Shown: one piece after another, positions 1-44,596 of the stretch
How positions within the stretch are numbered: the first letter of the stretch is position 1
Layout of the letters: each line of letters opens with the position of its first letter
Assembly: GCA_003135555.1 (NCBI GenBank)
Contig: PLCF01000020.1
Location: 1-44,596 of the forward strand
DNA: 44,596 bases
Reading direction: 5' to 3'
Source: Vulcanimicrobiota bacterium
Lineage (GTDB): Bacteria > Vulcanimicrobiota > Vulcanimicrobiia > Vulcanimicrobiales > Vulcanimicrobiaceae
Program-made: the position numbers and the translations under genes
Notes under the pieces: generated by a model
The model's input: only the letters and a program-made list of their open reading frames with translations
The model's database searches: none
What the model was told of the DNA's origin: nothing

Positions 1-2
1 AG

Positions 3-284
3 GAAGGCGGCCATCTCGTCGCTACCACCCAGCCCGTATCGCAGGAAGAGACCGCGCGGCACCGTGTGTCGGGCGCGATGATGAGGCTCGCGCCGTCGGC
101 AGACGGGCTCGGCAGAATCGCGCGACTGCTGGAAGAGGGGACGATACGACCAGACGTCGCGACCGTGTACGCGCTCCAGGATGCGGCCCAGGCCTGGAAG
201 GACATCGCCGGAAACCTATCGCCCAGTGGGCCGGGAGCGGCAAGACGCAGGTCACACGGCAAGATCGTGCTTCGTGTGGCCTAG
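3..284 (+). CDS. C-terminal part of an NADP-dependent zinc-type alcohol dehydrogenase-like (MDR/quinone) oxidoreductase, truncated by the window edge
   Basis: Frame is open from base 3 (EGGHLVATTQP...LEEGTIRPDVATVYALQDAAQAW...SHGKIVLRVA*). The GKIVL end is typical of MDR-family C-termini. Confidence 0.7.
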   Translation, partial: EGGHLVATTQPVSQEETARHRVSGAMMRLAPSADGLGRIARLLEEGTIRPDVATVYALQDAAQAWKDIAGNLSPSGPGAARRRSHGKIVLRVA

Positions 285-579
285 ACATCTCCAACGAGTG
301 ACCTCGGCGATCAGATCTGGCCTTAGAGCGTTGGTAGATATGATGACCCTCGCAATGAGTGTGGCCGTGCTGATGAGTGCGCCGGTGCTTGCGTCTCCCG
401 GCTCGCAGTCGCACGCACGACTCCACTGGAGTGAGCGGACGAAGGTTCTATCACCGGACCGAGCATGGCAACTGGCGGTGTTTCCGGCGCTCCACTCCGA
501 GAACAACGACACACTGACGCATCGCAAGGGAAAGAAGGCGCGTGCCGAGTTTTTCCGTGACTCGAGATGGCCACGCTTC

Positions 580-1368
580 TCATTGCGGGATCACGAAACG
601 CTCCACGCGCTCGACAGGTTTACTCGCGCGGCCGTCATGGCGCGGCAAAGGGATACCGTGCATTGCCGTGCGGATGAGATCGATCTCGCGGGCACTGATC
701 GCCGCCGAGGTCACGACATGCAGCACTTGGTCGCCATTGCGCCAAACGAAGTTTTCCTTCCGGTTTCTCGGATTCGGCTTACCGTCACGCGGGACATCGT
801 CGGCATCGTAGATGTAGCGCGCCGCCGGCAGGCTCAGGGCCGAATAGCGATCCGCGACAATCTGGAACGTGCGGCCACCTGCACGGACATATGCAAAGGT
901 GACTTGCAGGCCGTCGGTAGTCCATGCGTTTGTTTGTCTCGACCACACGGCGAGCGGAGCAGTAAGAACCTTTCGGCTCACGATATCGGCCGGTAGGCCA
1001 ATCGGTGCAACAACGGTGAAGTTTGCTCGTTGCTTAGCCTCGGCGAGTGACGCCTGAACCGGATTGATAACGCGCATGGCCTCGGGCAGAGCTTTGGGGA
1101 TTCTCGGCCCGATTCCAGCTGCGTGCAGCGCAGCAACGTACCGTTCTTCGATGCTCTGCATAAGTGCCGGAGAACGCGCCGTTAGGAACAAGCCCGCGAC
1201 GATCACTGCCGCTGAGGCTACCGCAATACGAGCGCGAAGACGGCTCCCGGACGGGTATTCGCGCCGGGCGTGCATTCGGCGACGAATTGCACTGAGATCG
1301 ATCGGTGGGATGGCTGCTTTCATCAGACTGCTCCGTATTTCAGTGCGAGCGCGTGCGTCATCGAACAT
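580..1368 (-). CDS. Putative membrane-anchored anti-sigma factor
   Basis: ATG at 1368 overlaps the stop of the ECF sigma gene. Short N-terminal region, one hydrophobic TM segment (IAVASAAVIVAGLFL), then an extracytoplasmic domain. Confidence 0.6.
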   Translation of the reverse strand: MFDDARARTEIRSSLMKAAIPPIDLSAIRRRMHARREYPSGSRLRARIAVASAAVIVAGLFLTARSPALMQSIEERYVAALHAAGIGPRIPKALPEAMRVINPVQASLAEAKQRANFTVVAPIGLPADIVSRKVLTAPLAVWSRQTNAWTTDGLQVTFAYVRAGGRTFQIVADRYSALSLPAARYIYDADDVPRDGKPNPRNRKENFVWRNGDQVLHVVTSAAISAREIDLIRTAMHGIPLPRHDGRASKPVERVERFVIPQ

Positions 1369-1912
1369 TAGGGCAGGCCTCCAGGTCGGGCGAAGTGCTC
1401 GAATCGATAACGGCGAGAGCCCTGCGAAGAGCACGCCGAGCTAGCATCAGGTGGAACCGGATCGTCGCAGCGGGCGCGCCCATAACGGACGCAATCTCGC
1501 TGCTGTTGAAGCCGGCGTAGTAGCGCAGCACCACCGCGGTGCGCTGCGACTTCGGCAGCGTTGCGATGGCAGCGAGGAGATCCAAACGTTCGACGTCGCT
1601 CGACACCGCGTGCGGCTCAACCGGTGAGCTGAACTCCGCCATCTTCTTTAGCCGTTTGGCGGACACCATTGCATGGCGGATAATGATCCGATACATCCAC
1701 TGGTAGAACGCTTCGGTGGAGCGTAACGCCGGGAGGCCGAGCGCAATGCTGGCGCACGCCTCTTGAGCGGCATCTTCGGCCAATCCCCGATCGTGCAACA
1801 CACCCAATGCGACGCGAAATGCCTCCGGCCAAAGCGCGACGAGGAGCGTCTCCAGAGCGGCACCATCGCGTTGCGCCTCACGTACGAGACCGGGATCGAC
1901 CGTGAACCCCAT
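1358..1912 (-). CDS. ECF-type sigma-70 RNA polymerase sigma factor
   Basis: Region 2 motif AEDAAQEA...FYQWMYRI and region 4 LPKSQRTAVVLRYYAGFNSSEIASVMG...TIRFHL; 184 aa. Confidence 0.9.
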   Translation of the reverse strand: MGFTVDPGLVREAQRDGAALETLLVALWPEAFRVALGVLHDRGLAEDAAQEACASIALGLPALRSTEAFYQWMYRIIIRHAMVSAKRLKKMAEFSSPVEPHAVSSDVERLDLLAAIATLPKSQRTAVVLRYYAGFNSSEIASVMGAPAATIRFHLMLARRALRRALAVIDSSTSPDLEACPNVR

Positions 1913-2031
1913 TCGGGCTTCTCCGTTTCGAGGGCTGGTTATCCCTTACAGAGTGGCCGCCGCGCCAGGGTGTTGGCAGGGCAGCGGTGTTCGAGGGGTC
2001 GCAATTCGCGCGGAGCAGAAAATCGACCGCG

Positions 2032-3960
2032 ATGCGTCTTCAGGCCAGCCTCGTCGCCATCGTACTATGGTTTGCTGCGGCGCCATCGGTGCAGCCCGTC
2101 TCGGCTGCTCCTTCGCAGCAGGCGCCGCCCCTCAAGGCAGCCATACAGTCAAAGATCGATACCGAGGTCCGGGCGCTCTTGAGCGCGGCGCACGCCCCGG
2201 GGGCGACGATCGCGATCGTTCAAGGCGGAGCGATCGTCTACACGCGCGGTTATGGACTGCGCGACGTTGCAAACTCATTGCCGTCCGACGCCCATACGCG
2301 CTACGAGATCGGGTCGATCACGAAGCAGTTCACCGCGGCCGCGATTCTGCAACTGAAGGAAGCCGGCAAGATCGATCTCGACGCGACGGTCGCCACGCAT
2401 CTTCCGTCGATCTCGCACGCCAGGGAGATCACGGTCCGGCAGCTTCTGACGCATACGAGTGGGCTACAGGATTACGTCAACATCCCGAACTTCGAGACGC
2501 TTGCCGGAACGCCGGCGACGTTCGATCAGTTGATGTCGCGAATTTCCAAAGAGCCGCTCGCCTTCACGCCTGGTGCACAGTTTGCGTACTCGAGCACGAA
2601 CTACTTGATGCTCGGCCGGATCATCGAGCTCGTTTCAGGTCAAAGCTGGGAAGCGTACGTACAGCAGCACCTCTTCGCCCCTGCCGGCATGATGGATTCG
2701 GCGACGATGGCACAAGAAGGCCAGCTTGCGGACATGGCGCGTGGTTACGTGTATGCGCAGGGCCACACCGCCGAGTCCAAGCCAATCGCCGAATCCTGGG
2801 CGTCCTCCGCCGGAGGCATCGTGTCCACGGCCGGCGACCTGCAGAAATGGGCCGAGGCGTTGTCTTCGGGCCGCATCATCTCGACATCCGACTACCAGCT
2901 CCTCACCAGCCCTGCGCGGCTGACGGACGGTTCTGCCGGCGAATACGGATTCGGAATGAAAATCGATCGCTTTGAGGGTCAGCCGCGAGTCTGGCACGAC
3001 GGCAACACCAATGGCTTCGATGGAAGTGACCAGTTTTTTCCGAGCCAAGACGTGCGCATCATCGTCTTGACAAACAGCCTGGACGGCGGCAGCAGCCAAA
3101 TCGCCCAACACATTTACAACGACCTCTTTCCCGCCATTGCGGCCGCCGCTCTGCGGGCGGAAGAGGCCGCGCAGCATTCCGCATCGGCGTTACTCTATGC
3201 TCGCTCACTTCGGGTGATGAACGGCCTTCGGCAGCCGAAGTATCTCGCATACCGCCTGGAAAGCTCGAGCGACGGTCTGGAGTTTTATCTTTGGGCCGAC
3301 GCTCGCGGTCAGGTTTGGCTGCGTGGCCACGACGGTTCGACCACCGATGCCTGGACGTTTCGTCACCGCACATTCGACTACATGAGTGAAATCGTTCACG
3401 TCTCGGACGGTCGTCGTTTCGTTTCAGCACGTTCGGTTTTCGATCCGACGTGGTACGGCGCGGTTCGTGCGATGCGTCTTGGGATGTTCCTCAACCAACA
3501 AGTCCCGGTGGCACCTCGCGATAGTACCGAGGCAAGTGACGCCGGTGAGCCGCTCAAGGCGATCGGGGCGGTCTCCGTGACGGGCCCCGCCGTGTACGAC
3601 ATCGAGGATCGTGGTGCCGCATCGTGCCCGAACGGGCAGCCAGGCCACGCCTTGCACTTCACCTCGCGCAGTAGCGTCTACGAGCATCAGTTGAGCGACG
3701 TCGTCATCGAGACCAGCTCGGCACGCCTTTGTGTCATCAGATTCCTGGCTCGCGGCGCGGGAACTGTCGTAACCTCCGGTTCGTTCGAGCAACACTACGC
3801 CGACGTCAACGGCTACTGGGTGCAGACGGACGGCGTGCTCGATGGGATGTGGCAGGCTTCGAGGCTTTCACGGAAGCGTCACGGCGTTTGGCGCTATCGC
3901 TTGGTCGACATGAGCTTCCCTGCTACGCTATCAAACGAGATTTTCGCGGCGCACTTGTAA
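2032..3960 (+). CDS. Secreted serine hydrolase (beta-lactamase class C/AmpC-like) with an extra C-terminal domain
   Basis: Signal peptide MRLQASLVAIVLWFAAA; SxxK (GSITKQF), LLTHTSG, YSSTNY and HDG motifs; about 260 extra C-terminal residues. Confidence 0.85.
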   Translation: MRLQASLVAIVLWFAAAPSVQPVSAAPSQQAPPLKAAIQSKIDTEVRALLSAAHAPGATIAIVQGGAIVYTRGYGLRDVANSLPSDAHTRYEIGSITKQFTAAAILQLKEAGKIDLDATVATHLPSISHAREITVRQLLTHTSGLQDYVNIPNFETLAGTPATFDQLMSRISKEPLAFTPGAQFAYSSTNYLMLGRIIELVSGQSWEAYVQQHLFAPAGMMDSATMAQEGQLADMARGYVYAQGHTAESKPIAESWASSAGGIVSTAGDLQKWAEALSSGRIISTSDYQLLTSPARLTDGSAGEYGFGMKIDRFEGQPRVWHDGNTNGFDGSDQFFPSQDVRIIVLTNSLDGGSSQIAQHIYNDLFPAIAAAALRAEEAAQHSASALLYARSLRVMNGLRQPKYLAYRLESSSDGLEFYLWADARGQVWLRGHDGSTTDAWTFRHRTFDYMSEIVHVSDGRRFVSARSVFDPTWYGAVRAMRLGMFLNQQVPVAPRDSTEASDAGEPLKAIGAVSVTGPAVYDIEDRGAASCPNGQPGHALHFTSRSSVYEHQLSDVVIETSSARLCVIRFLARGAGTVVTSGSFEQHYADVNGYWVQTDGVLDGMWQASRLSRKRHGVWRYRLVDMSFPATLSNEIFAAHL

Positions 3961-4038
3961 TCTCAGAGATCCTCGTAGCGTTCTCATTGCACTTGCAATG
4001 CGTCGCTGCCTATCGGTGGCACGGCGCAGTCCCGCGCT

Positions 4039-5541
4039 TCAGTGGGGGCGTGCCACGGCGATCCCGTCGGGAGTGAGGCCCGCCACAAAGGGCGACCCGG
4101 CTACCGGCGTCAGCGCGCCGCTTGTCGCGTCGATGGTATACGCGGAAACACCGCTGAGGCCGGCTGCATAGGCGAACTTGCCCGCAGGGTCGGCGGCCAC
4201 GGCAACGGGCGCAGCGCCCGACCCGAACGGCGATCCCGCCACCGGCGTCAGCGCACCACTGGTCGCGCTAATGGTGTAGGCGGAAACAGCGTTGGAGCCG
4301 AGATCGGCGACAAACGCGAACCTACCGGTCGGATCGACGGCGATGCCGGCAGGAGCGTTTCCCGTACCGAACGGCGACCCGGGTACCGGCGTCAACGCGC
4401 CGCTCGTCGCGTTGATTGCCGATCCCGAAACGGTGGAGTCGCTGACGTTGGTCGCATACGCGAACTTGCCCGCCGGATCAACTGCGACGCCGGGACCCTG
4501 GCCCGCCGCAAACGGCGACCCGGGCACAGGCGTCAACGCGCCGCTCGTCCCGTCGATCGCAAAGGCGGAAACAGTGCCGTCGGCGATGTTCGTCACGTAC
4601 GCGAACTTGCTCGTCGCCGCCACGCCCTGGGGGCTGGTGCCCACCGCATAGGGCGAGCCCACGACCGGCGCCAACGCACCGCTCGCCGCATTGATCCGAA
4701 AAGCGGAGATGGTGTTGTTACCCTGGTTGGTCACGAAGGCGAACGTGCCCGTCGGATCAACGGTTACGGCTGTCGGGTTGGGACCGCCGGAGAACGGCGA
4801 CCCCGCTACCGGCGTCAGCGCACCGCTGCTCGCGTTGATCGTGTAGGCGTAGATGAATACGCTTGGGGAACTGGGCTCCCCGATCGTCGTCACATAGGCG
4901 AACTTGCCCGAGGGATCGACAGCAATGCTGTCAGGGTTCGTGCCGGTCGCAAACGGCGAACCCGGCACCGGGGTCAGCGCGCCGCTGGTCGCGTTGACGG
5001 CGTAGGCCGAAATCGTGTTGGAACTGAGGTTCACCGCATAGGCGAACTCAACGAGGGAGCCGACGACGTTCACCGCGACCGTTGCATTGTCGTCTTTGCC
5101 CTGCTTGCCGGTCACCGTAATCGTACAGGTTCCCGGACCGACGGGTGTCACCGTAAACGTAGCGCCCGACCCGCCGTCATCGCCTTCATGATGCCTGGTG
5201 TCCCGCTCCTCATCATCTCTTTTTGGCGGCTTGGTGGTTGCGGCCGACACGGTGGCGCAGCTCGTATTGGACGAACGCGCGGTGATGTCGCGAGAATCTT
5301 CGCCCGTTACCGTGAACGTTTGCGGCGCACCGCCCACCGAAAACGTGAGAGAATTTGGCGCGACCGCGATCTGCGAAGCGTCGCCTTGCCGACTCTCGCC
5401 GCGGGGAACCGATTTGCTTTGCGCTGCGGGAACGAGCCCGGCGGACGGCGTGCCGGTCCCCGACGAACCTGCGCATGACGCTAAGAACCCGATCACAGCC
5501 AGAAGCGCGAGCATCCGGGATGCGAGGCTGAATTGAATCAT
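4039..5541 (-). CDS. Lipoprotein with Ig-like stalk and seven-bladed beta-propeller (lactonase/YncE-like)
   Basis: Start MIQFSLASRMLALLAVIGFLASC has a lipobox. Seven repeats of ...SGALTPVxGSPF...VAVDPxGKFAY. Confidence 0.8.
   Translation of the reverse strand: MIQFSLASRMLALLAVIGFLASCAGSSGTGTPSAGLVPAAQSKSVPRGESRQGDASQIAVAPNSLTFSVGGAPQTFTVTGEDSRDITARSSNTSCATVSAATTKPPKRDDEERDTRHHEGDDGGSGATFTVTPVGPGTCTITVTGKQGKDDNATVAVNVVGSLVEFAYAVNLSSNTISAYAVNATSGALTPVPGSPFATGTNPDSIAVDPSGKFAYVTTIGEPSSPSVFIYAYTINASSGALTPVAGSPFSGGPNPTAVTVDPTGTFAFVTNQGNNTISAFRINAASGALAPVVGSPYAVGTSPQGVAATSKFAYVTNIADGTVSAFAIDGTSGALTPVPGSPFAAGQGPGVAVDPAGKFAYATNVSDSTVSGSAINATSGALTPVPGSPFGTGNAPAGIAVDPTGRFAFVADLGSNAVSAYTISATSGALTPVAGSPFGSGAAPVAVAADPAGKFAYAAGLSGVSAYTIDATSGALTPVAGSPFVAGLTPDGIAVARPH
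4090..5045 (-). repeat. Seven intragenic tandem repeats (about 140-160 bp) encoding propeller blades
   Basis: Motif accggcgtcagcgcgccgct-like recurs near 4102, 4240, 4384, 4526, 4662, 4807 and 4966. Confidence 0.85.
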
Positions 5542-5760
5542 GGGAGTCGCCTTCGGGGCCCTGCAAAAGCGAGGCCAAGTGCGCGCGCCAACGCTGCTGG
5601 ACCCGACCCGGCGGGCGAGGTGTAGAGCCCAAAGCCTGCCACACCGAGGACCTGTCAGCTTGCACGAGCACACAAACACTCCTCTGCTGTCGCTACTGTC
5701 GCGCCACACGGTCAATATTGAACAGGGCGTTGATCCGGCGCTTCGAACCCGGAACATATC

Positions 5761-6717
5761 GTGAGCAAGCAGCGGCCGCCGGGTTCGAATTGGGGCGACT
5801 ACGGAGTCGACGACCGCGTCGGGCGGCTCAACGAGCTCACGCCCGACCGCGTCGTGCAGGCGGCGGCGGAGATTCGGACGGGGCAGCGGTTTTGCCTCAG
5901 CCTTCCGCTCGACTATCCGGGCGGAAACGTCGTCTTTCCGTTCCGCCTTCCACCGCAGCGCAAGGTCGTCGACCGGATGGGGTTCGTGGCGCACGACTTC
6001 CCGTTCTCGCGCCAGCGCGAAGGTGCGACCGGCGTCGTCAACGACGATATCGTGACGCTGTGGACGCAGTACTCGACGCAATGGGACGCGTTCGGGCACG
6101 TCGGTTCGCACTTCGACGCGAACGGCGACGGCGAGGCCGAGGTCGTCTACTACAACGGCCACTATCCCGGCCCCGACGTCGACGGGATGGCGACGATCGG
6201 GCTGCAAGGCCGCGGCGTCATGGTCGACCTCCATCGCAAGTACGGACACGCGAAGATCGCCGTCGACCACGCCATGTTCGAGGAGATCTTGCGCGAGCAG
6301 GGCGTGGTCGTCGAGCCGGGCGACATCCTCGCGCTGCGCACGGGCTGGGCGCAGCTCTTGGTCGACATGAAGGGCTCGCCGGACAAAGAGGTCGTGCACA
6401 ACTCCGGCGCCGGGCTCGACTCGCGCGACCCGAAGATGCTCGAGTGGATCGCTCGGAGCGGCGTCGCGGCGATCGTCGCCGATAACCTCGCCGTCGAAGC
6501 CTACCCGCCCAAACCGGGCGAGGCCGGCACGCCCTACTTGCCGCTGCACGAGCTCTGCCTTTTCAAGCTCGGCATCAACTTGGGCGAGATGTGGTATCTC
6601 ACCGAGCTGGCCGACTGGCTTCAACACAACGAGCGCACGCGCTTCTTCTTGACCGCGCCACCGCTGCGCTTGCGCGGTCACGTCGGTTCGCCCGTCACCC
6701 CGATCGCAACGGTCTGA
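5761..6717 (+). CDS. Cyclase family (kynurenine formamidase-like) metal-dependent hydrolase
   Basis: NWG...GRLN N-terminus, QYSTQWDAFGH metal motif, GDILALRTG, ADNLAVE, LGEMWYL and GSPVTPIA. Confidence 0.85.
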   Translation: MSKQRPPGSNWGDYGVDDRVGRLNELTPDRVVQAAAEIRTGQRFCLSLPLDYPGGNVVFPFRLPPQRKVVDRMGFVAHDFPFSRQREGATGVVNDDIVTLWTQYSTQWDAFGHVGSHFDANGDGEAEVVYYNGHYPGPDVDGMATIGLQGRGVMVDLHRKYGHAKIAVDHAMFEEILREQGVVVEPGDILALRTGWAQLLVDMKGSPDKEVVHNSGAGLDSRDPKMLEWIARSGVAAIVADNLAVEAYPPKPGEAGTPYLPLHELCLFKLGINLGEMWYLTELADWLQHNERTRFFLTAPPLRLRGHVGSPVTPIATV

Positions 6718-6775
6718 GGAGATTGACTATGGACCTGGATCCAGACGGCAACCCGATTCTAGTGGATCAACACGT

Positions 6776-7630
6776 CTAGGTACGATTGGCAGGTTGATCG
6801 CGCGAGGCGTTCGGCGGGAAATCCGGCAGCGATTGGATTTGGCCGTTCCAGCGAAGTGCTTCTACGTCGTCGAACAACGCGATGTCGGTGCGGAGCGTCG
6901 CGAGCGTCCGAAAGAGCAGCACCAGATCGCGGTCGCGCGCGAGAATCTGCGCCAGCTTGGCGGGACTCGCAACGCTGACGTTCCAGTCGCGCGGGTCGGC
7001 CGGGATCGCTTCGAGGTGCCCGTACTTGGCAAGGACGGCCGCGGCTGATTTCGCGCCCCACCCGGCTAACCCCGGGAAGCCGTCCGCCGCGTCACCGACC
7101 AGCGCCAAATAGTCCGGAATGCTCTCCGGCCGAACGCCGAACTTGGCGACGACCCCAGCTTCGTCGAAAAATGTCCGGGTACGGCGATTGAGCTGCACGA
7201 CGCGGGTGCCGCGCACGCACTGCGCGAGGTCTTTGTCCGGCGTGCAGATGATCACGCGCTCGACGCGCGGATCGCCGGCTGCGGCGGCGGCCACCGCCGC
7301 CAAAGCGTCATCGGCTTCGAATTCGACCATCGGCCACACGACGATCCCGGCTTCGACGAGCGCCTCTTCGAGCAGCGGGAACTGCGCGAAGAGTTCGGGG
7401 TCGATCCCCTCACCCGTCTTATATCCTGGCCACAGGCCATTGCGGAACGATTCGATCACGTGGTCGGTGGCGACGCCGAGATGGGTCGCACCCTCGCGCA
7501 GCAGGCCGCGGATCGACGCGAGCACGCCGCGGACCGCCGCAATCTCCCGGCCCTGGGCGTCACGTGCCGACGGCAGCGCGTAGTAGTGGCGAAACAGCTC
7601 GTAGGTGCCGTCGATGACGTGGACTAGCAC
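6776..7630 (-). CDS. Stand-alone 5'-3' exonuclease / flap endonuclease (PolI 5'-nuclease-like)
   Basis: VIDG, EADD, DKDL and H3TH motif DYLALVGDAADGFPGLAGWGAKSA. Confidence 0.9.
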   Translation of the reverse strand: MLVHVIDGTYELFRHYYALPSARDAQGREIAAVRGVLASIRGLLREGATHLGVATDHVIESFRNGLWPGYKTGEGIDPELFAQFPLLEEALVEAGIVVWPMVEFEADDALAAVAAAAAGDPRVERVIICTPDKDLAQCVRGTRVVQLNRRTRTFFDEAGVVAKFGVRPESIPDYLALVGDAADGFPGLAGWGAKSAAAVLAKYGHLEAIPADPRDWNVSVASPAKLAQILARDRDLVLLFRTLATLRTDIALFDDVEALRWNGQIQSLPDFPPNASRDQPANRT

Positions 7631-7714
7631 GAAGGCAGTGTTGCTGAGGACCGGCGCATATCCCGCTCACGCCCCCGGAAGGCCCGGCGTGCGCTGGTGG
7701 TGGAATTGGGCTTC

Positions 7715-8266
7715 ATGTATCACTTTTTGCTTCAACGGTTATTTCGGCGCTCCGTAGCGGCGACCATTGCCGCGGTCGTGGCCGCGCTTCCGGTCGTGGC
7801 CGCTGCCGCCGGGTTTACGCTGGCCGCCCCGACACCGGCGACGGTGACCGTCGGAACGAAAGGCATGGTGATCATCCACATGAAGATGACGCCGCCGAAT
7901 GCCGGTACGAACCCGCCCACCGGTTTCATGACCGTGATCCGGCAAGGCGACACCGACCCGATCTGGTGTTTCCCCAACGCGGGCACCCTGTGCTACACCG
8001 GCTCGATCGTGAACGGAACGGTCGACGTCCACGTCTACATGACGAAGCTCGCCGCTACGACGGGGATACTGCTGTTCCAACTTCGCGACCCGAAATCGAG
8101 CGCGCTCTATTCGAACGCGCTCCCTGTCCCGGTCCGAGTAAACCCTTTCACGAGCGGCGGCGCAGTGCTAAACACCGGAAAAGGCAAAACGCTCGACAAG
8201 ACGTCGGTCCCGCTGAACAAGACCGCGCCGGTCACCCCGGTGCCAGTGGCGTCACCCAAACCCTAA
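7715..8266 (+). CDS. Secreted hypothetical protein
   Basis: Signal-peptide-like N-terminus (RRSVAATIAAVVAALPVVAAAAG), beta-rich body with two Cys, Pro-rich tail. Confidence 0.6.
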   Translation: MYHFLLQRLFRRSVAATIAAVVAALPVVAAAAGFTLAAPTPATVTVGTKGMVIIHMKMTPPNAGTNPPTGFMTVIRQGDTDPIWCFPNAGTLCYTGSIVNGTVDVHVYMTKLAATTGILLFQLRDPKSSALYSNALPVPVRVNPFTSGGAVLNTGKGKTLDKTSVPLNKTAPVTPVPVASPKP

Positions 8267-8332
8267 CGTAGCGGCGTGGTCGTGTCCGTCGCGCAGACGA
8301 TGTCGCGCACCCGCGCCGCATGAAGGCTCGGT

Positions 8333-9655
8333 ATGGACGCTGACGTCCTGGTGATCGGCGGCGGCGCTGCGGGCCTAGCCGCGGCGCGCAGCCTCGCCCG
8401 CCGCTCGTTGCGGGTACTCATGCTGGAAGCGCGCGACCGCACCGGCGGCCGCGTCTGGCCGGCCGCGCCGGCGCGGGCCGGAGTGGCGGCCGAACTCGGC
8501 GCCGAGTTCATCCACGGTCCCGCGCCGGAGACGATGGAACTGCTCCGCGACGCCGGGACCGCGGCGGCCGGCACGGCGGGCGAGTCGTGGAAGTGCGGTG
8601 AGGACGGGGAACTGCAACGCGACGACGACGACTTCATCACGGGCGCTGCAGCCATCCTCGAGCGGGCGCGCGAGCTCGCCGCCGACGAAAGCGTCGATCG
8701 GTTTCTGCGGCGTTTCGCGGACGACCCGGCAGCGCGAGAAGCGATCGCGACCGCGCGCGCATTCGTCGAGGGCTTCGAGGCCGCGGATCCCGCGATTGCG
8801 AGCGCACAAGGGATCGCGGACGAGTTGGCGTCGGGCGTTGATTTTGCGAGTGCGCGGCCGCTCGCCGGATACGGGCCGATGCTCGAGCTGCTGCGCAGCG
8901 ACTGCGCCGCGGCGGGCGTGCAGACGAGCCTGTCGACCGTCGTGCGACGCATCTCATGGCGCCGCAACAGCGTCGCCGTCGAAACGCGCAGCGGCGACGG
9001 GGAGTCGCGAACGATTCGGGCGCGAGCCGCCATCGTAACCCTTCCGGTGGGGGTGTTGCGGCACAGCGGCGACGAGTCGGAGGTCGTTTTCGACCCGGGC
9101 CTGCCCGAGGGCAAGCGCGACGCGCTGGGGAGCATCGAGATGGGGCACGTGGTCAAGGTGGCGCTCTGGTTTCGAGCGGCGTTTTGGGAGCAGGTGCAAA
9201 GCGGGCGCTACCGTGACGCGGCGTTCTTCCGGTGCATCGGGCAGCCGTTTGCGGCGTATTGGACGCAGTCACCGCTGCGCAGCGGGCTGATCGTGGCCTG
9301 GGCCGGCGGCCCGAAGGCAACCGCGTTGAACGCCGGCTCGCAGGAAGACCTGATCGCGCGCGCGCTCGAAGGATTCGGGGCACTCTTCGGCGCGCGCGAC
9401 GTCGCGCGTACGGAGTTCGAAGGTGGTGTCATGCACGATTGGGGCCACGACCCGTTCGCACGCGGTGCGTACAGCTATGTCGCGGTCGGCGGCGGGGACG
9501 CGCGCGCGGTACTGGCGGCGCCCGTCGACGACACGTTGTTCTTCGCCGGCGAGGCGACGTCGACCGACGGTCAGGGCGGCACGGTGAACGGGGCGCTCGA
9601 AACCGGCGAGCGCGCCGCCCGCGAAGCGGCAGCTGTGCTCGGCGCCACGGTGTGA
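8333..9655 (+). CDS. Flavin monoamine oxidase family FAD-dependent oxidoreductase
   Basis: GxGxxG (IGGGAAG), EARDRTGGR, ELGAEFIHG, W..DPFARGAYS, FAGEAT...TVNGA. Confidence 0.9.
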   Translation: MDADVLVIGGGAAGLAAARSLARRSLRVLMLEARDRTGGRVWPAAPARAGVAAELGAEFIHGPAPETMELLRDAGTAAAGTAGESWKCGEDGELQRDDDDFITGAAAILERARELAADESVDRFLRRFADDPAAREAIATARAFVEGFEAADPAIASAQGIADELASGVDFASARPLAGYGPMLELLRSDCAAAGVQTSLSTVVRRISWRRNSVAVETRSGDGESRTIRARAAIVTLPVGVLRHSGDESEVVFDPGLPEGKRDALGSIEMGHVVKVALWFRAAFWEQVQSGRYRDAAFFRCIGQPFAAYWTQSPLRSGLIVAWAGGPKATALNAGSQEDLIARALEGFGALFGARDVARTEFEGGVMHDWGHDPFARGAYSYVAVGGGDARAVLAAPVDDTLFFAGEATSTDGQGGTVNGALETGERAAREAAAVLGATV

Positions 9656-9658
9656 TCG

Positions 9659-10207
9659 ATGGCTGAAAGCGCTTCGTCCGTCCTCACGCCTTGGTCGAAC
9701 TTCTACATCATGACCGGCTCGGCAGCTGCCTCCCTGACCGGGTTGATGTTCGTCGTGATCACGTTGGTCACCGGAGTGGAGCGCTTACGCCGGGCCCCCG
9801 ACGGAATCTCGGCCTTCAGCACGCCGACGGTCGTGCACTTCGGCACCGTACTGCTCGTCTCGGCGATTCTCAGCGCTCCTTGGCGCTCGCTGGCCTACCC
9901 CGCCACGGTGCTCGGGATCGCCGGCCTGTGCGGGATAGCATACCTGTCGCGTGTGACGTTCCTTGCGGGGCGGCTCAGGGCGTACAAGCCGGATCTCGAG
10001 GACTGGACTTGGTATATGTTCCTGCCGTTCGTCGCGTACGGCACGGTCCTCGCGAGCGCGATCGTGCTGTTCGCCTTCCCGGTGCAAGCGCTATTCGTGC
10101 TCGCAGCGGGCGTCGCGCTGCTGACCTTCATCGGCATTCGCAATGCCTGGGACATCGTGACGTTCATTGCGATCGGCGACCACGACGAACCGCCGAAGCC
10201 GCCCTAG
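9659..10207 (+). CDS. Integral membrane hypothetical protein
   Basis: About five hydrophobic segments; W-x-N-F-Y...GSAAASLTGLMFV and NAWD motifs; starts 3 nt after the oxidase stop. Confidence 0.75.
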   Translation: MAESASSVLTPWSNFYIMTGSAAASLTGLMFVVITLVTGVERLRRAPDGISAFSTPTVVHFGTVLLVSAILSAPWRSLAYPATVLGIAGLCGIAYLSRVTFLAGRLRAYKPDLEDWTWYMFLPFVAYGTVLASAIVLFAFPVQALFVLAAGVALLTFIGIRNAWDIVTFIAIGDHDEPPKPP

Positions 10208-11121
10208 GACTTCACCTTAGGCGTCGGCGAGGGTGACGCCGCGGTCGCGGCCGGTTGCGGCGATGCGGCTGGAATCGCCGGCGCCGGCGCCGGCGAAGAC
10301 GTCGGCGTACTCGACGGACTGGGCGCCGGCGGCGGAACGCATGCGGGCGTTTCGATCTGCACCTTGAGGCCCTTCGCAATCACTCGCGGCGTCGGCACGG
10401 GGGTAGGTTCCGGAGACGGCGTGGCCGTCGGTTCCGGAGTCGGCGTCGCAGTCGGTCGCGGCGTGGGCGTTGTTCTCGCCCGCGCCGGCCCCTTTCGCGG
10501 CGCCGCCGTTGCTACGACGGCCGGGGTCGGCGTCGCGCGCGGCGGCGGCGTCGGCGTGGGCACCGGCGTCGGACAGGGGACGGCGTCGGCATAGTAGTGC
10601 TCGGTAAAGCCTATCGCGATGTCCTTCTTGATCAATTTACCGAAGTAGGTCGTCGGGAACTGCGTCGTAATCCGATTGATGTAGGTCCATGCTTTTTCCT
10701 GATTCGGCTTCAACCAGATCTTGCGATGGATATCGATCGCCAGAAAGTAGGTGCGTGCTAGCTGCGGGTCGTGCGGAAAATGGTTGGTCCAATCACGCAG
10801 CGCGTCGTCCGCAAACTCGACCTTGTTGACGATCGCCGGGTCCACGGTATGATCCCCCGCAGTTATCGCCGCATCTCGAAACGTGTTGTTGATCCCGAGA
10901 AAGCTCAGCTTCATTCGCCCGAAATATTGATCCGCAGGCGCAGAGGCATGGTATTCTTCCTGCTGCTGGCGTTGGAATTTTGACGGCGGCGCCGGCGATC
11001 GTGCCGGCGGACTCGCGGACGATCGTGCCGGCGACGGCGCGGGTGTACGCTGACTACTCGGCGCAGCAGCAAGGAGGCTCATGACGCTGATCATCACGAC
11101 GGCGACGGCAAGAAGGTTCAC
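10204..11121 (-). CDS. Secreted Pro/Thr-rich protein (start uncertain; GTG 11121 or ATG 11154)
   Basis: Hydrophobic signal (VNLLAVAVVMISVMSLLAA), globular core (APADQYFGRMKLS...FPHDPQL), long PT/PA-rich linkers. Confidence 0.7.
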   Translation of the reverse strand: MNLLAVAVVMISVMSLLAAAPSSQRTPAPSPARSSASPPARSPAPPSKFQRQQQEEYHASAPADQYFGRMKLSFLGINNTFRDAAITAGDHTVDPAIVNKVEFADDALRDWTNHFPHDPQLARTYFLAIDIHRKIWLKPNQEKAWTYINRITTQFPTTYFGKLIKKDIAIGFTEHYYADAVPCPTPVPTPTPPPRATPTPAVVATAAPRKGPARARTTPTPRPTATPTPEPTATPSPEPTPVPTPRVIAKGLKVQIETPACVPPPAPSPSSTPTSSPAPAPAIPAASPQPAATAASPSPTPKVKS

Positions 11122-11669
11122 GGGAACCCTTTTACCACCATAGCGCACATCCATGCGAACGACGATGCTCGTTCGATTGCATACAGGCATGGGCAGCGTT
11201 ACAAGGTAGCGGCAGGCGTGCGCCGCTCCCCTATGCCGAGACGTGCGGCCAACGATGCGCGCCAGGTGGCAGCGACTACATAGGGCGAAGACGCGGGGCC
11301 CCGCGCGACATTGTCGTCGATCCGCGGGTCGCTCCAACCTGGGTTTTCCAAGCGATATATGCTCCCTAGCCTAGTCGCCGCCGCGCTTTTCAGCGCCGCG
11401 GTGAACTCCGACGTTGAAGTCGGTTGCGCAGCGACACCGTCACCAAGCGGCGCTCTCCACTTTGAGGCACACTTGGGGGCGGCGGGACCCGCCATTGCCA
11501 TCGACCGAACGGCGGCCAGTTCGTGGTCGCTGAGGAGCGACGGCTCGCATGCCACGATGGGGTGCGAAGCTGCTCGGCGACCCTCGCGCCGGCGAGGTCG
11601 TCACCGTCGATTCGCTTGTCATCGCGCTGCGCACGACGTTCGGCGCATCGAGCGCCGCCGGCTCGAACG

Positions 11670-12137
11670 TCAGAGGCCGAGCTCGGACAAGCCGGGATGG
11701 TCGTCCGGTCGCCGCACACCTGCCCACCGAAACCGCCGCTCGGCCTCGGCGATCGGGGCGTCGTTGATGCTCGCCTCGCGGCGACGCATGAGGCCGCTCG
11801 CGTCGAACTCCCACTGCTCGTTTCCGTGGCTGCGAAACCAATTGCCGTCCGCGTCATGCGACTCGTACGCGAAACGCACTGCAATGCGATCTCCGTGGAA
11901 CGCCCAGACTTCCTTGACGAGCCGGTACTCGAGCTCGGCTGTCCATTTTCGGTGCAAGAACGCCACGATCGCTTCGCGTCCGGAGAAGAACTCCGAGCGA
12001 TTTCGCCAGCGGCTGTCCGCGGTGTAGGCACCGGCGACCCGCTCGGGGTCGCGGCTGTTCCAAGCATCCTCGGCAAGGCGCGCCTTGAGGGCCGCAGTTT
12101 CAGCGGTAAACGGTGGGAGCGGCGGACGTTCAGACAT
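11670..12137 (-). CDS. DUF1348 / SnoaL-like NTF2-fold protein
   Basis: RPPLPPFT...[10 protein letters not shown]...WRNRSEF...IAVRFAYE...GNEQWEFD family motifs. Confidence 0.9.
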
Positions 12138-12230
12138 CAGGCCCGAGGCTTCGCCACGGGGTCGGCGTCAGCCATCTAGCGGCGGACAAGGGCCCGCACC
12201 GGCGGCACCAGAACCGCCTCCGATTCAAAC

Positions 12231-12785
12231 GTGCGTGCTGATGTGATCCCGGTCTTGACGACCGAGCGCCTGCGGCTTCGCGCCCATCGGCTCGAAGACT
12301 TCACCGCGTTCGCGGCGATGTGGGCCGATCCGCGCGTGACGGAGTTCATCAGCGGTCGGCCCTCGACCGAGGAGCTCTCGTGGGCGCGGCTGTTGCGCTA
12401 CGCCGGGCACTGGGCGCTGCTCGGATTCGGGTACTGGGCGATCGAGGAACGCGCGAGCGGCCTATTTGCCGGCGAGCTCGGCTTCGCCGACTACCATCGC
12501 GCGATCGAGCCGCCGCTCGACGGCGTGCCGGAATTGGGCTGGATCCTCGCGCCGGCATTTTTCGGCAAAGGCTACGCCACCGAAGCCGCCCGCGCGGTGA
12601 GCGCGTGGGGCGACACGCATTTCGGCGGGCGCACCGTTTGCTTGATCGATCCGCGCAACGTTGCGTCGATTCGGGTCGCCGAAAAGTGCGGCTTTCACGA
12701 ATCGGCGCGGCCGCTCTATCTCGGCGAGCCGACGATCCTGTTCGAGCGCGTCAATTCCCGTCGAGCGCCTCCTTCACAGCCGTGA
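12231..12785 (+). CDS. GNAT family N-acetyltransferase (RimJ/RimL-like)
   Basis: LTTERLRLR, GHWALLGFGYW, ELGW, GKGYATEAA, NVASIRVAEKCGF. Confidence 0.9.
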   Translation: MRADVIPVLTTERLRLRAHRLEDFTAFAAMWADPRVTEFISGRPSTEELSWARLLRYAGHWALLGFGYWAIEERASGLFAGELGFADYHRAIEPPLDGVPELGWILAPAFFGKGYATEAARAVSAWGDTHFGGRTVCLIDPRNVASIRVAEKCGFHESARPLYLGEPTILFERVNSRRAPPSQP

Positions 12786-13949
12786 AGCGCGGGGTGCGGT
12801 CGCGCGCCGGATCGCCTGCACCGCTGCGGCGACCTGCGCGTCAGCCAACGCCCGGCCGTGCTCGGCGCTCGCAGCTCGCGGATCGGTTCCGTAGACGCCG
12901 TCCGCGGCGACCGGCTGCGGCGCCGCGCGCAACGATTGCAGCCGCACCATCGACGGATCGACCGCGAGCATCAGCGAGGTGTCGTCGAGGTCGGCGTGGC
13001 CGCCGCCGGCGCGGTAGTAGCCGGCGATGAAATGTGCGCGCGCGGGCGTCGATTCCCAGCGCCGGTTGAGGCGCTCCGCTACGGCCGCGAGGTTGGCCTG
13101 ATAGCCGCCGTGGTCCCCGAGCAGTACGACGTCCTTGAACCCATGGACGCGAAAGCTGTCGGCCGCCGCTTCGAGCGTTGCCTCGAACACGCCGGGCGGC
13201 ACGCTGATCGTGCCCGGGAAGCGCATGTGCGCCGCCGGCGGATGGAGCGCTCCTTCGGGAACGTACGCGATCACCGGTGCGACCAGCGCGTTGCGCAGCG
13301 CCCGCGCGATCCGCTCCGAAAGGACTTCGACGCGCCGGTTGTGCTTGCCCAGCGCAACGTACGGTCCGCTCTGCTCGGTGCCGCCGGTCGGAAGGATGAT
13401 CGTTGTCTTCCCGGCGTGTACCGCGTCGCGAACTTCGGTCCAGGTGAGGCGCTCCACGAAGACGGTATCGGGGACGGCGGTGTTCTGCGGCGCCGCTACC
13501 TTGGTGAGCTTTCCGGCGCGTAGCGCGTAGGTCGTCTGCGCCCTTTTCGTGCAGTCGGTGTCGTCGCATTGGTCCACGTACAAACGCTGGTTTGCGAAGC
13601 GCACGTGGATCGAGCTGGGCCCGCTTCCCCAGTCGGCACCCCAGTTGGCAACGGCGACCTGCGCAAGGAACACCGCGCCGGCATTGCGCTCAGCGAACAC
13701 GTAGGCCGCCGCTGTTCCGCCGACCGGATAGTCGCAGGCCAGCACGACCACCGCCTGACGCGTCCCCGCTTGGAGGCTGCCCTCCTTGACGGAGTCGACG
13801 TGCAGGTCGAACCCGGCCGCCATCTTGGGGTCGAAATAGGAAAAGCTGCCCCGGCGCATCACGGCCGCGACGGGTACGTTCGCCCAGCACGGATTGGTGG
13901 CGTAGGTGAAGTTCATGAAGTCGACAGCACCGAGCAACGCGACGATCAT
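12774..13949 (-). CDS. Creatininase/mycofactocin-peptidase-like amidohydrolase with an extra N-terminal domain
   Basis: C-terminal part has LTWTEV, PTGGTEQSGP, FPGTISV, GDHGG and GHAD..DTS motifs; about 155-aa unrelated N-terminus. Confidence 0.75.
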   Translation of the reverse strand: MIVALLGAVDFMNFTYATNPCWANVPVAAVMRRGSFSYFDPKMAAGFDLHVDSVKEGSLQAGTRQAVVVLACDYPVGGTAAAYVFAERNAGAVFLAQVAVANWGADWGSGPSSIHVRFANQRLYVDQCDDTDCTKRAQTTYALRAGKLTKVAAPQNTAVPDTVFVERLTWTEVRDAVHAGKTTIILPTGGTEQSGPYVALGKHNRRVEVLSERIARALRNALVAPVIAYVPEGALHPPAAHMRFPGTISVPPGVFEATLEAAADSFRVHGFKDVVLLGDHGGYQANLAAVAERLNRRWESTPARAHFIAGYYRAGGGHADLDDTSLMLAVDPSMVRLQSLRAAPQPVAADGVYGTDPRAASAEHGRALADAQVAAAVQAIRRATAPRASRL

Positions 13950-13964
13950 GCTGCCGAACCGCGC

Positions 13965-15296
13965 TTACGCGTACATCCCCGTATGATGGCTGCGCCGTTC
14001 CGATCGCCACCCTACGCCGCTGCCCGGATCGGCGACGACCGCCGCGGCTGCGGCGAGATCCTCCGGATCGATCTCGCTTGCGTGCGCGCGAGCATACGCG
14101 AGCTCGGCGCGCGCTTGCGCGCCGCGATGGTCGAGCGCGTAGGCCCGCGCCAGGAGCACGGCGGCCTGCGGGCGGTAGTAGCGGTTCACCGCGCCGAACT
14201 GCCTGAAGGCTTCGATCGCGCGCCCGATGTCGCCCCGCGCTGCGTACGCTTCACCGATCGTCGCCAGCACGTCCGTGCGCTGGGGCGAGAGTTCGAGCGC
14301 CTCGCGCGAGTACGCGATGGCGTCGCCGAAGCGCCGGTCTTGATACGCGGCCTTCCCGAGCCACGCGACGGCCGCTACCGACAGGGGGTCGAGGTCGGCA
14401 GCGAGCTTCAGCCGGGCGACGCCTTCGGACATCCGGCCGCGACCGATCAGCGCGATGCCGTACCATTCCTGAGCCGGGCTGTAGGCCGGGTCGAGCACGA
14501 TTGCGCGTTGCAGCTCGGCCAGCGCGGCCGTCGCGTCGTTGCGGTAGAGCGCGACGAAGCCGAACGCGGCATGTGCCTCCGCGGAGTTCGGGTCCAGCGC
14601 GACCGCCTTGCGAGCGTACTCACGCGCGCGCGCAAAGTACACCGCGGGCCGATGCGTTCCGTAGCAGTAATCGCCCATCGACAGGTTCGCGTCGGCGAGC
14701 GCCGCATAGCCGCGCGCGCTGCCCGGATCGCTGTCGACCACCTGCGCGAAGTAGCCCAAGCTCTTGCGCACGCCCTCGCGCGTGCGCAGGTTCCAGTAGT
14801 AGCGCCCGATTTGATACAGGCGCGCCCCGTTGTCGGAGAGCGCTCCCGGCGCCGCCCGGTGCTCTCCAGAGCCGTAACCCGGCGCGAGCGCCAGCGCTGC
14901 CGCGACGAATGCGACGCCCGCGAGCGCGGCGGCCAGCCGGCGACCGAACGCGCGCCGCGCCGGCGGGCGCGGCGGCGCGAGCGCCGCGGCCAGCCGCACC
15001 GGCAAGGTCAAACGGTAGCCGCGGCGCGGTACGGTCTCGATCGGATCGGGGCTTCCGTGCTCACGGAAGGTTTTGCGCAGCACGTGGATGTTCTGCGTGA
15101 GATTCGCTTCTTCGACGAAGCCTTCGGGCCAAATGCGATCCATGAGGCCCGTTTTGGCGAGCACGTCGCCCGGATGCTCGGCGAGCGCCAACAGCGTTTC
15201 CACGACCTTGCGCCCTAGCGCCACGGGCTGTGCGCCGCGCATCAGCAGCAACTGATCCGCGTTCAGCCGGAAGGGGCCAACCTCGTAGACACGCAT
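13965..15296 (-). CDS. CadC/ToxR-like regulator: OmpR-type winged HTH, TM segment, TPR repeats
   Basis: YEVGPFRL...LMDRIWP..FVEEANLTQNIHVLRK...IETVPRRGYR, a hydrophobic segment, then TPRs (ALDPNSAEAH, LDPLS). Confidence 0.85.
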   Translation of the reverse strand: MRVYEVGPFRLNADQLLLMRGAQPVALGRKVVETLLALAEHPGDVLAKTGLMDRIWPEGFVEEANLTQNIHVLRKTFREHGSPDPIETVPRRGYRLTLPVRLAAALAPPRPPARRAFGRRLAAALAGVAFVAAALALAPGYGSGEHRAAPGALSDNGARLYQIGRYYWNLRTREGVRKSLGYFAQVVDSDPGSARGYAALADANLSMGDYCYGTHRPAVYFARAREYARKAVALDPNSAEAHAAFGFVALYRNDATAALAELQRAIVLDPAYSPAQEWYGIALIGRGRMSEGVARLKLAADLDPLSVAAVAWLGKAAYQDRRFGDAIAYSREALELSPQRTDVLATIGEAYAARGDIGRAIEAFRQFGAVNRYYRPQAAVLLARAYALDHRGAQARAELAYARAHASEIDPEDLAAAAAVVADPGSGVGWRSERRSHHTGMYA

Positions 15297-15462
15297 CGCG
15301 CTCTCCCCGTCAAAGAGATCTTTGATGGTTTTCTGAGGACGGTCTTCGGGGTCCGGGGTCATGCTTGACCACGATGACGACGCACCTCGACCCTGCTGGA
15401 TATCCGCCGGCCGCCCGCGGGTTTCGCCGCACCGGCCAAGGGTCCCCATCCCGGGAGGCATC

Positions 15463-15975
15463 ATGAGACGATCCTTGGTTTTGCTCGTGGCGGCCGGCGT
15501 GCTGCTGCTCCCCGCGCCTTCCCAGGCGTATGCCGACGCGGCGGATCGGAGCGCGATGCGATCCGTGCAGTATCTCGTCGGCACGTGGAACTGCGCGCAC
15601 ACGGTCGGCGACTTCTCGGGGACGTACACGACGAGCTTTGCGAACGCGTTCGACAACACGTGGCTCAAGCAACGCTACGACTTCCCCGCGACGAAGACCG
15701 AGCCGGCCTGGTACGGCGAATTCTTCTTCGGCTACGATGGGCGCGTCCCGCGCTGGGTGCGCTTCGGCGCGATGAGCACGGGCCAGTATTTCGCCATGGT
15801 CAGCAACGGCGCCGGCGTCGCCAGCATCATCTGGGACTACCGCCTGCCGAGCGTGGTGAGCGGCAACGCGACGTGGACGAAGAAATCCGATACGGAGTTT
15901 ACGATCGACGGCCCCAGCTATCCCGAGAACGGGCGGACCGTCACCGAACACCACATCTGCAAGAAGTCTTCCTAG
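15463..15975 (+). CDS. Secreted hypothetical beta-barrel protein (DUF1579-like)
   Basis: GGAGG RBS before ATG 15463; signal peptide; YLVGTWNC motif; divergent from the wHTH-TPR regulator. Confidence 0.7.
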   Translation: MRRSLVLLVAAGVLLLPAPSQAYADAADRSAMRSVQYLVGTWNCAHTVGDFSGTYTTSFANAFDNTWLKQRYDFPATKTEPAWYGEFFFGYDGRVPRWVRFGAMSTGQYFAMVSNGAGVASIIWDYRLPSVVSGNATWTKKSDTEFTIDGPSYPENGRTVTEHHICKKSS

Positions 15976-15984
15976 GCTTCCTAG

Positions 15985-16359
15985 CTAGCGAACGGTATGC
16001 CCGGCCATCTCGAGCGCGGCCGTCGCTTGCGCGAGATCGTCCTGGCGGACCAGGATGTGGTCCGTGTCGTAGGTTGAGATGCCGAAGATCGAGATGCCCG
16101 CATCGGCGAGCGGCTGCGCGAGCTGCGCGATGATGCCGGTCTGCGCGAAGTCCAGCGTTCCGGCGACCACCAAACACCGAAACGCGCGCTGCACCTCGGT
16201 GTGCTCGGCCGGCACCGCGTCCTCGCGGCAGACGATCGAGAGCTCGGTCCGCGAACGAACGACGGCCACGAACTCGTGCCCGGCGACCCAGGGCGGTACG
16301 GCGGCATCCGCGCCAAGCCGCGCGATGGCGTAGGTTTCGGAGAGCGTGCGCAGTTCCAC
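15985..16359 (-). CDS. ACT domain protein (ACT_7/CASTOR-like)
   Basis: ELSIVC, LDFAQTGIIA..AQPLADAGISIFGISTYDTDHILV. Confidence 0.9.
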   Translation of the reverse strand: MELRTLSETYAIARLGADAAVPPWVAGHEFVAVVRSRTELSIVCREDAVPAEHTEVQRAFRCLVVAGTLDFAQTGIIAQLAQPLADAGISIFGISTYDTDHILVRQDDLAQATAALEMAGHTVR

Positions 16360-16433
16360 GCAACCCGCTTCAGCTTCGCGTGGAGCGCTCCTCGCGACAG
16401 GCCCCCCGGGGCCGCCGAGCCAAGCCTCTTGGC

Positions 16434-16640
16434 ATGGACGAAGACAGGTTCAACATATCGGTCCGCAAGTTTCTCAAGGAAGTCGGCGTGACGTCGCAGC
16501 GCGAGATCGAGAAGGCCGCCCGCGAGGCCCTGGGCAGCGGCCGGCTCGACGGAACCGCGACGCTCGACGCGACGATGACCCTGCGGATCGGCGCGCTCGG
16601 CGTTACGCACGTCGTCGACGGCCACATCGACGTCGGCTAG
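16434..16640 (+). CDS. Small conserved protein (DUF6494-like)
   Basis: MDEDRFNISVRKFLKEVGVTSQREIE...HVVDGHI. Confidence 0.75.
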   Translation: MDEDRFNISVRKFLKEVGVTSQREIEKAAREALGSGRLDGTATLDATMTLRIGALGVTHVVDGHIDVG

Positions 16641-16834
16641 AGCGTCTCTTTTCCGATGCCGCCGTGGAGCTGCTCATCGATCTCGGCTTGGCAGCCGCTA
16701 TGTGCGCAGCCGCACGTGATGATGGCCGGGTCGCGCCCGTCGGGCGAATCGCAGTAGGGGCTGCACGTCGCATCCTTCAGCGGAACCTGGCAGAGGCAGG
16801 CAAGGTTGTCGCACCGTTTCGTGTCCTCGTTCAT
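16637..16834 (-). CDS. Bacterial metallothionein-like Cys-rich protein
   Basis: 65 aa with 8 Cys: CDNLACLC...CSPYC...CGCAHSGC, resembling the SmtA/BmtA pattern. Confidence 0.7.
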   Translation of the reverse strand: MNEDTKRCDNLACLCQVPLKDATCSPYCDSPDGRDPAIITCGCAHSGCQAEIDEQLHGGIGKETL

Positions 16835-16897
16835 GCCTGTCGTCTACCCCACGGGGAGCAAGGCCCGACCCGCGCAGCGATCCCAGGAAGCGCCTCA

Positions 16898-17438
16898 GTG
16901 AGCCGGATCCACGACATCGGCGGCCTGCACGGCTTCGGCGCGCTCGCGATCGAGAACGACGAGCCGCCCTTTCACCACGAGTGGGAAGCGCGCGTTTTCG
17001 CCATCAATCGCTTCTTGCTCGAGGCGCCGGCTGGTACACGCTCGACGAGTTCCGGGACGCGATCGAACGGATGCCGCCCGCAGACTATCTGGCGGCGTCG
17101 TACTACCAACGCTGGCTGCACGCGGTCGAAGCGCTCGATCCACGACCAAGGGCGTACTCCCTGTTCGCCGTGGGTGATCGCGGTCCGCACGCGGGTGATG
17201 AACCCCGCCGGACACACCCGCCTGCCGACCTATCGTGCGCGGACGTCCGGGCCGCATCGAGTACGTTTTGGGCACGCTTCCGTTCTCCGACGCGCCGCGC
17301 CGCGGGTGTCGTCGGCGCGACGCAGACGGCGTACACCGTGCGCTTCGCGACCGCCGATGTGTGGGGCGCCGACGGCGACCCAGGCGCGGGAGCGTCTGCG
17401 CCGATCTGTTCGAATCCTATCTTGGAGATGCCGAATGA
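16898..17438 (+). pseudogene. nthB: Nitrile hydratase beta-subunit-like gene, multiply frameshifted (pseudogene or sequencing error)
   Basis: Segments HDIGG..GFG, EPPFHHEWEARVF, DEFRDAIERM..YL..SYYQRW, GHTRLP.Y.RG, YTVRF...VWG and DLFESYL lie in different frames. Confidence 0.75.
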
Positions 17439-18029
17439 GTCACGTCCACGAGACGTCGGGGAGCGCGGCGAACCGCGTGAAATCGCTCGTCGCCGCGTTG
17501 GAGGGGGCCGGGCGTGCTCACCGAGCAGACGGCTCGACGACGCCGTCGCGTCGTTCCTGGGCCGCGCGCAGCCCGCCACCGGCGCGCGCGTGGTCGCGCG
17601 TGCCTGGGTCGAGGCCGGGTTTCGCAGCCGTTTGCTCGAGGACGGAAATGCTGCCGTCAGCCGAGCTGGGCATCGATCTGGCGCATTGGGCGCCGGTGAA
17701 GCTGCGCGTGGTTGCGAACGAGCCGGGCCGGCACAATCTCATCGTCTGCACGCTGTGCTCGTGCTATCCGCTCGCGCTGCTGGGCCCGTCGCCGAGCCTG
17801 GTACAAGAGCGAGGCCTACCGCTCGCGCGCGGTTCGCGATCCGCGCAGCATCCTGGCCGAGTTCGGGACGCAGCTCGCTCCGGGCGTCGAGATCACGGTG
17901 TGGGATAGCACGGCCGAAGTGCGCTACCTGGTGCTGCCGGAGCGCCCCGCGGGCACCGCGGGCGCGCGTGAGGACGAGTTGGCCGCGCTGGTGACGCGCG
18001 ACGGCCTCATCGGCACGGCATTGGTATAG
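17435..18029 (+). pseudogene. nthA: Co-type nitrile hydratase alpha-subunit-like gene, multiply frameshifted
   Basis: [18 protein letters not shown] metal motif, [30 protein letters not shown] across frames; ATGA overlap with the beta gene. Confidence 0.8.
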
Positions 18030-18074
18030 GCGCGCCCGACAGGTTCGCTTCGCCGCTCGCGGTACTCTAGGCGC

Positions 18075-19247
18075 ATGGCTGAAGCCTACATCGTCGGCGC
18101 CGTGCGGACCGCCGGCGGTCGCAAAGGCGGGAAGTTGGCGGAGTGGCATCCCGCCGACCTCGCGGGGCACGTGCTCGATGCGCTGCTCGAACGTACCGGC
18201 ACCGATCCCGAGGCTGTCGAAGACGTCATCCTGGGCTGCGTCGTGCAGATCGGCCAGCAGGCGGTCAACGTCGCGCGCAACGCGGTCCTGGCGTCGCGAC
18301 TCCCCCAGAGCGTGCCGGGAACGACGATCGACCGGCAGTGCGGATCGTCGCAGCAGGCGCTCCACTTCGCGGCGCAGGCGGTGATGTCGGGCGCGATGGA
18401 CATCGTCATCGCGGGCGGCGTCGAGAGCATGAGCCGGGTCCCGATCGGTCTGTCCACCGCCTTGCCCGCGCAGAACGGTTTCGGCACGTACAAGAGCCCG
18501 GCCATGGAGGCAAAGTACCCGGGCGTGAAGTTCAGCCAGTTCACCGGCGCGGAGATGATGGCACGCAAGTACGATCTCTCACGCGAGCAGCTCGACGCGT
18601 ACAGTTACGACAGCCACCGCAAAGCGATCGCAGCGACCCAAGCCGGATCGTTCGCCGAAGAGATCGTTCCAGTCGACGTGTCGCTCGCCGACGGCACCAC
18701 CGTTCGACATGCGGTCGACGAGGGGATCCGATTCGACGCGAGCCTCGAAGCGATGCGGGCCGTAAAGCTGCTGCACGAAGACGGTCGCGTCACCGCCGCG
18801 AGCTCGAGCCAGATCTGCGACGGCGCCTCGGCCTGCCTGGTTGTCAACGAGCGTGGGCTCGCGTCGCTGGGCGTCACGCCACGCGCGCGCATCCACCACA
18901 TGAGCGTGATGGGCCACGATCCGGTGATCATGCTCGAAGCCCCGATCCCCGCGACCCAACGCGCGCTGCGCAAGGCGGGGATGACGATCGACGACATCGA
19001 CCTGTTCGAAGTGAACGAGGCGTTCGCGCCCGTCCCGCTGGCGTGGCTGCGCGAGACCGGCGCCGACCCCGCCAAGCTCAACGTCCACGGCGGCGCGATC
19101 GCGCTGGGGCATCCGCTGGGAAGTTCCGGGACGAAGCTGATGACGACGCTGCTGCACGCGCTCGAACGCCGCGGCGGGCGGTACGGCCTCCAGACGATGT
19201 GCGAAGGCGGCGGCCTGGCGAACGTCACCATCATCGAGCGGCTCTGA
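18075..19247 (+). CDS. Acetyl-CoA C-acyltransferase (thiolase)
   Basis: RQCGSS catalytic Cys, NEAFA, GGAIALGHPLG and MCEGGG motifs. Confidence 0.95.
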   Translation: MAEAYIVGAVRTAGGRKGGKLAEWHPADLAGHVLDALLERTGTDPEAVEDVILGCVVQIGQQAVNVARNAVLASRLPQSVPGTTIDRQCGSSQQALHFAAQAVMSGAMDIVIAGGVESMSRVPIGLSTALPAQNGFGTYKSPAMEAKYPGVKFSQFTGAEMMARKYDLSREQLDAYSYDSHRKAIAATQAGSFAEEIVPVDVSLADGTTVRHAVDEGIRFDASLEAMRAVKLLHEDGRVTAASSSQICDGASACLVVNERGLASLGVTPRARIHHMSVMGHDPVIMLEAPIPATQRALRKAGMTIDDIDLFEVNEAFAPVPLAWLRETGADPAKLNVHGGAIALGHPLGSSGTKLMTTLLHALERRGGRYGLQTMCEGGGLANVTIIERL

Positions 19248-19249
19248 CG

Positions 19250-20035
19250 ATGCAGCTCGATGCGGGTCTCTCCGCCGTCGTCACCGGCGGCGCTTCGGGA
19301 CTCGGACTGGCCACGGCGCGAGCGCTGCGTGCGCGCGGCGTGAAGGTCGCACTCTTCGACGTCAACGCCGCGGCGGGCGAGCCGGTCGCGCGCGAGTTGG
19401 GCTGCGTCTTCTGCGCCGTCGACGTCACCTCCGATGCGCAAGTCGACGCGGCGTTCGCGAAGGCGCGCGCGGCCAACGGTCAGGAGCGGATCTTGGTGAA
19501 CTGCGCCGGCACCGGCAACGCGTTCAAGACCGCCGGGCGCAACAAGCAGACCGGCGCGATCGGGCACTTCCCGGTCGACGCGTTCGAACGCATCATCCAG
19601 ATCAACTTGATCGGAACCTTCCGCTGCATCGCCAAGTCGGCGGCGGGGATGCTGACCCTCGAACCGCTCGGCCCGGACGCGGAACGCGGCGCGATCGTCA
19701 ACACCGCATCGGTCGCGGCGACCGACGGCCAGATGGGTCAAGCGGCCTATTCGGCCTCTAAAGCCGGCATCGTCGGGCTGACGCTGCCGGTCGCGCGCGA
19801 CTTGATGAGCGAAGGGATTCGGGTCAACACGATCCTGCCCGGCATCTTCGACACACCGCTGCTCGGAGCGCTGCCCGAGAACGTGAAGAGCGCGCTGGCC
19901 GCATCGGTGCCGTTTCCCAAACGCCTGGGCAACCCCGACGACTTTGCCTCGCTGGCGTTGGAGATGATAACCAACGGCTACTTCAACGGCGAGCACGTCC
20001 GGCTCGACGGCGCGATCCGCATGGCGCCGCGCTGA
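19250..20035 (+). CDS. SDR family 3-hydroxyacyl-CoA dehydrogenase (HSD10-like)
   Basis: TGGASGLG, VNCAG, YSASK, FPKRLG, NGEHVRLDGAIRM. Confidence 0.9.
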   Translation: MQLDAGLSAVVTGGASGLGLATARALRARGVKVALFDVNAAAGEPVARELGCVFCAVDVTSDAQVDAAFAKARAANGQERILVNCAGTGNAFKTAGRNKQTGAIGHFPVDAFERIIQINLIGTFRCIAKSAAGMLTLEPLGPDAERGAIVNTASVAATDGQMGQAAYSASKAGIVGLTLPVARDLMSEGIRVNTILPGIFDTPLLGALPENVKSALAASVPFPKRLGNPDDFASLALEMITNGYFNGEHVRLDGAIRMAPR

Positions 20036-20039
20036 GCCG

Positions 20040-21131
20040 ATGAGCGGGCCGCTCGACGGCGTTCGCATCCTCGAATTCGCCGGCATCGGCCCGGCGCCGT
20101 TCTGCGCGATGCTGCTCGCCGACTTGGGCGCCGACGTCGTGCGCGTCGACCGCGACGACGACCCGGCCGCGCCCAACGAGGTGACCCGGCGCGGCCGAAC
20201 GTCGGTGGTGCTCGACCTCAAAGCGCCCGGCGACATCGCGTTCGCGCTGGCGGCGATCGACTGCGCCGACGTGCTCATCGAAGGCTTTCGTCCCGGCGTC
20301 ATGGAGCGGCTCGGCCTGGGCCCCGACGAGGCGTTGCGCCGCAACTCGCGGCTGGTCTACGGCCGCATGACCGGCTGGGGACAAAGCGGGCCGCTCGCGC
20401 ACGCGGCGGGGCACGACCTCACCTACATCGCGCTCACCGGTGCGCTCGCCGCGATGGGGCCGCCCGACGCGCCGCCGGCGCCGCCGCTCAACCTCGTCGG
20501 CGATTTCGGCGGCGGCGCGCTCTATCTCGCACTGGGGATCGCGGCGGCGCTCTACGAGCGCGAACGATCCGGCCGCGGTCAAGTGATCGACGCGGCGATC
20601 GTCGACGGCACCGCGTCGCTGATGGCGTTCTTCAACGGCGCTGCGGCGAGCGGGCTCATCTCGCTCGAGCGCGGCCGCAACCTGCTCGGCGGCGCCGCTC
20701 CGAACTACCGCTGTTACGAATGCGCCGACGGCCGCTACGTCGCGGTCGGCGCGCTCGAGCCGAAGTTCAACGCGATCCTGCTGCAGCGGCTCGGGGTCGA
20801 CGCACACCAAGAGCCCGATTGGGCGACGCAGTCGCGCACGCTGGCGGCGGTCTTCAAGCAACGCCCGCGCGACGAGTGGGCCGCCATGTTCGAAGGGACC
20901 GACGCGTGCGTCGCTCCGGTCCTCGCGCTGAGCGAGGCGCCCGAGCACCCGCACCTCCGCGCGCGCGGCGTCTACGTCGAACAGGACGGCGTGGTGGGTC
21001 CGGCGCCGGCGCCCCGCTTCTCGCGCACCCCCGGCGCCGTGCAACGCGGCGCGCCGCAACGCGGCGAAGGCGGGCGTGAAGCCCTGCGGCGCTGGGGCGT
21101 TACGTTGCCGTCGCCGGCGCAACCCCGCTGA
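20040..21131 (+). CDS. CaiB/BaiF family CoA-transferase / alpha-methylacyl-CoA racemase
   Basis: GIGPAPF, ADLGADV, EGFRPGVMERLGLG, GHDLTY, NLVGDFGGG, PAPRFSRT. Confidence 0.9.
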   Translation: MSGPLDGVRILEFAGIGPAPFCAMLLADLGADVVRVDRDDDPAAPNEVTRRGRTSVVLDLKAPGDIAFALAAIDCADVLIEGFRPGVMERLGLGPDEALRRNSRLVYGRMTGWGQSGPLAHAAGHDLTYIALTGALAAMGPPDAPPAPPLNLVGDFGGGALYLALGIAAALYERERSGRGQVIDAAIVDGTASLMAFFNGAAASGLISLERGRNLLGGAAPNYRCYECADGRYVAVGALEPKFNAILLQRLGVDAHQEPDWATQSRTLAAVFKQRPRDEWAAMFEGTDACVAPVLALSEAPEHPHLRARGVYVEQDGVVGPAPAPRFSRTPGAVQRGAPQRGEGGREALRRWGVTLPSPAQPR

Positions 21132-21387
21132 GCAGTTGCGCCACCTCGAGCGCGATCGCCGGGAGATCCTCGGTTACCAGGTGGGTACTCTGCGTGAGGG
21201 TCTCGTCGCCGCGGCCGGAGATGATCACCATCTGCATCGTGGTCACGACCTCGACGCGCACCCAACGGTCGCCGAGCCGCCAGATCGGATCGGCGCGATC
21301 GCTCCAGCCCACGACGAGCTCGCCCTCGCCGACCACCAGCGTCGGAACGAGCTCGCGTAGGCTGGCGTAGAGGTCACGCGTCCGCAT
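21100..21387 (-). CDS. Hypothetical protein
   Basis: 95-aa ORF MRTRDLYASLRELVP... with normal composition, downstream of the DUF6600 gene. Confidence 0.45.
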   Translation of the reverse strand: MRTRDLYASLRELVPTLVVGEGELVVGWSDRADPIWRLGDRWVRVEVVTTMQMVIISGRGDETLTQSTHLVTEDLPAIALEVAQLLSGVAPATAT

Positions 21388-21436
21388 CGCGGACTGATCC
21401 GCCGAAACTCGCGCGAGACCTTGCCCGCCGGAACGG

Positions 21437-23290
21437 TCAGGGCCGGTGGTGGTGTTCCGCGGGCGCGCGCTCGGTGTGTGGCGGGGTGGTGTGCGGTTGG
21501 GTTGCCGGTACGGCCCGCTCGTGATGCGGCTGTTCGGCGGGTGCGTGGTAAACGGGCGCCTCGCGCGTGGTGCGCGGGACGTCGTTCGCCCGCACCGCGT
21601 CGTTCGAGCGCTCGGCAGCACCGTGCGACCGCGGCGCGGCGGCATCGAAGCGGCTCCACGGCGACACCGGGTGGGCGGACTCGGTGCCCGTCGCCGGCAA
21701 CGTCGAGGTCGCGCGTGCATGCACCACCGGGACGCCGCGGCTCTGACCGAAGCGCGACCACGGGTCGGTCACAGGATGCGTGACCGTGGTGCCTTCGATG
21801 ATCTCGACGGTCCGGTGGCCGATCACTTCGCTCGCCCCGAACGCGGCGTGCGTCACCTGCGCGACCGCGCTGCGCTGTTGTTGGAACGGCACGCGCACGA
21901 CCGGCGCCGATTCGCCGGCGAAGTGACGTTGCAGACCCGGCCGCAGCGCCAGCTCCGTCCCCACCGGTCGATCGCTGAAGCGCAGGTTCTCGGTGCCGGG
22001 GACGACGCGCAGCGGACCGCGCACGACCGTGACCGAGCCCAATTGCGACGACGCGATCGGCCGCCCGCGCTCGAAACTTCCTTGCGCGAAGCGCTGGTAC
22101 GGCAGATACGAAACGCCGTTGTAGCGCGCGTTGCCGTAGTAGCGGGTGAACTGGCCGTGATTGAAGTGGCCGTAGTAGTTGTTGTTCACGTAGGTGATGT
22201 TGTTCACGATCGTGGTATTGCCGAAGCGCGGCCCCCACCACGGATAGTACGGCTCGAACGGGGCGAGCGGGACCCATGCGATGTTGCCGAACCCCAGGCC
22301 GAAGCCGTTGCCGAACGTCAGAAACCCAACCAGCGCCGGACGCCACGCGACGTAGGCGCGCTGCGGATACCAGCACCAGCCGTAGTGCGTGCTGTGGTAC
22401 CAGCGCCCGTAGTGATACGGCGCCCAACCCCAAGGCTCGTAACCGATCCAGGTCCAGCCGAAGCCGTCCTCCCAAACCCAGCGACCGTCGCGATACGGCG
22501 CCCAGTTTGCCGCGGTCGCGTACGGCGCCCAGACCTGACCGTACGGCGCGTCGGCGACCCAGTGCCCGTAGGTGTCGAGGTCGTCGATCCCCGACATCCC
22601 GGTCGCGGTGTACCCCAGATTCGCCAGCGCGCGCACTTCGCCGCGGTCGCGTTCTTCGTTGAAGCGGTCGAAGTCGTCGAGGGCGACGGTGGCGGCGGTC
22701 TCGATCGACGGACTCGCCGCGCTGCCCGATGCGATCAGCGTCGTGCCGGGGAGGAGCGCTTGCACCAGTTGCGGCGAGGTCACGTCGGCGCGGCCCGAAC
22801 GCACGGTAACCTGCGTGCGCCCGTCCGTCCCGACGGTGACGCGATAGCTGCCGGCACTGCGCGGGACGACCGAAACCGAGGGGGTATCGATCTGCAGGCG
22901 GCCCTCCGCGCTGCGCAGCAGGCGTAGTTCCACGGTGCCCTCCGCGAGCGCAACCTCGCGGTTCGCCGCATCGAGGTGGGTGAACCGCATCTGCACGTTC
23001 GAGCTCAGCCGCAGCGCGGTCGTCGCGTCGAGCTGCAGCTCCGCGCGCGACGCGTCGCCGGTCGTCACGTAGTCGCCGCCCAGAATCGGCGCGTTGATCA
23101 CCGCGCTGGTCTGGGTGGTCGCGTCGCCGCGTTGCACGGCGACCGACCCGCCGATGACGCTGATGCGGGCGACGCCGACCCCGGCGTTCGAGCCGTCGTC
23201 GGCGCGTGCGGCGAGGGGCGCGCCCAGGACGAGTGCCAGGGCGACGATCGCCCCGAGCGAGCTAGGAATCCGGGACGAGGATGATTGCAT
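21437..23290 (-). CDS. Secreted FecR-like plus DUF6600 (Trp/Tyr-rich) domain protein
   Basis: GGAGG RBS, signal peptide, VARISVIGGSV...RAELQLD FecR-like region, WAPYRDGRW/WGWAPYHYGRW motifs, low-complexity tail. Confidence 0.8.
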   Translation of the reverse strand: MQSSSSRIPSSLGAIVALALVLGAPLAARADDGSNAGVGVARISVIGGSVAVQRGDATTQTSAVINAPILGGDYVTTGDASRAELQLDATTALRLSSNVQMRFTHLDAANREVALAEGTVELRLLRSAEGRLQIDTPSVSVVPRSAGSYRVTVGTDGRTQVTVRSGRADVTSPQLVQALLPGTTLIASGSAASPSIETAATVALDDFDRFNEERDRGEVRALANLGYTATGMSGIDDLDTYGHWVADAPYGQVWAPYATAANWAPYRDGRWVWEDGFGWTWIGYEPWGWAPYHYGRWYHSTHYGWCWYPQRAYVAWRPALVGFLTFGNGFGLGFGNIAWVPLAPFEPYYPWWGPRFGNTTIVNNITYVNNNYYGHFNHGQFTRYYGNARYNGVSYLPYQRFAQGSFERGRPIASSQLGSVTVVRGPLRVVPGTENLRFSDRPVGTELALRPGLQRHFAGESAPVVRVPFQQQRSAVAQVTHAAFGASEVIGHRTVEIIEGTTVTHPVTDPWSRFGQSRGVPVVHARATSTLPATGTESAHPVSPWSRFDAAAPRSHGAAERSNDAVRANDVPRTTREAPVYHAPAEQPHHERAVPATQPHTTPPHTERAPAEHHHRP

Positions 23291-23347
23291 GAAACCGCCT
23301 CCGGAGGGTGGTGAACTTCAAACGGAACGAGCGCGGGGGAACGTTGC

Positions 23348-25030
23348 TTATCGCTCCAGGACGTAGGTCCCCGGTGCGGCCGCGACCGGGGCGTGTTCGG
23401 CGCTCCCCGGACCCGGCGGCGCGGAAACCGTTTCGGCGGAGCGCTGCGCCAGCCACTCCGTCCAGTCGGGCCACCACGACCCCTCGTGCTTGGGGGCCGC
23501 CGCCACCCAGGCGTCGGGATCGGGCGGGTTGGCAGTGCCCGACGGTGCGCCCCACCACACCGCCTTCTTCTTACCCGGCGGGCTGATGATCCCCGCGATG
23601 TGCCCCGAGGCGCCCAGCCGGAACGTCGTCGCGCCGCCGATCAACCGCGTCATGGCATAGACCGAGCGCCACGGCGCGATGTGGTCCTCCGACGTCGCGA
23701 CGCAGTAGGTATCGAGCCGTATGCGTCCCAGGTCGATCGGGACGCCGTCGACCTCGAGCGCGTCGGGCTTGGCCAGGTTGTTCTCGACGTACATCTGGCG
23801 CAGGTAGTACGAGTGGGTCGCGCGCGGGATGCGCGTCGCGTCGCTGTTCCAATAGAGCAGGTCGAAGGCCGGCGCGTCCTTGCCGAGCAGGTAGCGGTTC
23901 ACCGCGACGTTCCAGATGAGATCGTTGGCGCGTAGCATGTTGAAGGTGTCCGCCATCTCGCGCCCGCTCAGCACGCCTTGCTCGTTCATCCGCTCTTCGA
24001 TGTTCGCGAGCGCCTCGCCGGAGAGAAACGCCATGACCTCGCCGGGATCGGTGAAGTCGACCAGCGCCGCGAAGAAGGTCGCCGTGTTCACGAGCTTCTG
24101 CTCGGTCCGCGCCAGGTACGCCAAGGCCGTCGCCAGCAGCGTTCCGCCGATGCAGTACCCGATCGCGTCGACGTCGGTGCTGCCGGCGATCTCGGCCGCG
24201 ACGCGCGCGGCGGTGAGCGGGCCCAGCTTCACGTAGTCGGCCCAGGTCAGGTGCGCCAGCGACGCGTCGGGATTGCGCCAGGACACCACGAACGTGTTGC
24301 GCCCGGCATCCGTCGCATACTTGACGAAGCTGTTGGCCGGCTGCAAGTCGAGGATGTAGAACTTGTTGATCCAGGGCGGCACGATGACCAGCGGGCGCGC
24401 ATAGGTCCGCTCTTGCGTGGGCGTGTACTGGATCAGCTCGATGAGCTCGTTGCGGAAGACGACCGCACCGGGGGTGGTCGCCACGTTGGTGCCGACCTCG
24501 AACGCGGCCGCGTCGACGAGCGCCGGCCGCCCGGCGTTGTCACGTTGATCGGCGATCACGTTCTGCAGGCCACGCTGGAAGTTCGCGCCGCCGCTGCGCA
24601 TCGTCTCTTCGAGAACGTCGGGATTGAACCACGGCACGTTGGTCGGGCTCATCGCGTCGCAGAACTGCTTGGCGAAGAACTTCACCCGCTTACGCGTCGC
24701 GTCGTCGACGCCTTCGGCCCGGTCGACCGAGTCCAGTACCGCCTTGGTCGCGAGCAGATAGCCCTGCTTGAGCGCGTCGAAGTACGAGTTCGACGTCCAG
24801 GCCGGGTTGCTGAAACGGCGGTCGGCCGGGTCGGGCGCGACCACCGGCTCGCCGCCGGGCGGCTCTCCCTCCGCCGCGGCGTTCGCATCGCGCGCGATGA
24901 CGCCGGCCAACGACGTGCCCAGCTCGAGCTGCGTTTCGAGCAGCTTCCCGGGCGTCGTCATCATGGCGCGCCAGACTTCCATCGACATGGCGCCGACGCC
25001 GAGCGGATCGAACGGGTTCTTGGCGCTCAT
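23348..25030 (-). CDS. phaC: Poly(3-hydroxyalkanoate) synthase, class I/II
   Basis: DRRF, ATTPG.VV, PPWINKFYILDL, lipase box GYCIGG, DHIAP, SGHIAG, GSWWPDW, APGTYV. Confidence 0.95.
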   Translation of the reverse strand: MSAKNPFDPLGVGAMSMEVWRAMMTTPGKLLETQLELGTSLAGVIARDANAAAEGEPPGGEPVVAPDPADRRFSNPAWTSNSYFDALKQGYLLATKAVLDSVDRAEGVDDATRKRVKFFAKQFCDAMSPTNVPWFNPDVLEETMRSGGANFQRGLQNVIADQRDNAGRPALVDAAAFEVGTNVATTPGAVVFRNELIELIQYTPTQERTYARPLVIVPPWINKFYILDLQPANSFVKYATDAGRNTFVVSWRNPDASLAHLTWADYVKLGPLTAARVAAEIAGSTDVDAIGYCIGGTLLATALAYLARTEQKLVNTATFFAALVDFTDPGEVMAFLSGEALANIEERMNEQGVLSGREMADTFNMLRANDLIWNVAVNRYLLGKDAPAFDLLYWNSDATRIPRATHSYYLRQMYVENNLAKPDALEVDGVPIDLGRIRLDTYCVATSEDHIAPWRSVYAMTRLIGGATTFRLGASGHIAGIISPPGKKKAVWWGAPSGTANPPDPDAWVAAAPKHEGSWWPDWTEWLAQRSAETVSAPPGPGSAEHAPVAAAPGTYVLER

Positions 25031-25089
25031 ACGGGGCCTGCGTAGTTCTACGGACGCCGCCGCCGCCCCCTAGCCGTTACCGTAGGTTC

Positions 25090-25959
25090 ATGGGATCGTC
25101 CGAGCACGCCGCAGCGCTCCGCCGCTTCGCCGCGCTCGCGTTGCGCGACGACGACACCATCCATCCCCGCGGCGGCAGCATGCTGCTGGCCCACCGGTCG
25201 CCGACCCGGCGCGCGTTCGTGTTCCTGCACGGGCTGACCGCCAGCCCGATGCAGTGGGACGCGCTCGCGCGCCGGCTCCACGGCCACGGCGACTCGGTCG
25301 TCGTCCCGCGACTGCCCGGACACGGCGCGCGCAACCAACTCACCACCCAGCTGCGCAACCTGCGCACGCCGCACCTCATCGACGCGGCACGGGAAGCACT
25401 CGCGATCGCGCGCGGGCTGGGCACGTCGGTGACGGTCGTCGGGTTCTCGCTGGGCGGGCTGCTGGCAGCGTGGCTCGCGCAGCACGAGCGCGTCGAGCAT
25501 GTCGTGGCCATCGCACCGGTTCTGGGCATCGCGGGGATCCCGCAAATCGCGACGCCGCTGGTCGCCGCGGGGCTCAGCGCGCTGCCCAACGTTTTTCTGT
25601 GGTGGGATCCGGTGCGCCGCGGGCGCAATTTGCCCGACCACGGCTACCCGCGCTATCCGACGCACGCGATCGCCGAAGCGCTGCATCTCGCCGGCGCGCT
25701 CGCCCGCTTCGCGCGCACGACCCCGCCGGCGACGCGGCGGATCACCATCGTGACCAACGCCAGCGAGACGGGCGTGAACAACGGTGCCGCGCGCGCGCTG
25801 GCCCGCTTGTGGCAGGCGCACGACGCGGGCGCGGTCCTGCTGCGGCGGATCACCGGACTGCCGCCGTCGCACGACGTGATCGAACCGCTGCGTCCCGGCA
25901 CGCTGGCCCGGCGCGCCTATCGGCAGCTCCTACCGATCCTCTACGACGACGGCCCTTAG
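25090..25959 (+). CDS. Alpha/beta hydrolase (esterase/lipase-like)
   Basis: HGLT oxyanion motif, PRLPGHG, nucleophile elbow GFSLGG, C-terminal His (SHD). Confidence 0.85.
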   Translation: MGSSEHAAALRRFAALALRDDDTIHPRGGSMLLAHRSPTRRAFVFLHGLTASPMQWDALARRLHGHGDSVVVPRLPGHGARNQLTTQLRNLRTPHLIDAAREALAIARGLGTSVTVVGFSLGGLLAAWLAQHERVEHVVAIAPVLGIAGIPQIATPLVAAGLSALPNVFLWWDPVRRGRNLPDHGYPRYPTHAIAEALHLAGALARFARTTPPATRRITIVTNASETGVNNGAARALARLWQAHDAGAVLLRRITGLPPSHDVIEPLRPGTLARRAYRQLLPILYDDGP

Positions 25960-26765
25960 AGCGAGAATCGCATGCGACGTTGGGACGCGATTTCTTTCCA
26001 CGATTCGTTCGACTCGAGCGCGACGTGAAGGGGTCCGTGCCGCGGTTCGTTCAGGAGAATCAGCGTGTATTGCGCGAAGTGTGCGGCCAGGGCGTCGAGC
26101 AACGCCGCCGCGGACTCCGCGTCCGGCGCGCCGGCGTCGAGAATCATGGCTCGCTCGCCGTCACGGCGCACGAACGCGTACGCATCCTGGTCCCCGGCGG
26201 CGGCGACGCTGAGCGACTCGAACGGTACGGCAGCGGCGACGCTGCGCGGCTCGCGTTGCCAGCAGGCGAACGGGGCTCGTGGGTACCCCTCGGGCGCTCC
26301 GGTCCGATCGATGCGCGCGCCGGCCGGCGCGCGGCCGCCGCGAACCGCTCCAGGCGCCCGCGACCACACGCCGAGCCGGCCGATCTCGTCGAAGCCGGCG
26401 TGGGCGTAGAGCCCGATCGCAGCGGCGTTGTTTTCGAGCACCTCGAGCTCGATGCTGCGCGCGCCGGAGTCGCACGCGATCGCCAGCGTTTCCGCAAGAT
26501 AGCGCTGCGCGTAGCCGCGCCCGCGGTGCTCGGGGACGACGCCGAACGCTCCGACCCAGGCACGGTCACCGCGAAATGCCAGCAACGCAGCAGCCGAGAG
26601 CGTCCCGTCCACGGTCCAGCGTGGCGAGCGGGCGAGGTCGACGTCGTTGTGGCCGACGTGATCGCGAAACCAGGCCGCCGTCATCGCCGGCGGATCGCCG
26701 AATACCTCGCCGCGAAAGGTTGCGTTGAGGTCGCCGACCGTCACCGGCCGAGCGAGGTCACGCAT
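25956..26765 (-). CDS. GNAT family N-acetyltransferase
   Basis: GVVPEHRGRGYA acetyl-CoA motif; LEVLENNAAAIGLY..AGF. Confidence 0.8.
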   Translation of the reverse strand: MRDLARPVTVGDLNATFRGEVFGDPPAMTAAWFRDHVGHNDVDLARSPRWTVDGTLSAAALLAFRGDRAWVGAFGVVPEHRGRGYAQRYLAETLAIACDSGARSIELEVLENNAAAIGLYAHAGFDEIGRLGVWSRAPGAVRGGRAPAGARIDRTGAPEGYPRAPFACWQREPRSVAAAVPFESLSVAAAGDQDAYAFVRRDGERAMILDAGAPDAESAAALLDALAAHFAQYTLILLNEPRHGPLHVALESNESWKEIASQRRMRFSL

Positions 26766-27555
26766 CGGGGTCGCGCGCCGTCTCGGCCACGAACGCCGCG
26801 ACCTGCGCGAGCACGAGCTCCGGCGCATCGCGGTGCGGGCTGTGACGAGCGCCCGCGACGAGCAGCGTCCGGCTGTCGCGGACGCGCGCTGCGATGGCGT
26901 CGAGCTGCGCGGTCGTGCCGTACTCGTCGGCGTCGCCTTGGATGAGCAGGACCGGACAGCGCACGCGCTGCGCATACGCCTCGATGTTCCAGCTGCGAAA
27001 GCGCGCGTCGAGCCAGATGTCGTTCCAGCCGTAGAAGGTCGCATCGGGGTCGTCGTGCCAACGTTTCAACTTGGCGGGCAGGTCGGTGACGGCGTATGCG
27101 GATTTCGCCTCGGCGATGCTGCGCACGCTGATCTCTTCGACGAAGACGTGCGGCGCTTCGAGGATCAGCGCACGCACCGCCCCGGAATGCGTCCCCGCGT
27201 AGATCAGCGCGATCGACGCGCCGTCGCTGTGCCCGAACAGGATCGGGCGGACGAGGCCGAGCTGCGCGAGCAGCGCCGGGAGCACGACGTCGGCCTCGCG
27301 ATGCATGTAGTCCGGCTCGCGTTTTGCGCGCAGCACGTCGGAGCGTCCGTAGCCGTGGCGCGAGTACGCCACGACGGTACGGCCGGTGCGTTCGGCCAGC
27401 GACCGTGGAAAATCGCGCCACAGCCCGACCGACCCGAGCCCTTCGTGCAGCAAGACGATCGCCGGGCGCATCGCATCGCCGTCGTAACGAAGCGTCTCGA
27501 GCCGCGCGCCGCCGACGTGGACGTCCTGCGTCACCGAGTCGAGCGGCTCGGGCAA
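26758..27555 (-). CDS. Alpha/beta fold hydrolase
   Basis: LHEGLGS, YSRHGYG, GHSDGASIA, QGDADEYG, HSPH. Confidence 0.9.
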   Translation of the reverse strand: MPEPLDSVTQDVHVGGARLETLRYDGDAMRPAIVLLHEGLGSVGLWRDFPRSLAERTGRTVVAYSRHGYGRSDVLRAKREPDYMHREADVVLPALLAQLGLVRPILFGHSDGASIALIYAGTHSGAVRALILEAPHVFVEEISVRSIAEAKSAYAVTDLPAKLKRWHDDPDATFYGWNDIWLDARFRSWNIEAYAQRVRCPVLLIQGDADEYGTTAQLDAIAARVRDSRTLLVAGARHSPHRDAPELVLAQVAAFVAETARDPDA

Positions 27556-27558
27556 GCG

Positions 27559-29577
27559 CTAGCGCTCGAGGGTGAAACTGGGGATGGCCGCCACCACGCC
27601 GGTCTTCTCGCCGGGCCGGTCGAGCCGCCGCACGTGCGGCCACAGCATCGTGTCGGGCCACGCCGGCGAGTGCGGCCGCGCGGCGCGCGGCGGGTTGCAG
27701 CCCACCATGCACGTCGACCGCGCGGGGACCGGCGCGCCGCGCAGCTTGCGTGCCGTCGCGTCGAGCGCCGCGACGACCGCGTGCGTGTACGCCCGGGCGC
27801 CCAAGACGTTCGGATGCACGCCGTCGGGCGCGAAGTAATCCAGATGGTGCGCCGACGCGCCATACCAGTCGGCCAGCGCGGCGTTGGCGTACAGCGGGAC
27901 CACGCGCCGCATGAGCGCGTCGTTGTCGTCCTGCCACGGCCTGGGGACGCGCGCGTTGACGACCACGACGTGTTGAGAGGCTTTGAGCGCGCTCAAGATC
28001 GCGCGCAGGGTCGGCTCGTCGACCGTCCCGTTGTTTCCGAGATCGAGGATCATCGTCGGCTGCGCGATCCCGTCGCGCACGAGCCGCCGCACGACGTCGA
28101 GCGTCGTCGTCGCCTGGCGGCCGACGACCGCGTCGACCCGCACGACGTTGACCTGATGCGCGATCCAGCTGCTGACGCCGAGCATGACCGAATCGCCGAC
28201 CAGCATCGCCGGCACTTTCGCAGCTGTGTGCGCCGCGGCGGATCGTGCTTTGGCGCCCGGACGGCCGTGCCGCGCAAGCTTGTGAACCTGCTCGCCCGGC
28301 GGTGCGGCAAGCGGCGCGAGCGAGGCGGCGTACACACTGATGGCGCGGTTCGCCAGCACGGCCTCCGCGCAAGCGGCACACAGGACCAGCGCGGCCGCCG
28401 AGACACTGACCCAGCGGAACTTCGCGGGGCTCCAAGCGCGAACGCGCGACCACAACCGGCCCAGCGCGCCGCGCCGCACCGGCATCTCGACGAAGCGGTA
28501 TGACGCTTCCGCAACGAGCGCCGTGATCGACACGCGTAACACGAAGTCGGGGAGTGCGCTCAACGCAACGTCGACTCCTGGTCGCGTCGCTTGGAAGATC
28601 GGCCAGTGCCACAGGTACATTCCGTACGAACGCTCGCCGATCCAACGCAGCGGCCGCCAGGCCAGCACTCGGCCCAGACGCAGTGCCGGATGCGTCGCGA
28701 CGACGATCAAAACGACCGTCAAGGCGCCGGCGATGGGGAAGCCCACCAAGTAGAGCCTGCCGGTCGCTTCGTTGACCGCGTAAAACGTCAGCGCCAGCGC
28801 GACGAGTACGGCGACACCGAGCAGCTCGAGGATCCAGCGCGCGGGCACCGCGAGTGCGCTCGCGCACGCCGCAGGCCGCCAGGCGGTGGCGAGAGCCGCG
28901 CCCAGAAACAGCCCGACCGAATGCGTGTCGGTGCCGTAGTACAGATGGCTTACCGATGCGCTCGCGGCGTCGAGCCGGACGCCGAACGCAAGCATCACCG
29001 CGCAGGATGCGGCGGCGCAGATCCAGGCGATGCGTCCCACTCCGCGCGTCCCGAGCAGCGAGAGCGCGACGATCATCACCAGCGGCCAAATCAGGTAGAA
29101 CTGCGCTTCGACCGCCAGCGACCAGGTGTGTTGCAGCAGCAACGGCCGGCCGATCGACTCGAAGTACGACTGTTGGTTCAGAACGAACCACCAGTTGCTC
29201 AACCCGTTCATGACCCAGGGCAGATCGCGCCACGTGGACGCCACCGAATCCGCCATGAACAGCGTGGAGTACGTCGCGACCACCAGCAGCATGACGATCA
29301 GCGCCGGCAGCAGCCGGCGCGCGCGGCTGTGGTAGAACTGGCGCAAATCGATGCGCCCGCCGGCGGCGTACTGATGGATGAGCAGGCTGGTGATCAGATA
29401 GCCGCTCAGCGCGAAGAAGACGTCGACCCCGAGAAACCCGCCCGAGAGCGGGCCGACTCCGCCATGATAGAACAGGACGGCGACGATCGCGATAGCGCGA
29501 ATGCCGTCGAGGGCCGGCAGGTACGACAAACGGGCGCCGGACGGTACACCGTCAGGCGCCGCCGATGCGGAGCTCAC
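27559..29577 (-). CDS. Acyltransferase-3 plus SGNH domain O-acetyltransferase (OatA/OafA-like)
   Basis: LDGIRAIA, GGFLGVDVFF, RARRLLP, HTWSLAVEAQFY; C-terminal GDSV, GNN and DGVHP. Confidence 0.9.
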   Translation of the reverse strand: MSSASAAPDGVPSGARLSYLPALDGIRAIAIVAVLFYHGGVGPLSGGFLGVDVFFALSGYLITSLLIHQYAAGGRIDLRQFYHSRARRLLPALIVMLLVVATYSTLFMADSVASTWRDLPWVMNGLSNWWFVLNQQSYFESIGRPLLLQHTWSLAVEAQFYLIWPLVMIVALSLLGTRGVGRIAWICAAASCAVMLAFGVRLDAASASVSHLYYGTDTHSVGLFLGAALATAWRPAACASALAVPARWILELLGVAVLVALALTFYAVNEATGRLYLVGFPIAGALTVVLIVVATHPALRLGRVLAWRPLRWIGERSYGMYLWHWPIFQATRPGVDVALSALPDFVLRVSITALVAEASYRFVEMPVRRGALGRLWSRVRAWSPAKFRWVSVSAAALVLCAACAEAVLANRAISVYAASLAPLAAPPGEQVHKLARHGRPGAKARSAAAHTAAKVPAMLVGDSVMLGVSSWIAHQVNVVRVDAVVGRQATTTLDVVRRLVRDGIAQPTMILDLGNNGTVDEPTLRAILSALKASQHVVVVNARVPRPWQDDNDALMRRVVPLYANAALADWYGASAHHLDYFAPDGVHPNVLGARAYTHAVVAALDATARKLRGAPVPARSTCMVGCNPPRAARPHSPAWPDTMLWPHVRRLDRPGEKTGVVAAIPSFTLER

Positions 29578-29665
29578 CGTGGCCGTTTCGTACGACCAAC
29601 CAAGCCCGAGTCCCGCCGTCGCGTGCGCGCGCTGCGTTAGGTTATGAACAATTGCGGCGCCGCCG

Positions 29666-31246
29666 TCAGCCGCTTTCGCGGGCGCGCAGAACGTGACGGC
29701 GGATCTTTCCCGTCGCGGTCTTGGGCAGCTCCGGGACGAACTCGATCCAGCGCGGGTACTTGTACGGCGCCAAGCGGCTCTTCACGTGCGCCTGCAAGAC
29801 CTCGACGAGGTCGGCGCGCGCTTCGATCCCCGGCTTGAGGACCACGAACGCCTTGGGTTTGACGAGGCCGTGGTCGTCGGCGACGCCGATCACCGCAGCT
29901 TCGAGCACCTGCTGGTGTGCGACGAGCGCGGCTTCGACCTCGCTCGGCGACACCCAGATCCCCCCGACTTTGAGCATATCGTCGACGCGGCCGCAATAGA
30001 CGAAGTACCCATCCTCGTCCTGGCGGTACTTGTCGCCGGTGCGCGTCCACTCGCCGGCAAAGGTGCTGCGCGACTTGGCGCGGTTGTTCCAATAGTACGC
30101 CGCCGCGGTCGGGCCGCTGACCTCGAGCTCCCCGAGCTCGCCGGGCGCGACCTCGCGTCCGTCGTCGCCGACGATGCGGGTGCGGTAGCCCGGGACCGGC
30201 AGCCCGGTGGTGCCGTAGCGCACCGCGCCGGGCCGGTTCGAGACGAAGATGTGCAGCATCTCGGTCGAGCCGATCCCGTCGATGATCTCGTGGCCGAAGC
30301 GCGCGGTCCAGTTCTTGCCGATCTCCTCGGGGAGCGGCTCGCCGGCCGAGATGCACAGCCGCAGCGCGAGGTCCTCGCGCGCGGGGAGCTGCGGGTGGAC
30401 CAGCAGCGCGCCGAACAGCGTCGGAACACCGCAGAAGATCGTCGCGCGCTGCTCGCGCAACAGCCGGCTCACGACCTCCGGGGTCGCCCGACCGGCATGC
30501 AGCACCGCGGTCGCCCCGACCGACATCGGGAACGTCAGCGCGTTGCCCAACCCGTAAGCGAAGAACAGTTTGGCGGCCGAATAGACGATGTCGCTCTCGC
30601 ACAGGCCGAGCACGTTCTGGGCGAACAGCTCGGCGGTCGCAATCAGGCTCGTCTGGACGTGCACCGCCCCTTTGGGCGTGCCGGTCGAGCCCGAAGAGTA
30701 GAGCCAGAAGCAGGCGTCGTCGGGGCGCGTCGGCGCGGGCTGCGCGAGCGGCGTCGCGTCGAGCACCAGCGACGCCAGCGTCGGCCGGCGTCCGTCGGCG
30801 AGCGTGGCGCGCGGGTCGGAGACGATGATGCGGCCGGGCCAGCCGGCGAGCCGCGCGGCTTCTTCGTAGTGCGCGAGCAGCTCCGCCGAAACGATTGCGA
30901 CCTTCGCGCGGCTGTCGGCGAGGATGAACGCGAAGTCCGCCGGCTGGAAGAGCGTGTTGACCGGGATGGGGACGATCCCGGCTTTGATCGCGCCCAGGAA
31001 CACCACCGGAAAGTCGAGCGTGTCGAGCAGTCCCAGCACGACGCGGTCTTCCATCTCGAGGCCCAGCCCCAGGAGCGCGCCGGCGCACCGATCGACTCGT
31101 TGCGCGAGCTCGCCGTACGTCTGCGCGCCGCCGTCATCGATGAAGGCCGTCTTCCCGGCCCTCGCCGGAAGGTTTCGGCCGATGAGGTCCGCGGCCGCGT
31201 TGTACAACGACGGGGCCGCGATCGACGAAGGCTCGGAGGCGATCAT
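29666..31246 (-). CDS. Benzoate-CoA ligase
   Basis: GGAG RBS; YNAAADL, YSSGSTGTPKG, KLFFAYGLGN, DGIGSTEMLHIF, LPKTATGKI; divergent from boxR-boxC-boxB. Confidence 0.9.
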   Translation of the reverse strand: MIASEPSSIAAPSLYNAAADLIGRNLPARAGKTAFIDDGGAQTYGELAQRVDRCAGALLGLGLEMEDRVVLGLLDTLDFPVVFLGAIKAGIVPIPVNTLFQPADFAFILADSRAKVAIVSAELLAHYEEAARLAGWPGRIIVSDPRATLADGRRPTLASLVLDATPLAQPAPTRPDDACFWLYSSGSTGTPKGAVHVQTSLIATAELFAQNVLGLCESDIVYSAAKLFFAYGLGNALTFPMSVGATAVLHAGRATPEVVSRLLREQRATIFCGVPTLFGALLVHPQLPAREDLALRLCISAGEPLPEEIGKNWTARFGHEIIDGIGSTEMLHIFVSNRPGAVRYGTTGLPVPGYRTRIVGDDGREVAPGELGELEVSGPTAAAYYWNNRAKSRSTFAGEWTRTGDKYRQDEDGYFVYCGRVDDMLKVGGIWVSPSEVEAALVAHQQVLEAAVIGVADDHGLVKPKAFVVLKPGIEARADLVEVLQAHVKSRLAPYKYPRWIEFVPELPKTATGKIRRHVLRARESG

Positions 31247-31300
31247 AGGAATCTCCGTGACGGTGCGGGGGCCGGGCCTGGACTCGCGGCCGTGTGTAGC

Positions 31301-31308
31301 ATTATAAT
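31301..31308. repeat. Left target-site duplication ATTATAAT
   Basis: Identical 8-mer at 34130-34137 directly flanks the other TIR. Confidence 0.9.
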
Positions 31309-31336
31309 GGCTATTATTACCTTGACACAACAAGCA
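31309..31336 (+). repeat. Left terminal inverted repeat of the IS
   Basis: Pairs with 34102-34129. Confidence 0.9.
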
Positions 31337-31350
31337 GGCTCCTGTAGAAT
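31322..31350 (+). promoter_or_regulatory. Sigma-70 promoter of the transposase (probably leaderless)
   Basis: TTGACA (31322-27), 17 nt, TAGAAT (31345-50), then 6 nt to the ATG at 31357; no SD. Confidence 0.75.
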
Positions 31351-31356
31351 AGACGC

Positions 31357-32301
31357 ATGGACCGGATACCAACGCCGACCACGCTCCTCGAAGCCGTCCG
31401 CGCTTTTGCTGACCGGCAGGTCGCTCACGACTACTTCGTCGCGATCCGTTGGCCGAACGGGATGGCTTGCCCCCGCATAGGCTGCGGATCGGCGGACGTG
31501 GTGCGGATCGCGCAGCGCAACCTGTGGAAGTGCCATGAGTGCAAGCGGCAGTTTACCGCCAAGGTGAACACGGTTTTTGAGGACTCGCCGATTGGCTTCG
31601 ACAAGTGGCTTCCGGCCCTGTGGCTGCTCGCGAGCAACCGTAACGGAATCTCGTCGTGCGAGCTGTCGCGCGGACTGAACGTGTCGCAGAAGGCGGCATG
31701 GTTCATGCTCCATCGCCTGCGGCTGATGATGCGTAGCGGGACGTGGGACCGGCTCTCGGGAGAGGTCGAGGTTGACGAGACGTACGTCGGTGGAAAGACG
31801 CGGCGTTTCGTGCCAATGGCGGTCCGCATTGGGAAGGCTCGCAAGCAGGCGAAAATGGACGCGAAAACCGTCGTCCTCGGAATGGTCGAGCGCGGTGGGC
31901 GGGTGCGCGCTATGGTCGTCGCGAGCAACCGTAAAGTCACGCTCGCTCCGCGCGTCCTCGGGAACGTCGCGCCCGGTTCGACGCTGTATACCGACTCGTT
32001 GCGCTCCTACATCGGGATGCAGGCCGTCTATTCGCACCACGTTATCAATCACGCGGTGGCCTACGTCGAAGGCAAAGTCCACACGAACAACATCGAGAAC
32101 TTTTGGTCCGTCCTCAAGCGCACGTTGGCGGGGACGTATATCGCCGCGCGCCCGTTCCATCTGGACGCGTACTTGGACGAGCAAGTGTTTCGCTTCAACG
32201 CCCGCGAGGACAACGATGGCGATCGGTTCGTGCAAGCCCTCAAGGGCGCGGATGGCCGACGCGTGACGTGGGCCGAACTAACTGACAAGGCCGACCGCTA
32301 G
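31357..32301 (+). CDS. IS1595 family DDE transposase
   Basis: Zn ribbon (RWPNGMACPRIGC...WKCHEC), HTH, VEVDETYVGG, LYTD, HTNNIENFWS, YLDE..FRFN. Confidence 0.95.
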   Translation: MDRIPTPTTLLEAVRAFADRQVAHDYFVAIRWPNGMACPRIGCGSADVVRIAQRNLWKCHECKRQFTAKVNTVFEDSPIGFDKWLPALWLLASNRNGISSCELSRGLNVSQKAAWFMLHRLRLMMRSGTWDRLSGEVEVDETYVGGKTRRFVPMAVRIGKARKQAKMDAKTVVLGMVERGGRVRAMVVASNRKVTLAPRVLGNVAPGSTLYTDSLRSYIGMQAVYSHHVINHAVAYVEGKVHTNNIENFWSVLKRTLAGTYIAARPFHLDAYLDEQVFRFNAREDNDGDRFVQALKGADGRRVTWAELTDKADR

Positions 32302-32540
32302 GGTTCAGAGTCGCCTGCGTCGGCAGCGCGACGCAGTGGGATCGGCGCGCTTCTGCGACGTCGAACTCTAGCGGTCCCCTCACGCTTCCAAGCGTCGATA
32401 ATCGCGTCCGCGTTCTGAAGACCGTACCGGAGAAAGAGATCGACCAAGAAGCTCTTCAGAACCTTACGGTCCGTGCTCTCTAGCGCGAGCTCGCCATCGA
32501 GTATGGGGTCGATCTTCAGAGAGCCGCGCTTGTCGGCCAT
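32298..32540 (-). CDS. Small IS passenger protein (80 aa), function unknown
   Basis: TACAAT -10 box 8 nt upstream of the ATG; stop shares CTAG with the transposase stop; basic C-terminus. Confidence 0.55.
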   Translation of the reverse strand: MADKRGSLKIDPILDGELALESTDRKVLKSFLVDLFLRYGLQNADAIIDAWKREGTARVRRRRSAPIPLRRAADAGDSEP

Positions 32541-32562
32541 GGGCGGCTATTGTAACCCAATC

Positions 32563-32609
32563 GTCCCCGGTTGTCCCCAACTGGGGAAGGATGGGGACAA
32601 ATGGGGACA
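32563..32609. repeat. Helically phased GTCCCC/GGGGACA direct and inverted repeats
   Basis: GTCCCC at 32563 and 32573; ATGGGGACA at 32591 and 32601; TTGTCCCCA/TGGGGACAA perfect 9-bp IR. Confidence 0.7.
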
Positions 32610-32733
32610 GAAGCGCCAGGACCAGCCCGGTCACGAGGAGCCGCCAAGGGCGGCACGTAAGTGGCCGGACCCCCCAATTGATGAGCCGCCAGCTCTTGCA
32701 AACGCTGGCAGCTCTGAGGGTGGGGGAGACAAA

Positions 32734-32805
32734 TGCCGCCGGTGGGGTCTGCCCCCACGCCTTCCGGATCCAGAATCCGGTGCTCGCTGACTGAGCTACG
32801 GCGGC
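32734..32805 (-). tRNA. Non-canonical tRNA-like gene, anticodon CTG (Gln-type)
   Basis: GCCGCCG-TA-GCTC-AGTCAGC-GAGC-A-CCGGA-TTCTGGA-TCCGG-AAGGC-GTGGG-GGCAGAC-CCCAC-CGGCGGC-A: all four stems are Watson-Crick perfect, 72 nt; lacks D-loop GG, TTC and encoded CCA. Confidence 0.8.
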
Positions 32806-32970
32806 CTATGTCGGGGAAGCCGGGGTCCGCAAGGGCCTCGTCTCCCTGTTCCTGAGAACAAATCTTCTCCGCCGCGACTTTGCCTTTGTCCTGCGGCAAT
32901 GCACAACACCCTGCGACGAACGCGCGTTCGTGCACAGCATCTAGCCCTGTAACGGCGGTACCGAGCTGCG

Positions 32971-33129
32971 TTACGCGGTCTTGTTTTTAGGTTTTGGGCC
33001 CCGCCTGATGCGGGGCTTTTCGCGCTCTGCCTTGGCTAGCGCGTCGATCTCGCTCTTCGGGACGGCGGCGGCGCGCGCTACGAACGCCTCGAAGGGGATC
33101 GGCGGCTTTGCCGGCTCAGGCTTTGCCAT
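32971..33129 (-). CDS. Small basic IS passenger protein (52 aa; below the ORF-track cutoff)
   Basis: MAKPEPAKPPIPFEAFVARAAAVPKSEIDALAKAEREKPRIRRGPKPKNKTA*, preceded by extended -10 TGgTACACT 7 nt upstream of the ATG. Confidence 0.6.
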   Translation of the reverse strand: MAKPEPAKPPIPFEAFVARAAAVPKSEIDALAKAEREKPRIRRGPKPKNKTA

Positions 33130-33161
33130 CGGTATGAGTGTACCACGAAACCCCGACGGCG

Positions 33162-33860
33162 CTACAACGTCACTGTGCGGTAAAGGTCCGCATGCTCACG
33201 TAGCAGCTTCTTCACCAAAGCGCCAAGAGATACTAAGACGACCTGTATGCCTTGTCGTCGAGCAAGCTTCATCGCAGGAACCAAGTCAGAGTCACAAGCT
33301 ACGAAGACAAGCCGATGAACGAGGTGCTCTTTCGCCATCATCGCTGAATCGACCCCGATCTTCAAGTCGGTGCCCTTCTGTTTGAGAACCGGCTTGAAAT
33401 CCGTGGCGACGAAATGGCGATGCGTTTGAATTACGTCGCTTAGCGAATCATCAAGAGGAATCCAGCCGTCGAAGGATATTTCACCCAATCGCACTGCGAA
33501 GTATTCTTCCAGGCGCAGGAAGTTTAGCATTTGGTTCTGGTGACTGACCGCCGCAGGCTCGACAATCGGCGTTAGCATGCCGAGCGGATGTGGCTTGACC
33601 TTCGATGGGCCGCCGCTGTACGGCGGACAGTCATAGTAGAAAATACGATAGATGGTTTCCTGTTTCGCATCGACGCAACTCTTCGCGAATTGCACAACGC
33701 GCCGCGCGTAGTCTCGGGGCCCGATCAAATCATGGATTTGCTTCATGGTGCCGTCGGCGCGCTTCAACGATTGTCCGGCGGCGCGCAGTTGCGCGCGCAA
33801 CGACTGCTTGATCTTGACCCGCAAGAAGCCACCGTCGATGAGAACCGCTGTTCGTAACAC
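33162..33860 (-). CDS. NYN domain (LabA/DUF88, PIN-like fold) putative RNase
   Basis: VLIDGGFL, RIFYYDC, KQKGTDLKIGVD, DSDLVPAMKLARRQGIQV; acidic catalytic residues intact. Confidence 0.88.
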   Translation of the reverse strand: MLRTAVLIDGGFLRVKIKQSLRAQLRAAGQSLKRADGTMKQIHDLIGPRDYARRVVQFAKSCVDAKQETIYRIFYYDCPPYSGGPSKVKPHPLGMLTPIVEPAAVSHQNQMLNFLRLEEYFAVRLGEISFDGWIPLDDSLSDVIQTHRHFVATDFKPVLKQKGTDLKIGVDSAMMAKEHLVHRLVFVACDSDLVPAMKLARRQGIQVVLVSLGALVKKLLREHADLYRTVTL

Positions 33861-33901
33861 AGGATTACTATGTTAGCAGAAATTGGTTAACGGGGCCCAG
33901 G

Positions 33902-33936
33902 AAACAACAAAGGGGCCCCTTTCGGGTCCCCTTTGT
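33902..33936 (-). terminator. Intrinsic terminator-like hairpin
   Basis: Minus strand ACAAAGGGG-A-CCC-GAAA-GGG-G-CCCCTTTGT followed by TGTTT; GNRA loop. Confidence 0.6.
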
Positions 33937-33961
33937 CAGACCGGCCTACCGGTGTACGGAT
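33902..33961 (-). ncRNA. Candidate small structured RNA upstream of the NYN gene
   Basis: Follows TTGACT...TAATAT; hairpin ACCGG-TAGG-CCGGT, then a terminator-like hairpin. Confidence 0.4.
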
Positions 33962-33967
33962 AAAACC

Positions 33968-33998
33968 ATATTAGCCGGGCTATGTTCCGAAAAGTCAA
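33968..33998 (-). promoter_or_regulatory. Putative inward-facing sigma-70 promoter for the cargo
   Basis: TTGACT (33998-93) and TAATAT (33973-68); the 19-nt spacer is suboptimal. Confidence 0.4.
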
Positions 33999-34101
33999 TA
34001 CCTTTGTCGTTAATATACGACTTTTGTCGCATTAAGGCCATTTTGGTTGACACACCCCCCGGCCGCCTCGCCCGGTTCCAGCTATAGCCCGGCTCTCCCC
34101 T

Positions 34102-34129
34102 TGCTTGTTGTGGCAAGGTAGTAATAGCG
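34102..34129 (-). repeat. Right terminal inverted repeat of the IS
   Basis: Reverse complement matches 31309-31336 at 25/28. Confidence 0.9.
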
Positions 34130-34137
34130 ATTATAAT
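34130..34137. repeat. Right target-site duplication ATTATAAT
   Basis: Identical to 31301-31308. Confidence 0.9.
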
Positions 34138-34159
34138 GCACACGAGTGGGCACGCCAGC

Positions 34160-35095
34160 GTGATAGTGCATTCGCTCGGCGAAGGCGACGCCGCCTTCCG
34201 CGCGCTCGGGGACCGGGTGCGAGAGCTGCGGGCACGCCGCGGGATGACCCGCAAGATCCTGGCCAAAGACTCCGGCGTTTCGGAGCGCTACCTCGCGCAG
34301 CTCGAGACCGGCCAGGGCAACGCGTCGCTGGCGATCCTGCGCCGCATCGCGCGCGCGCTGGACGTCCCGCTCGAGGCGCTGGTCGCCGACGCGCCTGAGG
34401 CGCCGGCCGACTTGGCGCAGGCCGTCGCGTTGCTGCGGCGCCTTGGGCCCGAACAGCTCGGCGAGGCGCGCGCGCTGCTGGTGCGTACCTTCGGCGAGGC
34501 CGATGCCGCGGGGCGCGCCGGCCGGATCGCGCTCATCGGGCTGCGCGGCGCTGGGAAAACGACGCTCGGCGCGGCACTCGCGGAACGCCTGGGCGTGCCG
34601 TTCGTCGAGCTGGATCGCGAGGTCGAGCGAGCCGGCGGCGTTCCGCTCGCGACGATCTTCGACTTCTACGGGCAGCCCGGGTTCCGCCGCCTGGAGCGCC
34701 GCTGCCTCGACCGCGTGATCGAGGAGCATCCGCGCTTCGTCCTCGCCACCGGCGGAAGCATCGTCTCGGAACCCTCGACCTTCGAGCGGCTGCTCGCCGC
34801 CTGTTTCACGGTCTGGCTCAAGGCCGCGCCCGCCGAGCACATGGCGCGCGTCGTCGCGCAAGGCGACATGCGTCCGATGGCCGGAAACCGTGAGGCGATG
34901 GCCGACCTGCAGCGCATTTTGGCCGGGCGCGAACCGCTCTACCGCCGCGCCGACGCCGAGGTGGACACGACCGCGAAGGAGGCCGGCCAGAGCATCGACG
35001 CCTTGCTGCACGCAATTCCGGGACCCAGCGGCAGACCATCGGCGGGTAGGATTCGTTACAGCGATAGCCTCGCACCACCGAAGGCCGAAAGGTAG
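34160..35095 (+). CDS. boxR: BoxR/BzdR-type regulator (XRE HTH plus shikimate-kinase-like domain); start uncertain (34136/34160/34166)
   Basis: LGDRVRELRARRGMTRKILA..SGVSERYLAQLETG.GN; IALIGLRGAGKTTLG; RVVAQGDMRPM; box cluster context. Confidence 0.9.
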   Translation: MIVHSLGEGDAAFRALGDRVRELRARRGMTRKILAKDSGVSERYLAQLETGQGNASLAILRRIARALDVPLEALVADAPEAPADLAQAVALLRRLGPEQLGEARALLVRTFGEADAAGRAGRIALIGLRGAGKTTLGAALAERLGVPFVELDREVERAGGVPLATIFDFYGQPGFRRLERRCLDRVIEEHPRFVLATGGSIVSEPSTFERLLAACFTVWLKAAPAEHMARVVAQGDMRPMAGNREAMADLQRILAGREPLYRRADAEVDTTAKEAGQSIDALLHAIPGPSGRPSAGRIRYSDSLAPPKAER

Positions 35096-35223
35096 CCGTG
35101 CCGATACCCCTCCTCCTCAAGCTGCTCGCCGGGACCGCCGTGACCTCGATCGTGTGCGCCGGCCTCGTCGCCGGGTTCGGCTGGCCCTGGCCGCTCCGTC
35201 CGCCGAAAAAGCGCCCCCGAACG

Positions 35224-35267
35224 GCACCATAATGCTTGCCTGGCAATGGAAGCTGCAGTATAGTTCA
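35224..35267 (+). promoter_or_regulatory. boxC promoter with two putative BoxR operator boxes
   Basis: TTGCCT (35236), 17 nt, TATAGT (35259); boxes GCACCATAATGC (35224) and TGCAGTATAGTTCA (35254), resembling TGCA-N6-TGCA sites of BzdR/BoxR. Confidence 0.65.
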
Positions 35268-35299
35268 TCTCACCCTTGCAGATGACCGCTGGAGAACGC

Positions 35300-36976
35300 A
35301 TGGTCACGGTCGACGCGCCGGCCGAGCCCGGCCTGGTCATTTTCGAGACCGCACCCGAACGCTATCGCCACTGGCGGCTGAGCGTCGAGGGGCGCGTCGC
35401 CACGCTCGCGCTCGACGTCGATGAAGACGCGGGGATCCGCCCCGGCTACAAGCTCAAGCTCAACTCCTACGATCTCGGCGTCGACATCGAGTTCCACGAC
35501 GCGCTCAACCGGATCCGTTTCGAGCACCCGCAGGTCGCGTGCGTCGTGGTGACCAGCGCCAAGGACCGCTCGTTCTGCGCCGGCGCGAACATCTACATGC
35601 TCGGCACGTCGTCGCACCACTGGAAAGTGAACTTCTGCAAGTTCACCAACGAGACACGCAACGGGATGGAAGATTCGAGCCGCCACGACGGGCTGCGGTT
35701 CGTCGCGGCGATCAACGGCGCGTGCGCCGGTGGCGGTTACGAGATCGCGCTGGCGTGCGACGAGATACTGATGGTCGACGACCGCTCGACCGCGGTCAGC
35801 CTGCCCGAGGTCCCGCTGCTGGGCGTGCTGCCCGGGACCGGCGGGCTCACGCGCGTGCTCGACAAGCGCAAGGTGCGGCGCGACCTCGCCGACCTGTTCT
35901 GCACCAACGCCGACGGCGTGCGTGCCGAGCGCGCGAAGGCATGGAAGCTCGTCGACGACGTCGCGCCGCCCTCGGAGTTCGCCGCGCTGGTACGCGAGCA
36001 CGCCGCCGCGCTCGCCGCGTCGTCGCCGCGGAGCGCCGATGCGCAGGGCATCGCGTTGCAACCGCTGGCACGCAGCATCGACGAGCACGGCTACCACTAC
36101 TCCACCGTCGACGTCACGTTCGAACGCGCGGCACGCCGGGCCACCATCACGGTGCGCGCGCCGGGCCAACCGCAACCCGACGCTGCCGATGCCATCGTCG
36201 CCGCCGGCGACGCATGGTGGCCGCTGGCGCTCGGGCGCGAGCTCGACGACGCGATCCTCATGCTGCGCACCAACGAGCCCGAGCTCGGCTTGATCGTCCT
36301 GCGTACGCAGGGCGATGCCGCAGCGGTGCTCGCCGTCGACCGCACGCTCTTGGCGCTGCGCGAGCACTGGCTGGTGCGCGAGACGATCGCCTTTTTGCGC
36401 CGCACGCTGGCCCGTCTCGACGTCACCTCGCGCAGCCTCTATGCGGTCATCGACCACGGTTCGTGCTTCGCCGGCACGCTGCTCGAGCTGGCGCTGGCGG
36501 CCGATCGCACCTTCATGCTCGCGCTGCCCGACGACGTCGAGGCGGGGCCGGCGATCGTGCTGGGCGAGGCCAACTTCGGCGCCTACCCGGTCGTCAACGG
36601 CCGCACGCGCCTGCAGACGCGCTTCGACGGCGAGCCCGCGACGGTCGAACGGCTGCGCGACCGGCTCGGACGACGGCTCGATGCGCAAGCGGCGCTCGAC
36701 GCGGGACTGATCACCGTCGCGCCCGACGATCTCGATTGGGACGACGAGATTCGCTTAGCGTTGGAGGAGCGCGCCTCGCTGTCACCCGACGCGCTGTCCG
36801 CGATGGAGGCGAACCTGCGCTTCCCGGGCGACGAAACGCTCGAGACGAAGATCTTCGGGCGCCTTTCGGCGTGGCAGAACTGGGTGTTCTACCGCCCCAA
36901 CTCCACCGGCGAGCGCGGCGCGCTCAAACTTTTCGGCAGCGGCACCAAGCCGCTCTTCGACCAGGAACGAGTGTAG
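35300..36976 (+). CDS. boxC: 2,3-epoxybenzoyl-CoA dihydrolase
   Basis: GGAG RBS; YRHWRL, GYKLKLNSYDLGVDIE, KVNFCKFTNETRN, tandem crotonase domains, FGRLSAWQNWVF. Confidence 0.95.
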   Translation: MVTVDAPAEPGLVIFETAPERYRHWRLSVEGRVATLALDVDEDAGIRPGYKLKLNSYDLGVDIEFHDALNRIRFEHPQVACVVVTSAKDRSFCAGANIYMLGTSSHHWKVNFCKFTNETRNGMEDSSRHDGLRFVAAINGACAGGGYEIALACDEILMVDDRSTAVSLPEVPLLGVLPGTGGLTRVLDKRKVRRDLADLFCTNADGVRAERAKAWKLVDDVAPPSEFAALVREHAAALAASSPRSADAQGIALQPLARSIDEHGYHYSTVDVTFERAARRATITVRAPGQPQPDAADAIVAAGDAWWPLALGRELDDAILMLRTNEPELGLIVLRTQGDAAAVLAVDRTLLALREHWLVRETIAFLRRTLARLDVTSRSLYAVIDHGSCFAGTLLELALAADRTFMLALPDDVEAGPAIVLGEANFGAYPVVNGRTRLQTRFDGEPATVERLRDRLGRRLDAQAALDAGLITVAPDDLDWDDEIRLALEERASLSPDALSAMEANLRFPGDETLETKIFGRLSAWQNWVFYRPNSTGERGALKLFGSGTKPLFDQERV

Positions 36977-36982
36977 CCAACC

Positions 36983-38407
36983 GTGTCGATCGACTATGCG
37001 GAGCGCATCCCCAACAACGTCGAGCTGGCGTCGAACCGCACCCTCCAGCGCGCGCTCGAGCACTGGCAGCCCGAGTTCTTGAACTGGTGGAAGGAGATGG
37101 GTCCGACCGACTTCAACGCGGCCGACGTCTACTTGCGCACCGCGATCTCGGTCGACGCCAAAGGCTGGGCCAACTACGGCTACGTGCGCATGCCCGACTA
37201 CCGCTGGGGGATCTTCTTGGCCGAACCCGAGCCGGATCGTCGCGTCGGCTTCGGCGACGATTTCGGCAAGCCGGTCTGGCAGCAAGTCCCCGGCGAGTAT
37301 CGCAGCGCGCTACGGCGGCTCATCGTGACTCAAGGCGACACCGAGCCGGCGTCGGTCGAGCAGCAACGGCTCCTCGGCCACACCGCGCCCTCACAGTACG
37401 ATCTGCGCAACTTGTTCCAGGTCAACGTCGAGGAGGGCCGTCACCTCTGGGCGATGGTCTACCTGCTGCACGCCTACTTCGGGCGTGACGGCCGCGAGGA
37501 AGCCGAAGAGCTGCTCGCGCGCCATTCGGGCGACGCCGACAAGCCGCGCATTCTGGGGACGTTCAACGAGCCGATCAACGACTGGCTGTCGTTCTTCATG
37601 TTCACCTTCTTCACCGACCGCGACGGGAAGTTCCAGCTCAAGTCGTTCGCGGAGTCGAGTTTCGATCCGCTCGCACGCACCTGCCGCTTCATGCTCACCG
37701 AAGAAGCGCACCACATGTTCGTCGGCGACACCGGCATCTCACGGGTGACGAAGCGCACGCTCGAAGTCATGCGCGAGCTGGGGACCGACGAGCCCGACGC
37801 GGTCCGGCGGGCAGGCGCGATCGACTTCCCGACGCTGCAGCGCTATCTGAACTTTTGGTTCAGCTCCTCGCTGGATCTGTTCGGCTCCGAAGCGTCGTCC
37901 AACGCGGCGGCCTATTTCGCCAACGGGATCAAAGGCCGCCCGGACGAGAAGAAATACGAAGACCACCTCGCGCGCGCGACGAGCGTCGAGCTCGACGTCC
38001 CCGACGGCAAGGGCGGCATCCGCGTCGAGAGCGTCCCGCTGCGCAACGCCATGAACGAGGTGGTGCGCAACTCCTACGTCGAGGACTGCATGCGCGGGCT
38101 GACGCGCTGGAACCGGCTCATCGAGGCCGCCGGCCACGGCTTTCGCTTCAGCCTGCCGAGCACGCGATTCCGGCGCACGATCGGGAACTGGGCCAACGTG
38201 CCGACCGACCCGGCGGGGCGGCCGATCTCGCAAGCGGAGTACGACGCCCAGATCGCGTCGTGGCTGCCCAGCGACGCCGATCGCGCGTTCATCGCGAGCT
38301 TGATGGTGCGCGTTGTCGAGCCGGGCAAGATGGCCGGTTGGATCGCGCCCCCCGAGAAGGGCATCAAAGACCGTTCCATCGACTACGACTACGTGCGGCT
38401 GGCCTGA
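36983..38407 (+). CDS. boxB: Benzoyl-CoA 2,3-epoxidase subunit B (di-iron)
   Basis: IPNNV, QGDTEPASVEQQ, EEGRH and EEAHH di-iron ligands, DRDGKFQL. Confidence 0.97.
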   Translation: MSIDYAERIPNNVELASNRTLQRALEHWQPEFLNWWKEMGPTDFNAADVYLRTAISVDAKGWANYGYVRMPDYRWGIFLAEPEPDRRVGFGDDFGKPVWQQVPGEYRSALRRLIVTQGDTEPASVEQQRLLGHTAPSQYDLRNLFQVNVEEGRHLWAMVYLLHAYFGRDGREEAEELLARHSGDADKPRILGTFNEPINDWLSFFMFTFFTDRDGKFQLKSFAESSFDPLARTCRFMLTEEAHHMFVGDTGISRVTKRTLEVMRELGTDEPDAVRRAGAIDFPTLQRYLNFWFSSSLDLFGSEASSNAAAYFANGIKGRPDEKKYEDHLARATSVELDVPDGKGGIRVESVPLRNAMNEVVRNSYVEDCMRGLTRWNRLIEAAGHGFRFSLPSTRFRRTIGNWANVPTDPAGRPISQAEYDAQIASWLPSDADRAFIASLMVRVVEPGKMAGWIAPPEKGIKDRSIDYDYVRLA

Positions 38408-38417
38408 CGCGTTGGCG

Positions 38418-38861
38418 GTGATACGCGGCCGCACGCACGTGACCCACACGCGCGTGCGCTTCGGCGAGACGGATGCGGCCGGGATCGTCTTTTACCCCAC
38501 CTTTTTTGCGTGGTTCGATCTGGGCGCGACCGGGCTGCTGCGAGCGGCGTTGGGCGAGCTGACCGGCGCGCACGGCCGCCCGCACTTTCCGGTGCCGATC
38601 GTCGAGAGCGGCGCCACGTTCGTCGCGCCGTTGCACTTCGACGACGCGATCGCGATCCGCTCGACCGTGGTCGAACTCGGGCGCAGCTCGTTTCGCCTTG
38701 AGCACGTGGTGCTCCGCGGCGAGGTCGAAGCGGCCCGCGGCTTCGAGGTGCGCGTGCTCATCCGCGCCGGCGAGCCCGGAAAGGTCGCCTCAGAGTCGAT
38801 GCCGCCGAACGTGCGCGACGCGCTGAGCGCCGATACGTCGACCGAGGACCGTGTGGGCTGA
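38418..38861 (+). CDS. Acyl-CoA thioesterase (4HBT/YbgC hot-dog fold)
   Basis: VRFGETDAAGIVFYP motif; directly after boxB. Confidence 0.85.
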   Translation: MIRGRTHVTHTRVRFGETDAAGIVFYPTFFAWFDLGATGLLRAALGELTGAHGRPHFPVPIVESGATFVAPLHFDDAIAIRSTVVELGRSSFRLEHVVLRGEVEAARGFEVRVLIRAGEPGKVASESMPPNVRDALSADTSTEDRVG

Positions 38862-38872
38862 CGAGGCCGCGG

Positions 38873-40330
38873 CTACGCCGGGCTGATGCTCTGCGGGTAG
38901 TTGAAGAGGTTGTTCGGGTCGAACCGCGTCTTCACCAGCCGCAGCTGCGCGGCGTTTTCACCGTAGTACCGCGCTTCCCAGTCGGTCAGGTTGAGATCGC
39001 AGTAGTTCCGGTAGCTCGCGTTCGTGCCGATGTGCGGGTCGATCGCCTCGAACGTGTCGCGCAGCCAGGTCTCCGAGCCCGGCGCATCCGCCGGATCGGT
39101 CCAGTAGGTTTGGTACTGCACGGTGTACGTCATGTCGCGGTGGACGAACGCCGACGCGTTCTTGTCCACATCGTTGATCGCCCCGCCGAACGAGTCGAAC
39201 TGCACGAAGCCCAGCGACGGCACGCCGGCGTGCAGCCGTTGCACGAGTGCATCGATCCCCGCCGCGTTCAGCTCGCCGCGGCCCAGGCTCGACGTATTCT
39301 TGTAGCTCTCGTGCGCCGCGTCGTCACCGCCGTCCGACTCGGCCGCGTCGAGCACCGACATCGTCTGCAGCGGCGAGACCGATCCGTTACGCGGCGGCGG
39401 CATCGGGTCGCCGTCGAGGAGTGCCGCCAGCTCCGCGCGCGTGTCGGGCTCGCTGCTGAAGCTTTGTCCGCTGACGTAGATCGAGGCGCCGCCCGCGCGG
39501 AACAGGAGCGTCGCGAACATATCGTTCGACGGCTGCCAGCGCGTGAAGCGCGCGACGAGCTCGCGCGTCGTGTCGTCGCTCGAAGGCCACCCATAGCTGA
39601 ACGTGGTGACCAGCCCGGTGACGGGAACGAGCTCGAACTCGAACTCGGTGACGACGCCGAAGTTTCCGCCGCCCCCGCCGCACGTTGCCCACAGCAACCC
39701 GTCCGGGTCGTTGCCGCGCGTCGCCTCTTGCGGCGCGCCGGTCCCGTCGACCATCCGCACGCGTACGAGCTTGTCGCAGAACATCCCGTACTTGCGGCTG
39801 ATCAGGCCGAACCCGCCGCCGGTGACCAGTCCGGCGACGCCCACCGTGCCGCAGCTCCCACCCGGGAGCGTGAACCCGCGATCGCCGAGCAGGTGGTACA
39901 GCGTGCGCAGCGGCGTCCCCGGACCGACCACCGCGGTCTTGGCGTCCGCCGCGATGCGCACAAAATTGAGCCGGCTCGTGTCGATCACCAGACCACCGTC
40001 GTTGTTCGAGAACCCTTCGTAGTCGTGCGCGCCGCTGCGCATGCAGACTTGCCGGCCGTTCGCGATCCCGTATCGCACCGCGTTGACCACGTCGGTCTCG
40101 CCGTAGCAATAGACGACCTCCGCGGGGTGGAAGTCGAGCCGCGCGTTGTAGTTCTGCCGCGCGAGCTCGTACTCGTCGCCCGCAGAAGAGGTAACCACAT
40201 GCCCGCTCAACACGGCGGGCGCAACGGCCGTGGGCGCGCTCGGCGCAGCTACGGCGGCGGCGGCTACGAGAGGGGTTTGTCCTGTGCCCGGCTTGGGGAT
40301 CGGTTCGGTTCGTACGTGTGTCGCCCACAT
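38873..40330 (-). CDS. FAD-binding oxidoreductase, berberine-bridge-enzyme-like
   Basis: RSGAHDYEG (flavinylated His), GSCGTVG (Cys), GGGNFG, C-terminal YRNY...YYGEN...K..FDPNNLF. Confidence 0.9.
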   Translation of the reverse strand: MWATHVRTEPIPKPGTGQTPLVAAAAVAAPSAPTAVAPAVLSGHVVTSSAGDEYELARQNYNARLDFHPAEVVYCYGETDVVNAVRYGIANGRQVCMRSGAHDYEGFSNNDGGLVIDTSRLNFVRIAADAKTAVVGPGTPLRTLYHLLGDRGFTLPGGSCGTVGVAGLVTGGGFGLISRKYGMFCDKLVRVRMVDGTGAPQEATRGNDPDGLLWATCGGGGGNFGVVTEFEFELVPVTGLVTTFSYGWPSSDDTTRELVARFTRWQPSNDMFATLLFRAGGASIYVSGQSFSSEPDTRAELAALLDGDPMPPPRNGSVSPLQTMSVLDAAESDGGDDAAHESYKNTSSLGRGELNAAGIDALVQRLHAGVPSLGFVQFDSFGGAINDVDKNASAFVHRDMTYTVQYQTYWTDPADAPGSETWLRDTFEAIDPHIGTNASYRNYCDLNLTDWEARYYGENAAQLRLVKTRFDPNNLFNYPQSISPA

Positions 40331-40401
40331 ATCGGCGCCGTTCGCTTGGCTTGCTCCGAATCCCGCACCGGAGCGCAGCCTCCGAACGCGAACCTCGCGC
40401 C

Positions 40402-41208
40402 ATGCCGCTCGACCCGTCGCTGCTGTTGTTCGTCCCCGCCGACCGCCCGGAACGCTTCGGCAAGGCGCTCGCCTCAGGCGCGACCGGAGCGATTCTCGAC
40501 CTCGAGGACGCCGTCGCGCCCGACCGCAAAGCGTATGCCCGCGAGCAGGTCCGCGCGTTCCTCGATGCGAGCTCCGACCTCGCCCGCGTCGCGGTGCGCG
40601 TCAACCCGGCGGACACGCCCGACGGCCGCGCCGACTTGGCGATGCTGGCCGCCGCGCGGCCGATCGGCGCCGTGGTGATCCCGAAGGTCGGCGACGTCAC
40701 GGGCTGCGCGAGCGTCACTGACGCGATCGGCGCCATCCCGCAGATCGTGATCGTGGAATCCGCGCGCGGCGTGGTCGCGTGCGAATCGATCGCCGCCGCG
40801 CCGCACGTGCTCGCACTGGCGTTCGGACCCTACGATTTGGCCGCCGAGCTCGGCGGCGTCGCCGACGCCGACGTGATGGACCCGCACCGGGCGCGCGTGC
40901 TCGTCGCGGCCCGCGCCGCGGAGCGCTGGGCGCTCGACGGCCCGTCGCGCGAGTACGGTGACGCATCGATCCCGGCGCGTGACGCCGAGCACGCGCGCCG
41001 GCTGGGGTACGACGGCAAGCTGTTGATCCATCCCGCGCAGATCGCACCGGTGCGCGCGGCGTTCGCGCCGACGGACGACGAGGTTGCCTACGCGCGGCGC
41101 ATCGTGGAAGCCGCGCAACGGTCGAACCCGGCGGTGCTCGACGGCACGATGATCGATCCGCCGATCGTCATCGCCGCACAACGCATCCTGCGCCGCGCCG
41201 GCGGCTAG
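40402..41208 (+). CDS. HpcH/HpaI aldolase / citrate lyase beta (CitE)-like CoA ester lyase
   Basis: LFVPADRPERF, DLEDAV, VRVN, ES..GV, FGPYDL, GKLLIHPAQI, MIDPP. Confidence 0.9.
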   Translation: MPLDPSLLLFVPADRPERFGKALASGATGAILDLEDAVAPDRKAYAREQVRAFLDASSDLARVAVRVNPADTPDGRADLAMLAAARPIGAVVIPKVGDVTGCASVTDAIGAIPQIVIVESARGVVACESIAAAPHVLALAFGPYDLAAELGGVADADVMDPHRARVLVAARAAERWALDGPSREYGDASIPARDAEHARRLGYDGKLLIHPAQIAPVRAAFAPTDDEVAYARRIVEAAQRSNPAVLDGTMIDPPIVIAAQRILRRAGG

Positions 41209-42428
41209 GACGCTGCGCCGAATGCGCCCGCCGCGCGCAGCGCGGTGATTCGCGCGGCGTCGTAGCCGAGCAGTTCGCGCAAGACCGGCTCGGTGTGTTC
41301 GCCGAGTTGCGGCGCGCGGCGGTGCTGCGCGGGGGACTCGCCCACGCGTACCGGGCTGGCGATCCACCGCGCGGCGCCGAACGCTGGGTGCTCCGTTTCG
41401 GCGACGAGTCCGCGCGCCGCGGTCTGCGGATCGGCCAGCGCGGCGCGCACGTCGTTGATCGGCCCGCACGGGATACCGGCGGCGGTGAGCGCGCCGACCC
41501 AATGCTGCGTCGGCTTCGTCGCCAACACGTCCTGAAGGGTGGACACGACCAGGTCGCGATTGGCGCGGCGCGCGGCGAATCCCGCGAAACGCGCGTCGTC
41601 GCGGACGTCTTCGATTCCGAGCACGTCGACGAGCCGCTGCCAGAACTTCTCCTTGGCGCAGACGACGACGATCCAACCGTCGGCGGTGCGAAAGTTTTGG
41701 AACGGGACGATCGACGGATGGGCCGAGAACGGCAACCGCTCCGGTTCGTAGGCGCCGTCGGGCGCCAGCGCCCACGCCGCCACGTAGGTCAGCATGCTCA
41801 TCGCGGTGTCGAACAACGCCGTATCGCAGTCGCAGCCGATGCCGTCGCGGCGAGCGGCGTGCACCGCGGCCAGAAGCGCCAGCGCGGCGACGAGGCCGCC
41901 GCTGTAGTCGACCAGCGAGAGTCCGGACTTCGTGGGCGGCCCAGCGGGCTCGCCCGTCAGTGACTGCCAGCCGGCCAGGCCTTGCACGATGTAGTCGTAG
42001 GCGGGCTCGGCCCGGCGCGGCCCCGTCATCCCGAATCCGGAGAGCGAGACGCAGACGATCTGCGGTTTGACGTGGGCCAGATCCGCATAGCGCAAGCGCA
42101 GCTTTTCGGGCACGTCGCCGCGCAAGTTCGAATACACCGCGTCGCTGACGCGCACGAGGTCTTCGAACACCGCGCGACCCGACCGGTTGGTGAGATCGAG
42201 CGCGACGCTGCGCTTGTCGTGGTTGAAGGCTTCGAAGAACAAGGAGTCGGTGCCGGCTTGGTACGGCGGCACCGCCCGCCCGACGTCGCCGCCGCTGCGC
42301 ACGTCCTCGATCTTGATGACATCCGCGCCGAGCTCGGCGAGGTGCACGGTTCCGAACGGCCCGGCGCCGTACTGCTCGACGGCGAGGACGCGGACGTCGG
42401 CGAGCGGACGGGGACGAGCATCGGGCAT
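41205..42428 (-). CDS. CaiB/BaiF family III CoA-transferase
   Basis: AGPFGT..LAELGADVIKIE, NHDKRSVALDL, SLSGFGMTGP, AYDYIVQ, APQLGEHT. Confidence 0.9.
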   Translation of the reverse strand: MPDARPRPLADVRVLAVEQYGAGPFGTVHLAELGADVIKIEDVRSGGDVGRAVPPYQAGTDSLFFEAFNHDKRSVALDLTNRSGRAVFEDLVRVSDAVYSNLRGDVPEKLRLRYADLAHVKPQIVCVSLSGFGMTGPRRAEPAYDYIVQGLAGWQSLTGEPAGPPTKSGLSLVDYSGGLVAALALLAAVHAARRDGIGCDCDTALFDTAMSMLTYVAAWALAPDGAYEPERLPFSAHPSIVPFQNFRTADGWIVVVCAKEKFWQRLVDVLGIEDVRDDARFAGFAARRANRDLVVSTLQDVLATKPTQHWVGALTAAGIPCGPINDVRAALADPQTAARGLVAETEHPAFGAARWIASPVRVGESPAQHRRAPQLGEHTEPVLRELLGYDAARITALRAAGAFGAAS

Positions 42429-42437
42429 CGGGCATCC

Positions 42438-43958
42438 TTACACGAAAGCGCGCACGTCCTTCCAAACCTCGGGGAACGGCTTGCGGATCCCGCGGCAGAT
42501 CGCGATGGGGAGGTGCTGCTCCCACCCGATCCCCCAGCGCGAGATGAACGTGGTGACGATCGTTCGGCTCGCATACAGATGCCGTGAGGCGAAGCACGAC
42601 CCGCCGACCTGCACCAAGATGTTGCCGCTGTAGCCCTTCGTCCCCCAAAGCCAATACTGGTTGTGGGTGCTGATCACCGGCACGCCGGGGGTGAAGAACT
42701 CGATCGCCGACGCCGTACCGTAGTTGTCGGCAAGCACCACTGCCTGCGCGCGGTCCTGTGGCGAGAGCCCGTCGTAGACGTGCTGCACGGCGGCGGCCAA
42801 CTCGGGCCAACCGTGCATGTCGGCCCAGTCGCCGGGCAGCTTCGAGGTCTCGCGTTCGTGCTCGGTCGCCAACGCGCCGCGCAGGTGCAAGACCGCGTTC
42901 ACCTTGGCCTCGTAGGCAACGAAGGTGTCCTCGGGTAGCACCGGGAGCGCGAACGGCACGAACGCGAGTCCAAGGACGAGCGCATACGCGACCATGGCAG
43001 TTCGCGCGGTCCGCCGCCCTTGCGTCCAGGCTTCGAGCGGAACGGCGCCGGCGGCGATGAGGATCGGATAGACGGCGGCGGGATAGTAGTGCTTGCCGTG
43101 CAGTACGATCATCTCGGCGATCACGATGACGTACGCGAACGCCAGGAATCGAAACGCCGCGCTTCGGACCAGCCAGACCAGTCCGATCATCCACACCGGC
43201 GCGAGGAACGGCATCGTGATGACGATCTCCTGAACCACGTAGAGCACCGGTGAAGCGATGATGTTCTTTCCGTTCTGGCCGTTGTGCAGGAGCTCGAGCA
43301 TCGGGAAGCCGTGCTGCCACTGCCACACGAAGTTCGGCAACGCGATCAGCACCGCGACCGCGCAGCCTAGCGCGAACCAGCGCGTGAACAGGATGCGCCG
43401 CGCCGGCGTCAGCAGCAACCCGGCGAGGATCGCAGCCAGGAAAAAGATGACGCTGTACTTGCTTTCCAGCGACACGCCGGCCGCAGCGCCGGCGGCGAGC
43501 CACCAGCGCGGATCGGCGCCTTTGCTCAGGCGGACGACGAGCAGCGCGATGAGCGGCCACGTCCACAATCCGACTTCATCGGTCCCGACCTTGCCGCCGA
43601 AGGCGGCCGAGACGCCCGTGAAGAGCACGACAACCGCGGCGAAGGACTGCGCGAAAACGCCGCCGCCGAACTCGGTGACCAGCCGGCACGTCGCGAACGC
43701 GGCGGCAGCCGCAAACAGCGCCGGAACCGCCCGCAGCAGCACCAGCGAATGCCCGAAGAGCTGCGTCCCCGCCGACATGAGCGGGACGAGCGGCGGCTGG
43801 TCGACGTAGCCCCAGTCGGGATGAAAGCCGCAGATGATGAAGTACAGCTCGTCGCGGAAGTACCCGTAGTGCGGGTTCGCCGCGAGGTGGAACACAAAGG
43901 TCGCCGCGGCGGCCAGCCAGGGGACACTGCGAAGGGCGCGGTCGGGCGCGGTCGTCAT
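42438..43958 (-). CDS. GT39/ArnT-like membrane glycosyltransferase
   Basis: YFRDELYF, WGYVDQPPL, many TM helices, KHYY, HNQYWLWG. Confidence 0.85.
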   Translation of the reverse strand: MTTAPDRALRSVPWLAAAATFVFHLAANPHYGYFRDELYFIICGFHPDWGYVDQPPLVPLMSAGTQLFGHSLVLLRAVPALFAAAAAFATCRLVTEFGGGVFAQSFAAVVVLFTGVSAAFGGKVGTDEVGLWTWPLIALLVVRLSKGADPRWWLAAGAAAGVSLESKYSVIFFLAAILAGLLLTPARRILFTRWFALGCAVAVLIALPNFVWQWQHGFPMLELLHNGQNGKNIIASPVLYVVQEIVITMPFLAPVWMIGLVWLVRSAAFRFLAFAYVIVIAEMIVLHGKHYYPAAVYPILIAAGAVPLEAWTQGRRTARTAMVAYALVLGLAFVPFALPVLPEDTFVAYEAKVNAVLHLRGALATEHERETSKLPGDWADMHGWPELAAAVQHVYDGLSPQDRAQAVVLADNYGTASAIEFFTPGVPVISTHNQYWLWGTKGYSGNILVQVGGSCFASRHLYASRTIVTTFISRWGIGWEQHLPIAICRGIRKPFPEVWKDVRAFV

Positions 43959-44037
43959 GAACCGAGTTGTAGCGTACCGGATGCGGCTGCGGCAACGCAT
44001 CCGAGGCGAGCGGGACGCAACGCGTGACGAGCGGGCG

Positions 44038-44595
44038 TCAGCGCAACAGGTCGGGGCGCTTGGCGGCGTAGCGCCGGCTCCACGCGATCTCGGTCCCGTC
44101 GCGCAGCAGCAGCTTCTGGTCGCCGTGGAACCACGGATGGACCTCGACGATCTCGTCGATGTTGACGACGTGCGACCGGTGCACGCGGGCGAACTGCGCC
44201 GGATCGAGGCGCTCCTCCAGCGATTCCAGCGTCGCGCGCAGCGCGTAGGTCCGGCGGCGGGCGTGAACGATCACCTCGTTGCGGTCGGCTTCGAGCCGCA
44301 CGACCTCGCGCACGGGAAGGTAGAACGAGCGCTCTCCATCGGGCAACAGCAGCCGGCGGGCGAACCCCGTCTCGCCGCGCAAGCGCGCGATCAGCTCGGC
44401 GACGTGGGCGCTGGTCTCGCCTACAAGCGGCGCCGAGACGGCCGCGCGCGCGCGGAGCAGCGTGCGGTCGAAGCGCGTTCGGTCGAACGGTTTGAGCAGA
44501 TAGTCCAGCGCGTCGAGCTCGAACGCGCGCACCGCATGGCGGTCGAAAGCGGTTACGAAGACGATCCTTGGCGCGTCCTCCTGCGCGGCGAGCGC
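44038..44595 (-). CDS. LytR/AlgR family response regulator (5' end outside the window)
   Basis: IVFVTAFD..AVRAFELDALDYLLKPFD receiver end; LytTR motif FARVHRSHVVN. Confidence 0.92.
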   Translation of the reverse strand, partial: ALAAQEDAPRIVFVTAFDRHAVRAFELDALDYLLKPFDRTRFDRTLLRARAAVSAPLVGETSAHVAELIARLRGETGFARRLLLPDGERSFYLPVREVVRLEADRNEVIVHARRRTYALRATLESLEERLDPAQFARVHRSHVVNIDEIVEVHPWFHGDQKLLLRDGTEIAWSRRYAAKRPDLLR

Positions 44596-44596
44596 C

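Follow-up and report, generated by a model that had tools for sequence, protein, structure and literature searches.

Positions 31309-34129 of the window (the whole 44,596-nucleotide stretch of Vulcanimicrobiota DNA that was analysed) constitute an intact transporter insertion sequence (tIS) of the IS1595 family, which is polymorphic in the population. We showed that this element was recently inserted and that its cargo is modular. The conserved unit (module 1) is a NYN ribonuclease gene placed directly behind a structured 5' RNA. A basic protein of 52 aa, found in the element's IS1595 subgroup regardless of NYN, makes up module 2. Module 3 is an optional block of 670 bp in which a pseudo-tRNA derived from tRNA-Gln lies together with an orphan ORF of 80 aa that has its own promoter-like site and phased repeats. 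With slightly more confidence than doubt, we regard the NYN protein as an accessory RNase, tightly repressed under the 5' RNA and serving exclusion or addiction, to which the pseudo-tRNA would be secondary. Such a combination (NYN nuclease with 5' RNA, pseudo-tRNA and 52-aa protein) was not found in the literature searched.

The element and its insertion

The original prediction of an intact element with terminal inverted repeats, a target-site duplication and a transposase was confirmed on all three counts by inverted-repeat, Pfam, NCBIfam and empty-site evidence. The inverted ends are 28 nt long (inverted repeat I1; left, 31309..31336, GGCTATTATTACCTTGACACAACAAGCA; right, 34102..34129) and are flanked by two copies of the 8-bp duplication ATTATAAT, the left one at 31301..31308 and the right one at 34130..34137, both defined by the sequence and by the empty-site joint. 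An extended repeat of 38 nt (31299-31336/34102-34139; 92% complementary) takes in the duplicated ATTATAAT. The transposase (314 aa, 31357..32301, plus strand) consists of an N-terminal zinc ribbon followed by a DDE domain, and matches Pfam PF12762 (DDE_Tnp_IS1595, E 1.5e-38, profile positions 1-153 of 153) and PF12760 (Zn_ribbon_IS1595, E 3.6e-11) as well as NCBIfam NF033547 (transpos_IS1595, E 2.1e-51). Its promoter-like site, TTGACA-17-TAGAAT (31322-31350; 11/12 matches in the promoter scan), has the -35 box within the left inverted repeat.

The empty site was recovered from one peat metagenome (run X2), where a contig joins 31300 to 34130. The 2829 bases absent at this joint equal the 2821 of the element plus the 8-bp duplication, and the depth was 36 for the empty-site contig versus approximately 10 for the element; run X1 yielded contigs of the filled form only. 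Since the empty site also occurs in a peat metagenome, the insertion is recent.

The TnCentral preprint (10.1101/2021.05.26.445724) describes tIS as carriers of passenger genes, limited at that time to the families IS1595 and IS66. The window element resembles IS1595-family tIS in having one zinc-ribbon DDE transposase, terminal inverted repeats, an 8-bp duplication and internal passenger genes, and differs from them in its cargo (NYN with its 5' RNA, the pseudo-tRNA and the 52-aa protein). Four IS1595-type elements are present in the host genome, each with a different cargo. Two related elements, L039 (4572 bp) and L005, have their own ends and are bordered by the duplications ACTATAAT and AGGTTTTG, respectively. 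The cargo parts originally listed for the window element are all present, at or near their predicted positions.

The NYN nuclease

The nuclease gene (33162..33860, minus strand) encodes a protein of 232 aa with a MARF1/LabA-like NYN domain (PIN fold); it starts with GTG and has no obvious Shine-Dalgarno sequence. The match to Pfam PF01936 reaches 25.5 bits (cut-off 24.2). The assignment of a MARF1-like NYN fold holds for the predicted structure (pLDDT 92.6), whose closest counterpart in structure comparison is the NYN domain of MARF1 (Z 16.4, rmsd 2.5 A, 142 residues), with 2qip giving Z 15.8. Acidic residues D9, D165, D171, D190 and D192 are invariant across 18 relatives. The protein thus shares its fold, conserved acidic residues and an above-threshold PF01936 match with the MARF1, LabA and VPA0982 nucleases; however, identity to these is just 16-19%, and the window protein has approximately 80 extra residues, including a 25-aa insertion exclusive to its subgroup.

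The base composition of the gene is foreign, with a GC content of 54.6% versus 67.6% for the whole window and a GC3 of 0.65 versus 0.87-0.92 for the flanking genes. It was detected in just 10 of the 401 phylum genomes, a thin and scattered distribution, and its nearest relatives are those of loci L042 (72% identity) and L005 (70%). Six chromosomal homologs, five of them in genomes of the genus and one on a metagenome contig, have neither the RNA nor an IS nearby. Homologs were also identified in 167 plasmid records (129 of them conjugative) and 65 phage records, and 48 records of Stx2a-converting phages contain one. The lambdoid phage ev099 encodes a full-length homolog (30% identity) between its cI-like repressor gene and N, which in lambdoid prophages is the position of rexAB; this homolog falls in a different clade from the window NYN and lacks a 5' RNA of the window type. 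The plasmid and phage homologs in general are distant (approximately 30% identity) and belong to that different clade, which lacks the 5' RNA, and for this reason their context transfers only weakly to the window NYN.

The RNA in front of the nuclease gene

The RNA that directly precedes the NYN gene (33861..33961, minus strand) comprises AUCCGUAC, hairpin P1 (CCGG-UAGG-CCGG) and the GC-rich hairpin P2 with UUGUUGUUU behind it, the last two together resembling a terminator. Such RNAs are approximately 65-100 nt long and begin with AUCCG(Y)(U)AC, the predicted 5' end of the transcript. A promoter-like site for the RNA/NYN transcript (33968..33998, minus strand) consists of TTGACT (33998-33993), a 19-nt spacer and TAATAT (33973-33968), the latter 6 nt before AUCCG. 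This site was read from the sequence, as the promoter scan (spacer limit 16-18) omits sites with a 19-nt spacer; its -10 box (TAnnAT) aligns in all five relatives compared.

P1 has a stem of 5 bp and a UAGG loop that never varies. Compensatory changes in its stem lead from CCGG..CCGG to CCCG..CGGG and, in the closing pair, from A-U to G-C, although part of this covariation follows from the pattern used in the search. P2 is free in sequence and terminator-like, and each of its nine pairs has changes on either side; the proportion of paired cells is 95.4%, compared with 65% in shuffles and at most 52% in slid controls, as measured on an alignment (A6) that was itself fitted to the covariance model. 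A U-rich tract follows P2 in three of the five leaders folded. The stretch 33900-33961 reaches 65.6 bits with the covariance model (R1), and the search of Rfam gave no family for this RNA. The exact motif occurs once each in four of the 401 phylum genomes, each time before NYN, with no control matches.

The RNA-NYN pair was found at 16 distinct loci (the window, L005, L038, L039, L042, L045, which is the same contig as L164, L093 and nine further viral contigs). An IS1595-type transposase adjoins it in four of these, and nine are viral contigs; in the viral loci the NYN start lies 43-67 nt past the RNA motif. Thirteen of the 20 rows of one clade of the NYN tree (support 99/95) carry the RNA, and two more carriers lie on long branches outside this clade. 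The original prediction, which listed the small hairpin RNA/terminator as one part among many, was correct in that the RNA is real and is conserved elsewhere, but it understated what is the constant partner of NYN. Its broader claim of one integrated system is supported in part: this pair is the conserved unit, but the parts as a whole do not behave as if inherited together. Similar RNAs also occur at 12 distinct viral loci with no recognisable NYN downstream. This raises the possibility that the RNA has a role independent of NYN.

Possible role of the RNA-NYN pair

The terminator-like hairpin stands just ahead of start codons that are not ATG (GTG in the window; TTG in L005, L042, L038 and L146) or that lack a Shine-Dalgarno sequence, from which we infer that NYN is probably tightly repressed. 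In the mechanism that we favour, NYN would be an accessory RNase of mobile elements, presumably harmful when over-expressed (as its fold and genomic context suggest) and useful to its carrier through exclusion of phages or competing elements, or through addiction. The rarity of the gene in the phylum, its foreign composition, the plasmid and phage homologs (that of ev099 included) and a weak PADLOC match to a NYN defence-candidate model would fit such an accessory or conflict role. The 5' RNA would keep its expression low, with most transcripts ending at P2. P1 might additionally serve as a binding or cleavage site for NYN itself, and such action would result in self-regulation or in an RNA antidote of the type III kind.

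Type III toxin-antitoxin systems (ToxIN, CptIN, TenpIN) reside on mobile elements and act in abortive infection. The RNA-NYN pair resembles them in its order of promoter, structured RNA, terminator-like hairpin and ribonuclease gene that would be reached by read-through alone, but its RNA has no tandem repeats and its nuclease is NYN/PIN-like rather than of the ToxN fold. A mobile toxin or defence role for NYN is plausible, distant homologs being located on conjugative plasmids and, in the lambdoid phage, next to the repressor gene.

Alternatively, NYN might be an ordinary regulatory or RNA-processing RNase with no role in conflict, its 5' RNA being a self-regulating leader and the IS merely spreading a mildly useful gene. 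Some nucleases (RNase E, RNase III, Regnase-1) control their own mRNAs, and a P1 hairpin at the 5' end of the NYN transcript, retained with its UAGG loop and covarying stem among NYN proteins merely 31-40% identical to each other, would suit this arrangement. It is also consistent with the six chromosomal homologs that have neither RNA nor IS, with the lack of any antitoxin-like protein consistently linked to NYN across the loci compared, and with the PADLOC search, which recognised no known defence system beyond a weak single-gene match of NYN to a NYN defence-candidate model (E 4.8e-5). We nevertheless consider this explanation unlikely. The gene is patchily distributed and foreign in composition, and IS elements, viral contigs, plasmids and phages have all been found to carry it or a homolog; moreover, the NYN-less RNAs of the same design in phage contigs, each of which ends in its own terminator, are more readily explained as separate small RNAs than as plain 5' untranslated regions.

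The 52-aa protein and the variable block

The 52-aa basic protein (32971..33129, minus strand) matches no Pfam family. Its relatives were found in four other IS1595-type elements, namely C9 and C14 of the same genome, L039 and L005, and of the 1.84 billion searched with a profile, 63 cluster representatives matched at E<=1e-3. C9 and C14 contain no NYN, which counts against this ORF as a part of the NYN system; judging from these sequence relatives, it is a small family that accompanies the IS1595 subgroup of the window element, with or without NYN.

Between the transposase gene and the 52-aa gene lies the variable block (32302..32970), which contains the 80-aa ORF, phased repeats, hairpins and the tRNA-like gene. 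Contigs of runs X5 and X6 depart from the window at 32300 and continue into the 3' end of a 52-aa-type gene, with a depth of approximately zero over 32432-32923. A sibling element at the same chromosomal site thus appears to join the transposase stop straight to the 52-aa gene, omitting the block, as judged from assembled contigs at >=90% likeness that were read in part. Among 301 genomes of the family no DNA related to the block was found except for a tRNA-Gln gene.

The 80-aa ORF (32298..32540, minus strand; GC by codon position 0.667/0.469/0.691) is putatively coding. No relative other than itself was found among 5.8 billion proteins, and it matches no Pfam, NCBIfam or PADLOC family. Its orphan status counts against a place in the predicted system. 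The phased repeats and hairpins that had been noted here are present. Four copies of GTCCCC (32563, 32573, 32593 and 32603; 38 copies in the whole 44.6 kb) form phased GTCCCC/GGGGAC repeats over a promoter-like site, GGGACA-17-TACAAT, which ends 9 nt ahead of the ATG of this ORF (32549..32608, minus strand, including inverted repeat I9), and their arrangement is operator-like. One of the hairpins is a 16-nt palindrome, ACGAACGCGCGTTCGT, read in the sequence downstream of the 52-aa ORF (32916..32931, minus strand).

The tRNA-like gene

The predicted tRNA-like RNA is also present (32734..32805, minus strand). It matches the Rfam tRNA model RF00005 with 53.4 bits (gathering score 29; E 6.5e-10) and is not detected by ARAGORN. 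All four stems (7+4+5+5) are perfectly paired, which disfavours simple decay, and the anticodon arm, with the loop UUCUGGA (CUG, Gln), is of the tRNA-Gln(CUG) type. GG is missing from the D loop (AGUCAGC) and T-Psi-C from the T arm (GUGGGG-GCAGA-CCCCAC), and CCA is not encoded. Over 50 nt the gene shares 82% identity with a congener's tRNA-Gln(CUG), and it is unlike the tRNA-Gln of the host itself.

According to the most ambitious form of the prediction, this RNA is a functional partner of NYN (an antidote or decoy for a nuclease that cuts tRNAs, or a cleavage-resistant substitute tRNA), the small RNA and both micro-proteins being further parts of one system. PIN-fold toxins such as VapC cut tRNAs. 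The window element recalls VapC-type toxins and tRNA-based escape from tRNA-cutting defences in that it unites a PIN-like nuclease and a tRNA-shaped RNA; on the other hand, NYN is not VapC, has no upstream protein antitoxin and is not conserved together with the tRNA-like gene. The paired stems and intact anticodon arm, combined with altered D and T loops, look selected, and the gene follows NYN and the 52-aa ORF on the same strand. L039, another IS1595 element with NYN, likewise contains an aberrant tRNA, and the presence of such a tRNA in two of the three elements with both ends and NYN is more than expected from pure-chance capture. Co-occurrence, when scored, nevertheless speaks against a co-inherited partner, since an aberrant tRNA is present in just 2 of the 16 RNA-NYN loci, and that of L039 (87 nt, long variable arm, anticodon UGC) is of another type and differs from the window gene in both strand and position. 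Neither L005 nor L042, whose NYN proteins are the nearest relatives, has a tRNA-like gene (L042 adjoins ordinary tRNA-Met and tRNA-Glu genes), and nine of the ten viral NYN loci have no tRNA within 3 kb.

tRNA genes are indeed denser near NYN, with 20 in 314 kb within 2 kb of 106 NYN-family loci, compared with 8 in 317 kb at 2-5 kb and 55 in 3570 kb of the host genome, and of the 12 loci that have a tRNA within the nearer distance, 11 have it 3' of NYN; yet these are ordinary tRNAs of many identities at loci that are not independent, and the location of islands at tRNA genes explains the excess equally well. Considering also the sibling element apparently devoid of the block, the 80-aa ORF without relatives and the 52-aa family found without NYN, we judge the fully integrated system to be distinctly improbable. 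In the reading that we prefer, with NYN as a repressed accessory RNase, the pseudo-tRNA was most likely acquired secondarily and, if active, might serve as a signal for processing or stabilising the NYN/52-aa transcript, or as a decoy.

A last possibility, that the IS merely captured this DNA and that the cargo at present serves neither the element nor the host, is very improbable: the orphan ORF, the non-canonical loops of the tRNA-like gene and the different cargo of each IS1595-type element in the host genome would fit it, but the NYN frame is intact with its catalytic-type acidic residues invariant, the RNA and NYN have been kept together over deep divergence with compensatory changes in the RNA, and the 52-aa family is conserved in five elements.

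Relation to DUF3800-associated RNAs

Weinberg et al. (2017, PMC5737381) describe the DUF3800-associated motifs (Rfam DUF3800-I to -XI) as structured RNAs with no assigned function that are associated with a single protein family; several of these RNAs carry a 3' terminator. The NYN 5' RNA differs from them in sequence, fold and partner protein. The two kinds of RNA do meet in the viral locus L143, where 240 nt separate DUF3800-VII (63.8 bits) from an RNA of the NYN-leader type, and another IS1595 element of the host genome carries a DUF3800 gene as its cargo.

An intact transporter insertion sequence

The element at 31309-34129 is a transporter insertion sequence (tIS), a kind of mobile element that has already been described; the RNA-NYN module carried within it had no previous description in the libraries and literature searched. 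The inverted ends are 28 nt long and begin GGCTATTAT and CGCTATTAC; with the target duplication included, the repeat extends to 38 nt (31299-31336 and 34102-34139, 92% match). An 8-bp direct repeat, ATTATAAT, is present on both flanks, and 8 bp is the length of the target duplication in the IS1595 family. The transposase ORF (314 aa, 31357-32301) matches PF12762 over the whole profile (positions 1-153 of 153, E 1.5e-38), the zinc ribbon PF12760 (E 3.6e-11) and the NCBIfam model transpos_IS1595 (NF033547, E 2.1e-51). The element therefore has the features of the IS1595 family: a DDE transposase that begins with a zinc ribbon, inverted repeats at both ends and a target duplication of 8 bp. A promoter-like site for the transposase gene (TTGACA-17-TAGAAT) lies inside the left end.

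Approximately 1.8 kb of cargo is located between the transposase gene and the right end, which makes the element a tIS. According to the TnCentral preprint, such elements are single ISs whose ends enclose passenger genes, and are said to be confined to the IS1595 and IS66 families. The ISNwi1 subgroup, in which the original prediction placed the element, has the end consensus ggnnatTAT. Our literature searches for ISNwi1 and for IS1595 passenger genes yielded nothing specific.

The insertion point is situated between two divergent genes, encoding an AMP-binding CoA-ligase and a regulator of the HTH/shikimate-kinase type. In one peat metagenome (X2), an assembled contig joins position 31300 to 34130 and skips 2829 bases, which corresponds to the length of the element and a single duplication copy (2821 + 8). 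The depth of this empty-site contig was 36, compared with about 10 for the element, and the contigs of a second run (X1) contained the filled form only. The insertion is polymorphic within the peat population. X1 and X2 are possibly the source samples, and the comparison therefore documents polymorphism within a population rather than providing independent confirmation of the assembly. The original prediction of an intact IS1595 transporter was borne out by its ends, duplication, full-profile transposase match and cargo, and by the empty-site joint; moreover, all of the listed parts (the IS, NYN gene, tRNA-like gene, small RNA, phased repeats and both small ORFs) are present.

The termini of the element contain -35-like hexamers (GTGTCA and GTGGCA), each placed 16 nt from a copy of the duplicated TATAAT (31301-31328, minus strand, and 34110-34137, plus strand). 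The insertion thus creates an outwardly directed, hybrid promoter-like site facing each of the two flanking genes, with 10 of 12 matches in either case. The target duplication of a congener IS1595 element (locus L039; 4572 bp, transposase identity 72%) reads ACTATAAT, and this IS subgroup may therefore prefer -10-like targets. The right end of that element was missed by a degenerate pattern and was found with the exact reverse complement of its left end.

The NYN nuclease

The NYN ORF (232 aa, 33162-33860, minus strand) passes the PF01936 cut-off narrowly (25.5 bits versus 24.2) and over residues 148-225 only; its relatives are annotated with the same family. The predicted structural model (pLDDT 92.6) is closest to the NYN domain of MARF1 (Z 16.4, rmsd 2.5 A over 142 residues) and to VPA0982 (Z 15.8), followed by FEN/PIN-like nucleases (Z ~10). 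Five acidic residues (D9, D165, D171, D190 and D192) do not vary among 18 relatives, and we infer that these are the catalytic positions. The assignment as a NYN nuclease is upheld by the family match, by the predicted NYN/PIN-like fold and by the clustering of these residues. A search of PDB sequences with the NYN profile gave a single chance match, to a designed protein (E 0.004). HARP and PRORP-type protein RNase P were considered because of the link with tRNA; neither was among the structural matches listed, although a relation to them may still exist.

The GC content of the NYN gene (54.6%, GC3 0.65) is much lower than that of the flanking genes (GC3 0.87-0.92). The gene was present in 10 of the 401 genomes sampled from the phylum. 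Full-length homologs with approximately 30-33% identity were found in 167 plasmid records (129 of them conjugative) and 65 phage records. In the lambdoid Escherichia phage ev099 (L136), a homolog (4001-4858) is located between a cI-like repressor gene and N; in addition, 48 records of Stx2a-converting phages contain a NYN homolog.

A search of PADLOC-DB 2.0 with the NYN protein gave only PDLC01154 "NYN" (E 4.8e-5) and HEC-09 (E 0.036), and the other three proteins of the element had no matches in this database. Literature searches on NYN proteins in phage defence produced nothing specific, and the preprint of Vassallo et al. does not mention NYN.

A conserved structured RNA precedes the NYN gene

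The main lead of this analysis is the pairing of the nuclease gene with an unannotated structured RNA, which was found in 16 loci. In the window, the RNA (33861-33961, minus strand) follows the NYN promoter-like site (TTGACT-N19-TAATAT): 6 nt 3' of this site stands AUCCGUAC, then a hairpin (P1, CCGG-UAGG-CCGG), a GC-rich hairpin (P2) and UUGUUGUUU. The same design occurs before NYN genes in four other loci, L005 (70% protein identity), L042 (72%), L039 (36%) and L038 (40%). The -10 box aligns across these leaders and the sequence of P2 varies from locus to locus. P2 is a GC-rich hairpin in all five leaders, with a U-rich tail in three of them; the terminator scan tool made no call. The exact RNA motif appeared once each in 4 of the 401 genomes of the phylum, every time before NYN, and the reversed control gave 0 matches. 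A scan of metagenomes with the NYN alignment returned mostly relatives of 31-37% identity, the only close ones being L042 and L043.

The consensus obtained with RNAalifold comprises P1 and P2; 5 of its 14 pairs show compensatory changes. A MAFFT alignment of the leaders (A4) misaligned P2 of L038 and L039, and a further alignment (A5) together with a covariance model (R1) was used instead. This model detected the RNA before more distant NYN genes (L045 and L093), in which P1 reads CCCG-UAGG-CGGG, i.e. one pair is altered on both sides. Applied to the host's own genome, R1 recognized a single copy, that of the window. Rfam contains no family for the RNA (the best, Atu_C8, scored 24 bits versus 50), and no Rfam family was detected on the RNA in 8 viral loci.

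In viral contigs, the pattern scan gave 41 loci, 24 of which match R1 at E<=0.1; in 10 of the latter a NYN gene starts 43-67 nt past the motif. Across the 24-row alignment, which was fitted to R1 and in which the search pattern had partly predetermined P1, 95.4% of cells pair (65% when shuffled and at most 52% when slid), and all nine pairs of P2 have changes on both sides. The 17 pattern loci without an R1 match were excluded from the counts; they comprise a near-identical group of 13 reading TCCGATAACGCCCGTAGGCGGGTTTTT, which resemble an ordinary terminator, as well as L145, L147, L163 and L169.

The distinct RNA-NYN loci number 16 (L164 and L045 being one contig). Nine are on viral contigs and four have an IS1595-type transposase gene beside them; at the viral locus L155 an IS1595-like transposase gene lies just upstream. 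In the NYN tree, the RNA accompanies 13 of the 20 rows of one clade (support 99/95), the rows without it being L096 and six chromosomal homologs, of which five come from the same genus and one from a metagenome contig. Two carriers, L045 and L177, occupy long branches elsewhere, and L093 is a carrier unlabelled in the printed tree. These data establish the 5' RNA as a constant partner of NYN, forming a conserved RNA-NYN unit. The RNA part of the predicted "small hairpin RNA/terminator" has thus gained firm ground, in its occurrence before NYN in 16 loci and in the compensatory changes within its structure. Neither the family libraries nor the literature searched contained this module.

Fourteen R1 rows (12 distinct) are without a recognisable NYN gene downstream, and the RNA may therefore also act on its own. 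Stand-alone RNAs of the same design (AUCCG.., a UAGG hairpin and a terminator), with no NYN gene after them, are seen in L143 (2676-2761 and 3000-3060), L148, L150, L151, L159 and L166. Several of those in phage contigs have strong terminators and are placed after ORFs which, read from sequence, are amidase/lysozyme-like, and those of L143 and L148 adjoin serine-recombinase-like ORFs.

Two minor features of individual loci may be added. Direct repeats (CGACAAARGT) overlie the -35 region of the NYN promoter in the window (33993-34030, minus strand) and in L039 (6720-6760) only, and may be an operator. The 1101-nt metagenome contig L093 has an end that repeats its start, so that the NYN N-terminus is read twice; it is either circular or a collapsed tandem.

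The tRNA-like gene and its relation to NYN

The tRNA-like gene (32734-32805, minus strand) scores 53.4 bits with the Rfam tRNA model (threshold 29). Pairing is perfect in all four of its stems, the anticodon loop reads UUCUGGA (CUG), and no CCA is encoded. The D loop (AGUCAGC) has no GG and the T arm reads GUGGG-GGCAGAC-CCCAC, so that the elbow contacts of a canonical tRNA (G18G19 and T54-Psi55-C56) are missing. ARAGORN with default settings reported no tRNA at this position, and relaxed settings gave spurious calls only, none of them the Rfam cloverleaf. On account of both observations we filed it as tRNA-like and not as a tRNA gene. It differs from the tRNA-Gln(CUG) of the host, and shares the anticodon arm and variable region with a congener tRNA-Gln(CUG) (82% over 50 nt). 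When 32541-32970 (430 nt) was compared with 301 genomes of the family, the only match was that of 50 nt to an ordinary tRNA-Gln gene, the remainder being chance matches of 20-45 nt. By these sequence features it is best called a tRNA-Gln-derived pseudo-tRNA, a rarer curiosity within an IS, which has kept the anticodon arm of tRNA-Gln and lost the elbow. If active, it could bear on tRNA-directed conflict systems.

The IS1595 element of L039, too, contains an aberrant tRNA, flanked by a DUF5343-like gene and NYN; it measures 87 nt, has the anticodon UGC and a long variable arm, and lies on the opposite strand. In contrast, a tRNA-like gene is absent from both L005 and L042 (ordinary genes for tRNA-Met and tRNA-Glu are situated 430 nt from L042), and no tRNA was found within 3 kb in nine of the ten viral NYN loci. 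A sibling element in the same site, seen in two further peat metagenomes (X5 and X6), points in the same direction. Contigs span its left junction with 35 differences; from the transposase stop onwards the contig no longer follows the window, and its next 30 letters can be read as the 3' end of a gene of the 52-aa type (...PKPKPKPQPR, stop). Positions 32432-32923 are without cover. In place of 33093-34096 stand 1023 different letters, perhaps simply a NYN allele that falls short of the 90% threshold.

In a wider set of 106 NYN-family loci (L005-L021 and L033-L121), which are not independent of one another and whose tRNAs are ordinary ones, 20 tRNA genes lie within 2 kb (314 kb) versus 8 at 2-5 kb (317 kb), an approximately 2.5-fold difference. 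Twelve loci have a tRNA within 2 kb, and in 11 of them it lies 3' of NYN. The excess would be accounted for if the loci belong to islands situated at tRNA genes. Taken together, the tRNA of L039 and the tRNA density are evidence for a link beyond chance. The proposed tRNA mimic has therefore survived as a cloverleaf with a Gln anticodon arm and a counterpart in L039, but a required role with NYN was not borne out.

The small ORFs

Relatives of the 52-aa ORF (32971-33129, minus strand) adjoin NYN in two loci, downstream of it in L005 and upstream of its promoter in L039; others, not accompanied by NYN, occur in two other elements of the host genome (on contigs C9 and C14). A profile of five such proteins retrieved 63 cluster representatives among 1.84 billion, mostly of 50-70 aa. 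Judged by these homologs, the ORF belongs to a real small family linked to the IS subgroup and not to NYN. Complex prediction for NYN and the 52-aa protein scored 0.00 in two runs, which is evidence neither way.

The homolog search with the 80-aa ORF returned only itself. A promoter-like site ends 9 nt ahead of its ATG and is overlapped by four GTCCCC repeats (spacing 10, 20 and 10 bp) that look like an operator; no comparable arrangement was found elsewhere. With respect to the two micro-proteins of the original prediction, one is thus a member of a genuine family, but its relatives also occur without NYN, and the other has no relatives.

A gene of the DUF5343 family is convergent with NYN in L038 (5022-5777, E 1.4e-13) and L039 (4921-5601, E 2.4e-5, below the cut-off). 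The two loci come from different families of the order, and DUF5343 may be a second recurrent partner within this NYN subgroup.

Comparison with known systems and a possible mode of action

A protein-antitoxin system of the VapBC type (type II) has a small antitoxin gene adjacent to the toxin gene, usually upstream; here, an RNA and not a gene is found upstream of NYN. Such antitoxins usually bind DNA. No known domain was recognised in the 52-aa protein, which occurs also without NYN. In type III toxin-antitoxin systems, the RNA neutralises the toxin and a terminator separates the RNA from the nuclease gene; at the corresponding place here stands the GC-rich P2, a terminator-like hairpin. They differ in their tandem antitoxin-RNA repeats (the leader has no array; the single TRF row, of 1.9 copies, is P2 itself) and in their ToxN-type toxin, the fold predicted here being NYN. 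The nearest described parallel to the 5' RNA is provided by the DUF3800-associated RNA motifs (PMC5737381), whose function is unknown and several of which end in terminators. At L143, a DUF3800-VII RNA is followed, 240 nt further on, by one of the stand-alone RNAs described above.

The analysis demonstrated a mobile transporter IS, a conserved RNA-NYN unit, and further cargo which is modular and exchangeable. The integrated system originally envisaged is supported in part, by its mobile carrier and the RNA-NYN unit. NYN would be a potentially harmful RNase, held at a low level by the terminator-like hairpin that immediately precedes its weak start codon. P1, which is invariant and stands at the transcript's 5' end, would be a protein-recognition site, most simply for NYN itself, and such recognition could result in self-regulation, an RNA antidote or a defence trigger.

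A more specific scheme, which we offer tentatively and regard as rather unlikely, is that the RNA and NYN constitute an undescribed two-part mobile module resembling type III toxin-antitoxin or abortive-infection systems. The UAGG hairpin would be bound or cut by NYN, the terminator hairpin would set the ratio of RNA to nuclease, and the module would spread on transporter ISs and viral contigs (possibly prophages). In some carriers (the window and L039) the pseudo-tRNA would tune or redirect a tRNA-directed activity. The RNA-NYN pair is a candidate for a new RNA-controlled nuclease module, one that can be tested cheaply and that would provide a part of the large uncharacterised bacterial NYN/LabA family with a function.

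Other transporter elements of the host genome

The host genome (a 3.57-Mb MAG, 84% complete) contains three further IS1595-type transposase genes with 65-69% DNA identity, and the cargo differs in each case. The nearest named relative locus derives from a Vulcanimicrobiota MAG. The element on contig C14 (21355-24405) carries a DUF3800 gene (E 1.4e-8) together with an ORF of 63 aa related to the 52-aa one. That on C69 (~49230-51635) contains a 296-aa ORF of no known family. On C9 (~68500-69700), where the ends of the element were not found, an ORF of 58 aa, likewise related to the 52-aa one, abuts the transposase gene. This genome is rich in transporter ISs, which represent a little-studied route for the movement of single accessory genes: one peat bacterium harbors four different ones, each with its own cargo, and one of them has been caught as a filled/empty polymorphism.

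Unusual tRNA genes were also noticed in this genome. Contig C83 contains 16 tRNA genes within 1.5 kb (48687-50222), one of which was called tRNA-Pyl(cta) by ARAGORN, and contig C85 contains a tRNA with a 4-base anticodon call (ttag).

Follow-up and report, generated by a model that had tools for sequence, protein, structure and literature searches.

Insertion sequences are usually regarded as carrying only what their own movement needs, with a protein-coding passenger now and then. Members of the IS1595 family that carry passenger genes were reportedly described by Siguier, Gagnevin and Chandler in 2009 under the name 'transporter IS'. Among tRNAs, the non-proteinogenic tRNA-Gly species of staphylococci have lost both the D-loop GG and the T-loop consensus and are kept away from the ribosome. 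In tRNA remolding, mutation of the anticodon shifts a gene to another alloacceptor group; a new identity set is acquired and a lost tRNA is replaced.

Irregular tRNAs from peat and forest soil, including G-1 tRNAs with a GGU anticodon, have been reported by Mukai et al. 2017 (PMC5389517); according to the part of that article drawn on here, the irregular G-1 tRNAs are charged by E. coli HisRS and are unused in E. coli translation. The tRNA-Pyl, as described in the portion of PMC7609411 considered here, lacks G18, G19 and T-psi-C and has an unusual D/T-loop interaction, yet it is functional. Our full-text literature searches returned no paper on tRNA genes within IS1595 elements, nor on the tiny second protein of the element described below.

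The locus analysed here lies in a 44,596-nucleotide stretch of DNA from an uncultured Vulcanimicrobiota bacterium of peat (positions 1 to 44,596 of contig PLCF01000020.1, assembly GCA_003135555.1), which is called the window. It contains a gene with the shape of a tRNA:

32734 to 32805, minus strand: tRNA-like gene, 72 nt, read from 32805 to 32734

This is a genuine tRNA-derived gene, well folded and non-canonical. Its 5′ half comprises a 7-bp acceptor stem, U8 and A9, a 4-bp D stem with the loop AGUCAGC, and A26; the middle has a 5-bp anticodon stem with the loop UUCUGGA (anticodon CUG) and the variable loop AAGGC; the 3′ half has a 5-bp T stem with the loop GGCAGAC and the discriminator A, followed by the trailer UUUGUC, with CCA not encoded. 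A sequence-only reading of the window had proposed a 72-nt minus-strand cloverleaf with perfect stems, and this is borne out. All 21 pairs are Watson-Crick (21/21), and the Rfam tRNA model (RF00005) recovers the gene from the window at exactly 32734-32805, with a score of 53.4 bits (cut-off 29; E = 8e-9 over the entire window). ARAGORN, which that reading had recommended alongside Infernal, called no tRNA in the window and missed the gene. The minimum-free-energy fold is the cloverleaf itself (-41.2 kcal/mol, z = -3.89), and none of 200 shuffled sequences folded equally well.

The core bases U8, A14, G15, U33 and C48, which had been named as conserved, are all present, together with G37, C56, A57 and the pair G53-C61. 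The altered D and T loops pointed out in the same reading are equally real: G18, G19, A21, U54, U55 and A58 are absent, and of the canonical bacterial elongator pattern (G18 G19; U54 U55 C56 R57 A58) the gene keeps C56 and R57. The lack of an encoded CCA stood as a fact but not as a peculiarity, since 16 of the 55 tRNA calls of this genome share it; it is therefore not diagnostic. The three loops contain CAG, CUG and CAG, the anticodon being complementary to the D- and T-loop triplets; this was noticed post hoc and is given no weight.

The tRNA-like gene is located inside an element of the IS1595 family, 2,821 bp in size (31309-34129), delimited by the following features:

31301 to 31308, no strand: target-site duplication, left copy, 8 bp, ATTATAAT; single-copy empty sites in relatives
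31309 to 31336, no strand: left inverted repeat of the IS; a promoter-like site TTGACA-17-TAGAAT (promoter scan) faces the transposase gene
31357 to 32301, plus strand: IS1595-family transposase, 314 aa (Pfam, NCBIfam)
34102 to 34129, no strand: right inverted repeat of the IS (inverted-repeat search)
34130 to 34137, no strand: target-site duplication, right copy, ATTATAAT

A position inside an IS1595 element had been suggested before, and the transposase families, the inverted ends and the 8-bp target duplication agree with it. The transposase matches Pfam DDE_Tnp_IS1595 (1.5e-38) and Zn_ribbon_IS1595 (3.6e-11) as well as NCBIfam NF033547 (174.8 bits, cut-off 75), and the inverted ends are 28 nt long with 25 of 28 bases matching. 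Two relatives, G008 (locus L015) and G015 (locus L020), have empty sites containing one copy only, GCATTATA(A/G)TGCA, with a benzoate-CoA-ligase-like gene and a boxR-like regulator on either side. Peat run X1 contains both a contig of depth 36 in which 31300 is followed directly by 34130 and an IS-bearing contig of depth 10. The insertion is taken as recent because the empty site and the insertion coexist in this one sample, and the element is taken, from these sequence comparisons, as a recently active transposon. The peat runs are DNA contigs and possibly the source of the assembly, and are otherwise not independent evidence. A search for RNA runs containing the IS cargo gave none. The other three IS1595 copies in this genome carry no tRNA.

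The ancestry of the tRNA-like gene was traced with a single-sequence covariance model built from it and scanned against 44 genomes of the genus. The model gave 108 bits on the gene itself and 50-58 bits on the next best matches, of which there are one or two per genome. Nine of these were fetched and all nine are tRNA-Thr (GGU at seven loci, CGU at two). In the acceptor, D and T stems, 2 of 32 bases differ from the nearest tRNA-Thr(GGU), and the sole difference is one compensated pair, U3-A70 to C3-G70; the T stem is unchanged. In the D and T loops 8 of the 14 bases are altered (Fisher p = 3.8e-4 versus the stems, with the reference tRNA chosen post hoc); the same loops are invariant among six host tRNA-Thr(GGU) genes. 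The discriminator, U73 in tRNA-Thr of the genus, is A73 here.

The 17-nt anticodon arm resembles another tRNA. It shares 16 of 17 bases with the tRNA-His(GUG) arm of 7 of the 44 genus genomes, an assignment confirmed by ARAGORN in the two loci checked, and the one change, G34 to C, removes GUG. The arm had earlier been likened to that of tRNA-Gln(CUG); across the 44 genomes the tRNA-His arm is the closer one, as the tRNA-Gln(CUG) arm (found in 2/44) is two mismatches away and the tRNA-His arm only one. These comparisons show the gene to be a mosaic, in which an anticodon arm of the tRNA-His type (now CUG) is joined to a body of the tRNA-Thr(GGU) type whose D and T loops have been rewritten.

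The mosaic falls short of the full identity sets of tRNA-Gln, tRNA-His and tRNA-Thr alike. Its anticodon CUG fits the YUG of tRNA-Gln, but G1-C72 and A73 stand in place of U1-A72 and G73. The base preceding the gene is G, as in tRNA-His, but the discriminator is A, so that G-1:C73 is not formed. G1-C72 and C2-G71, which are part of the E. coli tRNA-Thr identity set, are both present, whereas G35 and U36, the major ThrRS determinants in E. coli, are missing from the anticodon. The host has its own tRNA-Gln(CUG) and tRNA-Gln(UUG), with U1-A72, G73 and bodies unrelated to that of the tRNA-like gene, which upholds the previous view that this is not an ordinary tRNA-Gln. A tRNA-Gln identity was rejected on the grounds of the His-type arm, the Thr-like body and the lack of U1-A72/G73.

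Such a molecule might still be a working missense tRNA, charged by ThrRS via G1-C72 and C2-G71 (most plausibly) or by another enzyme, reading CAG and causing low, deliberate mistranslation, with the changed elbow tuning its use. This would agree with the intact anticodon stem-loop, which has U33, G37 and A38 and shares 6 of 7 loop bases with the host tRNA-Gln(CUG). It would also agree with the Thr-type T stem, given that the T stem sets EF-Tu affinity. Sister elements, described below, keep the HisRS pair G-1:C73 with non-His anticodons, so charging may matter in this lineage, and the tRNA-Pyl, as presented in the portion of PMC7609411 mentioned above, demonstrates that an unusual elbow can serve translation. 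However, both ThrRS determinants of the anticodon are absent, the U73 of the genus tRNA-Thr has become A73, and the published G-1 irregular tRNAs, as far as the considered part of PMC5389517 goes, are charged yet play no part in E. coli translation. We regard deliberate mistranslation by this gene as distinctly unlikely.

The elbow, where the D and T loops meet, has been rewritten while U8-A14, G15-C48, G53-C61 and C56 were kept. With the stems and core contacts intact and the corner alone rewritten, the pattern is not one that decay would give. The earlier impression that the loop changes had been selected is thus supported. The D-loop GG and the T-loop UUC are likewise missing from one further gene of the same genome, a tRNA-Phe(GAA) in an array of 16 tRNA genes on contig C83, which reads AGACAGUUG in the D loop and UGCGAGC in the T loop. 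C17-A18-G19 and G55-C56 are common to both genes. This lends modest support to the idea, put forward in the sequence-only reading, of a retained G19-C56 with A18/G55 in place of G18-psi55, which would so far comprise two cases in sequence-level agreement. The single-sequence covariance model of the tRNA-like gene scores the C83 tRNA-Phe(GAA) at only 24 bits, the MAFFT alignment of the two is structurally poor, and a literature search for the A18/G55 combination gave no match. Odd elbows of other kinds occur in further array tRNAs of the genus, and the C83 tRNA-Phe(GAA), with the same corner, is itself mobile-looking.

Besides the tRNA-like gene, the element carries other cargo on the minus strand, in the order NYN gene, 52-aa gene, 165-nt spacer, tRNA-like gene, hairpin and 80-aa frame:

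33162 to 33860, minus strand: NYN (LabA/DUF88) nuclease-like passenger, 232 aa (Pfam, PADLOC)
32971 to 33129, minus strand: tiny conserved protein, 52 aa, conserved in related elements of genomes G018 and G011, which represent two further species of the genus
32806 to 32970, minus strand: leader or spacer separating the tiny-protein and tRNA-like genes; it contains a conserved hairpin (approximately 32941-32906)
32683 to 32714, minus strand: 11-bp hairpin, 20 nt behind the tRNA-like gene (read from the sequence)
32298 to 32540, minus strand: open frame, 80 aa, unverified (ORF list); a TACAAT -10-like box lies just upstream, promoter-like site 32577-32549

Of the 401 genomes sampled from the phylum, 25 have the tiny protein (G370 counted in), adjoining IS1595 transposase genes, and its gene is usually convergent with the transposase gene. 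A second, cargo-free copy of the element with the tiny-protein gene is found on contig C9 of the same genome. Being conserved and regularly placed beside the IS1595 transposase, the gene can be considered a core gene of this IS lineage. The protein gave no family match; its 16 homologues are all unnamed, and the protein atlas gave no function for it.

A tRNA scan covered 24 of the 25 phylum genomes having the tiny protein. In five of them (this genome, G018, G011, G153 and G406) a tRNA lies within an element bounded by inverted repeats, and in G394 a tRNA is found 150 nt from the tiny-protein gene on a short contig. The remaining 18 of 24 have no tRNA in or beside the element, which implies that the element does not need one. 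Among metagenome loci with the tiny protein, 3 of 6 carry such tRNAs (L103, L106 and L107), the L106 sequence being the same as that of the G011 element tRNA. The sister tRNAs are consistently odd in that body and anticodon disagree, and mismatches in the anticodon stem or a C33 occur in several: those of G011 and L107 possess both a mismatched anticodon-arm pair and C33, and that of G406 has an irregular anticodon arm. The tRNAs of the G018 and G011 elements have G-1, a His-type acceptor end and C73, with the anticodons UGC and AGU. Where the tRNA lies with respect to the tiny-protein gene, and which way it points, differs from one sister element to another.

The closest relative is metagenome locus L103, whose tiny protein is 78% identical and whose gene order is the same as in the window (tiny-protein gene, leader of about 170 nt, tRNA, end of the transposase gene). 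Its tRNA joins a foreign anticodon arm, GUU, to a tRNA-His body (G-1, acceptor, D arm, T arm and C73). In sequence it is very different from the tRNA-like gene of the window despite the same position; positional orthology of the two is shown. Taken together with the G018 and G011 tRNAs, this shows that the IS lineage carries tRNA-His derivatives with exchanged modules, the window copy keeping the His anticodon arm on a Thr-type body.

The leader is 71-74% identical to the L103 leader at the same position. In the consensus fold of these two sequences both partners are altered in 8 of the 37 predicted pairs, and the leader hairpin stays paired through such double changes. The hairpin at 32683-32714 also has a counterpart at the same place in the L103 alignment, with changed letters; it has no U tract and gave no terminator call, and it possibly marks the transcript end. 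A promoter scan directly before the tRNA-like gene found no promoter-like site. The 80-aa frame has no protein-family match and no similarity to the open reading frame occupying the same place in L103. A T-box-like match between anticodon and leader was considered as well and found no support in the L103 comparison.

The exact tRNA-like gene had no other covariance-model match in the 43 other genus genomes and none in 150 other genomes of the family at E <= 5e-9. A metagenome pattern scan with its D arm and T loop gave 0 matches, and a scan of viral contigs with its T arm gave one match, in coding DNA and with no tRNA. A BLAST search for homologues inside other elements had been proposed; when the IS region was compared with 40 relatives, no row covered the tRNA-like gene. 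As far as these sequence data reach, the exact gene is thus a singleton, and odd-tRNA cargo on IS1595 elements is a recurrent but undescribed class.

The tRNA-like gene could accordingly be viewed as a decaying passenger, namely a host tRNA gene, or pieces of several, captured by the IS with neighbouring DNA and drifting without function. The exact gene being found once, the lack of a tRNA in most copies of the IS lineage (the three other copies in this genome and 18 of the 24 scanned genomes) and the relaxed anticodon-arm constraint in the sister tRNAs of G011, L107 and G406 all speak for such a fate. On the other side, all 21 pairs are intact though at least five universally conserved loop positions have changed, and the changes fall in the loops (8/14) and not in the stems (2/32, compensated). 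Moreover, the element was recently active, and the leader before the gene is conserved with L103. We consider plain decay unlikely, albeit deserving of attention.

The NYN protein matches Pfam PF01936 (2e-5; 25.5 bits, cut-off 24.2) and the PADLOC NYN model (4.8e-5), has 375 homologues at E <= 1e-5, many with PF01936, and gave nothing useful in a sequence search of solved structures. Its gene is present in the elements of the window, G018, G029 and G238, and appears from this distribution to be a recurrent, optional passenger of the IS lineage. The tRNA-like RNA might be a decoy, antitoxin or substrate for this nuclease, whose gene lies two genes upstream, or for an anticodon nuclease of the host or of a phage that attacks tRNA-His or tRNA-Gln. 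The NYN, tiny-protein and tRNA-like genes are codirectional on the minus strand, the G018 element has both NYN and tRNA genes, the anticodon loop closely copies those of the host tRNA-His and tRNA-Gln, and the NYN family models belong to a defence-gene library. The two genes do not consistently travel together, however. An odd tRNA was found at none of 17 NYN homologue loci from genome contigs; tRNA calls near three of these loci are ordinary at L029 and L030, and at L033 consist of two ARAGORN-only calls that Rfam did not confirm. Eight NYN loci of the phylum gave a single ordinary tRNA-Pro (ARAGORN scanned 8/8, Rfam 7/8). The NYN-bearing elements of G029 and G238 are without a tRNA, and the tRNA-bearing elements of G011 and G153 are without NYN. 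A type III toxin-antitoxin or decoy arrangement, with the RNA and nuclease genes kept together across relatives, was thus not what we observed, and the sister tRNAs have many different anticodon loops. A partnership with a nuclease seems to us highly doubtful.

Among these readings we tentatively favour another one, to which we would give slightly less than an even chance: the gene may encode a tRNA-shaped RNA that is under selection for its structure, takes no part in decoding and is made from the transcript of the element itself. On the sequence evidence it is probably not an ordinary decoding tRNA, as it has none of U1-A72/G73, G-1:C73 or G35 U36, and none of G18G19, U54, U55 and A58. The incomplete identity sets and the non-standard elbow are the reasons for favouring a non-decoding role. 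Still, the perfect anticodon stem, U33 and purine 37 are features of decoding tRNAs, and the altered elbow does not prove a non-decoding role, because the tRNA-Pyl with similar losses works in translation.

We hypothesize that transcription on the minus strand would pass through the tiny-protein gene and the conserved leader hairpin before reaching the tRNA-like gene. Co-transcription with the tiny-protein gene is inferred from the gene order and spacing, the conserved leader and the hairpin behind the tRNA-like gene. RNase P and 3′ processing would then release the tRNA-like RNA, which would be kept for its shape and not for reading CAG. It might serve the element, for example, by determining the ends of the tiny-protein transcript and how stable it is, or by tying up a factor that binds tRNA. 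The first of these examples is weakened by the varying place and orientation of the tRNA among the sister elements. A target search with the three loops within the element transcripts found no 7-mers and only scattered 6-mers.

In a broader and more speculative proposal, which we think unlikely to hold in full, the IS1595 lineage would keep a modular, tRNA-His-derived partner gene, reshuffled with host tRNAs and given a new corner, as a mobile orthogonal tRNA operating outside normal decoding or for targeted mistranslation. If this were true, the new corner (C17-A18-G19/G55-C56) would make the RNA invisible to readers of the normal elbow while it could still be processed and perhaps charged.

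An IS lineage that repeatedly carries reshuffled, mismatched tRNAs would either open a new way of spreading tRNAs that mistranslate or act as decoys, or show a transposon putting the tRNA shape to a new use. A natural bacterial tRNA body with its core kept and its elbow rewritten would also inform on what RNase P, modification enzymes, EF-Tu and the ribosome require, and is of interest for designing orthogonal tRNAs. The value of the tRNA-like gene in this respect is limited for now, the gene being a singleton.

Set against the described systems, the locus shares with the irregular tRNAs of Mukai et al. an origin in peat bacteria and a mismatch between identity elements and anticodon, which extends to the sister elements carrying G-1:C73 with non-His anticodons. 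The irregular tRNAs, as presented in the part of PMC5389517 drawn on here, have an 8/4 or 9/3 acceptor/T-stem geometry or extra loops, whereas the tRNA-like gene has a 7/5 geometry, A73 and a rewritten corner; that part of the article describes no IS1595 carrier for them. The tRNA-Pyl loses similar elbow bases and is distinguished, in the portion of PMC7609411 considered, by a short D loop, a 3-nt variable loop, a long anticodon stem, a dedicated synthetase and the anticodon CUA, none of which is found here.

The staphylococcal tRNA-Gly species keep their glycine identity and feed cell-wall synthesis, while the window gene lacks a complete identity set; family searches found no gene for a Fem-type or other aminoacyl-tRNA transferase in the element. 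As in tRNA remolding, a single change (G34 to C on a His-type arm) gives a new reading; unlike in remolding, a third tRNA type supplied the body and the host has not lost its own tRNA-Gln(CUG). Finally, the carrier agrees with the transporter IS in its DDE transposase with an N-terminal zinc ribbon, its inverted repeats, its 8-bp duplication and its extra genes, and differs from them in having a tRNA gene as passenger and a tiny second protein.

The IS1595-family element (2,821 bp) is flanked by genes whose domain content looks like that of a cluster for the aerobic benzoyl-CoA (box) pathway.

Window 29666-31372, minus strand: AMP-binding ligase
Window 34136-38407: boxR-like regulator (HTH and shikimate-kinase domain), enoyl-CoA hydratase-type gene and PaaA/PaaC-like oxygenase gene

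The benzoate-CoA-ligase-like gene and the boxR-like gene are separated by a spacer that contains the ATTATAAT site. Related IS1595 elements occupy this site in the genome under study, in two relatives (G011 and G018) and in a metagenome contig.

Window 31301-31308 and 34130-34137: 8-bp target duplication on either side of the IS1595 element
Locus L018, 2681-6035: IS1595 element
Locus L017, 2506-7089: IS1595 element
Locus L105, about 3620-7100: IS1595 element

The G011 element shares the orientation of the element described here, and those of G018 and the metagenome contig are inverted. The presence of both orientations implies at least two independent insertions, which makes the site look like a hot spot.

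A promoter scan returned a candidate hybrid promoter at each end of the element.

Window 31301-31328, minus strand: hybrid promoter candidate
Window 34110-34137, plus strand: hybrid promoter candidate

Each IS end contributes a −35-like hexamer (GTGTCA, GTGGCA) located 16 nt from the duplicated TATAAT, suggesting that both divergent flanking genes may have kept a hybrid promoter after insertion.

Hairpins also lie inside the element.

Window 32906-32941, minus strand: hairpin directly behind the gene of the 52-aa protein
Window 32563-32608: 17-bp imperfect hairpin with GTCCCC repeats, immediately upstream of the 80-aa frame

The former is shared with the closest sister element, from a metagenome (L103), with several pairs changed on both sides; a TGTTGTG motif similar to the IS ends comes after it. 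The latter gave weak, chance-level Rfam matches to mraW and mir-4436.

Genes for tRNA-His, tRNA-Lys, tRNA-Arg(UCU) and tRNA-Pro(UGG) were not found among the tRNA calls of the 84%-complete assembly. In relatives these four lie together in a single cluster, which is probably merely unassembled here. Two tRNA arrays include members with unusual elbows (the D-loop/T-loop corner).

Contig C83, 48687-50222 (same genome, outside the window): 16-gene tRNA array at the contig end
Relative's locus L123 (G002:C1:85868-88884): 17-gene tRNA array

Non-standard elbows occur in tRNA-Arg(CCG) and tRNA-Glu(UUC) of the L123 array. Among the genes of the C83 array are an amber-reading tRNA (CUA) and a tRNA-Phe(GAA); the latter has neither GG in its D loop nor UUC in its T loop, and the tRNA-like cargo gene is likewise devoid of G18G19 and U54/U55.
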